Below are positions 1-64,000 of a stretch of DNA of 64,000 bases, piece after piece; positions within the stretch are counted from its first letter, which is position 1; each line of letters starts with the position of its first letter. Below the pieces are notes generated by a model. That model was not told the DNA's origin and did not search any database. It was given only the letters and a program-made list of their open reading frames with translations. Origin of the DNA: Candidatus Woesearchaeota archaeon (GTDB lineage: Archaea; Nanobdellota; Nanobdellia; UBA10117; JABICX01); contig JABICX010000010.1 of NCBI GenBank assembly GCA_018652045.1, forward strand, positions 68,451-132,450. Direction: 5' to 3'. The translations under genes were made by a program, and so were the position numbers.

Positions 1-1365
1 GACGTTGTTTAACTTACTGTATTTGAAGTAGGGTTTGTATGCGTTGTATGTGCCCGTAACGTTAAGTTTCTCAAGGTCTGTATGATTTAATATCGAACGC
101 AGACGTGCATATAGTTCGGAGTCGGAAAGTTTCTCATTACTTATTAGGTGTTGTAATCTATCTCTAACATGTTTATCTCTGATAAAGTTAAGTGGAAGTT
201 TAATAGCAGACCTTGCAAACGCGGGAAGTGATCGCTGTAATCTTAATGTATTGAATTGCGTGTGCCAGTCATATCCACCAAAGAGTTCATCACCACCATC
301 ACCACCTAAACAAACTTTAACGTGCTTTCTAGCAATCTTTGATACAAAGTATGTAGGTAACATCGAGTAGTCTGCTAAAGGATCGTCATAATAATATGCG
401 AGTTCTGGAATAAGTTTCTGAACATCTTTCGCTGAAAAGTACTTTTCATGATGATCCGTTCCAAACTTATCTGAGACTTTTTTTGCATAAGGTGCTTCAT
501 TAAATTCATCATGATCAAAACCAATGGAAAACGTCTTTAGATTATCTTTATGTTTTTTAATCATCGCAACAATCGCGCTGCTATCGATACCGCCTGATAG
601 AAATGCACCTACAGGAACATCTGCAACCAACCGTTTCTTAGTAGCTTCTTCCAGTAACTCTTTGATATTAGTTGTGTAATAATTAGGTGAGTGTGTTTCT
701 GTTTGTCTAAAGTCGACATCCCAGTATCGTTTAATGACTAATCGTTTACTAAACGTTAGGTGAAAACCTGGCTGAAGTTTATAGATGTTTTTTAGAATGG
801 TTTGTTTTGTCGGAGTAAAACCATATGTAAGATAATGATTAAGTGAATGCCGATCTACATTACGTGCAACGGCAGGGTCTTGTAAGATTGCTTTAAGTTC
901 ACTAGCAAAGATGAATTTAGTATCGTCCCAATAATAATAAAGTGGTTTTATACCAAGACGATCTCTCGCTAAGAAAAGTACTTTCTGTTTTGAATTCCAT
1001 ATAGCAAATGCAAATTGCCCATTAAACTTTTTTACACAATCATTACCATATTCTTCATAAGCATGAATAATAACTTCAGCATCAGTGTCTGAGTTAAATC
1101 GGTGTCCATTTTTTATTAGAGCTGAACGTAACTCTTTGAAGTTGTATATCTCACCATTAAACGTAAGCCAGATAGTACCGTCTTCATTACACATGGGTTC
1201 ATTACCTTTATCACTGAGATCGATAATGCTTAGACGTCGATGACCTATACTGACCTTTTTATCGGTGTATAAACCAAAAGTATCTGGACCACGATGTTCA
1301 AGTGCGGAAGTCATCTGTCTAAGTAGTTTTTTATCTTCCCAGTTAAATCCGCATATTCCACACAT
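1..1365 (-). CDS. asnB: asparagine synthase (glutamine-hydrolysing), AsnB-like; C-terminal part runs off the window
   Basis: Not in the ORF track because there is no stop in the window. My own translation of the - strand from ATG 1365-1363 gives MCGICGFNWEDKKLLRQMTSALEHRGPD (Ntn Cys2 amidotransferase start). Further on it gives DVPVGAFLSGGIDSS (PP-loop SGGxDS). Confidence 0.85.
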   Translation of the reverse strand, partial: MCGICGFNWEDKKLLRQMTSALEHRGPDTFGLYTDKKVSIGHRRLSIIDLSDKGNEPMCNEDGTIWLTFNGEIYNFKELRSALIKNGHRFNSDTDAEVIIHAYEEYGNDCVKKFNGQFAFAIWNSKQKVLFLARDRLGIKPLYYYWDDTKFIFASELKAILQDPAVARNVDRHSLNHYLTYGFTPTKQTILKNIYKLQPGFHLTFSKRLVIKRYWDVDFRQTETHSPNYYTTNIKELLEEATKKRLVADVPVGAFLSGGIDSSAIVAMIKKHKDNLKTFSIGFDHDEFNEAPYAKKVSDKFGTDHHEKYFSAKDVQKLIPELAYYYDDPLADYSMLPTYFVSKIARKHVKVCLGGDGGDELFGGYDWHTQFNTLRLQRSLPAFARSAIKLPLNFIRDKHVRDRLQHLISNEKLSDSELYARLRSILNHTDLEKLNVTGTYNAYKPYFKYSKLNNV

Positions 1366-1369
1366 AGTA

Positions 1370-2422
1370 TTACCTAATTACTGATTTGTCATAGAGGTGT
1401 TTCGGGTTTTTATTGAACTTGTTATTCTTTACACCTCTAAATGTTATTGCCCAATCTGGAGCAAGGTATGTTCTGACAAATTGTATGTTTCGTATCCATT
1501 CTTTCTTCTCCCAACGCAAGTCTTCATTAATATATATGCCCATATCTTTGCACCAAGAATATATCTCAGGATAGGTATGGTGTGTTGCGATCGGCGCACT
1601 ATACCAATCATACATTATCGAGACGTTTGGTTCCCATCTAAAGAACAGGTTACCGAACTTTTCAATATACTTACCTGCATGTTCACAACTTACTGCAAGG
1701 AACTTTGATAATTTGATTAATTCAGGTATCGACATTTTAGTTGTAAACTTACGTAAGAACCAATCATTAAACTCCCAAAGTACGTTACTTTTGTGATAGC
1801 AGGTAATTGAGACGTGCTTGTTCTGCTTCAAGGGTTTTAGAATACAACTAAGCGCTCGTTTTGCATCACCAGTGTGATGAATTACGCCGATTGAAAATGC
1901 ATAATCAAATACGCTTTCTTTGAACGGAAGGTTGAATATATCTGCCTGTATGATATGGACCTTTCCGAGATGTTTTGTGTTTTTATACGCAGATTCTACT
2001 CCCGGACCTAGATCGAAACCAAATACTTCCGCACCACATTTACGTGCTTGGTAGGTGTATCGACCATTACCACAACCAGCATCTAAGACAAGCTTACCTT
2101 TAAGTTCTTTAGACCTAAGCAATGTTTTTTCATGAAAGATCTTCTTTTCAAAAGTTTCATTATAGACTTTATCTTCGAAACCATGTCGATTAAAGTGGGT
2201 CCATTCATAACCAAAGAACTTTACAGTTTCTTCTTTAAGTTCTCGTAGACTTTCTTCAGGTAAGAATCGCGGTATGTAGTTTATGATTTTGTATTGAATC
2301 TTACATTTTGGGCAGGTTAGCGTACCCACCTTAACGCCATCTTTATCTTGGCTAACGATTTTTAATCTGAAGTCAACACCACAACGTTTGCATTCGATAA
2401 AATCTAAGAGTCTTTTTCTCAT
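1370..2422 (-). CDS. class I SAM-dependent methyltransferase with N-terminal CxxC...CxxC zinc-ribbon (Trm112-like) module
   Basis: 350 aa ORF. N-terminus has CKRCG...CPKC. Motif I is VLDAGCGNGRY. It lies 4 nt from the asnB start on the same strand. Confidence 0.7.
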   Translation of the reverse strand: MRKRLLDFIECKRCGVDFRLKIVSQDKDGVKVGTLTCPKCKIQYKIINYIPRFLPEESLRELKEETVKFFGYEWTHFNRHGFEDKVYNETFEKKIFHEKTLLRSKELKGKLVLDAGCGNGRYTYQARKCGAEVFGFDLGPGVESAYKNTKHLGKVHIIQADIFNLPFKESVFDYAFSIGVIHHTGDAKRALSCILKPLKQNKHVSITCYHKSNVLWEFNDWFLRKFTTKMSIPELIKLSKFLAVSCEHAGKYIEKFGNLFFRWEPNVSIMYDWYSAPIATHHTYPEIYSWCKDMGIYINEDLRWEKKEWIRNIQFVRTYLAPDWAITFRGVKNNKFNKNPKHLYDKSVIR

Positions 2423-2454
2423 GAGGATGAGCTCCTTTTTTAATTTATAAGTAT

Positions 2455-3651
2455 TTATGCAATCAAACCTAACAGCTTATTTTCAACATAATCTGCCAGG
2501 TGCGCTAGACGCCGTTCCGCGTTAACAAAAGTTTTACCTCTTTTTCCCATCGCAGTCCGCTGCCTTTTACTTCTAAGCAACTGATCAATGGCGTCGGAGA
2601 AAGAATCAACATCATGGTTTACACAGAGACCACACTTAGTTTTGTTGACGATCTTTCTTTGTTCGTCATTAAAGTTGTTACATACAACGGGAAGACTTGC
2701 ATTCATGTAATCTACAAGTTTGAGGAGCGAGTTCATCTTAAAGATAAAGACAGGTGGTAGATATGTTAACCCAATATCTGCTGCAGTAAGATAGTTTTGC
2801 ACCTGCTTTCGAGGAACTCTGCCAGTGAATACGACATTGTCCTTAATACCTAACTTACGAACGTACTTCTTGTAGTCAACAATGTCTTGCCTATTTAGGC
2901 CTGCGCCAACAACCATAAGTTTGAGATCTGGATGCTTTTGAGTTAGTTTGGATACAACATCAAACATAAAGTACGGATTTCTACTTTTGATTAAGGTTCC
3001 TAGATAGACGAGCGTCTTTCCGGTTAGGTTATACTTCTTTTGTATCTGCTTTACAGCGAGTTTGTTTGGCTTAAGATTTGTATCTGCACCCGACGGAAGT
3101 GAGAATGTTTTTGATGATCGTAATTTAGTTTTAACTAAGTAGTTTCTCATTGTATCACTCATGGCGAAAACTAGGTCAGCTTTTTTGAGAACGTGGTTAC
3201 GAAGTTTTAGTGATAGTGTACCTGCAATATAGTTTGTAAGTTGGTTCCCATATAATCCTTTTTTAGCGAAGTAGATAGTTTCATCTGATTTAAGATGTGA
3301 GAGTTTGTATACAAAAGGAATGTTGAGTTTGTTAGCAAGGTGCGAGGCGTATAGGCCCATTATTGGATCGTTTCTGACAAAGACAAGGTCAAACTTTTGA
3401 TTTACAAAAGTGTGTGTTAGATTGTGAAGAGTTACTGTGAGATTAAGGTATTCAGAAAGTAGGTTTGGTTTAGTTGGTATGACATAGACTTTGTTTTTGT
3501 TCCAAGTTTTAACGGTTAGTCTATCAACTTGTTCGGATAACATCACCCAGATAATTTCATGACCTTTCTCTTTGAAGATCTTAGTGTAAACTTCTTCTAG
3601 AAAGACATGTTCAGTAGGATACTTTTGATCAACGAGCATAAGTATTTTCAT
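2455..3651 (-). CDS. glycosyltransferase, GT-B fold (GT4-like)
   Basis: The ORF is 2455-3714. The internal start MKILMLVDQ at 3651 is typical of GT4 N-termini and reduces the overlap with the upstream gene. General GT4-like layout; C-terminal motifs are weak. Confidence 0.6.
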   Translation of the reverse strand: MKILMLVDQKYPTEHVFLEEVYTKIFKEKGHEIIWVMLSEQVDRLTVKTWNKNKVYVIPTKPNLLSEYLNLTVTLHNLTHTFVNQKFDLVFVRNDPIMGLYASHLANKLNIPFVYKLSHLKSDETIYFAKKGLYGNQLTNYIAGTLSLKLRNHVLKKADLVFAMSDTMRNYLVKTKLRSSKTFSLPSGADTNLKPNKLAVKQIQKKYNLTGKTLVYLGTLIKSRNPYFMFDVVSKLTQKHPDLKLMVVGAGLNRQDIVDYKKYVRKLGIKDNVVFTGRVPRKQVQNYLTAADIGLTYLPPVFIFKMNSLLKLVDYMNASLPVVCNNFNDEQRKIVNKTKCGLCVNHDVDSFSDAIDQLLRSKRQRTAMGKRGKTFVNAERRLAHLADYVENKLLGLIA

Positions 3652-4741
3652 AAGTAGTTGTAACCTTTTTCCAATCAAACTTTTTGATTTGTTTTTTAAT
3701 CTTTTGTGGATCAAACTTCTTTGTTAATGCTTCAGAAAGCGCTTTGATATAATCCCCATCGTGTTTTACAAGTATCCCCACGTCTTTTGTGACCAAGTCA
3801 ATCGTGCCGTTTTCTTTTGTAGCTACAATCGGTTTACCACATGCCATGGCTTCCATAACTGTTCCAGGTAGACCTTCTCCAAGTGATGGTAAGAAGAATA
3901 CATCACATGCGGAATAAAGATCAATAACATCTTTTCGTTTACCTAAAAAGATAGCATTCGCAAGGTTTGTCGCAGAAGTTTCTAGTTTGTTACGTAGATA
4001 TCCATCTCCTACAATCAAGAAAGTAACCTTTGGCAACGCTTTAGCTGCCTGTAGAACGATGTCTGCGCGCTTTCGTTCAGTTAACATACCAACAAATAAA
4101 GCAACTTCAGTGTTCGCTTTAATCTTAAACTCCTTGCGGATTCTTTGGCGTCCTTTTTGTGAGTGTTTGATCGCATCTAGATGAATCCCTGTATGTATGA
4201 CTTTGAACTTTTTTCGTAGGAACGTAGGAAACTCCTTTCGAATGTGTTGTGTATATGTTGTGCAAGTATCTGGCAGGTTAAAGATAACTCTACCTAGTGT
4301 GTGAATGTATATCTTAAAGAAAGTTGTAACTCCACGTTCTGGTGGGAAATAGTTGTATCCAACAATCCCATCAGTTGTAAGAACTAGTTTGCATTTCTTG
4401 TTTATGAAGGGTCGTAAGATCAAAGGCAGAAGTGGATATGGATAGTAGTATTCCCATATGTGTAATACGTTGTTTTCTTGCAGTGCGCGTACAGTTTTCT
4501 TTATCAGATCAAATGGATCCGGAAAGGCGAACCTAAAGCGCAGCCAGTATCTTGATCGAATCGGAAGAAGTTGAATGTTCTTATGTTTAAGTTTCTGATT
4601 AAAGTGGAACTTTGTATCTATGTTTCCTTTACTTGGGAAGAGAATCGATACTTTATGACCTTTTTCAGCATATATTCTTGCTAACTCCACAATCGGCCGT
4701 CTAAAAACAAGCGTGGGGTTTACAAAGCATATGTTTTGCAT
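3629..4741 (-). CDS. glycosyltransferase family 4
   Basis: C-terminal EGLPGTVMEAMACGKPIVAT motif (the GT4 E-x7-E region). The likely start is MQNICFVNP at 4741; the track start at 4765 is a GTG. Confidence 0.75.
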   Translation of the reverse strand: MQNICFVNPTLVFRRPIVELARIYAEKGHKVSILFPSKGNIDTKFHFNQKLKHKNIQLLPIRSRYWLRFRFAFPDPFDLIKKTVRALQENNVLHIWEYYYPYPLLPLILRPFINKKCKLVLTTDGIVGYNYFPPERGVTTFFKIYIHTLGRVIFNLPDTCTTYTQHIRKEFPTFLRKKFKVIHTGIHLDAIKHSQKGRQRIRKEFKIKANTEVALFVGMLTERKRADIVLQAAKALPKVTFLIVGDGYLRNKLETSATNLANAIFLGKRKDVIDLYSACDVFFLPSLGEGLPGTVMEAMACGKPIVATKENGTIDLVTKDVGILVKHDGDYIKALSEALTKKFDPQKIKKQIKKFDWKKVTTTYENTYAR

Positions 4742-4787
4742 ATATTCACTGCAAGCTAAAAACACTTAAGAACATTTCTCTATAGGA

Positions 4788-5807
4788 GTGAATATGTTAA
4801 TTCCGACAGTAAAGCCAGTAGCTTCTGTTGCAGATTTGTACGCACGAAAACGTGTTTCGTTATCTAAGTTATTTAGGCAAAACTATTACTGGACAGGTTC
4901 GGGATCTGCTGCGATCTATCTTGCGATAAAGTCTTCAGGCGCCAAGCGAGTTGCAGTACCTGCATTTACCTGTTACATTGTTGTTGATGCTATTCGAAAA
5001 GCAGGTGCAAAACCGATCTTTTACGACAGTGGTATAGTCGCCACGCTTTCAGACGTGAGAAAGGCATTGGTTGAAAAACCAGACTTACTTATCGTAGCAT
5101 ACAACTTCGGACTTGTTCCAGATAGTGATAAGCAGATACTTGCAGTGTGTAGAAACGCAAAAGTACCTGTACTAGAAGACTGTGCCCATGCATTTGGTTT
5201 TGGTCAGAATGCAGACTTTACAATCTATAGCTCAGGGATCGCTAAGAGTGTTGGTTATTATGGTGGTTTCTTAGTATCAAAGAAACCGTTGGTGTTAGAA
5301 AGACTACCTACGCTTCGATTTGATAAAGAGCTCATGTTTACAATAAAGGTTTTACTCTCACAGATAATGTTGAATCGACACAGCTATAGATTTGCTCAGA
5401 AACTGGTTAAGAAAAGTATTGATAAGTATCCTGAAGCTAAAGTATATGCTATATCTCGCTTTGGAAAACGAGTTGTGTTGAATCAGTTAGTTCGTTTTAA
5501 TCAGATACAAAAGATTCGAAGTTGTAACTTTGATCTTGTAGCCGCAGTAAAGTCTGTTGTTAGAACCAAGAAAAGATCTAATCTTTATCTTGTGTTACAA
5601 ACTAAGAAACGAGAGTGGTTAATTAAGCAATTAAGATTGCGTGGTGTTGAGATTCAACCTGCAAAGAGTTTCTTTAATCTCGGTGGACCAAAGTATACGA
5701 AGGCAACACGTGCAGAAAAAGAGCACCTAGCGTTTTCACTTTATCGCTCAGAAGAAGATATGGGGGTTGTTGCAGATGCAATTAAAGCTGTTGAAAGAAG
5801 ACTGTAA
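4788..5807 (+). CDS. DegT/DnrJ/EryC1-like PLP-dependent sugar aminotransferase (divergent member)
   Basis: 339 aa. Contains AVPAFTCYIVVDAIRKAGAKPIFYD and VLEDCAHAFG, plus SSGIAKS as a candidate PLP-Lys region. Divergently transcribed from the GT genes. Confidence 0.5.
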   Translation: MNMLIPTVKPVASVADLYARKRVSLSKLFRQNYYWTGSGSAAIYLAIKSSGAKRVAVPAFTCYIVVDAIRKAGAKPIFYDSGIVATLSDVRKALVEKPDLLIVAYNFGLVPDSDKQILAVCRNAKVPVLEDCAHAFGFGQNADFTIYSSGIAKSVGYYGGFLVSKKPLVLERLPTLRFDKELMFTIKVLLSQIMLNRHSYRFAQKLVKKSIDKYPEAKVYAISRFGKRVVLNQLVRFNQIQKIRSCNFDLVAAVKSVVRTKKRSNLYLVLQTKKREWLIKQLRLRGVEIQPAKSFFNLGGPKYTKATRAEKEHLAFSLYRSEEDMGVVADAIKAVERRL

Positions 5808-6780
5808 GGAATGGCGAGAGTTCTTGAAAGATACTGAACATCTTATCATACATACACCTGAATGGAAACAGTTTATTGAAGCTACATTTCCCAGAACAAA
5901 AGCAAAGTATTATGCTTTGGAAAGTCAAGGTAAGATTAAGTTTCTTTTTCCAACCTTTCACACATTTGCATCTTTTCTTCCAAATAAATCTGCAGCTTTT
6001 ATTGAGTATGGCGGTCCAATTGGTAAAGCAAATAAGCGTCAGTTTAATCAGATAAAAGAAAGACTCCCCGAGAATATTGAGATTCGTCAAGGACTATGCA
6101 ACGACATACTTCGCAAGAACTTTGTTGAGGTAAAGGCGTTCAAGCGGTTTGTTCTACCACTTAAATCTGAAGATGAGCTCTGGAAACATATACATAAAGC
6201 TAAGCGAAAAGCAGTACGAATGGCGGAGAAGTCAGGGGTTACAGTTAAAGACGTTCCAAAGAAAGACCTACCTGAACTTTACTATATGTATCTTAAGGCC
6301 ATGAAGGTGTTTGGATCTGCACCTTTTTCTAAGAAGTACTTCGAAAATTTTTATACGTACTTTATTGATAAAAATATGGGACGAATGCTCGGTGCGTATT
6401 ACGATGGAAAACTTGTTGCAATACTTTCAGGATATATGATTGGTAAGCGTATACATATTAATATGAATGTTTCAGATACGAAGTACCTGCAGTTTAGACC
6501 AAATGATGCGTTGCACTGGGAGTTTATTCGATGGGGTTGTAGTAAAAAGTACAAAGTATTTGATTTTGGAGCCGCAAGAGTTGGGAGTGGTCAGTTTTCA
6601 TTCAAAAAGAAATGGAAAGCTGAACTTCATGATCTAAGTAACTTTTATTTTAAGAAACCAAAAATCGGACTAGATGTTTCTAGTCCCTTATTTAAAATAC
6701 CAATCGTTATTTGGAAAATGACGCCATTACCTCTCGCAAAGTTAGTTGGTCCGCTTTTGAGAGAGACTGTTCGGATTTAG
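5767..6780 (+). CDS. FemAB-like / Acetyltransf_6 (GNAT-fold) transferase
   Basis: 337 aa. The C-terminal half contains AYYDGKLVAILSGYMIGKRIHINMNVSD...FRPNDALHWEFIRWGCSKKYKVFDFGAA..GSGQFSFKKKWKAE. This resembles the FemAB / BioF2-like acetyltransferase pattern. Confidence 0.55.
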   Translation: MLQMQLKLLKEDCKEWREFLKDTEHLIIHTPEWKQFIEATFPRTKAKYYALESQGKIKFLFPTFHTFASFLPNKSAAFIEYGGPIGKANKRQFNQIKERLPENIEIRQGLCNDILRKNFVEVKAFKRFVLPLKSEDELWKHIHKAKRKAVRMAEKSGVTVKDVPKKDLPELYYMYLKAMKVFGSAPFSKKYFENFYTYFIDKNMGRMLGAYYDGKLVAILSGYMIGKRIHINMNVSDTKYLQFRPNDALHWEFIRWGCSKKYKVFDFGAARVGSGQFSFKKKWKAELHDLSNFYFKKPKIGLDVSSPLFKIPIVIWKMTPLPLAKLVGPLLRETVRI

Positions 6781-7524
6781 TTTGATGTAGTCATTACATG
6801 TAATGAAGTTAAGTTCGTGTTTTTTAGTCATGTTTTCGAAGATCTTCCAAGCTCGTTCTCCACGGTTTCTGTAACTTGCTAACCATACATCTGGTCGAAT
6901 CTTGTTACTTGGAAGCCGATCTAAAAACTCGTGAAGATGCATATAAACCATATAGGGTTGTTTTGATAGACTAGGTGTAAAGAATGGGTGGAAAAGTCGT
7001 GCATAAGATAAACCTGCAGGTATTCTGAACATAGTAAAGTTTGGAATTGGTAACTCTACAAGCCCATTATGTCTTACTACAGGTTTATCGTTAGCTAACT
7101 CATTATATCTTCCAGGAAACCAGCTTGCAATTGTCGAGGAGTTGTAAGTATACTTGTATCGTTTTAGTACGTCAGACAGACCGGCAACACGTATACCTGC
7201 AGGTGCTCGAAATCCTTGTACGTTACATCCTAGTCGGTCTAAAACTTGTTTAGATTTTTTAACTTCTTGTTCAAGTTCATCGAAGCGTATATTGTTAAGA
7301 TGTCTATGCGTATGTGAATGACTTCCAATCTCATGTCCTCGTTTAACTATCTGTTTGATTTGTTTTGGAAACTTCGTAGCAAGATCACTGACAACAAAAA
7401 ACGTTGCTTTAGACCTGTTTTTATCTAATAGGTCTAAGAAACGGGGAAGTACTTTCTTGATGGCGTCAGTGTTGGTAGTATCCCAATCACGTTCTAGGTC
7501 AATAGTTAGTATCACGTTGCGCAT
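6742..7524 (-). CDS. polysaccharide deacetylase (NodB homology domain, CE4)
   Basis: TIDLERDWD and GHEIGSHSHTH metal-binding motifs. 260 aa. Confidence 0.7.
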   Translation of the reverse strand: MRNVILTIDLERDWDTTNTDAIKKVLPRFLDLLDKNRSKATFFVVSDLATKFPKQIKQIVKRGHEIGSHSHTHRHLNNIRFDELEQEVKKSKQVLDRLGCNVQGFRAPAGIRVAGLSDVLKRYKYTYNSSTIASWFPGRYNELANDKPVVRHNGLVELPIPNFTMFRIPAGLSYARLFHPFFTPSLSKQPYMVYMHLHEFLDRLPSNKIRPDVWLASYRNRGERAWKIFENMTKKHELNFITCNDYIKLNPNSLSQKRTN

Positions 7525-7576
7525 AATCTGCTAGATGTGACACAATTTATATAAATTATGAAAGTGCACTACAGTT

Positions 7577-8353
7577 ATGAGAAAGATCCTAACTTTACTA
7601 ATGTTATTATGTGTTATGGGCTACGTTAGTGCACAAACTCCTGAAGCAATAACTGTTCGAGATGTAACTTTTATGGAGACAACTAACTATCAAGGAGATG
7701 TTTTAGTTATGTCGGGGTTAGATTCATATAATTGGGGGAAGCAGTTAGGTTATCTCGGTGTAAAGGGGTATGCTGATAAGCCTACGAAAGTCCCAGGTAC
7801 TCTTGGACTAAGACTTGTACCGCTTAATGATGACGGATCTTTTTGTAAGGTAAATCTACCCTGTTCTTGGGAGGAGCAGAAAGTCACCATTGAAGCAGAC
7901 GATAACCTATATCATGCGTATCTCCCAGCAGGAGATTCATATAACACACCACTTTACTTTTATGTTGCAGTGGGTGGTTCAACCTACTGGGCAAAAAGTG
8001 GACATACAGAAGGTCCGAATTCACATATTGATCTAAGTTTTGAAAAGGCGATTAGTGGTGATCACCTTGCTCGCGCAGATCCAGACCAGTTTTTTGATGA
8101 GATCCCCGCACCTTCACCTGAGCCAGATAGAAAGTTAGTTGTAGAACCAGTTAATCGTTCACAAGATGTACCTGAAGGTAGTTTTTCGATTGATCATAAT
8201 GTTTTACTGACCTTGTTCGTAGTTATTGCAGTAATAGTTTTATTGTTTGTAACTATTCGTAGAAATACTAAACCAGACGTAGACGTATCAACAAAAAAGG
8301 TTTCAGTAAGTAAACGTAGAAGGGTAAATAAGAAAAAGTCCCTGAAGAATTAA
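7577..8353 (+). CDS. secreted, C-terminally membrane-anchored protein of unknown function
   Basis: N-terminal signal peptide MRKILTLLMLLCVMGYVSAQ. C-terminal TM segment LLTLFVVIAVIVLLFVTI followed by a Lys/Arg-rich tail. Confidence 0.55.
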   Translation: MRKILTLLMLLCVMGYVSAQTPEAITVRDVTFMETTNYQGDVLVMSGLDSYNWGKQLGYLGVKGYADKPTKVPGTLGLRLVPLNDDGSFCKVNLPCSWEEQKVTIEADDNLYHAYLPAGDSYNTPLYFYVAVGGSTYWAKSGHTEGPNSHIDLSFEKAISGDHLARADPDQFFDEIPAPSPEPDRKLVVEPVNRSQDVPEGSFSIDHNVLLTLFVVIAVIVLLFVTIRRNTKPDVDVSTKKVSVSKRRRVNKKKSLKN

Positions 8354-8695
8354 TTAGCAGTTGAGATTTTGTGTGAAGTTACTTGTAACTTGTAGATCTT
8401 TTGATTTAAGTGATATAGTATAGTTGTATGGCGCCTGTCCTCCTAGCGAAGTGCAGGTGAGTTTAAACTGACCACCATATATCTGTTCAAAATGTGAGCA
8501 AAGACTGATGTTCCCAATACAGTTCCCGTTTGCTAAAACCATATTTTTTATGTTATCCAGTTCGGTTCTTGAGCTGTCCTCGAACATAATAGCCGAACTT
8601 TCACCAATGGTTAAGAAGTAAGTCATAAGTGTGAACATAGCAATAGCTATTATGACTATACTGATAATGAAGAACTGACCTTTTTTACTTTGCAT
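8354..8695 (-). CDS. pilin-like protein with class III (type IV prepilin-like) signal peptide
   Basis: N-terminus MQSKKG/QFFIISIVIIAIAMF: short basic leader, then Gly, then a hydrophobic helix. Part of the pilus locus. Confidence 0.55.
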   Translation of the reverse strand: MQSKKGQFFIISIVIIAIAMFTLMTYFLTIGESSAIMFEDSSRTELDNIKNMVLANGNCIGNISLCSHFEQIYGGQFKLTCTSLGGQAPYNYTISLKSKDLQVTSNFTQNLNC

Positions 8696-9899
8696 CTTCT
8701 TTAATTAGCATATAACATATGATTGTTGGAATTGCTGCCAGACCTCCTACAAGGAATGATACTTGTATACCATATGTGTCCATGATATAACCTGCAATAA
8801 GTAGTGCTATTACACCACCTGTTGAAGTGACTAAGCTTTTAATTGAGTCAACAGTTGCACGTATCTTTGATGGAATGTGCTTATGTAAAAATGCATCTTT
8901 AACTGGGTATGTCATTGAACGTCCAAACACACCACCATAAAACAACATTATTGCGATTAGTGGGGATGTTACAAATGATATTGTGATGAAAAGGCTCCCA
9001 ATGATTAAATCGTTGAGTATTAATGCAGCTTTATTCGATTTTAGAATGGTAGCAAAGTAGTTACTTGAGCTAGCGCCAATTGCACCAATTATTGCAGCAC
9101 CTGCAAAAAGTATACCAAAATTTTCTAGTGGTATGTTGATCTCTTGGAAGAAGGGTTGCCACACCAGTCCAGCTATTGCGAAGAATGCGCTAAAGAATGC
9201 AGATAGAACTAGTAAGAATAATGTTCTTTGAGCGAAGATAAGGCCAAAACCTTGCCGAGCAAAACCAAACGTGTCTTTCATTGCAGTTCGTATGTTCTCC
9301 GCAGGTTTAATTTTTTCAGGTTCACCAAAGAAAACTATAAAAAATCCTGCACTGATTAGTGCACCACCCTGTACATACCAGAGATAACTCATGTCGAGGT
9401 ATTTTACAATCGCACTTGCAGCAAGCAACGCAAAAAAGTTACCCATTAATCCTATGCTTGCAACTCTACCAAACGCAGGTCGTATTAGTTTACTTCGTTT
9501 CTTTTCCTTAAGAAAGTCAACGAGGTATGCTGCATCAGCACCACTTGAAAACGTGTTGAACGCAGACATACTAAATAGTATTATTATGATGAAGAGAAAC
9601 TTATTTGTCGACGGAATAAGTAGCGATAAAAAACCTCCTGCAAAAAGACCGATTGCAATGGAGATTCTTCTACCAAACTGATCCGCTACAGCACCAGTAG
9701 GTACTTCAAAGATAAGTGGCGCAATTAAGCTGACCGCAACAATAAGTGATACTTGTTGAAAGCTGAATCCTAATTCAGTGAAGTATATTACAATGTATGC
9801 TGCAAATACTCCTGCAAGTGATTCAATAAAGAAGAAGGTGTAGAAACGTTTCAAAAGACTGAATTCCGACTTTAATTCTGATTTCATATGCGCCTCCAT
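8685..9899 (-). CDS. MFS transporter
   Basis: 404 aa, about 12 TM segments. MFS motif A-like GAVADQFGRRISI. Overlaps both flanking pilin-like genes by 11 and 16 nt. Confidence 0.8.
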   Translation of the reverse strand: MEAHMKSELKSEFSLLKRFYTFFFIESLAGVFAAYIVIYFTELGFSFQQVSLIVAVSLIAPLIFEVPTGAVADQFGRRISIAIGLFAGGFLSLLIPSTNKFLFIIIILFSMSAFNTFSSGADAAYLVDFLKEKKRSKLIRPAFGRVASIGLMGNFFALLAASAIVKYLDMSYLWYVQGGALISAGFFIVFFGEPEKIKPAENIRTAMKDTFGFARQGFGLIFAQRTLFLLVLSAFFSAFFAIAGLVWQPFFQEINIPLENFGILFAGAAIIGAIGASSSNYFATILKSNKAALILNDLIIGSLFITISFVTSPLIAIMLFYGGVFGRSMTYPVKDAFLHKHIPSKIRATVDSIKSLVTSTGGVIALLIAGYIMDTYGIQVSFLVGGLAAIPTIICYMLIKEDAK

Positions 9900-10321
9900 A
9901 GATATAGTCTTACTGAACTAACTGATTCGTTGTTATCTATCGTTGTGTAAAATACACTGACAACATTGTTTTGAGTTGTAGCATTTATAGACGAACATTC
10001 TGCGTAACTCGTACTGCTTACAGTGCCAGCAGCAACTGGGAAACATCCCGTATCGTTGTAAAGTTCTAAGTCATATTCAGTAGAGTCATCTAGACTTGCA
10101 TCAATATATGTGTTAATCTCTGTAAAGTTAGATGTGTTGAGTTTTCCATGGTAGTCTAGATTCTTTAGTACGTACCAACCACTTTCTTTTAGATCTTGGT
10201 TTTGCTTGTAGCTGAATACTGTTTGCTCAGATTCTAGATAACCGCTGAGTATGATAAATATGATAATGATCGCTAACGCAAGTTCGATAAAGTATGCATA
10301 TCCTTTCTTACCTATCGCCAA
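9884..10321 (-). CDS. pilin-like protein with class III signal peptide
   Basis: N-terminus MAIGKKG/YAYFIELALAIIIIFIILSG. Confidence 0.55.
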   Translation of the reverse strand: MAIGKKGYAYFIELALAIIIIFIILSGYLESEQTVFSYKQNQDLKESGWYVLKNLDYHGKLNTSNFTEINTYIDASLDDSTEYDLELYNDTGCFPVAAGTVSSTSYAECSSINATTQNNVVSVFYTTIDNNESVSSVRLYLWRRI

Positions 10322-11187
10322 CTTATCACCTCGATCTTAACTGGGACGAACTCATTAGAATTCTCAACAAGACCTGTACGTTCTATCTCACAGAAACTTT
10401 TCTTTTTGTCAGTATCTCCACTTGACCCAAACTCGTTATTTAGAATCGTTTGATTAGTTAAGTATATAGGGAATGTTTTTCCAAGAGTCGTGTTTTTGAA
10501 GTACATATCTTTGATAAAAATCATCTGAGGTAATGTTGTTGTTGTTAGGTTTATACAATCTAAATCACCGCCATTTACTAACCAGTTTAGTTTAACTGTA
10601 TCACCATCAGAGTTAGTTGTAGTAGTATTGCTATCCACGATCTCTCTTGATCCCGAGTCACAATCTGCTGCAGTAATTGTTGTGAATGGAAAGAACAAGT
10701 TTAGTGTCAGGTCCGCACCTGAAGAGTTACTTCCAGCATATACTACTAGACTATCGTTCTGTCTAAGTAAGAATACTCGTGCATCATACTGGTCAGGTAA
10801 TGTGGTCGGTGTTGTATCATTTGTAGTATTTATTGCGTATGCACTATAACTTATTCTAAATGGAATAGATAGGTTCGCATCTGTTGAGATGTTATAGTAT
10901 CCCAAAGTTTTCGCTCGTTGAATTTTATTGTAATCTATCTCTAGTTTGTTTCCATTAGAGAAACCAAGTACATTTAGATTAGTGCTAGAATCCCAGTTTG
11001 TTTGGTTACCTTGGAACTCTAAAAATTGTATTGCAATGGTTTCAGCTTGTGAGCAAGCAATCTGTTCCCTTGATTTGGAGACCTCACTTGGAAAAAGTCT
11101 TAGATAAGAATACATTAAGATTATTGTTATGATTACAAAGAATAATAAAACTATTATGAACTCGATTGTATTCTGTCCTTTTTTCAT
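10312..11187 (-). CDS. pilin-like protein with class III signal peptide (larger subunit, many N-x-S/T sequons)
   Basis: N-terminus MKKG/QNTIEFIIVLLFFVIITIILMY, with Glu at +5 as in type IV pilins. Asn/Thr/Ser-rich body. Confidence 0.6.
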   Translation of the reverse strand: MKKGQNTIEFIIVLLFFVIITIILMYSYLRLFPSEVSKSREQIACSQAETIAIQFLEFQGNQTNWDSSTNLNVLGFSNGNKLEIDYNKIQRAKTLGYYNISTDANLSIPFRISYSAYAINTTNDTTPTTLPDQYDARVFLLRQNDSLVVYAGSNSSGADLTLNLFFPFTTITAADCDSGSREIVDSNTTTTNSDGDTVKLNWLVNGGDLDCINLTTTTLPQMIFIKDMYFKNTTLGKTFPIYLTNQTILNNEFGSSGDTDKKKSFCEIERTGLVENSNEFVPVKIEVISWR

Positions 11188-11192
11188 GCTGG

Positions 11193-12344
11193 TTAGATAA
11201 CATTTATTGTGCTAACTGTCGTCTGTTTTTCGTCCTTGTACTCTACAGACATTATTATTTTATAACTACCTTTTTGTGTTGGCGCGACAATTGTTCTTTC
11301 AAATTCTCCAATATTGTCGATGAATAAAGTAAGTATCTCTTTCTGAGGTGTTATGATAGTTACTGTTGCACCACTTGCTGGAGCAGACTCGTAGTATGCT
11401 TGACCATTGATTATGATCTTATCACCTCCAACAACCGTACTTGGGTAGATTGTTGCATCCAGACTTAGACTGGATGGGAATATGAATACGAAGAAGCAGA
11501 ATACTCCTACTGATAACATAATGATTACGTGCTTGAAACCTGCGATAAGTTTTTCTTCAGATATCTGACCTGCAATGATACCTGCACAGATACTTTCAAC
11601 AATAACCATCATGAAAAAGAGGTTCTTGAAGTACTCTAAAGAAAGTTCTTCTCCTGCATTTTGCATACTGATACCGCTGAAGATACCCATCTTTTGTATG
11701 AATAGTATTGGCGCAAGGATCTTGAATAGACCGATGATAACTCCGACAAAGACAAAGTAAACTGCGTACATAATAATAATCTGTTCTTTCATTACAGATT
11801 TCTTTTCAGACTCCATCTGTTTTAGTAAGGTAACGTCTTCAGCTAGAGAGTTTAATGTTACTTTGATGTCTCCACCGGTGTGGAAACTTTCTAAAACAAT
11901 GTTATTGATTCTACGGATAAGTTCGCTTTTAGTTAGGAGCGCAGTAAACTTTTGCCAGGCTTTCGGAAAGGGTGTACTCCAACTTAACCATATGTTAAGT
12001 TTGTTTATGTATTTAGATAGCGCACCATAATCTGAATCTGAACTTGTTTGAATTGCTTGAGGTAGCGTCATACCTGCGGACGCATTCTGTGCAATGTCAC
12101 GTAAAAAGTTTGGGTACTCTTCTTCCGCCTTTTTTATCTCCTGAAATGCTAAAAAGTTAATTGCAATATATGGCGCAATGATCAAGATGATACCTAATGC
12201 TGAAACCGCAATGATTGTCGTACTTGCTGCACCAACAAAGTATGCTGCGAGAGAGACAATTAATGGAACAGGTAAGAGCGCGATTAATAGGTAAAACTTT
12301 TTATGCCCTTTTGGTTTTGTTGGAATGCTATCTTTCTTTTTCAA
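11193..12344 (-). CDS. TadC/FlaJ-like pilus platform membrane protein with extra C-terminal beta-rich domain
   Basis: GspF/T2SSF-like cytoplasmic segment (PNFLRDIAQNASAGMTLPQAI...) between TM blocks. After the last TM there are about 90 additional residues (ATIYPSTVVGGDKIIINGQAYY...SYKIIMSVEYKD) that look Ig/beta-sandwich-like. Confidence 0.65.
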   Translation of the reverse strand: MKKKDSIPTKPKGHKKFYLLIALLPVPLIVSLAAYFVGAASTTIIAVSALGIILIIAPYIAINFLAFQEIKKAEEEYPNFLRDIAQNASAGMTLPQAIQTSSDSDYGALSKYINKLNIWLSWSTPFPKAWQKFTALLTKSELIRRINNIVLESFHTGGDIKVTLNSLAEDVTLLKQMESEKKSVMKEQIIIMYAVYFVFVGVIIGLFKILAPILFIQKMGIFSGISMQNAGEELSLEYFKNLFFMMVIVESICAGIIAGQISEEKLIAGFKHVIIMLSVGVFCFFVFIFPSSLSLDATIYPSTVVGGDKIIINGQAYYESAPASGATVTIITPQKEILTLFIDNIGEFERTIVAPTQKGSYKIIMSVEYKDEKQTTVSTINVI

Positions 12345-13219
12345 TCTTCAGCCCCCCACGGCGATGAGCTCTTTATTATTAGTAAGAATACTGCAGTAAT
12401 CATCGGTAAAGCAACAAATACAATTAGATACTGCATGAATTTTATAGTATTAATCGGTACACCCCCAATCGTTACCATAAGTGAAGATATAACTACAAAG
12501 AAAACTAAACCTACAATTACAACAGTTATGTATATGTTCATGAATAACGCAAGTAACTTACTGAACTCTTCAAGGCGCCGTTTGTATTGTTGTATAAATC
12601 CTTTAGACTTTTCTTCAAGATACTTTGTGGTGTCTCCACCAACGGTGACAGAGTTTCTTAATCCAGCAAGTAACTCGGTCCATGCAGGTGATGGTGAACG
12701 CAGCATTCCACGACTTATTGCTTTAGGAAAGTCCATACCAAGTCCTTTAATGTCACTGTTTATCTTACGCGCCTCTTGAGAAACTGTTTTGTAAGCTTTG
12801 AAGCGTGCTAACATCTCGAACAGATTTTTAGGCTGCATTCCTGAACGAGTGATTGTTGAGAGGTAGATTGTAACAAACGGCAGCGAGTTTTCTATCTTAC
12901 TTCTTCTCTCGCTAATCTTAAATGTGGGGTAAAAGTAAAGAAACATTGCTACACTAATGCCCATGAAAAGGCTGAGTGTAAAGTAGATGAGAAAGTTAGT
13001 AAGACTGACGCCAAGTAATAAGGATCCGAAGATTGTGGTGAACACAAAAGTCATACTCGATACGATTGTGCTCATTAGAAGTATAAACGCACCATACTTT
13101 TCATAACTTGTACTTATTCTCGCAATCTTTAGTTTTGTGTCAAGTGGTTTGAATACACTCGAGGTTCTTTTTACGAGTGGCTTGAAAATAGTGTAAGATC
13201 TTTCGTATATGCTTGTCAT
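12341..13219 (-). CDS. TadB/FlaJ-like pilus platform membrane protein
   Basis: T2SSF-like segment (LFEMLARFKAYKTVSQEARKINSDIKGLGMDFPKAI...VTVGGDTTKYLEEKS) flanked by TM helices. 4-nt overlap with the next gene. Confidence 0.65.
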   Translation of the reverse strand: MTSIYERSYTIFKPLVKRTSSVFKPLDTKLKIARISTSYEKYGAFILLMSTIVSSMTFVFTTIFGSLLLGVSLTNFLIYFTLSLFMGISVAMFLYFYPTFKISERRSKIENSLPFVTIYLSTITRSGMQPKNLFEMLARFKAYKTVSQEARKINSDIKGLGMDFPKAISRGMLRSPSPAWTELLAGLRNSVTVGGDTTKYLEEKSKGFIQQYKRRLEEFSKLLALFMNIYITVVIVGLVFFVVISSLMVTIGGVPINTIKFMQYLIVFVALPMITAVFLLIIKSSSPWGAED

Positions 13220-13220
13220 A

Positions 13221-14993
13221 TTAGTTTCCTTTTGTACTCTGCATGTATGTAGAAAGTTGTTGCGGATTGATATAGTACATATGAATGATGCTTGCTACAT
13301 CGATGAAGTTATGTATGTTATTTTTCTGCATCCACTTAAGTACTTTAACTCTACGCATTAATTCTTGATGTAGTTCAGATACGCTCCAACCTGCACGATC
13401 TGCAATTTTTTTAATTACGTGACTGTCTTTGATGTTGAAACTATCTTTGGCAGGCATCCATTCAAATACAGTATTGGTTTCAAGTTGATTGTTCTTTTTA
13501 TCATAACCTTCTACTTCGATTATCTTTCCGATTCGTCGGATTAATTTATCTCCTTTGCGCGTTTTTTCCAAGAAGATAATGATATCTAGATTGCGTAATA
13601 GTGATGCAGGTAGTTCAATTGGTCGTGTTGTTAATCTGTCAATAACTGCACTTACACTATCTGCGTGAAGTGTTGATAGACCTGGATGACCTGTTGACAT
13701 GGCGTGGAAAAGTACACTTGCCTCTTTACCTCGTACCTCTCCAACTATAAGGTAATCTGGACGCTGACGTAGTGCGGCAGTTAATAGATCGAACATACTT
13801 ACTGCACCATAACCTGCAGCACCAAAACCTGCACGAGTAACTTGTGGCATCCAGTTAACATGAGGAATCTGTAGCTCTGCCGTGTCTTCAATAGAAACGA
13901 TCTTTTGATTTGGTTCGATAAAGAGGGATAGTATGTTAAGTAAGGTCGTCTTACCTGTTGCAGTTGTTCCTGAGACGAGAATGGATTTCTCGCGTTCAAT
14001 TGCAAGCCATAGATATGCGATCATAAATGGATCGGCAGTCCCAAACTTTAGCAAGTCGACAGGAGTTAATGGAATTCTAAAGAACTTTCGGATCGTAAAG
14101 TTGCTTCCACGTCGAGCAATGTCCGTGCCGTAAGTTATCTGAACTCGAGAGCCATCAGGTAGACTTCCATCCATTAAGGGCGAGGCAATAGATATTGTAC
14201 GATCACATTTCTGCGCTAGGCGCATTGCAAATGAATCTAACGCATCTTTTGTGTCAAAGACAATGTTCGTTGAAATTTCACCATAGAGTGGATTTCGATG
14301 GTAGATGTAGATAGGTAAACCAATACCGTCGCAAGAAATATCTTCTATGTTCGGGTCTTTTGCAAGAGCGTCAATCTTTCCAAGACCGAGCGCTTCCCTA
14401 AAAATGTAGTACTTGATCTTAATCGACTCATATGGCTTTGGTTTGAATCCAATAAGTTTCCAAATATCATCAATCTCTTTGTTTATGTATTTGTTAATCT
14501 CTTTGACGTCTTTGACTTTATTGAAGTCGATCTCTAGTCGATCATGTAGTTCTGTAAGTGTACGATTTACCGTTTTCCAAAGTTCTGGACTGAGTGATGG
14601 CTCAACGATATTGTATTGTAATTGGTTGACGGCATTGTTGTAGAAGACTTTTGCAAAAGCAAGTGGATATGAACTATCTTTAATCTGTGTAGTTATTAGT
14701 GGATAGTTTTCATTAACCTGCCTTATCTGCGATAGAATATCTTTCTTAATCTCAACATCTTCTAAAAACTGTACAGGTAGTGGCATACGGTCTGTTCCAG
14801 ATACATTCTCAACTATATCAACCGGTTCAGATGTTCCAGACTTGATCTGTTGAATCACCGTACTAATTGACGTTTCTTCTTGTTTTTGTTGTACGGGTGG
14901 AGTTGTTTCAGGTGTAGGAGTATCTCTAACATAATTTACTTCACCAAACTTCTTGAGAAATTTACCAATAACCCTACGTTTCTTACTAATCAT
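13221..14993 (-). CDS. FlaI/PilB/VirB11-family type II/IV secretion ATPase
   Basis: Walker A VSGTTATGKTTLLN. Walker B region PDYLIVGEVRGKEA. His box STLHADS. 590 aa with a low-complexity Pro/Thr/Gln N-terminus. Confidence 0.85.
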   Translation of the reverse strand: MISKKRRVIGKFLKKFGEVNYVRDTPTPETTPPVQQKQEETSISTVIQQIKSGTSEPVDIVENVSGTDRMPLPVQFLEDVEIKKDILSQIRQVNENYPLITTQIKDSSYPLAFAKVFYNNAVNQLQYNIVEPSLSPELWKTVNRTLTELHDRLEIDFNKVKDVKEINKYINKEIDDIWKLIGFKPKPYESIKIKYYIFREALGLGKIDALAKDPNIEDISCDGIGLPIYIYHRNPLYGEISTNIVFDTKDALDSFAMRLAQKCDRTISIASPLMDGSLPDGSRVQITYGTDIARRGSNFTIRKFFRIPLTPVDLLKFGTADPFMIAYLWLAIEREKSILVSGTTATGKTTLLNILSLFIEPNQKIVSIEDTAELQIPHVNWMPQVTRAGFGAAGYGAVSMFDLLTAALRQRPDYLIVGEVRGKEASVLFHAMSTGHPGLSTLHADSVSAVIDRLTTRPIELPASLLRNLDIIIFLEKTRKGDKLIRRIGKIIEVEGYDKKNNQLETNTVFEWMPAKDSFNIKDSHVIKKIADRAGWSVSELHQELMRRVKVLKWMQKNNIHNFIDVASIIHMYYINPQQLSTYMQSTKGN

Positions 14994-15028
14994 GAGTATA
15001 GTATAGAGTATCTAATAGAAAAAGATTA

Positions 15029-15463
15029 CTATGAAATCACTATTTGGTTAGTGCTGGTATTGTATAATAGGCGTATTTCGGCGTCTTGAGAGTCTGTTGA
15101 GCCTGTGAAGTTAACTTCATTCCAATATACGGTTTTTGCTTTATAGAATGCACTTTGACCTGCAGATTGTATGATTATTTCGTTATTATCTCCAAAGAGG
15201 TTATAATGATTATCACCTAATCTGTGTGGTATCTCGATTATTTTGATTGGTGCGACGTCATCAGTTTGATTTCCGATAGCTTTTAATTCAAAGAGTCCTT
15301 TTTCTAGACGCGCAAATATGCTATCTGCAATCTCTTCTTTTATCTGGTCCGAACTTTCTCTACTAAAGTTATTCGAGAAGATAAATACAAAACTTAGGAA
15401 TACGAGCCCCAGTAATATGAAGTAGTTCATGTATACAACATTACTCTGACCTTTCCTTTGCAT
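15029..15463 (-). CDS. pilin-like protein with class III signal peptide
   Basis: N-terminus MQRKG/QSNVVYMNYFILLGLVFLSFVFIF. First gene of the - strand pilus string. Confidence 0.55.
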   Translation of the reverse strand: MQRKGQSNVVYMNYFILLGLVFLSFVFIFSNNFSRESSDQIKEEIADSIFARLEKGLFELKAIGNQTDDVAPIKIIEIPHRLGDNHYNLFGDNNEIIIQSAGQSAFYKAKTVYWNEVNFTGSTDSQDAEIRLLYNTSTNQIVIS

Positions 15464-15506
15464 AGGAATAAGAAACCGTTAAATAATTTATATGTTTGGG
15501 TTTAGT

Positions 15507-16787
15507 ATGTTGGATATTAAGTTATTTCGAGAAGATCCAAGTCTGATTCGTGAGAGTGAGACTCGAAGAGGTCATGACACGAAAGCAGTAGATGAGGTTA
15601 TCCGATGGGATAGACTCTGGCGGACAGCCTTGAAGAAAGTTGAACTGCTTAAGGCTCAGCGTAATCGTGTTTCTGCAGATATTAACCAACTTAAGAAGAA
15701 AGGTAAGCCTGCAACAGCATCGATTAAAGAGATGCGCAAAGTCGCAGATGATATTCAAAAACAGGATGTTAAGATAAAGCAGATCCTCGAGAAGCGTGAC
15801 GTTGCAAGAGGTTTAGTTGGAAACATTCTAGATCCTTCAGTTCCACAGGGTAAGACTAGTGAGGATAATGTTCCGATTAAATTTGTGGGTAAACCAACTA
15901 AGTTTAGCTTCCCAATCAAAGATCATATTGAATTAGGTCAGATGCATGATTTGTTTGACTTTGATACTGCTGCGAAAGTGTCTGGAGCAAGATTTGTCTA
16001 CCTCAAGAACGAAGCAGTTATCCTGGACCTAGCAATTCAAAGATATGCGCTTGATAGATTAGTTAAGAAAGGGTTTACGATTACATTTCCTCCGTTGATG
16101 GTGAATAAAGATACGCTGTCTGGCGGCGTTAACCTGTCTGAGTTTGAAGAAGATACGTACAAAATTGAAAAAGAGGATCTGTATTTAGTTGCAACAACTG
16201 AGTTTCCTTTGATTGCACTTAAGAAAGGTCAGACTTTGTATGAAAGTGAGCTACCAATCAAAGTTGCGGCATACGGTACTTGCTTTAGACGTGAAGCTGG
16301 CTCACATGGTCGAGATACAAAAGGTATTATTCGTATGCATCAGTTCAATAAGATCGAAGAGGTTGTTATATGTAAACCTGAAGATTCTGCTAAGTACTTT
16401 AAGGAGCTTCAGGCGATTACTGAAAGTCTATGGACTGATATGGGTATCCCATACCGTGTTGTTAATACCTGCACAGGTGACTTAGGTAATAAGCAAGCGA
16501 TAATGTATGATATTGAGGCATGGCTTCCGGGCCAGAACAAGAAAAAAGGAGCTTACCGCGAAGTTACATCTTGTAGTAATTGCAAGAATTATCAAGCAGT
16601 CACATTGAATACACGTTATATAACAAAGGACGGGAAGGAGTACGTGCATATGCTTAACAATACAGCTCTTGCAACATCTAGAGCGATTCCCGCTATCTTA
16701 GAGAACTTCCAACAAAAAGACGGTTCGATCAAGATCCCAAAAGTTCTGTGGAAGTATACTGGCTTTAAAGAGATCAAACACAAATGA
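15507..16787 (+). CDS. serS: seryl-tRNA synthetase
   Basis: N-terminal coiled-coil MLDIKLFRED..., class II motif 2 FRREAGSHGRDTKGIIRMHQFNKIE. The start at 15507 is preferred over 15492 because the TATA-like TTAAATAA lies about 27 nt upstream of 15507. Confidence 0.9.
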   Translation: MLDIKLFREDPSLIRESETRRGHDTKAVDEVIRWDRLWRTALKKVELLKAQRNRVSADINQLKKKGKPATASIKEMRKVADDIQKQDVKIKQILEKRDVARGLVGNILDPSVPQGKTSEDNVPIKFVGKPTKFSFPIKDHIELGQMHDLFDFDTAAKVSGARFVYLKNEAVILDLAIQRYALDRLVKKGFTITFPPLMVNKDTLSGGVNLSEFEEDTYKIEKEDLYLVATTEFPLIALKKGQTLYESELPIKVAAYGTCFRREAGSHGRDTKGIIRMHQFNKIEEVVICKPEDSAKYFKELQAITESLWTDMGIPYRVVNTCTGDLGNKQAIMYDIEAWLPGQNKKKGAYREVTSCSNCKNYQAVTLNTRYITKDGKEYVHMLNNTALATSRAIPAILENFQQKDGSIKIPKVLWKYTGFKEIKHK

Positions 16788-17386
16788 AAATCCTTGCAGC
16801 AGGAGATCTACATGGAGATATGCGTGCAGCAAAAAGGCTAGCAGATAAAGCTAAGAAAAATAAAGTAGATCTTGTTGTTCTTTCTGGTGACTTAACATAT
16901 GCAGATACATCTACAAAAGGTTTGATTGGACCGTTTAAGAAAGCAAATCAGAAAGTATTGATAATTCCCGGTAATCATGAATCTCCTGCAACAACATCTG
17001 CTCTTGCGGAGATATACGATATCACTGATCTACATGGTTATGCTGTAAAGATTAAGGACGTAGGTATCTTTGGAGCAGGATCTGCGAATCTAGGTCCTTT
17101 TCAGTTAGGTGATAAAGAGGTACAGGACTTGCTTGTTAAAGGCTTTAAGAAGATTAAGTCCGCTAAAAAGAAAGTTATGATAACACATGTTCATCCAGAT
17201 AAGACGATGATGTCTAAGTTTTCGTTGTGGTTGCCTGGATCAAAAGCAGTTGCTAAAGCAATCGAGGAACTTCAACCAGATATAGCGATATGTTCACACA
17301 TACATGAAGCAGAAGGACTAGAAGAGCGAATAGGCAAGACTAGACTGATAAATGTCGGAAAAAAAGGCAAGATCATTGAAGTTTAA
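16784..17386 (+). CDS. metallophosphoesterase (calcineurin-like)
   Basis: GDLHGD, GDLT and GNHE motifs. 4-nt overlap with serS. Confidence 0.75.
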   Translation: MKILAAGDLHGDMRAAKRLADKAKKNKVDLVVLSGDLTYADTSTKGLIGPFKKANQKVLIIPGNHESPATTSALAEIYDITDLHGYAVKIKDVGIFGAGSANLGPFQLGDKEVQDLLVKGFKKIKSAKKKVMITHVHPDKTMMSKFSLWLPGSKAVAKAIEELQPDIAICSHIHEAEGLEERIGKTRLINVGKKGKIIEV

Positions 17387-17391
17387 GTTTA

Positions 17392-18156
17392 CTAAGAAAG
17401 TGCTTCGCTAATCTTTTGAGGTATAAATGCAGCAACTTTTCTTACAAGAGGGCTAGTATCGTTTAATCTTTTTAATTCAGGCCAATCTTTTTTAGCTTCA
17501 AATAAGTAATCGGGATCTATATCTTTTTTAGATATCAGTGCTAAATCATGTGCATCCTTATTAAGTTGCAGGTGGATTATATCTTCAGCTTCAGCATTAT
17601 CAAATGATTCAAATAGTTGTATACGATCGGTATTTAGCTGAGTTACGTTTTTGTGTTCAGGGATGAGTGCATATCGCATTACGTTTTTGATTATTCTATC
17701 TAATTTTGTAACAATTATATCTTCAGGTGCTACAAGCTTTATTGGCGCGCCATCAATTTGAATGTAGTGTGTATTATCTAACTCTCTATTACGTATATCT
17801 GCCTTCAAAGCATATTCCTTTTGAGAGTGACGATTACCATGTATTAATAGCTCTTCTCCAGCTTCACTTATAACTTTTAACTCAAACGCTTTTCTCCTTT
17901 TTCGAGGTATAATAGAATAATTTGGTAACTGATCCATAATTGGGACTGCGATCCTATCTACGAATTCAGTAAAAGACATTCTTTCGTGCGTTTCAGTGTC
18001 AATATCACTAGTACTTCTAAAGTTAGTATAACCTAAATTTTGAGCATAAAGTTGGATTGCCATACCTCCAACTGTAACGAGTGTTTCTGGCAGTGCTTTC
18101 AAGCCATCTCTAGTTATCGTGTCTTCGATAGTTCTAGATATAATTTTTACGGCCAT
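17392..18156 (-). CDS. hypothetical protein, possible AbiEii-like nucleotidyltransferase fold
   Basis: VTVGGMAIQLYAQNLGYTNFRSTSDIDTE resembles the GG(T/S)xL....R.S.DID signature of AbiEii-type nucleotidyltransferases. No AbiEi-like partner is adjacent. Confidence 0.35.
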   Translation of the reverse strand: MAVKIISRTIEDTITRDGLKALPETLVTVGGMAIQLYAQNLGYTNFRSTSDIDTETHERMSFTEFVDRIAVPIMDQLPNYSIIPRKRRKAFELKVISEAGEELLIHGNRHSQKEYALKADIRNRELDNTHYIQIDGAPIKLVAPEDIIVTKLDRIIKNVMRYALIPEHKNVTQLNTDRIQLFESFDNAEAEDIIHLQLNKDAHDLALISKKDIDPDYLFEAKKDWPELKRLNDTSPLVRKVAAFIPQKISEALS

Positions 18157-18217
18157 GTTACTTAGAAGTGAAGAATGTCGTTTAAAAGACTTTCCATTAG
18201 TCTATTTTAGGTACATA

Positions 18218-18227
18218 CTTATAAATA
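18218..18227 (+). promoter_or_regulatory. TATA-like box upstream of topA
   Basis: CTTATAAATA centred about 24 nt upstream of ATG 18247. Confidence 0.5.
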
Positions 18228-18246
18228 TTAGCTTCTAGCAGGAAGT

Positions 18247-20295
18247 ATGACTCAGTTAATCATTGCAGAGAAACCTAGTGCTGCACAAAAGATCGCTGAT
18301 GCGTTAGGACCTGCAAAACAGAAGAAACTTGGTACGGTCTCGTGGTTTGAGATACCTGATAAGAAGATAATTGTCGCTTCAGCAGTTGGTCATCTTTTTA
18401 GTCTGAAGGGCGTTAAGCGTAAGTACCCTGTTTTTGAGGTTGAGTGGAAGCCAACATTTGAGATATCTAAGACTGCAGCTTACGCGAAGAAGTACTATAC
18501 AGTTCTAGAGCGAGTCGCAAAGAAGTGTGACGAGTTTGTTGTTGCAACAGACTATGATATTGAGGGTGAGGTTATTGGGCTCAACATCGTGCGTTTTTTG
18601 TGCAAACAGAAAGATGCGCAGCGTATGAAGTTCTCAACGCTTACTAAAGAAGATCTGGTTGAAGCGTATACAACTCGATTTAAGACGTTGGATTGGGGTC
18701 AGGCTCGAGCAGGTGAGACTCGTCACACTTTGGACTGGTTCTTTGGTATTAATCTGTCTCACGCAGCTGTAGCGTCAGTAACCGCAGCACTTAATCGTTA
18801 TGTTCCACTTTCAATCGGCAGGGTTCAGGGACCGGCTTTAGCTCTTCTGGCAGAACGGGAGCGAGAGATCCAGGCATTTAAACCAGTTCCATATTGGCAG
18901 ATCTTTGCAGATGTTAAGTTAAAGACAGGTGTTTTTGAAGCGATCCATGTTGAAGACCGGTTTTGGGATCAGACAAAAGCAAAGCAGATCTTTAATAAAG
19001 TAAAAGATAAGCCTGCTAAGATAGCAAAGATTGCTAAGACAAAGCAAGCAGTTCATCCACCGTTTCCTTTTGATCTTACCTCACTTCAGATTGAATCATA
19101 CCGATGTTTTAGAATGTCTCCAAAAAGAACGTTATCTGCTGCGCAAGAACTTTACACCGCAGCATTCATATCTTATCCACGAACTAGTTCTCAGAAGCTT
19201 CCCGTAAGACTTGGTTTTAGAAAGATACTGAATAAACTTGCTAAGAATACAAAGTACGCTACAATAGTACAACAGGTTCTAAAGACCTCGCTGCGGCCAA
19301 ATGAAGGTCGGAAACAGGATTCAGCACACCCTGCGATTTATCCAACAGGAAGTTTTGCTAAGGGCTTAGATGGAGACTCTGCGAAAGTTTATGATCTTAT
19401 TGTGAAGCGTTTTTTTGCAGTGTTTGGAGCGCCAGGTGAGCGCGAAAGTACTAAGGTTGGTTTGTTTATTGAGGACGAACCATTTGTTATGAGTGGAATT
19501 ATCACGACAAAACTTGGCTGGCAAGCGTGGTACCTTCCATACGCTGAGAAGAAAGAGTTAGAACTTCCAATACTGAAAGTTGGAGATGTCTATGCTGAGA
19601 AGACGCGATTCAACGCAGACGAGACAAAGCCACCGAAAAGATATACGCCCGCTTCGGTAATTAAAGCATTAGAAAAAGAGAACTTAGGAACTAAAGCTAC
19701 TCGCGCATCGATCATTGAGATTCTTCGAGATCGTGGATATATTGAAGGAACGCCAATACAGGTTACGACTTTAGGTCTGACGGTTATTGATACATTCTCA
19801 AAGTATGCGCCTTTGATCCTGTCAAAGGAACTTACGAGAAACTTTGAAGTTGAGATGGATAAGATCCGAGAGAATAAGAAGAAGCCCGAGTCTGTTCTAA
19901 AAGATGCTCAGAAATCAATAGCCTCTATCTACGCAGACTTTGACAAGAACAAGATGACAATCGGAAAGATCTTGGGAGAGGCATTTACTGAGACTCAGAA
20001 CAAGAAGAATACTCTTTGTAAATGTCCAAAGTGTGGCAAAGGCCAGATGCGTGTTCTTTATTCACGTAAGACTCGCAAGCGGTTCTTAGCCTGTAATGAA
20101 TATCCAAAGTGTAAGACAACTTGGGGCATGCCGCAGAAAGGAACTTTCTCTGTGCTAAAAACTATGTGTAAATGTGGAACGCCATATGTAAACTTCTACA
20201 TCCGCAGAGGTCGTCCATGGAGACTTTGCTTAAGTCCGGACTGCCCACATAAAGAACCATATGATCCTAAAGCTAAGAAGGAAGCTGAAGAATAA
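18247..20295 (+). CDS. topA: DNA topoisomerase, type IA, with C-terminal zinc ribbons
   Basis: TOPRIM start LIIAEKPSAAQKIA, DYDIEGE, active-site Tyr context FISYPRTSSQKL. C-terminal CKCPKCG...CNEYPKC and further Cys clusters. Confidence 0.9.
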   Translation: MTQLIIAEKPSAAQKIADALGPAKQKKLGTVSWFEIPDKKIIVASAVGHLFSLKGVKRKYPVFEVEWKPTFEISKTAAYAKKYYTVLERVAKKCDEFVVATDYDIEGEVIGLNIVRFLCKQKDAQRMKFSTLTKEDLVEAYTTRFKTLDWGQARAGETRHTLDWFFGINLSHAAVASVTAALNRYVPLSIGRVQGPALALLAEREREIQAFKPVPYWQIFADVKLKTGVFEAIHVEDRFWDQTKAKQIFNKVKDKPAKIAKIAKTKQAVHPPFPFDLTSLQIESYRCFRMSPKRTLSAAQELYTAAFISYPRTSSQKLPVRLGFRKILNKLAKNTKYATIVQQVLKTSLRPNEGRKQDSAHPAIYPTGSFAKGLDGDSAKVYDLIVKRFFAVFGAPGERESTKVGLFIEDEPFVMSGIITTKLGWQAWYLPYAEKKELELPILKVGDVYAEKTRFNADETKPPKRYTPASVIKALEKENLGTKATRASIIEILRDRGYIEGTPIQVTTLGLTVIDTFSKYAPLILSKELTRNFEVEMDKIRENKKKPESVLKDAQKSIASIYADFDKNKMTIGKILGEAFTETQNKKNTLCKCPKCGKGQMRVLYSRKTRKRFLACNEYPKCKTTWGMPQKGTFSVLKTMCKCGTPYVNFYIRRGRPWRLCLSPDCPHKEPYDPKAKKEAEE

Positions 20296-20515
20296 ATACG
20301 TGATATTATATCAGTTCTAAACTTAAAGTAATTTTCTGTTTGAGTTTCTAAATGATTTTAAGTTGATTTAGCTAAGTTTAAGGAGGTTCTAAATAGAAGA
20401 GACAAGAGCAGGAAAACTAGGAAGACTTGAAGGGGAGTTTGTTAATCAGCTAGTAAGTTTGTTGCCAGAAGATTGTCAGAGAGATTATTTGCAGCGTTTT
20501 CGATCAGAGTTAGTT

Positions 20516-20710
20516 ATGTATTCTTTGTTGAAGAAGAAAAAAGATGAGCCACGTAATGCTGGCTGCAAGTTAGAGTTAGAGCAGATATTACATATTGACA
20601 TACGTAATCCTGAAGATGTTGCAAGGTTGCTTAAAGAGGAACTGAATTTTATGTATTCTAAACCGACATGCGGTAGAATACTGCGAGCTTTACTTGAAAC
20701 ATTAGAATAG
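20516..20710 (+). CDS. small hypothetical protein (64 aa from ATG; the track ORF starts at a TTG at 20459)
   Basis: Helical-looking sequence with no recognisable motif. Its 3' end is convergent with and overlaps the radB stop. The antisense ORF 20485-20838 looks less protein-like. Confidence 0.25.
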   Translation: MYSLLKKKKDEPRNAGCKLELEQILHIDIRNPEDVARLLKEELNFMYSKPTCGRILRALLETLE

Positions 20711-21409
20711 GCTGAACTTACGTTCTTTTTCCTTAGGTTCGGTTGTTTCTTCAAGTCCTGAGTTGACAATCTGGAAAAATACTGCGCTACCTTCTGGTAA
20801 GGCACGATGTTTAATAATCTCAGCCTTTCGTATACCAATGCCTACCTTCTCTAATCGGATAAGACACTTGCTCCAGTACTGAAGAATATCACCACCAACC
20901 ATTTTAATCGCGTCCCTTTTGTCAAAGTTAGAGTAAACTTGGTTAGTTACTAGTATCGGTATGTTATTTCTCCGCGCGATAGATGATAGGATCGATAGTT
21001 GTTTTGTTAGTTCTAAGTTTATTTCCTTCGGGTCATCCGGTCTTTCAAGTCGGTATAACATAGTTAGAGAATCAATAACAATAAGTTCAACATCTTCTTT
21101 TTTGATAATCTCGCGTAGGTCTCGAATCGCTTTCTGTTGTTCCGTAAACTCAAAAGGGCGAATCGTTGTTATGTTTTTTAGGATGTTTCGGATGTTTGGT
21201 TCAATCTGTTTGGCGCGTTCAACTGAGAAGTCGCTTTCTGTGTCGATGAATATCACTCTACCACGTCTTGCTGCAGAGATGGCAGCTATGATGGCGAAGT
21301 TAGACTTGCCACTTCCTGCCGCGCCAAAGACGGTTGTTATTGTATCTTTGTCAAGTCCGCCGTTGAGTAGTTTATTGATAACCGGAGAACCAAAATCAAC
21401 TTTTGTCAT
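20702..21409 (-). CDS. radB: RadB (RecA/RadA paralog, KaiC-like fold)
   Basis: 235 aa. Walker A GAAGSGKSN, Walker B-like ELIVIDSL. No N-terminal HhH domain. Confidence 0.8.
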   Translation of the reverse strand: MTKVDFGSPVINKLLNGGLDKDTITTVFGAAGSGKSNFAIIAAISAARRGRVIFIDTESDFSVERAKQIEPNIRNILKNITTIRPFEFTEQQKAIRDLREIIKKEDVELIVIDSLTMLYRLERPDDPKEINLELTKQLSILSSIARRNNIPILVTNQVYSNFDKRDAIKMVGGDILQYWSKCLIRLEKVGIGIRKAEIIKHRALPEGSAVFFQIVNSGLEETTEPKEKERKFSLF

Positions 21410-21538
21410 GCTTCTACTCAGTAACTTTTTAAGTTTTAAGTGCTTTATATGTTTAAAACCCTAGGTTTTAAAACTCGTAAATCTTCGATTTGTCGGTGTT
21501 TCACAATACTTTTAAATCTCAGATTCTGGAGATAACAG

Positions 21539-21775
21539 ATGATTAGCAAAACTAAAAAGACGTATATGAAGGGATATAATCAGTTGCCTAGTGTAAAAGC
21601 TAAGAAACGTAATTATATGCAGAAGATACGTGCAGATGAAGAGCAAAAAGCAGCACGTAGATTAGTTTTGTTCCTTTCTGAGATGGGTTATTCTAGGTGG
21701 GCAGAGGATGTTGCTGTGGAAAGAGCACCAGAGATGTTAGCAACAGTTAAGCCAAGAGTCGTTCAGAGGAAATAA
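21539..21775 (+). CDS. small basic hypothetical protein
   Basis: 78 aa, Lys/Arg-rich. TATA-like CTTTTAAATC lies about 30 nt upstream. Confidence 0.4.
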   Translation: MISKTKKTYMKGYNQLPSVKAKKRNYMQKIRADEEQKAARRLVLFLSEMGYSRWAEDVAVERAPEMLATVKPRVVQRK

Positions 21776-21804
21776 TTAAATAACTCTGTTGTTTAGTTTA
21801 TCAT

Positions 21805-22260
21805 ATGAATGCTAGAACTCATCTTCTGATCGCAATGTTCTTTGGTTTTATGTACTTTAGATTCTTTCCAGATATGGCAATAGTTGAGAAGTTTATTTTT
21901 TCCGCGTTTTTGATAACGACTTCATTGCTACCTGACATAGATTCCCCGACTTCAACATTGGGTAGAAAACACCGGGTTATAGCTAATTTATCAACACATC
22001 GTGGAATGTTTCACTCGATTTGGATACCTTTGATCGCTTTTTTCTTTTCAATGGTATACCCTTTGCTTAAAGGACCGCTTATGGGTATTACTATTGGATA
22101 CAGTGCCCATCTAATCGCAGATGCTATGACTGTTGAAGGTATAAAACCATTTGCTCCCTTCTCAAAAGAGACAATAAAAGGACCTCTGAGAACCGGTTCA
22201 ATCTTTGAGACCGCAATCGCTGCAGCAGTTGTTATGTTCTTCCTTGTCCAGCCTTTTTAG
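21805..22260 (+). CDS. membrane-bound metal-dependent hydrolase, YdjM/DUF457 family
   Basis: LLPDIDSPTS, HRGMFHS and GYSAHLIADAMT motifs in a 4-TM protein. Confidence 0.7.
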   Translation: MNARTHLLIAMFFGFMYFRFFPDMAIVEKFIFSAFLITTSLLPDIDSPTSTLGRKHRVIANLSTHRGMFHSIWIPLIAFFFSMVYPLLKGPLMGITIGYSAHLIADAMTVEGIKPFAPFSKETIKGPLRTGSIFETAIAAAVVMFFLVQPF

Positions 22261-22451
22261 CCATAATGTTTCCTGAAGTTTTCTGTTAGGTCAAGTGGCC
22301 GCTTTCTTGTTGCAACTACTACCTTGTCTTTGTTGTACAGCTCAGCTAGTTTTTCGATAGCATCAGACTTTGTTTTTAAGTCATACTCTGCTTTTATGAT
22401 GTTTAGAATTCGATTAGAGTCTTTGTTGATGTCAATGATCGCTTTTACCAT
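22257..22451 (-). CDS. small DUF2683-like / antitoxin-like protein
   Basis: 64 aa. MVKAIIDINKDSNRILNIIKAEYDLKTKSDAIEKLAELY resembles the archaeal DUF2683 pattern as I recall it. No toxin partner is adjacent. Confidence 0.45.
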   Translation of the reverse strand: MVKAIIDINKDSNRILNIIKAEYDLKTKSDAIEKLAELYNKDKVVVATRKRPLDLTENFRKHYG

Positions 22452-22479
22452 TAATATGGTATTAACAGCACATTAATAT

Positions 22480-22507
22480 ATAGCTTTCGACCAAGTGCGA
22501 AAGCTAT
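22480..22507. promoter_or_regulatory. perfect 10-bp inverted repeat (ATAGCTTTCG-N8-CGAAAGCTAT) in a divergent promoter region
   Basis: Read directly from the sequence. Lies between the 22257-22451 (-) gene and cdc48 (+). A second palindrome, TTAATA-tgg-TATTAA, sits at 22451-22465. Confidence 0.5.
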
Positions 22508-22595
22508 GCCTGCTAATCCGTGATTCGCGTAGTATAGTTTTCTAAGAGCTTCCACTCAATAGGCTATTAAAAGTTAACTGTACGATATTTACACG

Positions 22596-24920
22596 ATGCT
22601 TAGTAAGAAAAAGCCTTCTGCAGATTATGTTGAACTGAATGTTGCTGAAGCTCAGCAAGATGATGTAGACAAAGGAATCGTTCGCATTGATTCACAGATT
22701 ATGAAAGAGATTGGTCTGAATCAAGGTGATATTGTTGAGATTCAAGGTGAGAGAAAGACGGTTTCTATTGCTGGACGAGCATTTCCTGCAGACTTAGGTC
22801 TTAATATTATTCGCATGGATCCATTGTCTCGACGTAATGCTAAGACTTCTATTAGCGAGCGAGTTAAAGTAAAGAAACTTGAGTTTGTACCGGCAAAGAG
22901 TGTAACGCTAGCTCCAGTTAAGGGAAGAATCATTATACAGGGAGACTTTTCTGCAATTAAGAAAGGGATTTTAGGTAGAGCGCTTTCAAAAGGAGATGTC
23001 ATCTCTATGGGTGGAACTCGCAGACGAAGAACTGCTTTTTCAGGTTCTCCGTTTGAAGATATTTTTGATCAACTGATGTCAGATGATAGTTTTGGTGGAA
23101 TGGGTGGCCTTGGATTTGGCGGCCTTAAGATGATGGTTGTAAATACAAATCCAAAAGGAGCCTGCATTGTTACTGAAGATACACAGGTTGAGTGGAAAGA
23201 CACACCTGTTGAATTAAAAGAAGAGAATGTACCTGAGATTGCATACGAAGATATTGGTGGATTGGAAGATGAAATTACAAAGGTTCGAGAGATGATCGAG
23301 CTTCCAATGAAACACCCTGAGATCTTTGAGCGACTAGGTGTTCAGCCACCAAAAGGAGTTCTACTTTACGGACCACCTGGAACCGGAAAAACCTTACTAG
23401 CAAAAGCAGTTGCACACGAATCACAGGCTAACTTTGTAACACTTAATGGTCCTGAGATCATGAGTAAGTTTGTAGGTGAAGCTGAAAAGAAACTTCGACA
23501 ACTGTTTGAAGATGCTGAGAAGAACGCACCTTCAATATTATTCATTGACGAGATAGATGCTATTGCACCTAAGCGAGAGGAAAGTTATGGTGAGGTTGAG
23601 CGAAGAGTTGTTGCGCAGTTACTTGCTTCCATGGATGGAATGAAAGGCCGAGGAAAAGTTATTGTTATTGCCGCAACAAATCGACAAGATGCATTAGATC
23701 CGGCACTTCGAAGAGGCGGACGATTTGACCGCGAGATTGAGATAGGCGTCCCAAATCGAAAAGGTAGATTAGATATCTTAAAGATTCATACTCGAAACAT
23801 GCCACTTGCAGACAAAGATTCTGCAGACGGTAAGAAAGTAGATATTGAGAAATTAGCAGATAGAACTTATGGATATGTTGGAGCAGACCTAGAGAGTCTC
23901 GCAAAAGAAGCTGCGATGAATGTTATTCGAAGAGTTATACCTGATTATGCTAATCTAAAAGAAAATCAAGATTTATCAAAAATATATCCACTACTTACAG
24001 TTTATCAAGACGACTTTGAAGAAGGTTTTAAAATGGTTCAGCCTTCTGCAATGCGAGAGGTTCTTATTGATATTCCAAATGTTAAGTGGGAAGATGTTGG
24101 TGGTATTGAAAAAGCTAAGCAAGAGCTTAAGGAAGTTGTTGAGTGGCCGCTAACTAACTTTGAAGCATTTAAGCGAATGGGTGTTAAGGCGCCAAAAGGA
24201 GTTCTACTTTATGGACCACCTGGAACTGGAAAAACATTATTAGCAAAAGCAGTCGCAACCGAATCTGGAGCGAACTTCATATCTGTAAAGGGTCCTGAAG
24301 TCCTAAGCAAGTGGGTTGGTGAATCTGAGAAAGCAGTTAGAAAGATCTTTGCAAAAGCAAGACAGGTAGCACCGTCAATCATATTCTTTGATGAGATAGA
24401 CGCAATAGCGTCACAACGATCTGGCGCAGATACCGGTTCTCACAGCGATGCAAGAGTTGTAAATCAGATCTTAACTGAGATGGATGGAATGGAAGATATG
24501 AAAGACGTAGTTGTTTTGGCAGCAAGTAATCGACCAGAGCTCATTGATCCAGCACTATTACGCCCGGGAAGATTTGATAGGCACATTATGATACCACCTC
24601 CAACTGAGAAAGAGCGCGCGATAATCTTTGATGTTCATACAAAGCCTATGCCACTTGCAAAAGATGTGGTTATTAAGGACTTAGCTAAGAATACCGCAAA
24701 CTATTCTGGTGCAGATATTGAGGCAGTATGTAGAGAGGCCGCAATGCTGGCTCTACGTGAAAACATGCAGGCTGAACAGGTAAAGAAGAAGCACTTTGAT
24801 CAGGCATTAAAAGAGATTCACGGTAGTCTTAGAAAGACTGAAGTTAGCAAGTACAAGAACGCAATTGATTCAGCTAAGAGCGGAACTATTTGTGACACCG
24901 CTCCAGAGTATATGGGTTAA
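22596..24920 (+). CDS. cdc48: Cdc48/VCP-type AAA+ ATPase (two AAA domains)
   Basis: N-domain [13 protein letters not shown], two Walker [16 protein letters not shown] motifs, two Walker B (ILFIDEID and IIFFDEID). 774 aa. Confidence 0.92.
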
Positions 24921-25813
24921 GTAAGAATCTCCGGTTTATCTGCGATTATAACAGTATGTTCTGATTGAGAAACCTTGCAACCTTTCGTATCTTCTGGAAG
25001 TGTTGAGTATTCTTTGATTATACCTTTAGCTACAAATAACTTGAGTGCCAGTCCTGCCTTTAGCTTTCCGAACTTGTTGGCAACATGCCTCTTTGCGAAT
25101 GGCAAGGTTTTGTACTCAGACTTAACCCACTCAAGCACCTCACGAAATTGTCGAACATTTCCGCGGGAATGTAGTGAATATATACCAGAGCCCTTACCAC
25201 TCTTTACATAGCCGCTACCTGTCGTAGCAAAAGGTTCTATAGCAATAATCTGACCTTCTTTTAGTTTTTGAGTATTTCCATTGTCAAAGCTAGGAATACT
25301 TGGAGCGCTATGTATCGTCCATTCACCAACACCGTGCCCGTTTAGGTTTCGAATCGGTTCGAATCCATAACTCATGATTTTTTTCTCAACAGCAGCGCCA
25401 ATCTCTTTGAGCCGAACACCTGGTTTTGCCATCGAAGTAGCAATCTTAAGCGCTTCGTCAGATGCTTTGATTAGTTTTTCATTCTCAGCGTTCTTGCCAA
25501 TCGAGACTGAAAAAGCAGTATCTGTAACACATCCATCAACGTGAACACCTAGATCAATCTTTACTAGATCACCTTTCTTTAAGGTAAGGGCATCCTCAAC
25601 AATTGGAACATAGTGTGCCGCCATATCATTAACAGAAACATCAACTGGAAAGGCAGGCTTTCCACCAAGCGAGACGATTTTAGCTTCGACAGCCTCAGCT
25701 ATGTCAAGTGCTTTTGCGCCTTCTTTTACAAGCGGCCTAGCATATTTCTTAACCTGTCTAGCGATCTTACCCGACTGTCTGAACTTGTCTAAACTATCCA
25801 TAATAAGATACAT
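24917..25813 (-). CDS. map: methionine aminopeptidase, type 2 (archaeal)
   Basis: 298 aa. AAHYVP, DLGVHVDG, NGHGVG, IAIEPF and SQSEHTVI metal-ligand contexts. Confidence 0.88.
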   Translation of the reverse strand: MYLIMDSLDKFRQSGKIARQVKKYARPLVKEGAKALDIAEAVEAKIVSLGGKPAFPVDVSVNDMAAHYVPIVEDALTLKKGDLVKIDLGVHVDGCVTDTAFSVSIGKNAENEKLIKASDEALKIATSMAKPGVRLKEIGAAVEKKIMSYGFEPIRNLNGHGVGEWTIHSAPSIPSFDNGNTQKLKEGQIIAIEPFATTGSGYVKSGKGSGIYSLHSRGNVRQFREVLEWVKSEYKTLPFAKRHVANKFGKLKAGLALKLFVAKGIIKEYSTLPEDTKGCKVSQSEHTVIIADKPEILT

Positions 25814-25831
25814 AGAAGTAAGAATAAAAAT

Positions 25832-26152
25832 CTATTGTTCGGTAGTTTCAGTAGCTGGTGCGGGAAGCACTCTGTTTACATAAATCACCAGGTCAGTTTC
25901 TTCTATATGTTGTTTGACCACAACCTCATGTTTAAGTAGATCGTCCATTGTCATGCCACGTAACCAACGATTTATAAAAACGCCTGAGGAATCATCTCTT
26001 GATTGAAGTTCTCGTGCTAATTTACGTGTAGCATCATCTTCAACCTTTCCGTCTACTAAGAGTTTTCCTTTATCTTCATCTGAAAGTATGTATGGATTCG
26101 TCCAGTCTGGAGAGTTTGGCTGTAATCGAATTCCGCATTGTCCGCATCCCAT
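25832..26152 (-). CDS. hypothetical protein
   Basis: 106 aa, N-terminal MGCGQCG. 1-nt overlap with the upstream histone-fold-like gene. Confidence 0.45.
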   Translation of the reverse strand: MGCGQCGIRLQPNSPDWTNPYILSDEDKGKLLVDGKVEDDATRKLARELQSRDDSSGVFINRWLRGMTMDDLLKHEVVVKQHIEETDLVIYVNRVLPAPATETTEQ

Positions 26153-26586
26153 TATTGTTCACCTTTTAGAACGTTAAAGAAACGTGCTAGTTCTCTGTTA
26201 ATGTGATCTGCATCTGCGCCCATCTTCTGGCAGGCTAGCATAATTCTCTCTTGATCCTTAACAATATCTGCAATCATATCATATGGCTTTGTGGCTCGAT
26301 TAAAGTCTGCAAGTCCGACAGATCCAAATTGTGTGTCTCCCATCTCTCTTGCAACTCGTTTTAGTAAGTTACCTAACCATAGGTTAATTGCGTCTTTAAC
26401 TTCAGAGCGAAGCTGCTTTGAGTTGCCTATCTCGCTCTTTATGATTCTAACTACTCTTGCTCTTGGAAAGGGCAAGCTATCATCATCTTGATCTTCAATA
26501 ACCTCTTCGGCTACTGGTTCTGCTACTGGAGTCTCTTGCTCAACAGGAGCAGTTTGTATCTGATTTTCTTCATCCATGATCGTCAC
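26152..26586 (-). CDS. histone-fold-like protein with acidic N-terminal tail and C-terminal extension
   Basis: LPFPRARVVRIIKSEIGNSKQLRSEVKDAINLWLGNLLKRVAREM matches the alpha1-L1-alpha2 pattern of histone fold / NF-Y-like proteins. It is preceded by about 35 acidic residues. Confidence 0.45.
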   Translation of the reverse strand: MTIMDEENQIQTAPVEQETPVAEPVAEEVIEDQDDDSLPFPRARVVRIIKSEIGNSKQLRSEVKDAINLWLGNLLKRVAREMGDTQFGSVGLADFNRATKPYDMIADIVKDQERIMLACQKMGADADHINRELARFFNVLKGEQ

Positions 26587-26681
26587 CTTATAGTAAAGTA
26601 CAGTGATTTTACTTTATAAGTAATTGTTCAGTTTGTACTATATACATATGAGAATAAGGGTTTAAAACACTATCCTTAGCG

Positions 26682-27044
26682 TTATTTCATGCATAAATGG
26701 CAATTTTCTGCGTTTCCGGACTCTGATTTACATGCGTCGCAGGCCATGCCTTTTGTACGGATCTCTCTACATATCTGACAGATACCAAACTGTAGAACCT
26801 TCTGGTTCTTACCTTGACCAATAGCACTGGTGACCACGTTTAGCATATCTTTAACCTCTTCAGGTATCTTGAATTCACTCGCCCGCTTACCACTTAAGTA
26901 TTGTGAGATTGCTGCTTCTGTGCTATCTAACACCTTAGCAATGTCTTTCTGCTTCATATCTGTAGTATCTTTGAGGTTCCTTGCTAGCTGTGCTTTTATA
27001 GCAGGTAATATCTTCCATACAACTAACTCACACGGGAATTGCAT
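26682..27044 (-). CDS. HTH (XRE-like) transcriptional regulator with C-terminal Cys cluster
   Basis: MKQKDIAKVLDSTEAAISQYLSGKRA forms the HTH. The C-terminus has CQICREIRTKGMACDACKSESGNAENCHLC. Divergent from the iscU-like/sufS pair. Confidence 0.6.
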   Translation of the reverse strand: MQFPCELVVWKILPAIKAQLARNLKDTTDMKQKDIAKVLDSTEAAISQYLSGKRASEFKIPEEVKDMLNVVTSAIGQGKNQKVLQFGICQICREIRTKGMACDACKSESGNAENCHLCMK

Positions 27045-27120
27045 AGTAACTGTGGGTTTTTATACTTAATAAAGATTTGCGTTTCTTAACTATCGTTAAG
27101 TTTATAAACCTCCGTAACAT

Positions 27121-27504
27121 ATGAAAGTTAAGATGGCATACTCCGAAAAAGTCAAGCAACGTTTCATGCATCCCACACATAGAGGGACTGTAAAAGACGC
27201 AGACTCTCACGTTACGGTACAGAGTGAGATTTGTGGTGATGAGATTGAGATATCATTTAATGTAAAAGAGGGTAAGATCTCAAAGTGTATGTTTGAGTCA
27301 TTGGGGTGCGCAATTAGTGTTGCAACCTGTGATGTTATCTGTGAGTTGGCGGAGGGTAAAACCATCAACGAGGCTGAAAAGCTTACTAAACAAGATATCA
27401 TAACAGGTGTTGGAGATCTACCAACCGTTAAGATTCATTGCGGTGATCTATCCGCAAAAGGTTTAAGGGAAGCAATCAAGCAGTATAAAGCGAAACATAT
27501 GTAA
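27121..27504 (+). CDS. iscU: IscU/SufU-like Fe-S cluster scaffold
   Basis: Three conserved Cys contexts: ICGDEI, LGCAISVA and KIHCGDL. Confidence 0.8.
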   Translation: MKVKMAYSEKVKQRFMHPTHRGTVKDADSHVTVQSEICGDEIEISFNVKEGKISKCMFESLGCAISVATCDVICELAEGKTINEAEKLTKQDIITGVGDLPTVKIHCGDLSAKGLREAIKQYKAKHM

Positions 27505-27505
27505 G

Positions 27506-28744
27506 ATGTTATTCATTAAGTTTAATCCTAATAATTATAGGGAAGATTTTACAGTTCTTAGTAAGAATATACGTGGCCAGGCTCCAATCTATTTTGATAA
27601 CGCATGTATGACGCTTAGACCAAAACAGGTTGTGGATAAGATTACAGAGTATTACAATGAGTATCCTGGTTGTCATGGTCGAAGCGGACATAAGTTTGGC
27701 GCGAAAGTTACTATTGAGTTTGATAAGGCAAGACGATCTGTTCAGAAGTTTTTAGGCGCCAAGCACAAAGACGAAATTATATTCACAAAAAACGCTACAG
27801 AGGCGATAAACCTCGTTGCACATGGAATGGATTTACAAGACGGAGATGTTGTGATTAACTCAGATAGAGAACACTCATCTAACATTGTTCCTTGGTTAGA
27901 ACTGCATAAAGACCGCGGTGTGGAAAGAATATACATCCCTTCAAAGAAAGACGAGACTTTCGATCTTGTTGCATATGAGACTGAGCTCCATAAAAATAAA
28001 GGCAAAGTTAAGCTAGTTTCAATTGTCTATACGTCTAATCTCGACGGTTATACGCTACCTGTAAAGGATATCATAAAGCGAGCGCATCGATATAAGATCC
28101 CAGTTTTACTTGATGCTGCACAGGCAGCACCGCACCAGGAGATTAATGTTCAGGAGTTAGATGTTGACTTTTTGGCAATATCGAGTCATAAGATGTGTGG
28201 ACCGACAGGTGTAGGTGCTTTGTATGGTAAACGATCGCAGTTAGAGAAGCTAAAGCCGTTCATCACAGGCGGATCAACTGTCGTCAATACAACATATACT
28301 AATTATGAACTGGCAGAACTACCTGCTCGATTTGAGGCAGGTCTTCAGAACTATTCAGGAGTTGCGGGTTTTGGTGTAGCTTGCGAATATCTACAAAACG
28401 TGAAGTTAGATAAGATATCAAAACATGAGAACGTGCTTACTCGATACTTCCAAGAAAAGCTTACAGCAATCCCAAAAGTTAAGATCGTAGGTGTTCAAGA
28501 TCCACGTTTGAGAGGCGGAATCACAAGCTTTGTTATTGAAGGCATGAATTATCATGATACTGCGTTGTTATTGGACGAAGCTGCAAATATTATGTGTAGA
28601 TCTGGTCAGCATTGCCTGCATTCTTGGTTTAACTCAAGAAAGATATTAGGATCTGTTCGAGCAAGTTTTTACTTCTACAATACAAAGCAAGAGATCGACA
28701 TTATGATCGAAGCTCTAAAAAAGATTGCTAGCATGTCTAAGTAG
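27506..28744 (+). CDS. sufS: cysteine desulfurase (class V aminotransferase, SufS/NifS-like)
   Basis: PLP-Lys context SSHKMCGPTGVG. Catalytic Cys context RSGQHC. 412 aa. Confidence 0.88.
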   Translation: MLFIKFNPNNYREDFTVLSKNIRGQAPIYFDNACMTLRPKQVVDKITEYYNEYPGCHGRSGHKFGAKVTIEFDKARRSVQKFLGAKHKDEIIFTKNATEAINLVAHGMDLQDGDVVINSDREHSSNIVPWLELHKDRGVERIYIPSKKDETFDLVAYETELHKNKGKVKLVSIVYTSNLDGYTLPVKDIIKRAHRYKIPVLLDAAQAAPHQEINVQELDVDFLAISSHKMCGPTGVGALYGKRSQLEKLKPFITGGSTVVNTTYTNYELAELPARFEAGLQNYSGVAGFGVACEYLQNVKLDKISKHENVLTRYFQEKLTAIPKVKIVGVQDPRLRGGITSFVIEGMNYHDTALLLDEAANIMCRSGQHCLHSWFNSRKILGSVRASFYFYNTKQEIDIMIEALKKIASMSK

Positions 28745-29051
28745 TTATTTTCTTAACCAACACTGATGCTCCACTAGTAATAAATGCTGCACCAATTAAT
28801 ACGGATATTAGTGACATGAAATCTGTTGAGATACACATCGCTTTTTCTACTTGCCATGGAAGTTCTATAGTCATCTCTTGGTTAGGTATGGCTATGCCTT
28901 GAACATTTCCTGCGTCAGTGACTGTTTTGATCGAGTCTACCTGACAGGGCGCAGTTAATGTATAGTATATTAGTCCAACACCTATAATCAAAAAGACAGC
29001 ACTTAACCACGCTTTGTTGCTTTTTTTTGGAATGAGCTTTGTTTTTGCCAT
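28737..29051 (-). CDS. small membrane protein (start moved to MAKTKLIPKK)
   Basis: Two TM segments. A TATA-like ATTTTATATTA (on the - strand) lies about 20-30 nt upstream of ATG 29051. The track start is 29111. Confidence 0.4.
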   Translation of the reverse strand: MAKTKLIPKKSNKAWLSAVFLIIGVGLIYYTLTAPCQVDSIKTVTDAGNVQGIAIPNQEMTIELPWQVEKAMCISTDFMSLISVLIGAAFITSGASVLVKKITT

Positions 29052-29269
29052 ATACTTGTATACTTTAGTATAATATAAAATTACCGTAACAAAATCCTTA
29101 TAAATCTCCATACTTCTTTTTAGTTATGGCCAATTATGGTGATTGCCCCTGTAAGTTTTAGGAAAAGTCAAGGTAGTCACATATTTCGTTGCAATTGATC
29201 CAAATTAGTTGTAGCTATTGCGCAGGTGGGTCGAATCGAAGATTCGCAGACCTTCTTGGTGCAATATAT

Positions 29270-29375
29270 GCGCAGGTGGCCAAATCCGGTACAGTAAAAG
29301 AGGAGTTCTTTTCCTGCGGGAAAAGGCGTGCGGTTGCAGCCCGCAAGATTATGGGTTCGAATCCCATCCTGCGCT
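29270..29375 (+). tRNA. tRNA-Cys(GCA) with one intron in the D-loop
   Basis: Acceptor GCGCAGG/CCTGCGC, discriminator T73. Anticodon arm TGCGG-TTGCAGC-CCGCA. T arm ATGGG-TTCGAAT-CCCAT. The span is 106 nt; removing 29291-29322 gives a 74-nt cloverleaf. Confidence 0.8.
29291..29322 (+). other. tRNA-Cys intron (32 nt, non-canonical D-loop position)
   Basis: Hand-folded BHB. Central helix TCCG/CGGG, 3-nt bulges GTA and AAA. Intron helix CAGTAAAAGA/TCTTTTCCTG (1 mismatch). The D-stem GCC/GGC acts as the exon helix. Confidence 0.65.
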
Positions 29376-29386
29376 TTATTTAAATA
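29374..29386 (+). promoter_or_regulatory. TATA-like box upstream of cysS, overlapping the tRNA-Cys 3' end
   Basis: CTTTATTTAAATA about 25-30 nt upstream of ATG 29408. Confidence 0.45.
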
Positions 29387-29407
29387 GTAGAGAGGAGTAT
29401 ACAAGAT

Positions 29408-30859
29408 ATGGTGATTAGGTTCTACAATACATATACAAAGAAGAAAGAGTTATTTAAACCAATCAATAAGAACGAAGTTACATTGTATACATGTGGTCCA
29501 ACTGTTTACAAACCAATACATCTTGGTAATGCTAGAACATTTCTAATTGAAGATCTGTTACGACGGCATCTAGAGTTCTCTGGTTTTAAGGTGAAGCAGG
29601 TAATGAATATCACCGATGTAGGTCATCTAACACGAGATGATATTGAGGCTGGCGAAGATAAGATCCAGGCTGAAGCAAGGCGAAAGAAAGTTACACCAAA
29701 GCAGATTGCTGAAGTTAATGAGAAAGATTTCTACGCTCAGATGAAGCAGCTTAATGTTCTGAAAGCTTACAAGTATCCTAGAGCCACAGATCATATCAAA
29801 GAGATGCAGGATTGGATAAAGAAACTTCTCAAGAACAAACTTGCTTACGAAGTTAATGGTTCTGTTTACTTTGACATCTCTCGTTTCAAGAACTATGGAA
29901 AACTTTCTGGAAACACAATTGCTAATCTGAAAGCAGGAAAGAGCGGACGAAACTTGCGTAGTGAAGATAAGAAACACTTTTATGATTTTGCACTTTGGGT
30001 TAATGATTCAGAACATCTCATGAACTGGAAGAGTCCTTGGTGTGCTAAAGGTTATCCTGGATGGCATCTAGAGTGTACTGTAATGGCTACAAAGTATCTT
30101 GGAAAACAGTTTGATATTCATATGGGTGGTGAAGACAACATCTTTCCACATCATGAAGCTGAGATCGCGCAAGCAGAAGGCGTTACTGGAAAGCGTTGGG
30201 TTAACTATTGGATTCACCCACGCCACTTAATGGTTGATAAGAAGAAAATGTCAAAGCGAGACGGAAACTTCTACACACCAGAAGATATCTACTCACGAGG
30301 TTTTACACCTAGGCAGCTGAGGTTCTTCTTGATATCTACGCACTATCGAACAAAGCTTAACTTTACATTCGAAGCTCTAGAAGCCTCAAACAAAAGTTTG
30401 CAGAAATTGATAACGTTCATTGATGATTTGCAGAATGCTTCTGGAAGAAGTGCCAAAGATCGAAAGAACTTGGATATTGATGGAGCACTTAGTGCATTGC
30501 GAGTAAAGTTTATTGTTAGCATGAATGGCGATCTAAATATATCTGGCGCGTTAGGAGCACTGTTTACATTTGTAACGCGTATCAATAAACACATGCGTTC
30601 AGGATACATATCTCCAGCAGACGCAAAGAAGATATTGATTCAGTTAAAGAAGTTCGACAAAGTTCTTGGAGTGCTTTTTTGGAAGGGAACTGATAAGTTA
30701 TCTTTAGAGATTAAGCAGTTGATAAAGCAGCGAGAGGATGCGCGTAAGAAAGATGATTGGGCAACTTCTGATAAGATTAGAGATGAGTTAAGAGGTATGG
30801 GTATAGAACTGCAAGATGTCGGAGCTAAGACCAAGGTTGTAGTTAAGTTTAATGTATGA
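29408..30859 (+). CDS. cysS: cysteinyl-tRNA synthetase
   Basis: HIGH-type motif HLGNARTF, KMSKS motif KMSKRDGN, WHLECT zinc-site context. 483 aa. Confidence 0.92.
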   Translation: MVIRFYNTYTKKKELFKPINKNEVTLYTCGPTVYKPIHLGNARTFLIEDLLRRHLEFSGFKVKQVMNITDVGHLTRDDIEAGEDKIQAEARRKKVTPKQIAEVNEKDFYAQMKQLNVLKAYKYPRATDHIKEMQDWIKKLLKNKLAYEVNGSVYFDISRFKNYGKLSGNTIANLKAGKSGRNLRSEDKKHFYDFALWVNDSEHLMNWKSPWCAKGYPGWHLECTVMATKYLGKQFDIHMGGEDNIFPHHEAEIAQAEGVTGKRWVNYWIHPRHLMVDKKKMSKRDGNFYTPEDIYSRGFTPRQLRFFLISTHYRTKLNFTFEALEASNKSLQKLITFIDDLQNASGRSAKDRKNLDIDGALSALRVKFIVSMNGDLNISGALGALFTFVTRINKHMRSGYISPADAKKILIQLKKFDKVLGVLFWKGTDKLSLEIKQLIKQREDARKKDDWATSDKIRDELRGMGIELQDVGAKTKVVVKFNV

Positions 30860-30898
30860 AAAAGAAACCCTTAAAACAATCATTTTCTTAGTTTAGTT

Positions 30899-31561
30899 AT
30901 GGCACAGCAACAGGCAGCACCGCAAGGTCAGCAGCAATATACTCCTGAGCAGATAGCAGCAATAAAGAAGAAGCTAGAGAGTATGAAGCCTGAAGAGATT
31001 CAGGATATGATCAAGAAGCAGTGTGTATTCTGTCGAATCTTAAAAGGCGAGATCCCAACATTTCCAGTATGGGAAGATGAAAAGGTCTTTGCAACATTAG
31101 AGATTCAGCCAGCAAACGAAGGCCATGTTTTAGTATTTCCAAAAGAACACCATACAGTTCTTCCACAGATGCCTGACGACTTAGTCGCTCATCTTTTTTC
31201 TGTTGTAAAACAGATATCTGCTGTTGTGTTTGAAGTTACGGGTGCAGAAGGTGTAGAAGTTAGACAACGAAACGGCGCTGCAGCCGGGCAGATGATCCCA
31301 CACGTTCATGTTCATGTTATTCCAAGATTCCAGAAAGACGATGTTGTTACTGATTGGACTCCAAAACAGTTTGCTGAAGCAGACTTCCAAAAGATACAAG
31401 CAGTTCTTACAGATAAATCTAAAGATATAAAGTATCATAATCCTGAAGTGAAGATCGTAGAAAAAGTTGTATCTGCTCCAGCTGAAGAACCTGCGCCATC
31501 TGCGCCAAGTCCAAAGCCAGCAAGAAGGAAACCAACACCTCGATTAAATCGGCATCCTTAA
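30899..31561 (+). CDS. HIT-family (histidine triad) hydrolase with Gln-rich N-terminal and Pro-rich basic C-terminal extensions
   Basis: CVFCRI and the triad HVHVHVIPR. Confidence 0.8.
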   Translation: MAQQQAAPQGQQQYTPEQIAAIKKKLESMKPEEIQDMIKKQCVFCRILKGEIPTFPVWEDEKVFATLEIQPANEGHVLVFPKEHHTVLPQMPDDLVAHLFSVVKQISAVVFEVTGAEGVEVRQRNGAAAGQMIPHVHVHVIPRFQKDDVVTDWTPKQFAEADFQKIQAVLTDKSKDIKYHNPEVKIVEKVVSAPAEEPAPSAPSPKPARRKPTPRLNRHP

Positions 31562-31595
31562 TTTTAGAAAATTAAAATAAGAAAAAGTAAGAACC

Positions 31596-31910
31596 TTAGT
31601 TAAAGTTCTTGAAGAAATGATATACATCGTGATGTGCTCGTGCAGCTTCAACTGCATGGTTTATCATACCATTATCTAAATGTTCCATGATCTTTGCTCT
31701 TGCATGTGGTGGTAGACTGTCCATGTATTCGTATGCTTTGTCAATGTTTGTAACGGCCTGTCTTACATGCCTTTGTTTGGCAATGTAAAGCTCGTGATTT
31801 CGTGACTTAACAATACCCATGCTGGATAACACCCACACCAGGGCGATAAAACCAAGAACACCTAAAAAAACATAATTGCTTGTACCTGCTAGTAAAACCA
31901 TCTTTATCAA
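31596..31910 (-). CDS. small membrane-anchored hypothetical protein
   Basis: A single N-terminal TM helix followed by a His-rich helical region. Confidence 0.4.
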   Translation of the reverse strand: MIKMVLLAGTSNYVFLGVLGFIALVWVLSSMGIVKSRNHELYIAKQRHVRQAVTNIDKAYEYMDSLPPHARAKIMEHLDNGMINHAVEAARAHHDVYHFFKNFN

Positions 31911-31963
31911 TAATGTATATTAATCGTCGTATATATAGTTTATTTACTTATCTTGAGTGGTTA

Positions 31964-32842
31964 CTACAGTAGTAGGCTGAAAATATAGAACATTAAATCT
32001 ATTCCGAGCATACTTGTGATCAGTGCTAGTAGAAATGCAGGGACATACTGAATACCATCTTTGATAGTAACGGTTTTTAGTTTTCCTTGAGCTTCTAGTT
32101 TCCGAAGTTTCTGAAGCTCGCTTCTGCTTAACCCAGATCGTTCAGGTTCATAAACAACCGAACCTTTGACCGTTACAGGTTCTGTGAACCAATCACCTTC
32201 TTGTAACTCGCTCGGTTTGAGTTTGCGGAACATACAACAATTCTCAACCGCTTTAAGACTGAGAAATAGGTAAAAGAGTATGACTATCGTACCCCAAAGT
32301 AATGGTGCTGCAAGCGTTTCAGTCATAATGAAAAGTAATACGACAATAACAAGTAATATGTACAGCGAGATAATAACAAGTTTAAACTTGCTAAGTAAGA
32401 TACGCATCTCTTTAGTAAATTTTTTGTAGTGTTTAAGTGCGAGATAGCAAGTACCAAATATACCTATGACTGCACCCCATGTTAAGATGTTCAGGAAAGT
32501 TGTGACTAAGAATGGCCAAGCAGTTACTGCCGGAATCGTTGCTAATGTTGCACCGTATCCAGTTAGAAGTTTTGCATCACCACCACCCCAGACACCAGTG
32601 TAGTAGAACGCTGCTCCAATACCGTAAAAGATCGCAGCTCCAATAAGACTGTATATGATTGGTTTTGGTGAGTTAGACATGATAGCGAGAATAAGATTAG
32701 CTCCGATACCAAATATGATCAGAAAGTAATTCAACAGGTCTGGAACATACTTGTATTTTATATCAAAGCTGGTCGCAATAATCGTGGCGATGAGCGTAAC
32801 GCCAAGGATTAAGTAGAGTTCCATATAAGAACAAAGTTCCAA
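31964..32842 (-). CDS. class III signal peptidase (A24 prepilin/preflagellin peptidase, PibD/FlaK-like)
   Basis: Polytopic membrane protein with VPDLLNY (first Asp context) and WGGGDAKLL (GxGD second catalytic Asp). Has an extra soluble insert and C-terminal TM helices. Confidence 0.75.
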   Translation of the reverse strand: MELCSYMELYLILGVTLIATIIATSFDIKYKYVPDLLNYFLIIFGIGANLILAIMSNSPKPIIYSLIGAAIFYGIGAAFYYTGVWGGGDAKLLTGYGATLATIPAVTAWPFLVTTFLNILTWGAVIGIFGTCYLALKHYKKFTKEMRILLSKFKLVIISLYILLVIVVLLFIMTETLAAPLLWGTIVILFYLFLSLKAVENCCMFRKLKPSELQEGDWFTEPVTVKGSVVYEPERSGLSRSELQKLRKLEAQGKLKTVTIKDGIQYVPAFLLALITSMLGIDLMFYIFSLLL

Positions 32843-32857
32843 TAATTATATAAATAT

Positions 32858-33052
32858 TTGTGCGAAAGGGGAGATATGGTTTCCATTGATTTTAGCTCTA
32901 CAAATATGTTATTTTTTCTATTAGGGTTCCTCTTTTGCGCTTGTTTGATAGTAGTATTAGCCATTGCGTTCGTGGTTTTTCCACATATAACTGAAGCTAA
33001 ACGTTTCTTTAATTTCTATCTGAAGGTTAAAGATAAAGAGAGTAGACGGTGA
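32858..33052 (+). CDS. small membrane protein
   Basis: 64 aa with one hydrophobic helix. 4-nt overlap with uppS. Confidence 0.3.
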   Translation: MCERGDMVSIDFSSTNMLFFLLGFLFCACLIVVLAIAFVVFPHITEAKRFFNFYLKVKDKESRR

Positions 33053-33762
33053 GTTCTATGAAACTTCAGCTTCCAAAACACGTTGCGTTTATTCTCGATG
33101 GGAATCGAAGGTTTGGTAAATTAGTTATGGGAGATCGCTTGGCAGGTCATCGATTCGGATCTGATAAAGTCTTAGAGGTTCTGAGATGGTGTCAAGAGTA
33201 TGATATTCGTGAAGTAACTATGTGGGTTTTTTCAACAGAGAATTTTAATCGTCCAGAAAAAGAAGTATCCCTGATCATGCAACTCTTCATAGAGAAGTTG
33301 AAAGCAGTAGTAAACAACAAAGATATTCATAAACAAGAGGTACGGATCAACTTTTGTGGTAGAACTGACCTGTTCCCACAAAAAGTACAGCAAAGCATGT
33401 CGCAAGTTGTCGACGCTACAAAAGGATATAGTAAGTTTGTTGTTAACATGGCAGTTGGATATGGCGGACACCAAGAGATATTAGATGTTGCAAAGAGTCT
33501 TGCGCGCAAGGCTGTAGCTGGTGAACTGTCTCCAGATCAAATCGCGTCAAAAGATTTTGAAGCAGCAATGTATCTTGATCTACCTGACATAGACCTAATC
33601 ATTAGAACTGGTGGAGTTAGACGAACCAGTGGTTTTATGCCGTGGAAAGGTGCATATGCAGAGTGGTACTTTACAGAGAAGTTCTGGCCAGAGTTAGATA
33701 AGACTGATTTTATTCGTGCACTAACTGATTATTCTGAACGAAAGAGACGTTTTGGAAAGTGA
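33049..33762 (+). CDS. uppS: cis-prenyltransferase (di-trans,poly-cis-undecaprenyl/decaprenyl diphosphate synthase)
   Basis: HVAFILDGNRRFG, and RTGGVRRTSGF in the C-terminal part. The start could instead be ATG 33058. Confidence 0.88.
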   Translation: MSSMKLQLPKHVAFILDGNRRFGKLVMGDRLAGHRFGSDKVLEVLRWCQEYDIREVTMWVFSTENFNRPEKEVSLIMQLFIEKLKAVVNNKDIHKQEVRINFCGRTDLFPQKVQQSMSQVVDATKGYSKFVVNMAVGYGGHQEILDVAKSLARKAVAGELSPDQIASKDFEAAMYLDLPDIDLIIRTGGVRRTSGFMPWKGAYAEWYFTEKFWPELDKTDFIRALTDYSERKRRFGK

Positions 33763-34806
33763 TTAAGCATCTTCTATACCTTTCTCCGTGACTTTGAATA
33801 TAGCTTCACCTTCAGGTAGATATGGTGAATCAATAAGTCTTGCAATACGTTTTCCAGCTTTTCCTTTTCTAAGATATATTCTGAACTGACACGCATGGTG
33901 TAAGATGTGTCCGCCAATCGCTGCAGTTGGATTCCCAAAGAAAATATCTGGGCGAGACATAACTTGGTTAGTTATGTAGATTGCAATGTTATGTAAGTCT
34001 GCTAGCTTTTGAAGTGTGTGAATGTGTTTGTTTAATTTTTGTTGTCGCGTTGCTAGTGTTCCTCTACCCGCGTATTCTGAACGAAATAATCCCATCATGG
34101 AGTCCATGATAATTAATTTAACCGGCAATTTTTTGTCCTTGATTAAGTCAGAGATTTTTTCTGCAAGAAGCATCTGATGATCTGATGTAAAAGCTCGTGC
34201 AACCATGATTTTTTTCATAACTTTCTCAGGATCTAAACCACGTGCTTCTGCAATTTGCTTTATTCTTTCAGGTCTAAATGTATTTTCAGTATCAATGAAA
34301 ACACAATAACCATCAAGACCACCTTGATCTACCGGAAGTTGAACATTTACTGCAAGTTGCATTGCTATCTGAGATTTTCCTGAACCAAATTCACCAAAAC
34401 ACTCAGTAATTCCTTGACTTTCAATTCCACCACCAATTAGTTTGTCAACTTCAGTACTACCAATAGTAATTTTTGTAATGGATTTTCTTTTGTTAGAAAC
34501 TTCTTCTGCACTAATAAATCCAAGTTCCATTGCATCACGTGCGGCAGCAATAGCTTTGTTTGCAGTTGCTTCAGTAATGCCTGCAACATCAGAAAGAACG
34601 CCAGCGCTGGCAACAGCAATACTCATAAGATCTTCAAAGTGTGCCTCTCGAAGTTTCTCAATCGTTACAGGTCCAATACCTGGAAGATCATCGAGCTTAG
34701 TAATCTTAGAATCTTCTTTAGTCTTACCAACTCGTTCATCATCTGAAAATGATTCATCTACTGCTTCTACAATTTCTTTTTCAACTTTCTTTTTCTTCAC
34801 TACCAT
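33763..34806 (-). CDS. radA: RadA recombinase
   Basis: N-terminal Hh[16 protein letters not shown]. Walker [10 protein letters not shown]. Walker B LIIMDSM. 347 aa. Confidence 0.92.
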
Positions 34807-35281
34807 TTTTTTTACCTAAGATCTTATCAACAAGAGTTAGTATTCTTGCATCTATAGATTCGTTCCATTCGTTGTAACCTTCTAGTATTCTTTCAAGTTG
34901 GTAACAGATTCGTGGATCATTTATGTCAAACGTTTCGTTTTCAAAGTGACTTAGTTCTGATTCTAAACCAGTGTCACAGAGTGTATAATCTAATAATTTT
35001 TTACAAGTTCCACAGACTTCGATATCACTACTTTCTTCGGCAGTCCACCCACCACTCGACACAATTGACGGCTCTTTCTCATCTTCCCGAGCTTGTTCTA
35101 CTGCGGCATCGATACAATCTACGCAATAACTCGTACGTGCAATATCATCACTTAAGACAAAGTATGGTACACTCGGACTAATGCTTGGATCACAGTCAGA
35201 TAGTAAAGATTGTGCTTCGTTAATTTTTAATAGATCTGAATCTTTCGCGTTTGACAGTAATGTAATTGGGTTTTCTTTCAT
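34781..35281 (-). CDS. acidic Cys-containing hypothetical protein between rpa and radA
   Basis: 166 aa. CVDCIDAA and [13 protein letters not shown] motifs. 26-nt overlap with the radA start. Confidence 0.5.
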
Positions 35282-35347
35282 TGGTTTTCTCCAAAGGTGT
35301 ATGTTAAGTGCTTTATTAATCTCTTACGCGTGGTTGTCTAGTGTCTA

Positions 35348-36367
35348 CTAGTCCTTAGTCAACTGTTTTGCAATTGCTACAGGGTTAAGATTCAGATTCA
35401 GAGAGTTAATCGTTACCTCAATTCTATCAAACTGCTTGTTGTCTCGGACAGACCCTTCGAACTCAACCTCTAGTCCAAGTAGTTTGTTATCTAGTTCTTC
35501 TTGGAATAGTACAATGTTTTCAGTTTTCTCTTTTGCTTCTTTTCCAGATAGACCTGAGATTGTTTCAGCGACGTTGCTAAAAGCAGTACATCTGATGGCA
35601 CCTTTACCATCATCGATTATTAAAGACAGAACCATTGCAGGAGCGGACTCAACAGCACCGTGTTCATTACATTTATTGTCAAAGACCTTTTTGTTACATT
35701 GTGGGCATGCATCGTAGAATGCAGGTGGATAGACTCTGACGATCGTGCCGAGTGACCGAATCTTTTGGTTAGCTTGAATATGATCTAGGGACGTTTCGAT
35801 TACAGCTCCAGAACTTCCTGATTCTGATGCGTCAGGTATCTGTACATTAACCTCTTCTTCAACATCAAGAATCAACTGACTGCGTATGTTTAGATGAATC
35901 TCCTTTCCATTTGGAGAGAAGTCCGAACTCTTTATCATACCATTTTTGACTTTGACAACCTGACCTTGTTTAAGCGTACCTTCTTTGATTATGTTTGCTT
36001 TTTGATCCCATAGAACAATGCGAGTTGTGGCAGATTCATCGATTATGTTAAAGTTTCCAACCTGACTAGTCTTGCCTTTCTTCTGAAACTCTCTGATTGG
36101 AAAGACGCGTGCGACTTTACCAACAATCTCAAAGTTTCTTAATCCAACTACAAGGTCCTTGATAGCCATTCTCGCGCCGCTCTCATCTGGAATCTTAAAC
36201 AGTTCTACACTAAGATCATGTGCGACGATATATGCAGCACCTTCTTCAGAAACTAATCCATCATGTGAATCGCATTTAGCTTTGATCATCTCTTGGATCT
36301 TATCTTCAGGTAGCTTTGAAGTAGTGCTGATCTTTTTTATGATTTCAGCTAATGGCATATGTAACAT
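35348..36367 (-). CDS. rpa: replication protein A (RPA)-like ssDNA-binding protein with OB folds and a zinc ribbon
   Basis: N-terminal winged-helix-like LAEIIKKISTTSKLPEDKIQEMI. OB-fold-like blocks (VARVFPIREFQKKGKTSQVGNFNIIDESATTRIVLWD). CPQCNKKVFDNKCNEHG zinc ribbon. Confidence 0.75.
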   Translation of the reverse strand: MLHMPLAEIIKKISTTSKLPEDKIQEMIKAKCDSHDGLVSEEGAAYIVAHDLSVELFKIPDESGARMAIKDLVVGLRNFEIVGKVARVFPIREFQKKGKTSQVGNFNIIDESATTRIVLWDQKANIIKEGTLKQGQVVKVKNGMIKSSDFSPNGKEIHLNIRSQLILDVEEEVNVQIPDASESGSSGAVIETSLDHIQANQKIRSLGTIVRVYPPAFYDACPQCNKKVFDNKCNEHGAVESAPAMVLSLIIDDGKGAIRCTAFSNVAETISGLSGKEAKEKTENIVLFQEELDNKLLGLEVEFEGSVRDNKQFDRIEVTINSLNLNLNPVAIAKQLTKD

Positions 36368-36407
36368 ATGGAGAACTTTTTGTATTCTAATTTAAGGATT
36401 TGTTTGC

Positions 36408-36869
36408 TTAATCCACTAGATGAAATTTTTTATGTTCACCTATAACAACAGGGCTATCTGATGTTACAATAAGACCCAATGAAGTTGGACTTTCTGCTGA
36501 GCGTCCGATTTTTCTACGTCGTTTTTGTTCAGGATCTACAATCGCCAGTTCCTTTCCAAAGTCAGGAAAAGCTATCCGTGTATGATAAGTTTGTAGATCT
36601 ACACTCTGTTTTTCAGATAGATCACACGCCGGTACAACAATTAATTTTTCACCATCATCAGATTCATACAAATGTGCTGGCACATATGTATTGCCTACTA
36701 GTGTACTGTGTCGGACAGCATGTATTAAATTATCATCAACACATTCACCAGTTAATATAACTGATTGAGGTTCAAGCGGAAGCGGTATTCTGAAAAGTGG
36801 AAGTTGTAATTTCTTTGGCGGAGTACCCCTTTTTTTATTTTTATGTGGACCACTGTGCGTTTTTACCAT
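36408..36869 (-). CDS. hypothetical protein (basic N-terminus), downstream partner of the HerA-like ATPase
   Basis: 153 aa with no motif I recognise. 31-nt gap to the ATPase gene on the same strand. Confidence 0.45.
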   Translation of the reverse strand: MVKTHSGPHKNKKRGTPPKKLQLPLFRIPLPLEPQSVILTGECVDDNLIHAVRHSTLVGNTYVPAHLYESDDGEKLIVVPACDLSEKQSVDLQTYHTRIAFPDFGKELAIVDPEQKRRRKIGRSAESPTSLGLIVTSDSPVVIGEHKKFHLVD

Positions 36870-36900
36870 TATATTTATCTTAAAAAAGATTTAAAAAGTT

Positions 36901-38202
36901 TTATGTTTTGGAAAAAAGTAAGTTCTTCTTAGTCTTACGAATTATGCTTGGATCTTCTCCGCCGTGCCAGGAAATCCGCGGTTGAATCTGGATTGGAAAG
37001 ATCTTTTCAGAGTTGTCGTCTAGAACAATCGCAGCACCTTTTACTCGCGGTAGATTGTTTATGTAGTTCTCCACATCAAAAGATAGGTAACTTTGCATGA
37101 TTTCATTGAGTGCTTTAACGTCTATACGTGCAGTCAGTCGATGAGATAGTACTATATCACTCTGCGTCATAACATCTGAATGTATCTTACCTGGCTGTTG
37201 TGTTGCAAGTACCATTGATATGCCTGGCTGGCGACCCTCACGTAAGAGCTGAACAATTGGTTTTGTAGCCAAAGTATCTCCTTTTTCAGGTATAAATTCG
37301 TGAGCTTCATCAATGAGAATCCACACTAACGGCATTTTTTCTTTTGTTAACTTTATGTCCCGCGTAACTTTTGCAACCTCTTCAAACTTTCTCGAAAGCA
37401 GGCGTTTTTTAAGAATATGTTTGCAGAAGAGCGCAATAACCAAGTCTTTAATTTCCTGTCCATCTTCAACAAAGTTGTAGGCACTTAGATCAATTATGCT
37501 CGTTTCACCTGCAGCTACAATATCTGTGAATTTAGTTGCTTTATTAGAGAATAGCGACCATTTTTCAACCGCTTCAAACCGCGCAATAACCAAGTTTTTA
37601 TCCTGGTCCGTTGCTCGTTTATCAGATTGTATGGCTTTAATGATATCATCTACTGAGAAGTTCTTTTTGAGAGCTAGTACTGCTCGCTCAATTAAGATTC
37701 CCGCATTACTGTTAAAATCAATCTTAAAAAGACCACACCAATCTCTCGTTTCTAATTCTGAAGGGGCGAGTGCGAGTGGATAGTCTACGGGAAGTTTTTT
37801 GCTTTCATATTCTTCAACTAACCCAAAAGGTACAAAGACACGAGTCTTGAGCGGCGTTGGTTTAAGACCCCATTCTCGAACAAGTTCGTCTTCTTTATAA
37901 TTCGGATGCTTCATGGTCCAATAGATACCCATTGTATCAAACATGATTGTTGCAGTGTTACTTTTAAGTTCAGGTTTTAGGTTAGCTAGACCTTCAGCAA
38001 TAACTCCTAAAGAGTACGATTTTCCAGAACCTCTTTTTCCAGATACTAGAATAACATGTGGTCGGTTAACATCAAGAAGAACGGGGTTTGCTAGGCTTTT
38101 CTCACGTTCCATCGTTATGTAATGTTTTCCGAGCGAGATAGCACCTTCCTCTCCAAAGGTTTTAATGTCTGTCTCGTTTCGACCAAGAATGATGTTCTCC
38201 AT
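36901..38202 (-). CDS. HerA-like / DUF87 P-loop ATPase
   Basis: Walker A VSGKRGSGKSYSLG. Walker B WILIDEAHEF. MVLATQQPGKI (FtsK/HerA-type sensor region). 433 aa. Confidence 0.7.
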   Translation of the reverse strand: MENIILGRNETDIKTFGEEGAISLGKHYITMEREKSLANPVLLDVNRPHVILVSGKRGSGKSYSLGVIAEGLANLKPELKSNTATIMFDTMGIYWTMKHPNYKEDELVREWGLKPTPLKTRVFVPFGLVEEYESKKLPVDYPLALAPSELETRDWCGLFKIDFNSNAGILIERAVLALKKNFSVDDIIKAIQSDKRATDQDKNLVIARFEAVEKWSLFSNKATKFTDIVAAGETSIIDLSAYNFVEDGQEIKDLVIALFCKHILKKRLLSRKFEEVAKVTRDIKLTKEKMPLVWILIDEAHEFIPEKGDTLATKPIVQLLREGRQPGISMVLATQQPGKIHSDVMTQSDIVLSHRLTARIDVKALNEIMQSYLSFDVENYINNLPRVKGAAIVLDDNSEKIFPIQIQPRISWHGGEDPSIIRKTKKNLLFSKT

Positions 38203-38205
38203 AGT

Positions 38206-38215
38206 CTTTTAAAAC
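38206..38215 (+). promoter_or_regulatory. TATA-like box upstream of tRNA-Ser
   Basis: CTTTTAAAAC, 23-32 nt upstream of the tRNA 5' end at 38238. Confidence 0.5.
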
Positions 38216-38237
38216 GCTCTTTAATAATAACGTTTGT

Positions 38238-38364
38238 GCCGTGGTGGCGCAATCTGGTACCGCGTCAGCCTCGAATAACCCTTTCCACTTTGCGCAAAGC
38301 GTTAGCGGAAAGAAGGGATAGCTGATTTCCTTTGGATATGTAGGTTCGAATCCTGCCCACGGCG
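38238..38364 (+). tRNA. tRNA-Ser(CGA), class II, with canonical-position intron
   Basis: Acceptor GCCGTGG/CCACGGC, G73, 3-bp D-stem GCG/CGC. Anticodon stem TCAGC/GCTGA, loop CTCGAA|A. Long variable arm TTTCCTTTGGATAT. T arm GTAGG-TTCGAAT-CCTGC. Confidence 0.8.
38276..38319 (+). other. tRNA-Ser intron (44 nt, position 37/38)
   Basis: The boundaries follow from the need for a 7-nt anticodon loop. The BHB is relaxed (central helix CTC/GGG only). The intron has internal hairpins (TTTGCGCAAA, TTTCC/GGAAA). Confidence 0.6.
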
Positions 38365-38419
38365 TTTCTATCTTATTAAGAAAACAAGTTTATTTAAGGC
38401 GTAATGTACTCAGAAAGGT

Positions 38420-38851
38420 ATGAAAGATATAGAGATACTCAAGAAAGTTGCTGCTCAGGAGTTAGCTGCTGAGACGCGATATGCTGAGCAAGTTTCTAAG
38501 CTTTGCGATGGTAAGGTCAAGGAAGTAATCGCTGAACTTAAAGACGAAGAGCAAAGGCATAAACGTGAATGTGCAGTAATCATTAAGTTTCATGAGTCTG
38601 GTTTTGATGCATCTTCGTACGACGAAGCAGTAGATATGGAATTGAATTCATTACAATGTGTTAATATGCCAGATATGATTGCATTCTTGGAGTTAGATGT
38701 TGAAAAAGAACTAGAAGCAAAAAAGCTATATGAAGGATATGCGCGAGATGCTAAAGACGAAAAGATTGCTAATATGTTAATAAACTTCGCAGAAGATGAA
38801 GCATCACACGTAGAAAAGATACATGCGTTACTATCTGAACTGCAAGGCTGA
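38420..38851 (+). CDS. ferritin-like / rubrerythrin-type diiron four-helix-bundle protein
   Basis: Two E...ExxH pairs (ETRYAE...EEQRHKRE and EAKKLYE...EDEASHVEK). Confidence 0.65.
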   Translation: MKDIEILKKVAAQELAAETRYAEQVSKLCDGKVKEVIAELKDEEQRHKRECAVIIKFHESGFDASSYDEAVDMELNSLQCVNMPDMIAFLELDVEKELEAKKLYEGYARDAKDEKIANMLINFAEDEASHVEKIHALLSELQG

Positions 38852-38889
38852 TTCACAAGACTTTAAAACTTAAGTTTTTATTCATTTTA

Positions 38890-39726
38890 ATGATAGGTAA
38901 TCAAATACGTACGGTGATTTTGCTGAGCGCACTTACAGGATTATTGATAGCTATCGGAGCCTACTTCGCAAACATATATTTAGCATTGGTTTTTGCAGTA
39001 CTTATGAATTTTGCGAGTTACTGGTTTTCAGACCGAATCGTACTTATGATGTACCGTGCAAAAGAGGCAGACGTCGGCAAGTATGCACGACTTCATCAAA
39101 TGGTGGCAGAGGTTGCAAGAAAAGCTAAACTTCCTAAGCCACGAGTTTATGTTGTTCCAAGTCCCGCAGCAAATGCTTTTGCAACCGGACGAAATCCAAA
39201 ACACGCTGTCGTCGCAGTCACACAAGGTATTATGGAACTTCTATCAGAACGGGAGTTAAAGGGTGTGATAGCACATGAGTTAGCACATGTAAAAAATCGA
39301 GATATTTTGATCGGAAGTATTGCAGCTACAATCGCAGGAGCAATATCCGTGATTGCATTCATGGCTCGATGGGGTGCGATCTTTGGTGGATTTGGAAGAC
39401 GAGACGGGGGTAATGTTTTAGAGTTACTCGCTTTAGCAATTGTTACACCGATTATTGCTATGATTATTCAGTTAGCAATCTCAAGATCTCGAGAGTTTAT
39501 GGCTGATGAGGATGGCGCGAAGTTTATTGGTGACGGAAAGCCACTTGCATCCGCACTTAAGAAACTTGAGGCTCAGGCAAAGCATCGACCTATGCGGTTT
39601 GGTTCACGAGGTTCTGCACATATGATGATTGTAAACCCGTTATCTAGTGGAGCTTTTGTTAAGATGTTCTCTACACACCCAGCGGTAGAAGATCGAGTTA
39701 AACGTTTGGAAAAAATTAAATACTAA
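38890..39726 (+). CDS. htpX: HtpX-type M48 zinc metalloprotease
   Basis: HELAHVKNRD (HExxH) plus 4 TM segments. 278 aa. Confidence 0.88.
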   Translation: MIGNQIRTVILLSALTGLLIAIGAYFANIYLALVFAVLMNFASYWFSDRIVLMMYRAKEADVGKYARLHQMVAEVARKAKLPKPRVYVVPSPAANAFATGRNPKHAVVAVTQGIMELLSERELKGVIAHELAHVKNRDILIGSIAATIAGAISVIAFMARWGAIFGGFGRRDGGNVLELLALAIVTPIIAMIIQLAISRSREFMADEDGAKFIGDGKPLASALKKLEAQAKHRPMRFGSRGSAHMMIVNPLSSGAFVKMFSTHPAVEDRVKRLEKIKY

Positions 39727-39743
39727 TACTTCTAAGTTCTTTC

Positions 39744-39944
39744 ATGGACCGAAAATATGTTGGTTTAATCGTTGGAATAATGACAGTCGCAGTCGCAGTT
39801 ATGAGTTTTAATTCATATCTGTCAGTAACAAGTGCTAGTGGAGCTGCTGTTTTAGGTGGTGCTACAGGGAGTCTAGCTGTAGCGATGGTATCATTAGTAA
39901 TCGCATGCGCTTTGTTTGCAAAACATTTTGGATTGATTAAGTAG
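39744..39944 (+). CDS. small membrane protein
   Basis: 66 aa, two hydrophobic helices, Gly/Ala-rich. Confidence 0.4.
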   Translation: MDRKYVGLIVGIMTVAVAVMSFNSYLSVTSASGAAVLGGATGSLAVAMVSLVIACALFAKHFGLIK

Positions 39945-39974
39945 CTTTAAATACCCTAATTTGATGTTTCTTTT

Positions 39975-40661
39975 ATGGCACTGAAGTCCAAGTTTTGTGC
40001 GAAATGTGGTTTGGAGAAAGATAGGCTAGTTGGAAATCTTTGTTCAGAGTGCTTTTTTGATTTACATGAGATAAAGATACCTAAGACTACAGAGTTTGCA
40101 CTCTGTTCAAAGTGTGGATCTATTCGAGTGGAGCATTTTTGGGTTGCTGTAGAAAAACAGAATCGAGATGTCTTTTCAGATCAAGTTAAAAAAGCGATTA
40201 AAGTGCCTGACGAGATTAAAGTTATTAAAGTGGATCTTATTAAGATAAAACCTGATGGTTTAATCGAAGTTACATATGATTTACAGGGAACAATTATTTC
40301 TAAGGAATATAGATGTGCACTTAGAGTCAATAAACAAGTATGTCCGCCGTGTAAAATAGAGGCACGTACGGATTATAAAGCAAAACTTCAGCTACGGACT
40401 AAAGAAGATCCGCAGAAGTTTCTGAAGGATTGTTATGATTTTTTATCAGCATATAAGAAGCGGTTACTTAAGATTGAAGAGTTTAAAATGGGTGTCGATG
40501 CACATCTACGTAGTAGAAAAGATGCATTGGAACTGGCGCAAGATTTTAAGCAAAAGCATAAGTTTGAGTGTCATATGCGTGAGACTCGCGAAGAGTACAG
40601 CTGGGATCGTAAAAAGAACAAACCTAAGTACAAATCGACGATCTTACTGACAAAGAAGTAG
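39975..40661 (+). CDS. NMD3-like zinc-ribbon protein (short archaeal form)
   Basis: N-terminal CAKCG...CSECF...CSKCG pattern as in NMD3 family proteins, plus a later CPPC. 228 aa. Confidence 0.45.
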   Translation: MALKSKFCAKCGLEKDRLVGNLCSECFFDLHEIKIPKTTEFALCSKCGSIRVEHFWVAVEKQNRDVFSDQVKKAIKVPDEIKVIKVDLIKIKPDGLIEVTYDLQGTIISKEYRCALRVNKQVCPPCKIEARTDYKAKLQLRTKEDPQKFLKDCYDFLSAYKKRLLKIEEFKMGVDAHLRSRKDALELAQDFKQKHKFECHMRETREEYSWDRKKNKPKYKSTILLTKK

Positions 40662-40671
40662 GCTTTTAAAC
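40662..40671 (+). promoter_or_regulatory. TATA-like box upstream of aIF1A
   Basis: GCTTTTAAAC, 21-30 nt upstream of ATG 40692. The identical 10-mer occurs at 54671. Confidence 0.5.
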
Positions 40672-40691
40672 CCAGATTTTTAGTATTTATT

Positions 40692-41063
40692 ATGGAGCGA
40701 AAGAAGAAATTCAAGAAGCAAGGAAGACACGCTTATCAAAAGAAAAAGGCTTTTGGAGAAGAAGGAGAGGTATTAAGAGTTAAAACTCCAAAGGGTCGAG
40801 AGGTGTTAGGTGTTGTTGACATTCGTTTAGGTATGGGCAAATCTAGAATAAAATGTTTTGATAGTAAAGAACGGATTTGTAAGGTACCTGGAGCAAAGAA
40901 ACGTAGGCTTTGGGTTCGTTCCGGAGACACCGTCATTGTTGAGCCATGGGAGTTTGGTGGAGATGAGAAAGGTAACATCGTCTATAAGTACCGTCCTGTT
41001 GAAGTTGCGTGGTTAAGGAAAAAAGGTTTACTCAAAGAGATTGAGGATATTGAGGAGTTCTAA
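40692..41063 (+). CDS. eif1a: translation initiation factor aIF1A
   Basis: S1/OB core GEVLRVKTPKGREVLGVVDIRLGMGKSRIKCFDSKERICKVPGAKKRRLWVRSGDTVIVEPWEF. Confidence 0.88.
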   Translation: MERKKKFKKQGRHAYQKKKAFGEEGEVLRVKTPKGREVLGVVDIRLGMGKSRIKCFDSKERICKVPGAKKRRLWVRSGDTVIVEPWEFGGDEKGNIVYKYRPVEVAWLRKKGLLKEIEDIEEF

Positions 41064-41567
41064 ATGCAAGAAACCGTATTGATCCCCAAGGATCGGATAG
41101 CAGTTTTAATTGGTAAGAAGGGTGAAGATCGTAGGGCTATTGAGAAGCTCGGTAAGGTTAAGCTGTGGATTGATTCTAACACAAATGAAGTTACAATCAA
41201 CAGTTCTAAGGTTGATAATATATTCTTTGCAAAAAAGGTTGTTATGTTAGTTGGAAGAGGATTTTCACCTAGCTCTGCAGCGAAGGTTTTTAATGATAAA
41301 TATTGTGCTGAACTGATTGATATGCGTGATTACGGTGCAAAAGAAAGAAAGCAACGTGAGCGCATGGTTGGAAGAGTTATCGGTACAAAAGGAAAGACAA
41401 AAGCGATAATCGAAAAAGAATCGAATACAGAAGTTATTGTTTATGGTAAGACTGTAGGTATTTTAGGGCAACCTGAAGATGTTGATCGTGCAAGGCGCGC
41501 TTTAGAAAGTATTTTAGAAGGGTCTAAGTCTGCAACTGCCTTCAGAATTTTGAAAGGAACTGAGTAG
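41064..41567 (+). CDS. KH-domain RNA-binding protein (Dim2/Pno1-like)
   Basis: Two KH-like GxxG contexts (IGKKGEDRRAIE and IGTKGKTKAIIE). Follows aIF1A directly, as is common in archaea. Confidence 0.8.
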   Translation: MQETVLIPKDRIAVLIGKKGEDRRAIEKLGKVKLWIDSNTNEVTINSSKVDNIFFAKKVVMLVGRGFSPSSAAKVFNDKYCAELIDMRDYGAKERKQRERMVGRVIGTKGKTKAIIEKESNTEVIVYGKTVGILGQPEDVDRARRALESILEGSKSATAFRILKGTE

Positions 41568-41671
41568 ATACACGCTAAGATTGGTATCTAATGATATTTT
41601 GATAGCGAACACACTTAAATCTGCAAGATCATCCAAAAGCTTTTTAATCTAGAGTACTATTCTATTACATA

Positions 41672-43456
41672 ATGGCCAATTCTAAAGCAGCTAAAACTGA
41701 TGTTCAGACACATAAGCAAGTTTCAGTAGCTGAGTTCTTTGAGAAAAACAGACACCTACTTGGTTTTAACAACCCCGCAAAATCTTTGTTGACTTCAGTA
41801 AAGGAAGCTGTTGATAATTCGTTAGACGCGTGTGAAGAAAATGGTATTCTACCAAGTATCACAATACAACTTTCTGAGATTAAGGCAGGTAGATTTAAGA
41901 TGATTGTTGAAGATAATGGTCCGGGAATTCCTAAAAAACATCTGTTGAGCGCTTTTGGTAAATTACTTTATGGTTCTAAGTTTCAGACAAATGGTGGAAA
42001 ACAGGGTCGTGGACAGCAAGGAATTGGTATATCTTCAGTTATTCTATATGGTCAGCTTACAACGGGAAAGCCAGCTGTTCTGATATCAAAGACAAAAAAG
42101 GACGATCAGGCTCACATGTATGTAATGCATATTGATGTTAAGAAGAACGAACCAGAGATTGTTTCTGACGAACCATTTGATTGGTCAGACAAACCTTGTG
42201 GAATTCGTGTTGCGGTTGAGATGGAAGCAAAGTATGTTGAGCATAAACAATCTGTATTAGAGTATATTAAACAGACTGCTATTGTTAATCCTCACGCAGA
42301 GATAACCTATATCTCTCCATCAGGAGACCGATTAGATTTCCCACGAGTTACAGATAAGTTACCTGTTAAGTCAAGATTAATTAAACCACATCCAAAGGGT
42401 GTTGAACTTGGTGTATTCAAAAGAATGCTTAAAGCAACCTCTGCGAGAACTATTAAATCATTTTTTACAAAGGAATTCGATAAAGTTGGAGGTGGAACAG
42501 CTAACGAGATCATTACGATCGCAAATAGCTCAATTGAAGACGGAAATAAGACGCTTCCTGAAGCGAAAAGACTAAAGCTTATTGACGGAAAGTTTTCACC
42601 AAAGTATATTACGCCAGATCAGGTTGAGGCATTGTTATTGGGAATGCAAAACGCAAAGGTTTCAAGACCAAGCCTTGATTGTCTCTCTCCAATCGGTGGT
42701 GGACTTCTACGTAAATCTTTAGAGAGTGAGTTTGATCTAGACTTTGTTCATACTATCACACGATCAGCAACAGTTTACCGAGGTAATCCTTTCCAAATCG
42801 AAGTTGGAATTGGTTATGGTGGTGAGTTAGACGTAGATGGTGCGATTAAGTTGATTCGATTCGCAAATAAAGTTCCATTACTTTACCAAGAAGGAGCTTG
42901 CGCATTAACACAATCAATCAAAAAGAACAATTGGAAACCATATGGTCTTTCACAGAGTTCAGGTTCGTTCCCAACCGGACCCGCAGTTATTGTTATTCAT
43001 ATGGCATCTGTTTGGGTTCCGTTTACATCAGAATCAAAAGAGGCAGTTTCAGGTTATCCTGAGATCACGAAAGAAGTTAAGTTAGCGATCCAGGAATGTG
43101 CTCGAAGCTTGCAAAGATTTATTGGTCGAAAGAGACGGTCTGAGATTGAAGCTAAGAAGCGAGAAATCTTTAAGGCGTATTCTAAGGAGGTTGCACAGGC
43201 AGTAACATCTCTTAACGAAGCTGACGCTTACAAATTAACAAAAGATCAAATCGAGAAAAAGTCGTTAGATACATTAAAGAAACTAAATAAGATCGCAGAA
43301 TCTATGTATTCAACTGGAGCAGATATCGAAGCGCTTGAAGAGACCGTAGAAGTACTTGAAGAACAAGAAGAAAAAGCAGCAAAGCAAGAAGTTGAAGAAA
43401 AACAATTAGAATCTGAACGCGAAGAGGAAGAAGAACTAATGGAGGAAGAAAAATAG
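41672..43456 (+). CDS. top6B: DNA topoisomerase VI subunit B
   Basis: GHKL/Bergerat motifs EAVDNSLDA, DNGPGIP and GRGQQGIGIS. Glu-rich C-terminal tail. Confidence 0.92.
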   Translation: MANSKAAKTDVQTHKQVSVAEFFEKNRHLLGFNNPAKSLLTSVKEAVDNSLDACEENGILPSITIQLSEIKAGRFKMIVEDNGPGIPKKHLLSAFGKLLYGSKFQTNGGKQGRGQQGIGISSVILYGQLTTGKPAVLISKTKKDDQAHMYVMHIDVKKNEPEIVSDEPFDWSDKPCGIRVAVEMEAKYVEHKQSVLEYIKQTAIVNPHAEITYISPSGDRLDFPRVTDKLPVKSRLIKPHPKGVELGVFKRMLKATSARTIKSFFTKEFDKVGGGTANEIITIANSSIEDGNKTLPEAKRLKLIDGKFSPKYITPDQVEALLLGMQNAKVSRPSLDCLSPIGGGLLRKSLESEFDLDFVHTITRSATVYRGNPFQIEVGIGYGGELDVDGAIKLIRFANKVPLLYQEGACALTQSIKKNNWKPYGLSQSSGSFPTGPAVIVIHMASVWVPFTSESKEAVSGYPEITKEVKLAIQECARSLQRFIGRKRRSEIEAKKREIFKAYSKEVAQAVTSLNEADAYKLTKDQIEKKSLDTLKKLNKIAESMYSTGADIEALEETVEVLEEQEEKAAKQEVEEKQLESEREEEEELMEEEK

Positions 43457-43457
43457 A

Positions 43458-44567
43458 ATGGCAGAACTAACTAAAAAAGAAATCGTAAAAAGATTGCACG
43501 ATTTGGGAGTTGACCTAAAGAAAAATGTCGATGATCTAAAAGACCCACATATTACAATTCCTTTGCGAACGCTTGCGAACGCTTACTTTGATAAGAAAGA
43601 TCGGATGATTAAACTTGGTGAGCGAACACAGACTCGAACTTTCTTCAATGTTGGGCAGTCTAAAAAGTTCATGCAGACTGCGTTGGTTGCTTCACAGATT
43701 AAGCAACTTTTAGAGCAAGATAAGCCAGCAATTTCAACAAGACAGTTGTATTATATTCTAAAGCACTCCATTGAGGGCACAAAGGAAAACACATTTGATG
43801 ATCAGGCAACTGAGTCCGACCCAGTTATCGAAGATGTTGAGGTTACAATCAATGCGCTTCGAGAACAACTCGGATTAGAAGCGACACCTAGTGGCGTTAT
43901 CTCAGGTCCGCTAAAATATGAAGATCTAAAGACAGATGATATAATTGACTGTTCAAAAATGGGATCCGCAGGTGCAGCAATCCCACCAAATACTGAACCA
44001 CATGTTGTAAAGTTTAAAGAATGTAAGGCAGACTTTATACTTGTTGTAGAGAAGTTTGCAGTGTGGAATCTTCTAAATCAATCAAAGTTCTGGAAGAAAC
44101 ACAATTGTATCTTAATGACGGGTAAGGGTCAGGCAGCAAGATCTGATCGAAGATTAGTTTCAAGACTTGCAAAAGAATACAAAATTCCAGTATATGTTTT
44201 TGCAGATAATGATGCTTATGGATATTATATCTACTCAGTTTACAAACAAGGAAGTATTAACTTAGCTTTCTTCTCAGAAAAAGCAGCTTGCCCAGATGCA
44301 AAGTTCATTGGACTAAAAACCGGCGACATAAAAAAGTTTGATATCGCAAAGTCCAACTGGATCAAGTTAGAAGGTCACGATCTAAAACGACTTAAGGAAA
44401 TCTCAAAGTACGAGTGGTTCCAGAGTAAAGAATGGCAGGCAGAACTACAGGCCATGAAAGACTTTGGCTACAAAGTAGAGTCTGATGCATTAGTTAGTAA
44501 GTCTATTGAGTTCATGGCAGATACCTATCTACCACGAGTCATCAAGGAAAAGAACTGGTTAGATTAA
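43458..44567 (+). CDS. top6A: DNA topoisomerase VI subunit A (Spo11-like)
   Basis: Catalytic Tyr context STRQLYYIL. TOPRIM region ILVVEK...FADNDAYG. Confidence 0.92.
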   Translation: MAELTKKEIVKRLHDLGVDLKKNVDDLKDPHITIPLRTLANAYFDKKDRMIKLGERTQTRTFFNVGQSKKFMQTALVASQIKQLLEQDKPAISTRQLYYILKHSIEGTKENTFDDQATESDPVIEDVEVTINALREQLGLEATPSGVISGPLKYEDLKTDDIIDCSKMGSAGAAIPPNTEPHVVKFKECKADFILVVEKFAVWNLLNQSKFWKKHNCILMTGKGQAARSDRRLVSRLAKEYKIPVYVFADNDAYGYYIYSVYKQGSINLAFFSEKAACPDAKFIGLKTGDIKKFDIAKSNWIKLEGHDLKRLKEISKYEWFQSKEWQAELQAMKDFGYKVESDALVSKSIEFMADTYLPRVIKEKNWLD

Positions 44568-44568
44568 G

Positions 44569-44961
44569 TTATTCTTTATTTTGTATGTATTTTCGCATAA
44601 TACAGGTACGTGCGTGATACGTACAAGCTTTGCACTCCGTGAACTCTTCAAAGTCTTGTGGATATACGTCAACATAATCATCTTCCATACGCGTGCAGTT
44701 AACAAATTCATCTGATAAGAATAGTCTTGTTTCACTTCCATCTGGATTTTTGTGATTTATTGAAAAGCATATAATGTCAAGTAGTCCACTTGAAATGTAT
44801 GGCTTTACTTCTGGCCAATTTATGACGCGAGCTTCACCATCTAAGGGCATACTTTCTAACCCAGGTATGTTAATTTTATGTGGCGCAAGATCGATTTTAT
44901 CTCGAGATCTTATGATTTTACTTACAAGTTCTACAGCTTTCATAACTTCTTTATCAGTCAT
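44569..44961 (-). CDS. hypothetical protein with C-terminal C-x20-C-x2-C-x6-C motif (paralog of the upstream gene)
   Basis: 130 aa, ends ...NCTRMEDDYVDVYPQDFEEFTECKACTYHARTCIMRKY. 4-nt overlap with 44958-45326. Confidence 0.5.
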   Translation of the reverse strand: MTDKEVMKAVELVSKIIRSRDKIDLAPHKINIPGLESMPLDGEARVINWPEVKPYISSGLLDIICFSINHKNPDGSETRLFLSDEFVNCTRMEDDYVDVYPQDFEEFTECKACTYHARTCIMRKYIQNKE

Positions 44962-45326
44962 CTACGAGCTCCCTGTAGTCGTTCATATAATCGAAATACA
45001 CAAGATGCTTCAACATATTCACATTTACCACAATTATCTGGATAGTATTCTCTTTCACAAGCACTTTCTCGGATTATACCCTCTTGATCTACTTTGAGCG
45101 AAGTCTTGCTATCATCTTTGTTTTTTCTTATAATATTCACATTAAATTTGTAAATGCCGCCAGATTCTAGCATCTGGAGTACAATTGGAGTTCTATCAGG
45201 TGCTACAGTTATATCTGGAACTCTCCAAGCAAGCGTTTTTGCTTCTGTAATTTTAGTATCGTCATCTAGGTGTACATTATCTAGTAGTTTTTGTAAATCC
45301 TTATTTGTCATTAGTCTGTACCTCAT
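44958..45326 (-). CDS. hypothetical protein with C-terminal C-x9-C-x2-C-x6-C motif
   Basis: 122 aa, ends ...ACEREYYPDNCGKCEYVEASCVFRLYE. A TATA-like box (ATATAAAAGG on the - strand) lies about 25-30 nt upstream. Confidence 0.5.
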   Translation of the reverse strand: MRYRLMTNKDLQKLLDNVHLDDDTKITEAKTLAWRVPDITVAPDRTPIVLQMLESGGIYKFNVNIIRKNKDDSKTSLKVDQEGIIRESACEREYYPDNCGKCEYVEASCVFRLYERLQGARR

Positions 45327-45429
45327 TATAGGTTATTATCTAGGAGTGACAAGGACCTTTTATATTCTTATCTAAGAAAAGACGTAAAAAATACGATAAA
45401 TTTATAAATATACAGGAAATATCCTTGTT

Positions 45430-45900
45430 GTGGAATATAGGCTAGATGATCGGGATCGAAAGATCATTATGATTTTACAAGAAAACGCTAGAGAGAGCTT
45501 AACATCAATATCACGTAGGATTGGATTATCTGTAGATGCAGTACATCAGCGAATTAAGAAAATGACAAAAGTTAAGGTTTTTGCACAAAGTATCTTAGTA
45601 AATCCTGTAGGCATTGGCTATCCACTTATGGTTGATATAAAGATAAAGATAAAAGATGCTTCAGAAAAAGATGTTACTTCGTTTATATCTTATCTTAAAT
45701 CGCACCCTCGAGTTGTTGAATTAATTCAGATAATGGGTGATTGGGATTTTACATGTGTATTGTTAGCAAAAGACGCTAATGATCTTGCTGAAGTTACAAA
45801 TGAAATCCGTTATAAGTTCAATAAGTTCATTGCTGACTGGCGAGCTATGATCTTACTTAAGCACCATAAGTTTGAGAAATATGATATGACTAAGTTATGA
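45430..45900 (+). CDS. lrp: Lrp/AsnC-family transcriptional regulator
   Basis: LDDRDRKIIMILQENARESLTSISRRIGLSVDAVHQRIKKM (HTH_AsnC) plus a RAM domain. GTG start. Confidence 0.85.
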   Translation: MEYRLDDRDRKIIMILQENARESLTSISRRIGLSVDAVHQRIKKMTKVKVFAQSILVNPVGIGYPLMVDIKIKIKDASEKDVTSFISYLKSHPRVVELIQIMGDWDFTCVLLAKDANDLAEVTNEIRYKFNKFIADWRAMILLKHHKFEKYDMTKL

Positions 45901-46643
45901 AAGTTGATTTTAAGACGAGATTTTGGGAGATTGATTCGTTAAGAGGCATAGCGATTATTGTGATGATTATATTTCACGCAATTACTGTTTTATCTTACTT
46001 TAATGTAATTGATATCGATAATAATCATTTATTATTGCGAGGTACTATATTTGTTTTTGCTAGGTTGTTTCTTTTATTAGTCGGTATATCTTTGACACTA
46101 AGCTACGCAAGATTAGAAGACTGGAATCGAAAGAAGATATTCTTAAAATACCTAAAGCGTGGATTGATTATCTTTTCAGGAGGACTTGCAATTACGTTAG
46201 TAAGTTGGTTTTTTATCAGAAAAGATTTCATAATCTTTGGCGTACTTCATCTGATTGGATTCGCAATCATCTTTGCAATACCAGTTCTTAAGAAGAAATT
46301 CTTGAACTTGTTATTGGCGGTGTTCTTTACACTTGGCGGGTTTTATGTTAATCGTCTAACAGTAGATACTTCTTGGTTGATCTGGCTTGGTGCATCTCCG
46401 GCAAACTTTACTACGGTTGATTATTTTCCAGTTTTCCCTTGGTTTGGTGTAGTGCTTTTAGGTATTTTTATAGGTAACATGCTCTACAAAGACTACTCGA
46501 GAACCTTTAAAATCAAAGACCTATCTAGTAACCATGTAGTTCGCTTGCTATCCTTTTTAGGCCGCCATTCATTGATGTTATATCTAATACATCAGCCAAT
46601 AATCATAATTGTGCTTGTTAGTTTAGGGTATATTACACTCTAG
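45897..46643 (+). CDS. DUF1624 / heparan-alpha-glucosaminide N-acetyltransferase-like membrane protein
   Basis: Begins ...W(E)IDSLRGIAIIVMIIFH, typical of DUF1624 acyltransferase-like proteins. Polytopic. Confidence 0.55.
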   Translation: MKVDFKTRFWEIDSLRGIAIIVMIIFHAITVLSYFNVIDIDNNHLLLRGTIFVFARLFLLLVGISLTLSYARLEDWNRKKIFLKYLKRGLIIFSGGLAITLVSWFFIRKDFIIFGVLHLIGFAIIFAIPVLKKKFLNLLLAVFFTLGGFYVNRLTVDTSWLIWLGASPANFTTVDYFPVFPWFGVVLLGIFIGNMLYKDYSRTFKIKDLSSNHVVRLLSFLGRHSLMLYLIHQPIIIIVLVSLGYITL

Positions 46644-46680
46644 AAATCCTTAAAATGGGTGTTATCTCGGTATAGTAGGC

Positions 46681-47793
46681 ATGTCGTTTGACTTTTTAGG
46701 CTCAGAACAGACTATCTTCTCTAATCCGAATGCTTTGGACCCAGATTTTATTCCTAAGCTTTTGCCACATCGAGAGGAACAGCAAAACTACGTAGCTTCG
46801 GCGATTAAACCGCTTTTTCACGAACGCAATGGTAAAAATGTACTGGTCTGGGGTGCGCCCGGTATCGGAAAAACCGCAGCTTCAAAACGAGTTCTTAAGG
46901 ATCTGGATGAAGTTGATTCAGATAAAAAAATTAATCAGGTTTTCATTAACTGTTGGAAGTTCAACACAACGTATAAGATTCTCTGCGAAGTTTCACGTCA
47001 GTTTGGGTATCCGTTTACACAGACTATGCGTACAAATGAGGTTATGGAAAAAGTTGCAGAAAAGGTAGAGAAGTTCGACGGTGTTGTGTTCGTGTTCGAC
47101 GAGATTGATAAGGCAGAGGATTACAATTTCCTTTACTTCATCTTGGAAGAGTTTCCACGTAGAACGATCATTTTGATAACTAATGAAAAAGACTGGGGTG
47201 TAGATGTTGACGATCGGATTCGGTCTCGATTGATACCCGAGACCCTTGAGTTTAAACCATATACTCCAAGAGAGGTGTTTAATATTCTTGCTGAGCGTAA
47301 GAAGTATGCTTTTTATGAGAACACTTGGGATTCGAAAGCATTCGCTGAGTTAGCTGAAAAAGCCGCAGAGTACGAAGATATTCGTGTTGGTATTAAGCTG
47401 ATGAAGGTGGCTGGAGAGATTGCTGAAAATGAGTCCACTGCGAAGGTGGTTGTAGCGCATGTTTCTGAAGCAATAGCGCGTATTGATGAGTTTAAGATAA
47501 AAAGTTCTGCAGATTTGACTGACGAAGACAAGTTTATACTATCTCTTTGTGAGAAGCATAATGGCCAACGGTTTGGTGTTGTATACGGCGCATACGAAAA
47601 CACTGGTGGAGTTAAATCTAAGAAGACATTTAGGCGTAAACTTGAGAGATTGCAGCTTAGAAAACTTATAACTTTAGAGACTGGTGGTATAGGACTTACT
47701 GGAAGGTCAACGATTATACATCATATTGGGCTAAAGAAGCGCAATAATATCATCAAAGAGAAGACAGAGCATAAGGCTCTAGATGAGTTCTAA
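46681..47793 (+). CDS. orc1: Orc1/Cdc6 replication initiator
   Basis: Walker A WGAPGIGKTA. Walker B VFVFDEIDK. C-terminal winged-helix region. 370 aa. Confidence 0.88.
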   Translation: MSFDFLGSEQTIFSNPNALDPDFIPKLLPHREEQQNYVASAIKPLFHERNGKNVLVWGAPGIGKTAASKRVLKDLDEVDSDKKINQVFINCWKFNTTYKILCEVSRQFGYPFTQTMRTNEVMEKVAEKVEKFDGVVFVFDEIDKAEDYNFLYFILEEFPRRTIILITNEKDWGVDVDDRIRSRLIPETLEFKPYTPREVFNILAERKKYAFYENTWDSKAFAELAEKAAEYEDIRVGIKLMKVAGEIAENESTAKVVVAHVSEAIARIDEFKIKSSADLTDEDKFILSLCEKHNGQRFGVVYGAYENTGGVKSKKTFRRKLERLQLRKLITLETGGIGLTGRSTIIHHIGLKKRNNIIKEKTEHKALDEF

Positions 47794-47889
47794 TTGGAAG
47801 TTGTTTTGTCCCTAAAATCGTTAGTTATCAGACTAGTAGACACTGGACAGTTCTATATGTCTCTTATATAGATCATCACATATACATAG

Positions 47890-48147
47890 TTGATTCAAAT
47901 GAGATTTCCAAACATCCTTCAAAAAAAGATCAATGACATCGGTTACTGGGTTGAACTTAGCGACGACACTGGAGAGGTAAATGTAAACGACGTTTTCGGA
48001 TTGACAACGATTGATAGAGTTAGAAAAGAGGTTGAGAAAGCGTATAAACAAGATGCGAATAACCTTGACCCTAAGAAAGTCAGTGTGATCTTTAGCCAAG
48101 TTCTTCAAAGCTTAGATAGCTGGAAGAATGTAAGACTAAGTGCATAA
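47890..48147 (+). CDS. small hypothetical protein
   Basis: 85 aa. Looks more protein-like than the overlapping antisense ORF 47833-48108. No motif recognised. Confidence 0.3.
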   Translation: MIQMRFPNILQKKINDIGYWVELSDDTGEVNVNDVFGLTTIDRVRKEVEKAYKQDANNLDPKKVSVIFSQVLQSLDSWKNVRLSA

Positions 48148-48195
48148 TCGCCTACTTCTGCGCCTTTGGGCTCTGAGAAGAGCCCTCCACCACCT

Positions 48196-48390
48196 TTATT
48201 TCTTAATCCAGAAGTGATAGATAGGTACGGCAGCAAAGATTGCTGTTAAAATTAAGTAAGTTTCCCAACCATAGTCATGTACTTGGGGTACCCAATACAT
48301 AAATGCTAAGGCAAAGAAAAATGCTGATAGTTTTATCAGTCCAACGTCCCACCATTTTAGTTTCTGCATTCTAGCGTTTAAATCTAGCAT
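48196..48390 (-). CDS. small two-TM membrane protein
   Basis: 64 aa, Trp/Tyr-rich, two hydrophobic helices. Confidence 0.4.
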   Translation of the reverse strand: MLDLNARMQKLKWWDVGLIKLSAFFFALAFMYWVPQVHDYGWETYLILTAIFAAVPIYHFWIKK

Positions 48391-48442
48391 ATCTTAATTA
48401 ATCATTCGGGATATAAAAAGATTGAGGGCTGCTCAATGAGAA

Positions 48443-48452
48443 CTTTTATAAA
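48443..48452 (+). promoter_or_regulatory. TATA-like box upstream of tRNA-Asn
   Basis: CTTTTATAAA, 24-33 nt upstream of 48476. Confidence 0.5.
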
Positions 48453-48475
48453 ATCAAGTTAAACCTTACTTGTAT

Positions 48476-48548
48476 GCCTGGGTGGCTTAGTTGGTAGAGC
48501 GTGCGGCTGTTAACCGCGAGGTCACAGGTTCGAGTCCTGTCCCAGGCG
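48476..48548 (+). tRNA. tRNA-Asn(GTT)
   Basis: GCCTGGG/CCCAGGC acceptor, G73. Anticodon arm TGCGG-CTGTTAA-CCGCG. T arm ACAGG-TTCGAGT-CCTGT. 73 nt, no intron. Confidence 0.9.
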
Positions 48549-48575
48549 CTAATGCTTTTTAGCTTTCTCAAAAGT

Positions 48576-48585
48576 CTTTTAAATA
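48576..48585 (+). promoter_or_regulatory. TATA-like box upstream of tRNA-Ile
   Basis: CTTTTAAATA, 22-31 nt upstream of 48607. Confidence 0.5.
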
Positions 48586-48606
48586 CTCAGAAGGCTGTTT
48601 TACCAA

Positions 48607-48717
48607 GGGCGGGTAGCTCAGCCTGGTTAGAGCGCTGGTCTTATAGGGCCGCTTCCATAAGGAAGTTCTCTGGCTTAAGATAGCCAGATGTCGGGAGTTC
48701 AAATCTCCTCCTGCCCA
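48607..48717 (+). tRNA. tRNA-Ile(TAT) with canonical intron
   Basis: Acceptor GGGCGGG/CCTGCCC, A73. D arm GCTC-AGCCTGGTTA-GAGC. Anticodon stem CTGGT/GCCAG, loop CTTATA|A. T arm GGGAG-TTCAAAT-CTCCT. 75 nt after removing 48646-48681. Confidence 0.8.
48646..48681 (+). other. tRNA-Ile intron (36 nt, position 37/38)
   Basis: Textbook hBHBh' fold. Central helix CTTA/TAAG, bulges TAG and ATA, outer helix GGCC/GGCT. Confidence 0.75.
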
Positions 48718-48751
48718 CTTATTTTTACAAAATTTTTCTTACGGAAGAAAG

Positions 48752-48761
48752 TCTTATAAAC
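48752..48761 (+). promoter_or_regulatory. TATA-like box upstream of tRNA-Glu
   Basis: TCTTATAAAC, 24-33 nt upstream of 48785. Confidence 0.5.
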
Positions 48762-48784
48762 CAAAACTAAGGCGGATAACCACT

Positions 48785-48859
48785 GCCCCTATGGTGTAGC
48801 CCGGTCAATCATCTCAGGCTTTCGCCCTGAGGACGGGGGTTCAAATCCCTCTGGGGGCA
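48785..48859 (+). tRNA. tRNA-Glu(TTC)
   Basis: GCCCCTA/TGGGGGC acceptor, A73. GGTGTAGCCCGGTCAATCAT D region typical of archaeal tRNA-Glu. Anticodon loop CTTTCGC. T arm GGGGG-TTCAAAT-CCCTC. Confidence 0.88.
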
Positions 48860-48892
48860 CTACACTTTTATAGTTCTGACTTGTTCTATTGT

Positions 48893-50149
48893 ATGCTTGA
48901 GAATATACCGACTCTCTACATTCAATTAGCAATACTTACAGTTTTACTTGGTTTGTCTGGATTCTTTTCTTCATACGAGACGGCCATAACTTCACTTAGT
49001 CGTATACAGATCCGTCAGCTTGTTAAGCAGAACAAGAAGAATGCAAATATTGTTCAGAAATTACGTGATAATCTTAATGATACAATTATCACGATTTTAA
49101 TTGGTAATAATCTTGTTAATATCGCAGCATCCGCACTTGCTACAATCGTAGCGACAGACGTTTTCGGATCCTCGGGAGTGGGTATGGCTGTTGGTATATT
49201 GACTTTTCTAGTCTTGATCTTTGGCGAGATTACACCAAAAGCATATGCAACGCAGAATGCTGCAAAGCAAGCGTGTAGATTCGCAAAAATGTTTATGTTC
49301 TTATCGTCAATGTTGAGACCACTGATTTGGATTCTTAGTAAAGTTTCAAACGCGATGATTCGTATGATTGGAGGTACGGTTGGTGACGAACCGTTAGTCA
49401 CAAAAGAGGCGATAACTTCTATCGCAGACATTGGTGCAGAAGAAGGAGTTCTTGCGGAGAGTGAGAAAGAGATAATACACAATGTTGTTCAGTTCAATAG
49501 CACAATTACTAAAAATATCATGACCCCACGCATAAAAGTTCTTATGGTTGAAGTTAAGGAAAGTCTTGCACAAATTAAGAAACTTGTAGAAAAATCAACT
49601 TATTCTAGAATTCCAATATATGACGGAGACAAAGATCATATAATCGGTATACTTCATGTTACTAAATTCTTAAAAGAATATAAGCCAACACTCAAGATAA
49701 AATCAATTCTTAGTCCTGCCTATTTTGTAACCTCTGAACAACCGATTGATAAGTTGTTGAAACAGATTCAAAACAATCGTGCTCCAATGGCGATGGTCTT
49801 AGATACAAATGGCGGCTTTGCAGGAGTTGTTACTTTGGAAGATATTATGGAAGAGTTGATTGGTGATTTTTATGATGAAACAGATATTAATGAACATCTT
49901 CTAAAACATATAGATAAGAAAACAATTGATGCTAATGCGGATATGAGTATGAAAAATGTTGATGCTGCACTGAAGATTAGTCTGCCACAAGAAAAGAAAT
50001 CCACTTTTGGAAGTCTGAATGAGTTTGTTCTGAATAAGTTAGGACATATTCCGACGGTAGGGGAAGAAGTAGATCTGAAAGACGTTGTGATTACTGTGAA
50101 AAAAGCTAGTAAACATAAGATCGAAGCTGTCCGAATACACAAGAAGTAA
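48893..50149 (+). CDS. CNNM/CorC-HlyC family transporter (DUF21 TM domain + CBS pair + CorC_HlyC domain)
   Basis: N-terminal 4-TM DUF21 (SSYETAITSLS...GEITPKAYA), tandem CBS region, C-terminal transporter-associated domain. The ATG at 48893 is preferred over the TTG at 48881. Confidence 0.85.
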   Translation: MLENIPTLYIQLAILTVLLGLSGFFSSYETAITSLSRIQIRQLVKQNKKNANIVQKLRDNLNDTIITILIGNNLVNIAASALATIVATDVFGSSGVGMAVGILTFLVLIFGEITPKAYATQNAAKQACRFAKMFMFLSSMLRPLIWILSKVSNAMIRMIGGTVGDEPLVTKEAITSIADIGAEEGVLAESEKEIIHNVVQFNSTITKNIMTPRIKVLMVEVKESLAQIKKLVEKSTYSRIPIYDGDKDHIIGILHVTKFLKEYKPTLKIKSILSPAYFVTSEQPIDKLLKQIQNNRAPMAMVLDTNGGFAGVVTLEDIMEELIGDFYDETDINEHLLKHIDKKTIDANADMSMKNVDAALKISLPQEKKSTFGSLNEFVLNKLGHIPTVGEEVDLKDVVITVKKASKHKIEAVRIHKK

Positions 50150-50317
50150 TCGTAAAGTTTATAAATGTAAAAAATAAGATGTTATTATGAAACACCTATG
50201 CGCACAAACATTAGTAGAACTCCGGCGTAGATGATATTATTTTTCTAAAGCGATTTGCAAATTTCGTAATACTTTTTGACATAGTTATAAATTTTGGGCC
50301 AGTAGCCTAGTCTGGAT

Positions 50318-50359
50318 ATTGATAATCGAAGATAATCAATCTCTGTTTATCAACCAGAT
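50318..50359 (+). other. tRNA-Arg intron 1 (42 nt, D-loop)
   Basis: BHB with central helix CTGG/CCAG, bulges ATA/ATA and intron helix TTGATAA/TTATCAA. The D-stem GCCT/GGGC is restored after removal. Confidence 0.7.
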
Positions 50360-50368
50360 AGGGCACAG

Positions 50369-50439
50369 ACAGGATGGTGATAGCCACTTGGTGTTTGCCT
50401 TCGGTGCACGCCTTCTAGGTGCAAGCCTCCTAAGTGTAA
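50369..50439 (+). other. tRNA-Arg intron 2 (71 nt, within the anticodon stem, position 29/30)
   Basis: BHB-like with central helix GCAC/GTGT, bulges AGA and AAG, and intron helix AGGA/TCCT (offset by 1-2 nt). Removing it creates the 5' strand CAG+GC of the anticodon stem. Confidence 0.6.
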
Positions 50440-50447
50440 GCTTGCGG

Positions 50448-50463
50448 AGCTTTTAGCGCAGAC
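50448..50463 (+). other. tRNA-Arg intron 3 (16 nt, canonical 37/38)
   Basis: Compact perfect BHB: TTGC/GCAG central helix, bulges GGA and ACA, GCT-TTT-AGC hairpin. Confidence 0.65.
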
Positions 50464-50541
50464 AGCCTGGGATCGGGGGTTCGAATCCCCTCTGGCCCGC
50501 TCAAATGCTAAGAATTAAATATTAGCGAGGTAAAAAATAAT

Positions 50542-52368
50542 ATGAACTTGAAAGTAAATGCGGTAAAAGAATTGCATAAAGTAACGGGTTTGTCTATTCA
50601 GCAGATCGACAAACTACTTGAAACGCCGCCTGACAGCAAGATGGGAGACTTGGCGTTCCCATGTTTTTCACTAGCAAAAAACTTTGGAAAATCGCCAATA
50701 GAGGTTGCTAGACTTGTGAGAGATAGACTTGTAGTTCCAAAAGGTTTCAAGAAAGTAGAGTTTACAGGTCCATACCTAAACTTCTTTTACGAAGCAACAA
50801 ATTTAGCAGAGCAAGTTCTGAAAGAGTCTCTTAAGAAGGATTTTGCTAAGTCAAAAAAGTATGCTGGCGAAAAGATAATCATAGATATGATTGCAACTAA
50901 TCCAAATAAGCCAGCACATATTGGACATGCTAGAAACAGTTGTTTGGCAGACTCTTTATCAAAATGTATGTTGAATATAGGATATAATGTTGTTAGACAG
51001 ACATATGGTAATGATCTTGGAATACCGACTACTGCAGTTTTTTGGGCAACTAAGAATCTTAAGAATCTTCCAAAAAAGACCATGCGAGAAGACTTTTGGC
51101 AGGGTGAGATCTACGCAAAAATGCAAGAGTTAATGGAAAAAGACCCCAAAATAAAAGCTAAAGTTAGTGACTTACTTTCAAATTTGGAAAAAGACAGACA
51201 TTCTAAACTAGCTAAAGCACAGAGAGCATTCGCTGGAAAATGTACGCTTGCACAGGACAAAACGTGGAATAGATTAAATGTAGATTATGATTTAGTTCTT
51301 AATGAAAGTGACATTGTTACTTCAGGTATGGTGGAAGAGGCAGTTAAACTGCTGCAGACAAAAGGGTATTTGGTTGAAGGCCATGGTATTAATGCAGGAT
51401 GTTTGGTTTTTCCTTTGAGTGAGTTCAAGGAATTTAGTGGTATGAAAAATCCTGACAAAATACTGTTTAGACCAAATGGCGCTGCGACATATACTGGTAA
51501 GGATATTGCTTTAACTTTATGGAAAGCAGGCAAGCTAAAAGCTGATTTTAAGTACAAAGAACTAAGAAAAGGATTGTACGAAACGTCTATAGATGGCAAG
51601 GTGATTAAGAATAAGTTTAGTAAGGCTAATAAGATGATGTGGGTGGTTGCATCAGAACAAGATTATGTTATTCTTGTAGATAGATATGCGCTTAAAGTAA
51701 TTTGCGGAGAGCAAGCTTTCGCAGACTCACACCATTTTTCATATGCGATGATTGGTTTTGGTGGAGACGCAAAAATATCTAGCAGATCAGGGGCTAATGA
51801 TTTGGCAGCAGATGTTATTATTGACAAAGCAAAAGTTTTGATTAAGAAAGAGATCGTAAAAAGAAATCCAAAACTGCCGATAACAAAGGTTAAGCTCTTA
51901 TCCGAATCTATTGCATCTGGTGCAATTAGATATTATTTGATTAAAGTCGCACCAAATAAAGGTATTGATTTTAGTTTCAAAGACGCACTTTCATTTGAAG
52001 GGAATACTGGACCTTATTTACAGTACGCATTAGTGAGGGCGAGTAAAATTCTAAAGAAGTCAAAGCAGAAGGTTTCAGTAAGCATTGATTTTAGTCTGTT
52101 GGCATCTAATGAAGAGCAAGCTTTGATAAAGCATATATCTAAGTTTCCAAAAATTGTTGAAAGTGCAGCAGAAAATTATGCACCACATTTAGTTGCTAAC
52201 TTTGCGTATGAGTTGGCGCAGAAGTTTAGTACTTTTTACTCAAAACATAGAGTTATTGGCGTACCGTTAAAGGAAGAAAAAGCAAGATTGTTACTAGTAA
52301 CATCTTTTTATGAGACTCTAAAGAAAAGTTTAAATCTACTTGGAATAAAAGAAGTTGAAGTAATGTAA
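50542..52368 (+). CDS. argS: arginyl-tRNA synthetase
   Basis: N-terminal Arg-tRNA-binding domain. HIGH motif PNKPAHIGHARN. C-terminal DALR-type anticodon-binding region. 608 aa. Confidence 0.9.
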   Translation: MNLKVNAVKELHKVTGLSIQQIDKLLETPPDSKMGDLAFPCFSLAKNFGKSPIEVARLVRDRLVVPKGFKKVEFTGPYLNFFYEATNLAEQVLKESLKKDFAKSKKYAGEKIIIDMIATNPNKPAHIGHARNSCLADSLSKCMLNIGYNVVRQTYGNDLGIPTTAVFWATKNLKNLPKKTMREDFWQGEIYAKMQELMEKDPKIKAKVSDLLSNLEKDRHSKLAKAQRAFAGKCTLAQDKTWNRLNVDYDLVLNESDIVTSGMVEEAVKLLQTKGYLVEGHGINAGCLVFPLSEFKEFSGMKNPDKILFRPNGAATYTGKDIALTLWKAGKLKADFKYKELRKGLYETSIDGKVIKNKFSKANKMMWVVASEQDYVILVDRYALKVICGEQAFADSHHFSYAMIGFGGDAKISSRSGANDLAADVIIDKAKVLIKKEIVKRNPKLPITKVKLLSESIASGAIRYYLIKVAPNKGIDFSFKDALSFEGNTGPYLQYALVRASKILKKSKQKVSVSIDFSLLASNEEQALIKHISKFPKIVESAAENYAPHLVANFAYELAQKFSTFYSKHRVIGVPLKEEKARLLLVTSFYETLKKSLNLLGIKEVEVM

Positions 52369-53015
52369 TGAAATTAACAAAATATGATTGGGCTTCGATA
52401 TTAGTTATAGTACTTTTGTTCGCAGTTAGTTTTTACATGTATCCTGGCCTTCCAGACGAGATACCGACACACTGGGACGCTTCTGGTGAGATAGATGGAT
52501 GGGGTGCACCGTATATGATATTCTTACTCCCAATTATCTCATTCTTAATATATGGTCTGTTTTTGATCTTGCCAAGGATAGCGGTTTTTAAGAAAAATGT
52601 CCGCGAATTTAAACACTTAGGGAGCATGAAGTTCATGATGATACTTGTGTTTGCGTTTCTATTCTTAGCAACTATACTCGCAATTACGAATTATTACAAT
52701 CGCATGGTGTTAATGGTATTACCGATTATTGGACTCATGTTCTTCTATTTTGGATATATCATGCCGGAGATAAAACGTAACTTTCTGATAGGTATTAGAA
52801 CGCCGTGGACTCTAGCAGACGACTTTGTATGGAAACAGACACACGCACTTGGTGGAAAGCTTTTCATGGCTTTAGGTGTATTGTTTGTCCTGCTAATGTT
52901 CGTTGACCCGAAATATTTGATTTACATAATTATTGTAAAAGTTATTGGAGTGATTATAATCTTATTTACCTATTCATACTGGGTTTGGCATAAGCACGGG
53001 AAGAAAAATTTATAG
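52368..53015 (+). CDS. DUF1648 / SdpI-family membrane protein
   Basis: LPDEIPTHWDASGEIDGWG signature after the first TM. Contains the IGIRTPWTL motif. 1-nt overlap with the argS stop. Confidence 0.6.
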   Translation: MKLTKYDWASILVIVLLFAVSFYMYPGLPDEIPTHWDASGEIDGWGAPYMIFLLPIISFLIYGLFLILPRIAVFKKNVREFKHLGSMKFMMILVFAFLFLATILAITNYYNRMVLMVLPIIGLMFFYFGYIMPEIKRNFLIGIRTPWTLADDFVWKQTHALGGKLFMALGVLFVLLMFVDPKYLIYIIIVKVIGVIIILFTYSYWVWHKHGKKNL

Positions 53016-53053
53016 CTTACCAGAGATTTGCGGATAAGGTTTACGAGCATAAA

Positions 53054-53063
53054 CCTTATAAAC
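53054..53063 (+). promoter_or_regulatory. TATA-like box upstream of the small basic ORF
   Basis: CCTTATAAAC, 22-31 nt upstream of ATG 53085. Confidence 0.45.
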
Positions 53064-53084
53064 CAACTAACTTAGTTCTACATT

Positions 53085-53204
53085 ATGAAGCGTTCAAGTC
53101 GAAAGTGGAAAAAGAAGAATAAGTCCGGGTATCGAGGACGATGGAAGTGGTACCGGAAGAAATTGAATGAGAAGAAGCGACTTAGACGTAGAAAGCGATC
53201 TTAG
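53085..53204 (+). CDS. 39-aa extremely basic peptide (possible eL41-like ribosomal protein; speculative)
   Basis: Below the ORF-track size cut-off. My own translation is MKRSSRKWKKKNKSGYRGRWKWYRKKLNEKKRLRRRKRS (22/39 Lys+Arg). It has its own TATA-like box at the usual spacing. Confidence 0.4.
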   Translation: MKRSSRKWKKKNKSGYRGRWKWYRKKLNEKKRLRRRKRS

Positions 53205-53295
53205 TTATTCTTGAGATTAGTAACCTTTTTAATTAGACTTAGAAGTTATTCTATTATGCAGGGGTGCCGGAGTGGTCAAACGGGCTGGGCTTAGG

Positions 53296-53369
53296 TAGCT
53301 TCGTTTTTCTTAGGAAAAGCGACGTAAGTGCGAAAGCCATACGAAAAAAGGCTTTTAATCGCCCAGGAA
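53296..53369 (+). other. tRNA-Leu intron 1 (about 74 nt, position 37/38)
   Basis: Needed to bring A+CCCAG (53370-53375) next to the anticodon loop. Only a relaxed BHB is visible (CTT/AGG, 3 bp). There are two strong internal hairpins (53302-53321 and 53333-53355). A second CCCAG at 53362 makes the 3' boundary ambiguous. Confidence 0.5.
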
Positions 53370-53383
53370 ACCCAGTGGCTTAG

Positions 53384-53413
53384 ATGGTACGGCTATAGTG
53401 CATGCCAGAGCAA
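53384..53413 (+). other. tRNA-Leu intron 2 (30 nt, in the variable-arm loop)
   Basis: BHB with central helix GCTT/GAGC, bulges AGA and AAT, and intron helix TGGTA/TGCCA. Confidence 0.55.
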
Positions 53414-53493
53414 TGCCTACGGGGGTTCGAATCCTCTCCCCTGCACTATATTCTCTACAATATACTTTTATACGAGCCATGATGATTATCTAA

Positions 53494-54666
53494 ATGGATC
53501 CTAATCTTATTGTTACGCTGATTGGAGCTGTGATTCTATTGGGAGTTTTTCTCGCAAATATCTCTAAGAAAACTGGATGGCCACTATCACTCATTTTGTT
53601 GATTGTGGGTCTAGTTATCGGACCGATTACGGGGTGGCTAGATGCAGCTGCATTTAGTAGCGCAATACAATCTTTTGCAATCATTGCGTTGGTTATAATT
53701 TTATTTGACGTTGGTTATGATCTTAAGATATCTAAGATTAAGAAAGAGCTTTTTGAGTCTACAAGACTCGCTTTTGTTGGAGTGTTTTCGACGATGGTCG
53801 TTGTCTTCTTGATATCTAAGTATCTTTTAGGTTTAGATACATATCTTGCTTTATTGTTTGGTGCGCTGCTTGCATCAACAGACCTTACGGTTATCGCACC
53901 ACTGGTTCAGAATCTAAAGTTAAAGCAGAGAACTAAGGAGGCAATGTCTATGGAAGCAACTCTGAATTCAGTATTTGCAGCAGTTATCGCTATTGTTGTT
54001 GGAGTTATGATTCAATACAAGTCAAACTTTGCAGAAGCGATAAGTCGGGGTTTAATATATCATATTGTTACAGGGGTCGCGATCGGTTTAATCTTGGGAT
54101 GGATCTTACTTAAGAGCGTACGTAAATTGAAGTTTGATCAGATGCCTGCACTTATAACAGTAGGTGCAGTTCTTGTTGTCTATGCAGCAACAGAGATGAT
54201 CGGAGCAAGCGGTATTATTGCTGCTTTGATCGTTGGTTTACTCTATGGAAACACTAAGCCAGCACCACCAAAGTTCGTAATGCTGTTTGGAGAGAACCTT
54301 CAAATGATCTTAATTACGTTTGTCTATATCATGTTGGGCGCTTTGATTACATTTGACGCGTTTGTTGATTATAGCCTAATAGCATTTATTTTAGTTGCGT
54401 CAGTTATCTTAACGAGATACTTCGCTATGAAGTTAGTAACGCAGAATGATTCTTTGTTAGCACAGCGAGTTATTGGAATCGCAGGACCTCGTGGTATTAT
54501 ATCCGCAATCTTGGTTTTGAGTTACGCACATCTATTTCCAGATCCAAATTTGATTATTAGCATGGGTTTCGCAGTAATTCTAGGTACATCTTTGGCTGTA
54601 TTCTTACTACCTGTGATTGAAGAAAAGACTAATCCTCGAATCAAAAAGGCAGGATTGCGCCTTTAG
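53494..54666 (+). CDS. cation:proton antiporter (Na+/H+ exchanger family)
   Basis: 390 aa, about 11 TM segments. The general CPA-type layout includes an ASTD-like LLASTDLTVIAP segment. Confidence 0.75.
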   Translation: MDPNLIVTLIGAVILLGVFLANISKKTGWPLSLILLIVGLVIGPITGWLDAAAFSSAIQSFAIIALVIILFDVGYDLKISKIKKELFESTRLAFVGVFSTMVVVFLISKYLLGLDTYLALLFGALLASTDLTVIAPLVQNLKLKQRTKEAMSMEATLNSVFAAVIAIVVGVMIQYKSNFAEAISRGLIYHIVTGVAIGLILGWILLKSVRKLKFDQMPALITVGAVLVVYAATEMIGASGIIAALIVGLLYGNTKPAPPKFVMLFGENLQMILITFVYIMLGALITFDAFVDYSLIAFILVASVILTRYFAMKLVTQNDSLLAQRVIGIAGPRGIISAILVLSYAHLFPDPNLIISMGFAVILGTSLAVFLLPVIEEKTNPRIKKAGLRL

Positions 54667-54670
54667 GTAA

Positions 54671-54680
54671 GCTTTTAAAC
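54671..54680 (+). promoter_or_regulatory. TATA-like box upstream of the 54704 gene
   Basis: GCTTTTAAAC, 24-33 nt upstream of ATG 54704. Confidence 0.5.
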
Positions 54681-54703
54681 CGTGTTTTTTACTGTAGAGT
54701 AGC

Positions 54704-55264
54704 ATGGCAAAGGGTAAACACGCACTATTTAACACGTTTATAAATAGAACCAGAAACGTTATAGATATCGCTACAGTGCACAAACAACTCGATGAAAGAA
54801 CGCACGTCGCTTTAGCTTTAGCTGAGATTCATAATGATTACTTACAGGGAAAAGCCGGATCTTCAAAAAATATCACTTCTGCAGATATAATGACTGCCGC
54901 ACATAATGGTGCGAGCCAGATCGAAGATGTTTTTGAGACAAAGGCAGGATTCGTTCGTCTAGGAAAGTACGCAAAAGCACTAGATGTACTTAGTTACCTT
55001 ATGTCCGTAGAATATAATCGAGCTTTTTCTATATCTAATTTGGCAGAGTCTTTTGGCAGTTCGTATATTCCAGCACGTAAGCGTCTTAATATTTTAGAAG
55101 ATCAGAGCTTGTTAGAGTTAATACGTGTCGGAAGCGACGTAGTGTATCGTAGATTGCCAATAGCTCCACAGTTTGTAGCACATAATGCACGAACTGGTGA
55201 GGAAAAAGTATATGATGCAGTTGCATTAATCCGTCGGATATTTACTTACGAATTACCTCGCTAA
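54704..55264 (+). CDS. hypothetical protein with probable C-terminal winged-helix DNA-binding domain
   Basis: FSISNLAESFGSSYIPARKRLNILEDQSLLELIRVGSDVVYRR looks like a wHTH. Arg residues outnumber Lys, unlike most genes in the window. Confidence 0.45.
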   Translation: MAKGKHALFNTFINRTRNVIDIATVHKQLDERTHVALALAEIHNDYLQGKAGSSKNITSADIMTAAHNGASQIEDVFETKAGFVRLGKYAKALDVLSYLMSVEYNRAFSISNLAESFGSSYIPARKRLNILEDQSLLELIRVGSDVVYRRLPIAPQFVAHNARTGEEKVYDAVALIRRIFTYELPR

Positions 55265-55403
55265 GCGGGAAACGCGTGGTTTTTAAGTCTTTACTTTAAG
55301 GTAGAGTACGCCGAAATCACTTGCTACTACGCATAAAGTTCTAAATATATTAGCAAGAGTTACGACTGCAAAGCAAAAGCGGCCTGAAATAGAGAAACTT
55401 TTG

Positions 55404-55766
55404 ATGGAAGCTGCTATTGCGAAAGAGATCACGCGAGACGCACTGAGTGATTGCAATGTGGCGCAATGGCCAAGGGTTTTTGCAGAGACACTGGATCGTT
55501 TGATAGCAGACAACTCAAGTAGGTTTGGTGTAATGGATAGTGATTTATCCTATAAAGGGTACTTATTGCAAATGCGTAGCGTATTCTTTGAGGAAGGGAC
55601 AGCACCATTTAGTACTTTGGTTAATTTACGTAAAAAGTATTTAGTAGATCATTATTATCTTCAGCGTCATCGTGAGAGTGCAAGTAATACGAAGTTTACA
55701 CGAGAGTTCCTTTGGACACTTGGCGCAAAGGTCGTAGTTCATATCGATCAGATGAACTTTGGTTAA
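55404..55766 (+). CDS. hypothetical protein
   Basis: About 120 aa, no motif recognised. Second gene of the cassette. Confidence 0.4.
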   Translation: MEAAIAKEITRDALSDCNVAQWPRVFAETLDRLIADNSSRFGVMDSDLSYKGYLLQMRSVFFEEGTAPFSTLVNLRKKYLVDHYYLQRHRESASNTKFTREFLWTLGAKVVVHIDQMNFG

Positions 55767-55798
55767 GCGAAGTGTTTTTAAGTTTTTAGACCTACCTA

Positions 55799-56494
55799 AT
55801 GGTTATGTTTTATGAAGAGAATCCTATTGGTACGCAGGCAGAACCAGATGTTGGTATGATTCGAGATCGAGTTTTTGACGGACTAGCGGATGTTGAGAGC
55901 GAACACAGTATTTTTGTAGAGAATCTTTGCCAACCTGATCGTGGACAGAACGGGAGACCTGAGCTTACATGGAACACCACTGTAAATCTCGGAGACGCGT
56001 TTCAGATACCTGGACAGGTTTTGATTATGTGGCCTGGTCAGGGGAATGGTAGGAAAGGCTCTGAGAACCTGCCGCCAATAAACAGTATTGGCGAAGCTTT
56101 TGCATCAGAATATCAGATACCTTTTCCGTTAATTGAAGGACATACACCAAGACACTATGAGTTAGGTACTGTTGGTTTGATGGTTCCACTGTGGCGTGTT
56201 GAAGGTGAGGGAATTGATCATGGCTGGGCAAGAACACTTGGTATCGGACTAGATCCTAGATCGTCGGGTATGATACTACCTTTGTTCTGGGCAGGGCACC
56301 TTACTCAATATAGACCGTATTTTACAACCCTTCCAAAAGTAACTGGAACCTTGGTTGATGGTCAGCATTATGCAGATCATGCGCTGGTAAATGTAGATAG
56401 TGCAATTAATGCAATCTTAACAATGACTTCGGATATACGTACAGAGGAAGGCGAGACGCTTGCTGCATTAGGTATGCTTCCAGATCCACATTAG
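55799..56494 (+). CDS. hypothetical protein (Gly/Pro/His/Trp-rich, very Lys-poor)
   Basis: 231 aa with only 2 Lys versus 11 Arg. No motif recognised. Locally higher GC by eye. Confidence 0.45.
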   Translation: MVMFYEENPIGTQAEPDVGMIRDRVFDGLADVESEHSIFVENLCQPDRGQNGRPELTWNTTVNLGDAFQIPGQVLIMWPGQGNGRKGSENLPPINSIGEAFASEYQIPFPLIEGHTPRHYELGTVGLMVPLWRVEGEGIDHGWARTLGIGLDPRSSGMILPLFWAGHLTQYRPYFTTLPKVTGTLVDGQHYADHALVNVDSAINAILTMTSDIRTEEGETLAALGMLPDPH

Positions 56495-56701
56495 AGTGGA
56501 TTTTAACGTGCCACAATCTTTTTAAAGGTGATTTTTCAAAGTTAAGTCAGATGAAAAGCTCATCGGGAAATTAAGAAATTCGAGCTGCGCGATGAAGATT
56601 TCTTACGGAAAGCCTTATAAGGAGGCCGTATCAAATATCATACTCCATATGGAGATTAAATCACGTATAGTGATTTTGCGTGAATTCCAGTTACTAACTG
56701 G

Positions 56702-56721
56702 GATGAGATAGTAAGTAAAGT
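56702..56721 (+). other. 5' strand of the 16S rRNA processing stem
   Basis: GATGAGATAGTAAGTAAAGT is complementary to 58317-58337 (ACTTTACTTACTATATCTCAT) with a single-nt bulge. Confidence 0.6.
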
Positions 56722-56797
56722 GTACAAGTGTACAAATACGTTAATTCCAAATAGTATAGCAAATTTTTTGTGACCTAAAATCGTAATAAATAGCAGA

Positions 56798-58260
<1,463 letters not shown>

Positions 58261-58316
58261 TTATTTCGCGGGAGGGTCTTTACAGAAATCATTCTGTTTA
58301 GTACCCTCCTGCAAAA

Positions 58317-58337
58317 ACTTTACTTACTATATCTCAT
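58317..58337 (+). other. 3' strand of the 16S rRNA processing stem
   Basis: Complementary to 56702-56721. Confidence 0.6.
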
Positions 58338-58408
58338 ATTCATGATAACATGAAAACCAATCCAGGTGCAAGATGGGCCAATACGCGGTCGAGCTTCACC
58401 TGAAGTTT

Positions 58409-58482
58409 GGGCCGGTAGCTCAACCTGGTAGGGCGCCTGCCTTGCACGCAGGAGATTGTGGGTTCAAATCCCACCCGGTCCA
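58409..58482 (+). tRNA. tRNA-Ala(TGC) in the 16S-23S spacer
   Basis: GGGCCGG/CCGGTCC acceptor with a G3:T70 pair, A73. Anticodon arm CCTGC-CTTGCAC-GCAGG. T arm GTGGG-TTCAAAT-CCCAC. Confidence 0.92.
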
Positions 58483-58675
58483 TGGAGTCCCTTTCTTTAA
58501 AAGAAAGGTCTTCTAACCCCAAAGAACGGTTAGAAGAAATCATATCCCAAGAAACTATTCTTGGAATCATACTCAACACACCTCGAATTTGAGGAGCACG
58601 GACTTACCATCTGTGTAATTGAGAGCTTAGATCTCGTGATCTGAGCAACTGTGTTATTGAGCACACTTGATGTTC

Positions 58676-58699
58676 AATTGATGGAAGCAATGCACACAA
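58676..58699 (+). other. 5' strand of the 23S rRNA processing stem
   Basis: AATTGATGGAAGCAATGCACACAA pairs with 61602-61625 (24 bp including 3 G:T pairs). Confidence 0.6.
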
Positions 58700-61601
<2,902 letters not shown>

Positions 61602-61625
61602 TTGTGTGTATTGCTTCTATTAATT
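61602..61625 (+). other. 3' strand of the 23S rRNA processing stem
   Basis: TTGTGTGTATTGCTTCTATTAATT, complementary to 58676-58699. Confidence 0.6.
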
Positions 61626-61717
61626 AATTTTTTATTAGAACTAGCGATAGCTACGAAATGATTCGTAACTATCTTAACTTTTATATAGAATATTCAGTTA
61701 GACCTTTTTGGGATAAG

Positions 61718-63526
61718 ATGGAAAAAATGAAATTACTTATGATAACTGTTTTGTTTGTCAGTTTATTTAATATTAATTCTGTTATTGCAACACCTGCGGC
61801 TTTATGTATGGATTCAGATAATGGACTTAATTATTATGTAAAAGGCGATGCTACAGGATTTGAAGTTGATGGTGAAACTCACTCTACTTTTGAGGACTAT
61901 TGCGCGAATTCTCCTACATATGATACGGAGTATAATTTGGTAGAGCAATATTGCAAAGGCGATTATGTATACGCAGATTTTTATACATGTCCAAATGGAT
62001 GTGAAGATGGTGCTTGTATAGATGAAGTAGTAGAATATACTTGTAGTGATTCCGATGAAACACCTACAAATAATGGTTATGATTATTTTACAAAAGGAGT
62101 TGTTATCGGGACCGATATGAATGACTTATCAATTATATCGAAAGTAGATACTTGTGAAAGCGCAATTACATTACGCGAATATTATTGTAACCAAGGTTTT
62201 GTAATGAGTTATGGAACAGGTTGTAAGGATGGTTGCAACGAGGGTGTATGTGTAGTTGAAGACGAACCCTCTTGTATATCTGAAGGTGAATATACAAATG
62301 GCGCAACTAGTCCAACGTATCAAAATAGCTGTTGTGCAGGCTTAGTTGGATTTGATACAACACAAAACTTTAATACAACACAAGATATTGCTCCCGCAAT
62401 TGTAGGCAGAGGAATGCTTTGTTATGATCCTGCGAAAGGTGAACCGGTCTGTAGTGCTCAGGGAACGCGATCAGAAGGATGGTATTATCCAAATAATGGT
62501 GGATTATTAAGATATGATAATTGTGATAATGAATTACCGCCCTTTAATGAAGATGTACAATTTAACTTAGATACATCTTATGATTATAAGGAACTGATTC
62601 AAATTAAAGTTGAAAATACAGGAGATACTTCAATTTGGTATGATGTGAGTGGTTGTGGCGCTAAAAATACATATGATATTTTTAAGAGAAACACACTGGA
62701 AATTGGTGGACTAACTCACTGGAATGAATTAAATATTCTTAACCCCTGTTCCGCGTGTATTACTTTGGTAGATTTTCAGGAAATTAAACCTGGCGAGACT
62801 GCTTTGATTGATACATGGGATCAAACTAGTTATCATGATAAGCCACAGTGTGAACCAGTTCAGGTTGACATTGGTGAATATAACGTAGTTTTTAGTTATT
62901 GGGAAGAGAATCCATTAACACAAGGTGAACATAAACATAACCTTAAACAAAAAATTAGTACTGAGTTTAGAATCGGAGAATATGATGATTGTACGCGTTA
63001 TTATACTTGTGCAGACGGAACACAAGTTCCTAAGTGCTCAACAGTCGCAAATGTAAATGGTAATGGTGGTGGTTGTGTATGTAGAATTTCTCCAGAATTA
63101 TATTGTCCAACAAATGTAACGGCCGTAGATGATGGAACAACTACCGTATCACATCAAATATGCCCTGAAGGCTGTTTTTGTTCAGATAATGGAATTGTTT
63201 GCGAAGCACAGATAGGACCTGGAGGTATCGAACCTGATTACCCTAGCGGAGACATAATCTCTTGCGAATCTGGATGTTTAGTTAAAGATACTTGCGTAAC
63301 ATTTGGAACGCGGATTAACTATGCAGATAAAGCTGCTTATTGTGGACTAGACAATAGTTTTGAGATACAAAACGATGTTGATGCGGAGTGTAATAACAAT
63401 TATGAATGTAAAACTAACTTTTGTAGTAATGGTGCTTGTTACGATATTGTAGGTGAGATGGCTGAAACACAGGGATTATTAGAAATAATCACCAACTTTT
63501 TAAGCAATTTTTTCGGGTTTGAATAA
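61718..63526 (+). CDS. large secreted Cys-rich modular protein
   Basis: Signal peptide MEKMKLLMITVLFVSLFNINSVIA; the track ORF starts at 61658. Two about 75-aa modules follow the pattern C-x-DSD-x...KG...D-x-C...EYYC...C-x-x-GC-x-(D/N)G-x-C. A central beta-rich domain and further Cys-rich C-terminal segments follow. Confidence 0.6.
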   Translation: MEKMKLLMITVLFVSLFNINSVIATPAALCMDSDNGLNYYVKGDATGFEVDGETHSTFEDYCANSPTYDTEYNLVEQYCKGDYVYADFYTCPNGCEDGACIDEVVEYTCSDSDETPTNNGYDYFTKGVVIGTDMNDLSIISKVDTCESAITLREYYCNQGFVMSYGTGCKDGCNEGVCVVEDEPSCISEGEYTNGATSPTYQNSCCAGLVGFDTTQNFNTTQDIAPAIVGRGMLCYDPAKGEPVCSAQGTRSEGWYYPNNGGLLRYDNCDNELPPFNEDVQFNLDTSYDYKELIQIKVENTGDTSIWYDVSGCGAKNTYDIFKRNTLEIGGLTHWNELNILNPCSACITLVDFQEIKPGETALIDTWDQTSYHDKPQCEPVQVDIGEYNVVFSYWEENPLTQGEHKHNLKQKISTEFRIGEYDDCTRYYTCADGTQVPKCSTVANVNGNGGGCVCRISPELYCPTNVTAVDDGTTTVSHQICPEGCFCSDNGIVCEAQIGPGGIEPDYPSGDIISCESGCLVKDTCVTFGTRINYADKAAYCGLDNSFEIQNDVDAECNNNYECKTNFCSNGACYDIVGEMAETQGLLEIITNFLSNFFGFE

Positions 63527-63536
63527 ACTCGATTTA

Positions 63537-63543
63537 TTTTTTT
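63537..63543 (+). terminator. oligo-T tract downstream of the Cys-rich protein gene
   Basis: TTTTTTT 11 nt after the stop codon. Archaeal terminators are typically oligo-T. Confidence 0.4.
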
Positions 63544-63601
63544 GATGTTGTATGGCGTGAGCTATCGAATATTATTTAAACTTTTGCTATTATATTTCTA
63601 T

Positions 63602-64000
63602 ATGGTATGCGGACCTGGATCATATTATTCAATGGGATCACAGCCAGATACGATCTCTTTTGGGGCAGTAAAGCCCTTACGCACACTCGCGGATATAGGT
63701 ATAGATAACGTAGGTGATTTATCTGAGCTATTTCCCGCATCTTTTTCTGAGGTAGTTAGGACCGAGAGTGCAAGAGTGCGTACGAATGCCACAGATATTA
63801 CTATTGATAGCAAGAAGTATGATTTTCATATTATTGTTGGTCGTGTTGCTCCAAAATCGCCTACTACTTGGGCTCGAGAGTTAGAGCAAAATGGCGTTGG
63901 AAATCCTCGAGCAGTTGTTGCAGAGGACATTGTCGGTTTAGTTTATACAACGATGCTTAGTGGTTATATCTGTGTAGCAGGACCTTTTGCTCGACCATGG
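63602..64000 (+). CDS. hypothetical protein, N-terminal 133 aa (runs off the window)
   Basis: Not in the ORF track because there is no stop. My own translation is MVCGPGSYYSMGSQPDTISFGAVKPLRTLADIGIDNVG...ICVAGPFARPW, open to the window end. A TATA-like ATTATTTAAAC lies about 25 nt upstream. Arg-over-Lys composition like the 54704-56494 cassette. Confidence 0.5.
   Translation, partial: MVCGPGSYYSMGSQPDTISFGAVKPLRTLADIGIDNVGDLSELFPASFSEVVRTESARVRTNATDITIDSKKYDFHIIVGRVAPKSPTTWARELEQNGVGNPRAVVAEDIVGLVYTTMLSGYICVAGPFARPW

Follow-up and report, generated by a model that had tools for sequence, protein, structure and literature searches.

We found that positions 48607-48717 of the window, which is the whole stretch of 64,000 nucleotides that was analysed, very probably hold a functional gene for the AUA-decoding tRNA-Ile3(UAU) of a small marine DPANN archaeon. 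The gene is ordinary for its lineage, and its arrangement is already known from related tiny archaea. What goes beyond earlier knowledge is only the set of tallies at the scale of the phylum and the tension between this tRNA and Elp3.

The gene was recognised by two programs. Infernal with the Rfam model RF00005 matched the full model (1-71) with 54.8 bits (E 5.3e-11; the gathering score is 29), and its alignment contained a 37-nt insertion straight after CUUAUA. ARAGORN, when introns were allowed, called a tRNA-Ile(tat) with a 36-nt intron at G000:C15:117057-117168 (G000 is the genome studied here), and the same program without intron handling did not call the tRNA-Ile(UAU) gene. The features of the locus are shown in Table 1. 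The original prediction had given coordinates for this gene and had stated that removal of a bulge-helix-bulge (BHB) intron leaves the anticodon TAT; the coordinates were all correct, and the sequence and both programs concur on the anticodon.

In the 5' exon we read the acceptor strand GGGCGGG, U8 and A9, the D arm GCTC-AGCCTGGTTA-GAGC, G26, and the anticodon-stem strand CTGGT, followed by C32, T33, T34, A35, T36, and A37 as its part of the anticodon loop. The 3' exon supplies A38, the strand GCCAG, the variable region ATGTC, the T arm GGGAG-TTCAAAT-CTCCT, the acceptor strand CCTGCCC, and A73. Archaeal TATA boxes have a known consensus and spacing; judged by these, the TATA-like box upstream of the gene is a probable archaeal promoter, and the T run downstream probably serves as the transcription stop. 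The two neighbouring tRNA genes each have a TATA-like box about 27-29 nt upstream of their starts (48444-48453 for tRNA-Asn and 48753-48760 for tRNA-Glu), and the order Asn-Ile-Glu recurs in two relatives (loci L003 and L004). An ArgRS gene is also a neighbour of the locus.

Table 1. Features of the tRNA-Ile(UAU) locus, in positions of the window
Feature	Position	Strand	Evidence
TATA-like box TTTTAAATA, centre about 26 nt upstream of the tRNA start	48577..48585	+	read from sequence
5' exon of pre-tRNA-Ile(UAU), positions 1-37	48607..48645	+	Infernal alignment, ARAGORN, sequence
Anticodon TAT (U34 A35 U36)	48642..48644	+	sequence, Infernal, ARAGORN; no variant letters in 4 independent metagenome runs
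36-nt intron at canonical 37/38, bulge-helix-bulge motif	48646..48681	+	ARAGORN, BHB reading, folding
3' exon, positions 38-73, ending in discriminator A73, no encoded CCA	48682..48717	+	sequence, Infernal, ARAGORN
T5 run just 3' of the gene	48722..48726	+	read from sequence
Neighbouring tRNA-Asn(GUU), in the cluster Asn - Ile(UAU) - Glu	48476..48549	+	ARAGORN, Infernal
Neighbouring tRNA-Glu(UUC), in the cluster Asn - Ile(UAU) - Glu	48785..48860	+	ARAGORN, Infernal

The gene stretch was also found in marine and seawater metagenome runs of several studies, none of which is on record as RNA, and we compared contigs from four other marine metagenome runs belonging to four studies. Since these independent runs show no other letter at 48642-48644, the TAT anticodon is not an assembly error. 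One 331-nt contig covers 48470-48800 with zero differences. A variant contig from one run has five listed differences (48646, 48648, 48657, 48659, and 48674), and all of them are intronic. That is, the exons are invariant in these contigs, and the variation lies inside the intron only. Many contigs match the 5' exon as far as 48645 and then diverge, as would be expected of related organisms with other introns.

It had been predicted from the gene that TiaS is absent. In this genome, which is in 25 contigs and is 88.5% complete, a figure that limits every claim of absence made for it, neither TiaS_FLD (PF08489, at E values up to 1) nor TiaS_TCKD (PF22641) gave a match, as had been predicted, and each of these two families matched 4/4 archaeal control genomes every time. 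PF08489 was also without a match in 41 relatives and in 401 genomes of the phylum, 400 of which are at least 90% complete, and PF22641 had 0 matches among 401 genomes in the same kind of phylum sample. The TilS-type PP-loop family PF01171 had 0 matches in the genome. This family also covers the archaeal s2U34 enzyme.

A search for tRNA-Ile2(CAU) had been proposed as a second check. ARAGORN found only two CAU tRNAs, which look like an initiator and an elongator tRNA-Met. The initiator-like one (G000:C12:16993-17069) has A1:U72 and three G:C pairs (GGG/CCC) in the anticodon stem; the elongator-like one (G000:C5:2004-2126) has a 50-nt intron and the acceptor strand GTCGAGG. A third CAU tRNA did not turn up in this 88.5%-complete genome, in which several other isoacceptors were also undetected, and a BLAST search of the genome with the UAU gene gave no further Ile-like tRNA. 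We also observed that the elongator-like CAU tRNA has G37 after BHB splicing (loop CUCAUGA) and that its counterparts in two relatives, G044 and G010, have A37. G37 is unusual in a tRNA reading a codon that starts with A.

The total number of tRNAs was 41 with ARAGORN and 33 with Infernal, and all of the latter are within the former. Neither program detected tRNAs for Asp, Cys, or Pro, and therefore the detection of tRNAs in this genome is incomplete. Several isoacceptors (Asn GUU, Tyr GUA, Phe GAA, Arg UCU, and Thr UGU) were called twice, some of them at contig ends. As a more complete genome we used G044, a relative of the same class that is 99% complete; its 773,982 nt form one scaffold, which is interrupted by only one 100-N gap. 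Its CAU tRNAs number two, an initiator and an elongator, and the acceptor of the latter is like that of the elongator-like tRNA here. It also has one tRNA-Ile(GAU) and one tRNA-Ile(UAU), whose gene contains a 25-nt intron. The same-order relative G010 (a 919,475-nt scaffold with 46 gaps of 100 N, whose multi-intron tRNAs are mis-parsed by ARAGORN and Infernal) was dropped as a closed-genome check on the absence of the CAU tRNA because of these gaps and the mis-parsing, and G044 took its place.

These results bear on the possibility that the UAU gene is redundant or decaying, and that AUA is decoded by a tRNA-Ile2(CAU) and TiaS lying in the unassembled 11% or so of the genome. With a completeness of 88.5% and several isoacceptors missing from the tRNA calls, this genome taken alone leaves room for a hidden tRNA-Ile2(CAU) or TiaS. 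However, neither TiaS domain was found in the phylum sample, and the CAU tRNAs of the nearly complete G044 are an initiator and an elongator only, accompanied by the UAU tRNA. The UAU gene itself is intact and conserved and has a promoter-like box, and its exons are kept unchanged in the environmental contigs in which the intron varies. We therefore consider this possibility very unlikely, and retain the reading of the UAU gene as the gene for the tRNA that decodes AUA.

As for the intron, the central helix of the BHB is formed by C32-A35 (CUUA) and UAAG at the 3' end of the intron (48676-48679). Two 3-nt bulges, UA|G and AU|A, lie around this 4-bp helix, and there follow an outer helix GGCC/GGCU and then an inner hairpin. 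When the anticodon stem was enforced, the BHB was the optimal fold in ViennaRNA, with -17.8 kcal/mol. The unconstrained minimum-energy fold is another structure with -21.3 kcal/mol, 3.5 kcal/mol more stable than the BHB, in which the intron's CUGGCU takes the 3' anticodon-stem strand as its partner. This CUGGCU mimics the 5' strand of the anticodon stem (window 48635-48687). The mimic is present here and in the closest relative fetched (L002, of the same genus), and is missing from the orthologues outside the genus.

If the free fold were taken at face value, the intron would be placed elsewhere, the hairpin CUGGCU-UAAGAU-AGCCAG (48670-48687) would form the true anticodon arm, and the tRNA would have an anticodon other than UAU. 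This hairpin is indeed favoured by the minimum-energy fold of the arm as well as of the whole gene. Its loop, however, has 6 nt and not 7, and the segment that would be excised is without a BHB. Moreover, CUUAUA is aligned as the loop by both Infernal and ARAGORN, and the orthologues outside the genus, which have no mimic, keep CTTATA and an intron partner TAAG, TGAG, or TAGG. Taken comprehensively, the alternative placement is highly improbable, and we hold to the intron at 37/38. The genome encodes the splicing endonuclease EndA (PF01974, 98 bits, G000:C4:19164-19424, in a 212-aa frame) and the RtcB ligase (PF01139, 585 bits).

Then the spliced tRNA of 75 nt was compared with the other 40 tRNAs that ARAGORN found in the genome, and the best match was tRNA-Ile(GAU) at G000:C4:97863-97939. 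Outside the anticodon arm, only two positions distinguish the two tRNAs, which have the same acceptor stem, D stem, and T arm. The acceptor and D arm had originally been described as Ile-like, and the body of the tRNA is nearly identical to that of the genome's own tRNA-Ile(GAU). In G044, the UAU and GAU tRNAs also share the acceptor stem and the D arm. The acceptor strand there, GAGCCCG, differs from that of the present genome, yet it is common to both Ile tRNAs; therefore, the two Ile tRNAs co-vary between genomes. The likeness to tRNA-Ile(GAU), together with A73, indicates that the spliced tRNA has isoleucine identity. IleRS is encoded in the genome (699.5 bits, G000:C23:27356-29851).

The frequency of AUA had been suggested as a further check, and we counted it in 488 ORFs that do not overlap and are 150 aa or longer. 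The codon proved to be common: its frequency is 24.1 per 1000, it makes up 32% of the Ile codons, and it ranks 14th among 61. We also aligned the ORFs of this genome with their best matches in G044 (183 alignments) and G010 (240 alignments), and counted the residues opposite each codon only where the codon of the partner was not AUA. Opposite AUA (2590 codons) stood I in 31%, V in 21%, L in 20%, and M in 3.8%. The corresponding values were I 34%, V 21%, and L 19% for AUU (3854 codons), and I 37%, V 20%, and L 18% for AUC (2762 codons), whereas opposite AUG (3065 codons) they were M 34% and L 22%. The substitution profile of AUA thus matches those of AUU and AUC and not that of AUG, and AUA therefore behaves as an isoleucine codon. 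Judging from these alignments, AUA is read as Ile in this genome.

We give next to no credence to the idea that the tRNA carries UAU without being an Ile tRNA, and that AUA has acquired another meaning, such as the Met of some mitochondria: nothing specific speaks for it except that the anticodon alone does not fix identity and that the closest non-Ile tRNA, the elongator-like CAU tRNA, has 76% identity, whereas here as well as in G044 the tRNA shares its acceptor stem, D arm, and T arm with tRNA-Ile(GAU), and M is far rarer opposite AUA than opposite AUG.

The following course of events can be proposed, in which we infer that the gene is expressed, that its intron is removed in vivo, and that IleRS charges the product, as well as the state of U34. 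Transcription is probably driven by the gene's own TATA box. The 36-nt intron and the anticodon loop would fold into the BHB, the splicing endonuclease would cleave at 37/38, and RtcB would join the exons. The mature tRNA would be charged by IleRS, since it has the same body as tRNA-Ile(GAU) of this genome. It would then read AUA directly, in place of the tRNA-Ile2(CAU) and TiaS (agmatidine) of most archaea. The original prediction, that AUA is decoded by an alternative strategy without TiaS, is supported by the absence of TiaS matches, the use of AUA, and the Ile-like body of the UAU tRNA.

Next we consider the distribution of the gene. A BLAST search in 40 relatives, with inspection of 30 fetched loci, placed the UAU gene in 17 genomes including the present one. 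A strict pattern for the tRNA(UAU), consisting of the D arm, the anticodon stem, and CTTATA, was matched in 230 of 401 genomes of the phylum, all of one class, and 171 genomes were without a strict match. The reversed control pattern had 0 matches in every one of the 401 genomes. Four of the matching genomes are unpublished (G281, G431, G357, and G368), and the tally without them is 226/397. The value of 230/401 is a lower bound because an intron in the anticodon stem hides the gene of G010 from the strict pattern.

An intron at 37/38 was found in 44 of the 46 pattern-bearing loci (among L001-L060), with lengths of 18-99 nt. In the 44 loci, the 3' end of the intron is TAAG, TGAG, TAGG, TGGG, or GAAG, which pairs with CUUA, and the discriminator was A73 in 44/44 parsed genes. 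The two exceptions are intronless genes in two genomes of one genus in the phylum (L042 in G256 and L043 in G310), and therefore the intron is not obligatory. A universal intron is ruled out by these two loci and by at least 4 intronless loci with archaeal labels elsewhere.

The pattern was also searched in one genome per prokaryotic species, and an arbitrary sample of at least 120 loci was considered. By label, at least 31 of the loci listed are archaeal, comprising at least 14 Woesearchaeota, 3 Pacearchaeota, 3 Nanoarchaeota/Nanoarchaeia, 2 Aenigmatarchaeota, 1 Undinarchaeota, 1 Micrarchaeota, 1 Thermoplasmata, and 6 unspecified. Among these 31, 24 have the 37/38 intron, 4 do not, and 3 were unparsed. 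Three named loci exactly match loci from members of the phylum, and the phylum therefore holds MAGs deposited as Woesearchaeota and Pacearchaeota. GTDB merges Woesearchaeota and Nanoarchaeum equitans in one phylum; in NCBI both are in the kingdom Nanobdellati. At least 89 of the loci listed are bacterial by label, mostly Patescibacteria/Saccharibacteria, and the other bacterial labels among the matches listed include Planctomycetota, Chloroflexota, and Streptomyces (one on a plasmid). Among these 89 (in L064-L183), 73 parse as intronless tRNAs. Judged by this pattern, bacteria may have a UAU Ile tRNA far more often than the 17 genomes given in PMC8450103 suggest.

The original prediction held that a genomic UAU anticodon is confined to a few lineages, and this was too narrow: the UAU tRNA is also in print for ARMAN-2, -4, and -5 (PMC3239211), and in the present data it extends across the entire phylum. 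It was further suggested that the gene could serve as a lineage marker. It does run through the phylum, but it is not exclusive to it, since many bacteria have the same pattern, and so have MAGs labelled Aenigmatarchaeota, Undinarchaeota, Micrarchaeota, and Thermoplasmata.

Several other tRNA-like loci were noted. The tRNA-Ile(UAU) gene of G010 (L021, G010:C1:165565-165708, minus strand) seemingly has three introns, in the 5' strand of the anticodon stem, at 37/38, and in the variable region, and ARAGORN mis-calls it as tRNA-Pyl(cta). Another locus of the same genome (G010:C1:196476-196562) gave a weak tRNA match of 20.2 bits, reading as the 3' part of a tRNA-Val(UAC) with a BHB intron, but its 5' part is disrupted; the tRNA may be split or have several introns. 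In the window, ARAGORN called a 'tRNA-???' with a two-base anticodon at 29288-29376 (G000:C15:97738-97826). Infernal gave this locus 25.9 bits, below the gathering score, and it may be a degenerate or tRNA-like element. ARAGORN also called a tRNA-Thr(ggt) with an oddly placed 93-nt intron at 53258-53446 (G000:C15:121708-121896), which Infernal did not report; this is either a disrupted tRNA or a false call.

We next turn to U34. The genome encodes Elp3 (TIGR01211, 621 bits). Most members of the phylum keep it, the Radical_SAM_C domain of Elp3 being found in 142/151 genomes; this family also matches some bacterial controls, and most of its matches are in frames of about the length of Elp3. A haloarchaeal U34 mutant of tRNA-Ile (UAU) carries cnm5U34 and binds AUA > AUG > AUU (PMC3895270). 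Elp3 thus coexists here with a UAU tRNA that would misread AUG if its U34 were modified in the haloarchaeal manner, and accurate decoding is therefore not explained. TruD/Pus7 is present in the genome. The TruA/Pus1 family (PF01416) had 0 matches in the genome and is almost absent from the phylum, with matches in 2/151 genomes only, and a Pus1-like route to pseudouridine is disfavoured for this reason.

Three states of U34 can be considered. By analogy with Mycoplasma mobile, U34 may be unmodified, with a co-adapted IleRS and ribosome, and we give this close to an even chance. That U34 carries another protective modification, such as pseudouridine, is a lesser possibility. Less likely still is an Elp3-type modification of U34 with tolerated competition with Met-tRNA. 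In the BHB of 44/46 genes, the 37/38 intron holds U34 inside the central helix. One might speculate that the near-universal intron is functional, the precursor being the substrate or a timing device for a protective change of U34, although we think this quite unlikely. One candidate change would be pseudouridylation, for which a guide RNP or some enzyme outside the Pus1/TruA family could be responsible. The change would block Elp3 from making xm5U34, which would misread AUG. If true, archaea would have their own equivalent of the modification that in eukaryotes depends on the intron of tRNA-Ile(UAU), made via different enzymes. In three genomes of family f34 (G071:C1, G125:C1, and G144:C8), an Elp3 match lies 1-9 kb from the tRNA-Ile(UAU) gene. 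This nearness may be chance in such small genomes.

The gene can be compared with the known systems as follows. In eukaryotes, the pseudouridine of tRNA-Ile(UAU) depends on the intron and on Pus1. It is located at position 34 of the cytosolic tRNA (PMC3895270, PMC8879553). The genes of the phylum resemble the eukaryotic ones in that the anticodon is UAU, that an intron pairing with it is nearly always present, and that they coexist with Elp3. The situation is unlike that of eukaryotes with respect to Pus1/TruA, for which the tallies were given above.

In Mycoplasma mobile, U34 of tRNA-Ile2(UAU) is described as unmodified and Arg865 of IleRS as critical (Taniguchi et al. 2013, PMC3575796). As in M. 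mobile, UAU would here decode AUA, and the C34-modifying enzyme that was lost there was not found in the present genome. In contrast to the gene studied here, the tRNA-Ile2(UAU) of M. mobile is bacterial and has no intron.

ARMAN-2 (Ca. Micrarchaeum), -4, and -5 are reported to possess tRNA-Ile(UAU) without tRNA-Ile(CAU) and TiaS (Fujishima et al. 2011, PMC3239211). The same report describes the pre-tRNA-Ile(UAU) of ARMAN-2 with a 25-nt intron at 37/38 and a strict hBHBh' motif, which was cut in vitro. The present case is similar in that a DPANN archaeon has a UAU tRNA-Ile and no TiaS match in its genome; the two CAU tRNAs found in this 88.5%-complete genome are initiator-like and elongator-like. 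It differs from ARMAN-2 in that the intron has 36 nt rather than 25 nt, that the phylum is of the Woese-/Pacearchaeota type, and that the gene is here described from its sequence.

According to one survey of 167 archaeal genomes, tRNA-Ile-UAU was reported only in Korarchaeum cryptofilum and Nanoarchaeum equitans, and the UAU gene of K. cryptofilum has an intron and resembles that organism's own GAU tRNA (PMC6000648). The name tRNA-Ile3(UAU) comes from tRNAscan-SE 2.0, which is described as assigning it to the same two archaea and to 17 bacterial genomes (PMC8450103). In these two archaea, a genomic UAU replaces tRNA-Ile2(CAU) (PMC8450103, PMC6000648, PMC3895270), as we propose here. The likeness to K. 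cryptofilum extends to the intron and to the best match with the genome's own tRNA-Ile(GAU), exactly as in the present genome. The papers on these two species present two species-specific gains among 167 genomes, whereas here the gene is found throughout the phylum sample. We found no statement of a phylum-wide pattern for the Woese-/Pacearchaeota-type archaea or for the DPANN as a whole in open-access papers and bioRxiv.

The results carry a warning for annotators: tRNA finders blind to introns miss the essential tRNA-Ile(UAU) gene. They also sharpen the question of how an anticodon with U34 reads AUA and not AUG in archaea that keep Elp3. Compared with the systems described above, the gene adds one more example of the known agmatidine-free reading of AUA, and the scale of the pattern is what is useful: in the 401 sampled genomes of the phylum no TiaS domain was found, and at least 230 of them have a UAU tRNA of this design, nearly always with an intron.

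Follow-up and report, generated by a model that had tools for sequence, protein, structure and literature searches.

A single tRNA-Arg gene in the DNA analysed here (the window: 64,000 nt of Candidatus Woesearchaeota archaeon, GCA_018652045.1 JABICX010000010.1:68451-132450) probably carries four mutually exclusive 8-nt anticodon cassettes that would be selected by alternative splicing at bulge-helix-bulge (BHB) motifs; we put the probability of this reading at roughly 0.6. Exons 1, 2 and 4 are proposed to form a shared tRNA body, to which any one cassette would contribute positions 30-37. We infer the alternative cuts and their order from the cassettes themselves, the complementarity of exon 2, the conservation of the array and the tRNA-likeness of the products.

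The interrupted gene spans 204 nt (50296-50499, plus strand) between a CNNM/CorC-type transporter gene and argS. A preliminary description had reported it as a tRNA-Arg(GCG) gene split by three introns with a 75-nt product, and its coordinates and sequence strings agreed with ours. Joining the four exons named there (50296-50317, 50360-50368, 50440-50447 and 50464-50499, separated by introns of 42, 71 and 16 nt) gave a 75-nt RNA, GGGCCAGTAGCCTAGTCTGGATAGGGCACAGGCTTGCGGAGCCTGGGATCGGGGGTTCGAATCCCCTCTGGCCCG, which ARAGORN called as tRNA-Arg(gcg) over span [1,75] and in which the acceptor, D, anticodon and T arms were all perfect. The unspliced locus received no call from ARAGORN, with or without intron mode, and no match to the Rfam tRNA model, either at the gathering threshold or at E≤10; the ARAGORN check that had been proposed for the region thus recognized the spliced 75-mer but not the uninterrupted stretch of DNA. 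Exon 1 (50296..50317, +) covers positions 1-20a, with the acceptor 5′ strand GGGCCAG, the D stem GCCT and a D loop including A20, and is identical in the orthologue described below. Exon 4 (50464..50499, +) covers positions 38-73, comprising A38, the anticodon stem 3′ strand GCCTG, the variable loop, the T arm, the acceptor 3′ strand and discriminator G, and encodes no CCA. The parts are in normal, not permuted, order (the 3′ half lies downstream of the 5′ half), and all are contiguous and colinear on one strand within 204 nt, likewise in the orthologue.

The window is archaeal (an rRNA operon with a tRNA-Ala spacer) with ∼38% G+C, and the identical intergenic locus is present in a Candidatus Woesearchaeota archaeon assembly, GCA_018650885.1, whose arginyl-tRNA synthetase (ArgRS) falls in the same ≥90% cluster; the low-GC, DPANN-like setting recognized earlier is borne out. 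The 392-nt CNNM-argS spacer was 100% identical across five independent assemblies from four data sources (ENA, Logan, JGI and NCBI GCA_018650885.1). These identities, the perfect arms after splicing and a compensatory change in the orthologue effectively refute the idea of a pseudogene or an assembly artefact, which the silence of standard tRNA finders might otherwise have invited. We conclude that, on the evidence of its sequence, this DPANN genome contains a genuine tRNA-Arg gene interrupted by BHB introns.

The orthologue (metagenome contig L004) has the same order, CNNM - tRNA-Arg - argS, with ∼77% DNA identity over the neighbourhood, and its tRNA lies at L004:3043-3204. We scanned for BHB motifs, defined as a 4-bp helix between 3-nt bulges plus an inner helix, and recovered intron 1 (50318..50359, +; 42 nt, in the D loop) with a CTGG/CCAG central helix, ATA/ATA bulges and a 7-bp inner helix (TTGATAA/TTATCAA). 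Its 5′ bulge, ATA, is clean and its 3′ site falls inside a 3x3 internal loop, making the motif a relaxed BHB. The orthologue lacks 50318-50359 exactly at the predicted junction and reads GTCTGGATAGGGC, a natural intron-less allele that, together with the scan, upholds the earlier assignment of a D-loop BHB intron; this presence/absence comparison covers the intron 1 junction alone. The T stem of the orthologue carries a compensatory double change, from GGGGG/CCCCT to GCGGG/CCCGT. Because of the intron-less allele and this compensatory change, a working tRNA appears to have been kept in both lineages. The D loop is interrupted at the same position in stand-alone tRNA-Arg(TCT) genes of other Woesearchaeota (L126, L147, L208, L214 and L215), and we regard intron 1 as a normal D-loop intron that the gene can do without. 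A string within the L147 intron, CCCTTCGG, resembles cassette 1 and is probably a tetraloop hairpin, not a cassette.

The 71-nt second intron of the preliminary description (50369-50439) contains three further 8-nt units in register with what had been taken as the third exon. The GCAC/GTGT helix and AGA/AAG bulges drawn there do exist, but the segment is more than a simple intron, being made up of a 28-nt intron followed by three anticodon units. The three-intron tRNA-Arg(GCG) is a valid product but one of four possible products, the UCG, UCU and CCU units having been overlooked. The 28-nt segment (50369..50396, +) contains a hairpin (50370-50390) and the first 3′ splice module, GTGT+TT, and under the model would be removed in every isoform. 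Each candidate cassette corresponds to positions 30-37 and lies on the plus strand. Cassette 1 (50397..50404; GCCTTCGG) has anticodon UCG and G37 and is preceded by GTGT+TT (50391-96); cassette 2 (50410..50417; GCCTTCTA) has UCU and A37 and is preceded by GTGC+AC (50404-50409); cassette 3 (50425..50432; GCCTCCTA) has CCU and A37 and is preceded by GTGC+AA (50419-50424); and cassette 4, the former third exon (50440..50447; GCTTGCGG), has GCG and G37 and is preceded by GTGT+AA (50434-50439).

All four units share the form GC-Y-U-NNN-R and carry different triplets, every one of them an Arg anticodon. They are spaced at 13/15/15 nt, and TRF detected the 15-nt period. In tRNAs, as a rule, G37 accompanies NCG anticodons and A37 accompanies YCU anticodons; the cassettes fit this rule, with G after NCG and A after YCU. 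The constant elements among the units are GTG, G30, C31, U33 and C35, and the variable ones are the Y of GTGY (either base pairs with G24), the two bulge bases, Y32, N34, K36 and R37. We conclude that the differences among units are confined to positions that would be free under the cassette model.

Each of the four 75-nt spliced forms was called tRNA-Arg with the expected anticodon, and all share A20 and C35 and fold as cloverleafs of −33.7 kcal/mol. The predicted junction sequences are GGGCACAGGCCTTCGGAGCCTGGGATC for UCG, GGGCACAGGCCTTCTAAGCCTGGGATC for UCU, GGGCACAGGCCTCCTAAGCCTGGGATC for CCU and GGGCACAGGCTTGCGGAGCCTGGGATC for GCG. The loops CUUCUAA and CUUCGGA also occur in tRNA-Arg genes that stand alone at other archaeal (probably DPANN) loci. 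Together, UCG, UCU, CCU and GCG read the six Arg codons, all of which are used by the genes of the window. When the window and 216 loci were searched on both strands for chains of at least three same-amino-acid anticodon-loop motifs at constant spacing, the only four-unit chains were this locus and its L004 orthologue. A second CTTAGG, in a tRNA-Leu intron, was considered as a Leu cassette and rejected, as it is not conserved in L004. CTCCGG at 50222-27 in the leader was likewise dismissed as a fifth (CCG) cassette, being upstream of exon 1 and expected by chance. For cassette 1, a reading as no more than a C(UUCG)G tetraloop hairpin was discarded, its flanking sequences being unpaired.

One explanation for the additional units is that the gene makes a single product, a three-intron tRNA-Arg(GCG), and that they are inert leftovers of a tandem duplication of the anticodon segment. 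Tandem duplication by itself copies a cassette together with its GTGY module, the GCG unit is the one closest to exon 4, and three-intron tRNAs are known (PMC4390854). Inert sequence should drift, however, and comparison with L004 showed the opposite. The 3′ end of the CNNM gene was identical at 147/200 positions, the upstream spacer at 114/149 and the downstream spacer at 28/43, whereas the segment 50369-50463, covering the 28-nt intron, the array and the 16-nt intron, was identical at 95/95, with 0/71 differences over 50369-50439 and 28/28 identical positions in the 28-nt segment 50369-50396. Two ordinary tRNA introns common to this genome pair served as controls and differed at 9/36 positions (tRNA-Ile) and 9/74 positions (tRNA-Leu), pooled 18/110 or 16%, and at this rate 0/95 differences has P∼4e-8. 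Introns have also been gained or lost between the lineages: L004 has an extra T-loop intron in tRNA-Ile and extra D-loop and 30/31 introns in tRNA-Leu, and tRNA-Leu in the window has an additional intron in the variable arm. Nor would drift yield four different Arg anticodons in which base 37 suits base 36, with the changes restricted to free positions. We therefore regard inert leftovers, the foremost competing explanation, as unlikely. The array is conserved like an exon, as judged from two lineages whose arrays are identical and hence offer no covariation.

Identity between two lineages could also stem from recent exchange between co-occurring genomes, by transfer or gene conversion, instead of from selection, in which case the conservation would be mute on function. 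L004 and the window genotype assemble from one sample series (Ga02334xx metagenomes, JGI 33000229xx/3300024259), L004 is from the same sample as L084, and the length of the identical stretch suffices to break short-read assemblies within the locus (L001, L089, L092-94). Conversion is nonetheless disfavoured because the intron 1 difference and the T-stem change lie inside the same gene: the two lineages differ there by a 42-nt intron and a compensatory T-stem pair, and with flanks at background divergence the tract would have to end within the gene. Since transfer would also leave the internal logic of the cassettes unexplained, we give it very little credence, and selection on four usable cassettes remains our preferred account.

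Loose BHB motifs were equally common in the locus and in dinucleotide shuffles (54 observed versus 58 ± 10), so hand-drawn BHBs alone are not beyond chance. The scan recovered the 16-nt terminal intron (50448..50463, +) as a strict BHB with cassette 4, with a TTGC/GCAG helix, GGA/ACA bulges and a 3-bp hairpin (GCT-TTT-AGC), in agreement with the canonical 37/38 intron proposed before; it contains a single H3 strand, GCAG (50458-61), and the bulge AC|A. In contrast, no inner helix is stacked on the GCAC/GTGT helix of the former second intron. Of the three BHBs for which folding support had been sought, those of introns 1 and 3 were thus recovered, and that of intron 2 was found lacking a stacked inner helix.

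The upstream motifs are organized around exon 2 (50360..50368, +; positions 21-29; AGGGCACAG), with the predicted 5′ cut after G29. Its AGG + GCAC is the common 5′ strand (outer plus central helices) of all four upstream motifs, and these 7 nt, AGG-GCAC, pair with CYU + GTGY at the start of each cassette, placing an NN|G bulge opposite the fixed AG|A. Because the one GCAC of exon 2 can pair with the GTGY+2 nt ahead of each unit, a single 5′ site would have a choice of four alternative 3′ splice sites. All four upstream junctions have a perfect 4-bp helix and 3-nt bulges, and an inner helix is stacked for cassette 1 only. With 50369-50396, cassette 1 makes up a full hBHBh′ motif (located by the scan at 50363 and 50391, with an inner helix of 4 bp and an outer one of 3 bp), with which the constrained fold agrees. 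In local folds made on linker constructs, UCU and CCU gave a 3-bp outer helix, a 3-nt bulge and a 4-bp central helix, UCG came near that geometry, and GCG formed the central helix only. Whole pre-tRNA folds constrained to each upstream motif had energies of −73.5, −72.7, −69.7 and −67.7 kcal/mol; all four motifs are in competition with the D stem, at 8-13 kcal/mol above the minimum free energy (MFE). Of these upstream motifs, that of the GCG path is the weakest, which argues against a gene built to make GCG alone.

The downstream motif, on the other hand, favours that single-product reading, as the GCG path alone has a strict downstream BHB. The motif is perfect for GCG only, whereas cassettes 1-3 form 3/4 central pairs, the mismatch being wobble position 34 against C59. 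The cloverleaf-plus-BHB fold of the intermediate lies ∼10 kcal/mol above the MFE for UCG, UCU and CCU, compared with ∼4 kcal/mol for GCG. However, the accepted 37/38 introns of the tRNA-Ser(CGA) and tRNA-Leu(UAG) genes in the window also have 3/4 central pairs and no stacked inner helix, and because these introns are equally imperfect, relaxed motifs appear to be normal for this organism. We also considered an alternative downstream helix, CUUC/CUCC of cassettes 1-3 with GGAG (50446-49). It does place the 5′ cut correctly, but we rejected it, as the 3′ cut would fall at 50451|52 and leave 12 nt in the loop.

Together, these features suggest a four-step pathway. The archaeal splicing endonuclease would cut the pre-tRNA at BHB motifs and a tRNA ligase would rejoin the ends. 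In the second step, exon 2 (AGG-GCAC, bulge AG|A) would pair with any one of the four modules GTGY-NN|G-CYU, and the choice of 3′ splice site would set which cassette joins G29. Thirdly, the joined CAG+GC would pair with GCCUG of exon 4 to form the anticodon stem, which in turn would fix the register of the second BHB, with positions 32-35 against GCAG (50458-61) and bulges 36,37|N and AC|A. Lastly, all sequence downstream of the chosen cassette would be removed. The predicted products are tRNA-Arg(UCG), (UCU), (CCU) and (GCG), by which all six arginine codons would be read. With the cuts in that order, the first choice alone would decide the anticodon, and a molecule in which the 16-nt intron was cut first would be committed to cassette 4 (GCG). 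The ordered, structure-guided splicing put forward in the preliminary description is retained and would be essential, because the order of cuts would decide the anticodon. Among the window's 56 ORFs of ≥110 aa, a Pfam scan revealed no splicing endonuclease or ligase gene (EndA or RtcB-type).

The position of the gene raises the possibility of a link to its synthetase. The argS gene (50542..52368, +; Pfam Arg_tRNA_synt_N, tRNA-synt_1d and DALR_1) begins 42 nt downstream of the tRNA. A single tRNA could be made here, with the units conserved for another role, either as an ArgRS-bound decoy or operator controlling argS or as a processing structure. The gene lies 42 nt upstream of argS in both lineages, conservation fits any function, and ArgRS, for which C35 and G/U36 are identity elements, could recognise the units. 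Against this, the units are not displayed as their own stem-loops, and the 30-37 register, the GTGY-NN|G modules that pair with exon 2 and the G37/A37 rule would be left unexplained. We consider such a role highly unlikely and retain alternative splicing as the better account of the units.

Upstream of the tRNA are a probable promoter (50157-66, +; TTTATAAATG) and a mini-ORF of 15 codons (50187-50234, +; MKHLCAQTLVELRRR*, the asterisk marking its end) that closes with Arg-Arg-Arg (CGG, CGU, AGA). The promoter and mini-ORF would start a ∼105-nt leader of the tRNA and may or may not belong to the system. One might imagine a self-contained Arg-decoding module composed of a leaderless RRR mini-ORF, the four-isoacceptor tRNA gene and argS, all sharing a transcription unit or neighbourhood, in which competition between the 3′ modules and the 16-nt intron, and possibly translation of the RRR leader, would tune the isoacceptor ratio, so that regulated splicing would be coupled to the sensing of charged tRNA-Arg. 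We offer this as speculation and think it unlikely.

The lineage is thinly sampled, its nearest ArgRS relatives being only 55% identical. Among the relatives at this identity, L084-L087 have a 40-nt CNNM-argS gap with no tRNA, L231 has a protein gene upstream of argS and no tRNA there, and the P0002 contig has a 312-nt CNNM-argS gap that could hold a tRNA. A metagenome scan by ArgRS alignment returned relatives of ≤46% identity, leaving L004 as the sole useful one. In a genome scan with GGTTCGAATCCNNNCTGGCCCG, the matches listed comprised only stand-alone tRNA-Arg(TCT) paralogues and unrelated tRNAs. A scan of viral contigs for two adjacent cassettes gave 14 matches, none in a tRNA context, which are apparently due to chance.

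We know of no tRNA gene whose transcript is alternatively spliced in cis to yield several isoacceptors, and a full-text literature search of incomplete coverage found no description of alternative BHB splicing in cis or of a multi-anticodon tRNA gene. If its cassettes are used, the present gene would be the first known of this kind. The "genes in pieces" principle of split and tri-split tRNAs would then also exist in a compact colinear form, ultra-small DPANN genomes would have a means of fitting four tRNA genes into ∼200 nt, and tRNA introns would acquire a positive function. How the archaeal endonuclease selects one BHB motif over its competitors could also be studied here in a simple natural system. 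The tRNA sets that standard tools find in DPANN genomes are incomplete (PMC5829648), and the present locus, which ARAGORN and Rfam miss when unspliced, would help to explain this; annotation would have to count one locus as up to four tRNAs.

Among the known systems close to this gene are the cis-spliced tRNA genes with up to three introns of Thermoproteales, for example Pyrobaculum calidifontis tRNA-Glu(UUC) and P. islandicum tRNA-Pro(UGG) (PMC4390854; PMC3218864), and the occurrence of three-intron tRNAs in that order, mentioned in the preliminary description, is documented for Pyrobaculum (PMC4390854). Like them, the present gene is colinear, with BHB or relaxed-BHB introns in the D loop, the anticodon stem and at 37/38, has very short internal exons and would need an endonuclease of broad specificity. 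Disrupted tRNA genes have been associated with DPANN endonucleases that possess an extra loop (PMC5829648). Unlike the Thermoproteales genes, in which the introns are constitutive and one product is made, its middle "intron" holds three anticodon segments with splice modules and is conserved like an exon; this alternative exon content and the 0/71 differences from L004 set it apart from a plain intron. The host also differs, being a low-GC DPANN archaeon (Woesearchaeota), not a crenarchaeote.

Stand-alone tRNA-Arg(UCU) genes of Woesearchaeota (L126, L147, L208, L214, L215 and L105) and of L180, which is binned as Methanosarcinales, have a related body, T arm and acceptor and the same loop, CUUCUAA, and the L180 gene has an intron at ∼30/31 in the anticodon stem. 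These genes differ from the present one in having a single anticodon each and no tandem units. In eukaryotic mRNA, mutually exclusive cassette exons lie in tandem and one is kept through competing pairings with a shared docking sequence. The concept is alike, but the machinery differs (an endonuclease and ligase acting on tRNA versus the spliceosome), with no homology between the two.

Also close to the present gene are the tri-split tRNA-Gly of Caldivirga maquilingensis and the split tRNAs of Nanoarchaeum equitans, whose pieces are separate transcripts joined in trans (PMC4390854). There, as predicted here from sequence, a shared body combines with alternative anticodon-loop segments through BHB motifs to give synonymous isoacceptors. 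The split systems rely on separate genes with complementary leaders, whereas the pieces described here are contiguous and colinear on one strand within 204 nt and the choice among them would be made in cis, between four alternatives instead of two.

The region upstream of the tRNA-Arg gene (50157-50272, forward strand; counterpart L004:2902-3015 on L004, a metagenome contig of a related lineage) carries a mini-ORF of its own. A TATA-like box, TTTATAAATG (50157-66), lies 30 nt ahead of the ATG of this 15-codon frame (50187-50234, encoding MKHLCAQTLVELRRR followed by a stop), and this spacing equals the distance between TATA box and 5′ end at other tRNA genes here. No TATA box was found at the usual −30 position of tRNA-Arg itself in the window, and the gene is therefore probably transcribed from the mini-ORF promoter, which would place the mini-ORF inside the tRNA leader. 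The last three codons of the frame (CGG, CGU and AGA) all specify Arg. The L004 mini-ORF has the same length and keeps the C-terminal VELRRR and a stop (TGA replaced by TAA), with the reading frame shifted and then restored in the middle relative to the window. Past the mini-ORF, five consecutive Ts (50240-44) are followed by ATTTGCAAAT (50253-62), a palindrome that is conserved. The mini-ORF product could be a leader peptide that senses Arg-tRNA.

Five short-read contigs terminate within the tRNA-Arg locus, at window positions 50403 (L001), 50352 (L089), 50390 (L092), 50446 (L093) and 50429 (L094). The likely reason is that a 116-nt stretch, 100% identical between this locus and the co-occurring L004 lineage, behaves as an assembler repeat and breaks contigs. 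A direct repeat, GCACAGACAGG / GCGCAGACAGCC (50363-50377 and 50456-50470), connects the upstream intron's 5′ splice site with the terminal intron's 3′ splice site, and may be a vestige of the array's origin.

Interrupted tRNA genes also occur elsewhere in the window. The 188-nt tRNA-Leu(UAG) gene (53258-53445, forward strand), undetected by ARAGORN and Rfam, contains two introns, one of 74 nt at position 37/38 (53296-53369) and one of 30 nt within the variable arm (53384-53413). A tRNA-Ile gene for the AUA codon, with a UAU anticodon (48607-48717, forward strand), contains an intron with a strict BHB, and the organism seems to decode AUA by this anticodon rather than by a modified CAU. Comparison of window 48476-48859 with L004:107-1570, and of window 53258-53445 with L004:7386-7600, revealed fast turnover of tRNA introns between two genomes that are ∼77% identical. 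tRNA-Asn has no intron in the window and one of ∼60 nt in L004, whose tRNA-Ile has an additional 58-nt T-loop intron. Three introns differ in tRNA-Leu: that of the variable arm is missing from the L004 orthologue, which carries two others, one in the D loop and one at 30/31.

The argS gene of the L004 lineage (L004:3248-5674) encodes an 808-aa ArgRS with an N-terminally fused B3_4 domain, a fusion also present in the ArgRS relatives P0004 and P0015; despite the syntenic neighbouring genes, this ArgRS and the 608-aa window protein share only 46% identity. The position of tRNA-Arg immediately upstream of argS is paralleled by tRNA-Cys(GCA) (29270-29375), which has a D-loop intron and immediately precedes cysS (29408-30859), both on the forward strand; a duplicate copy of the first 10 nt of this tRNA (GCGCAGGTGG) lies 50 nt upstream, at 29220. 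Intron-rich tRNA-Arg genes (UCU or UCG) also lie within ∼3 kb of argS in several other archaeal, probably DPANN, contigs (L019:396-549, L026:2468-2622, L028:6918-7020, L035:5593-5714 and L046:4808-4911), and the tRNA-Arg/argS linkage may be widespread.
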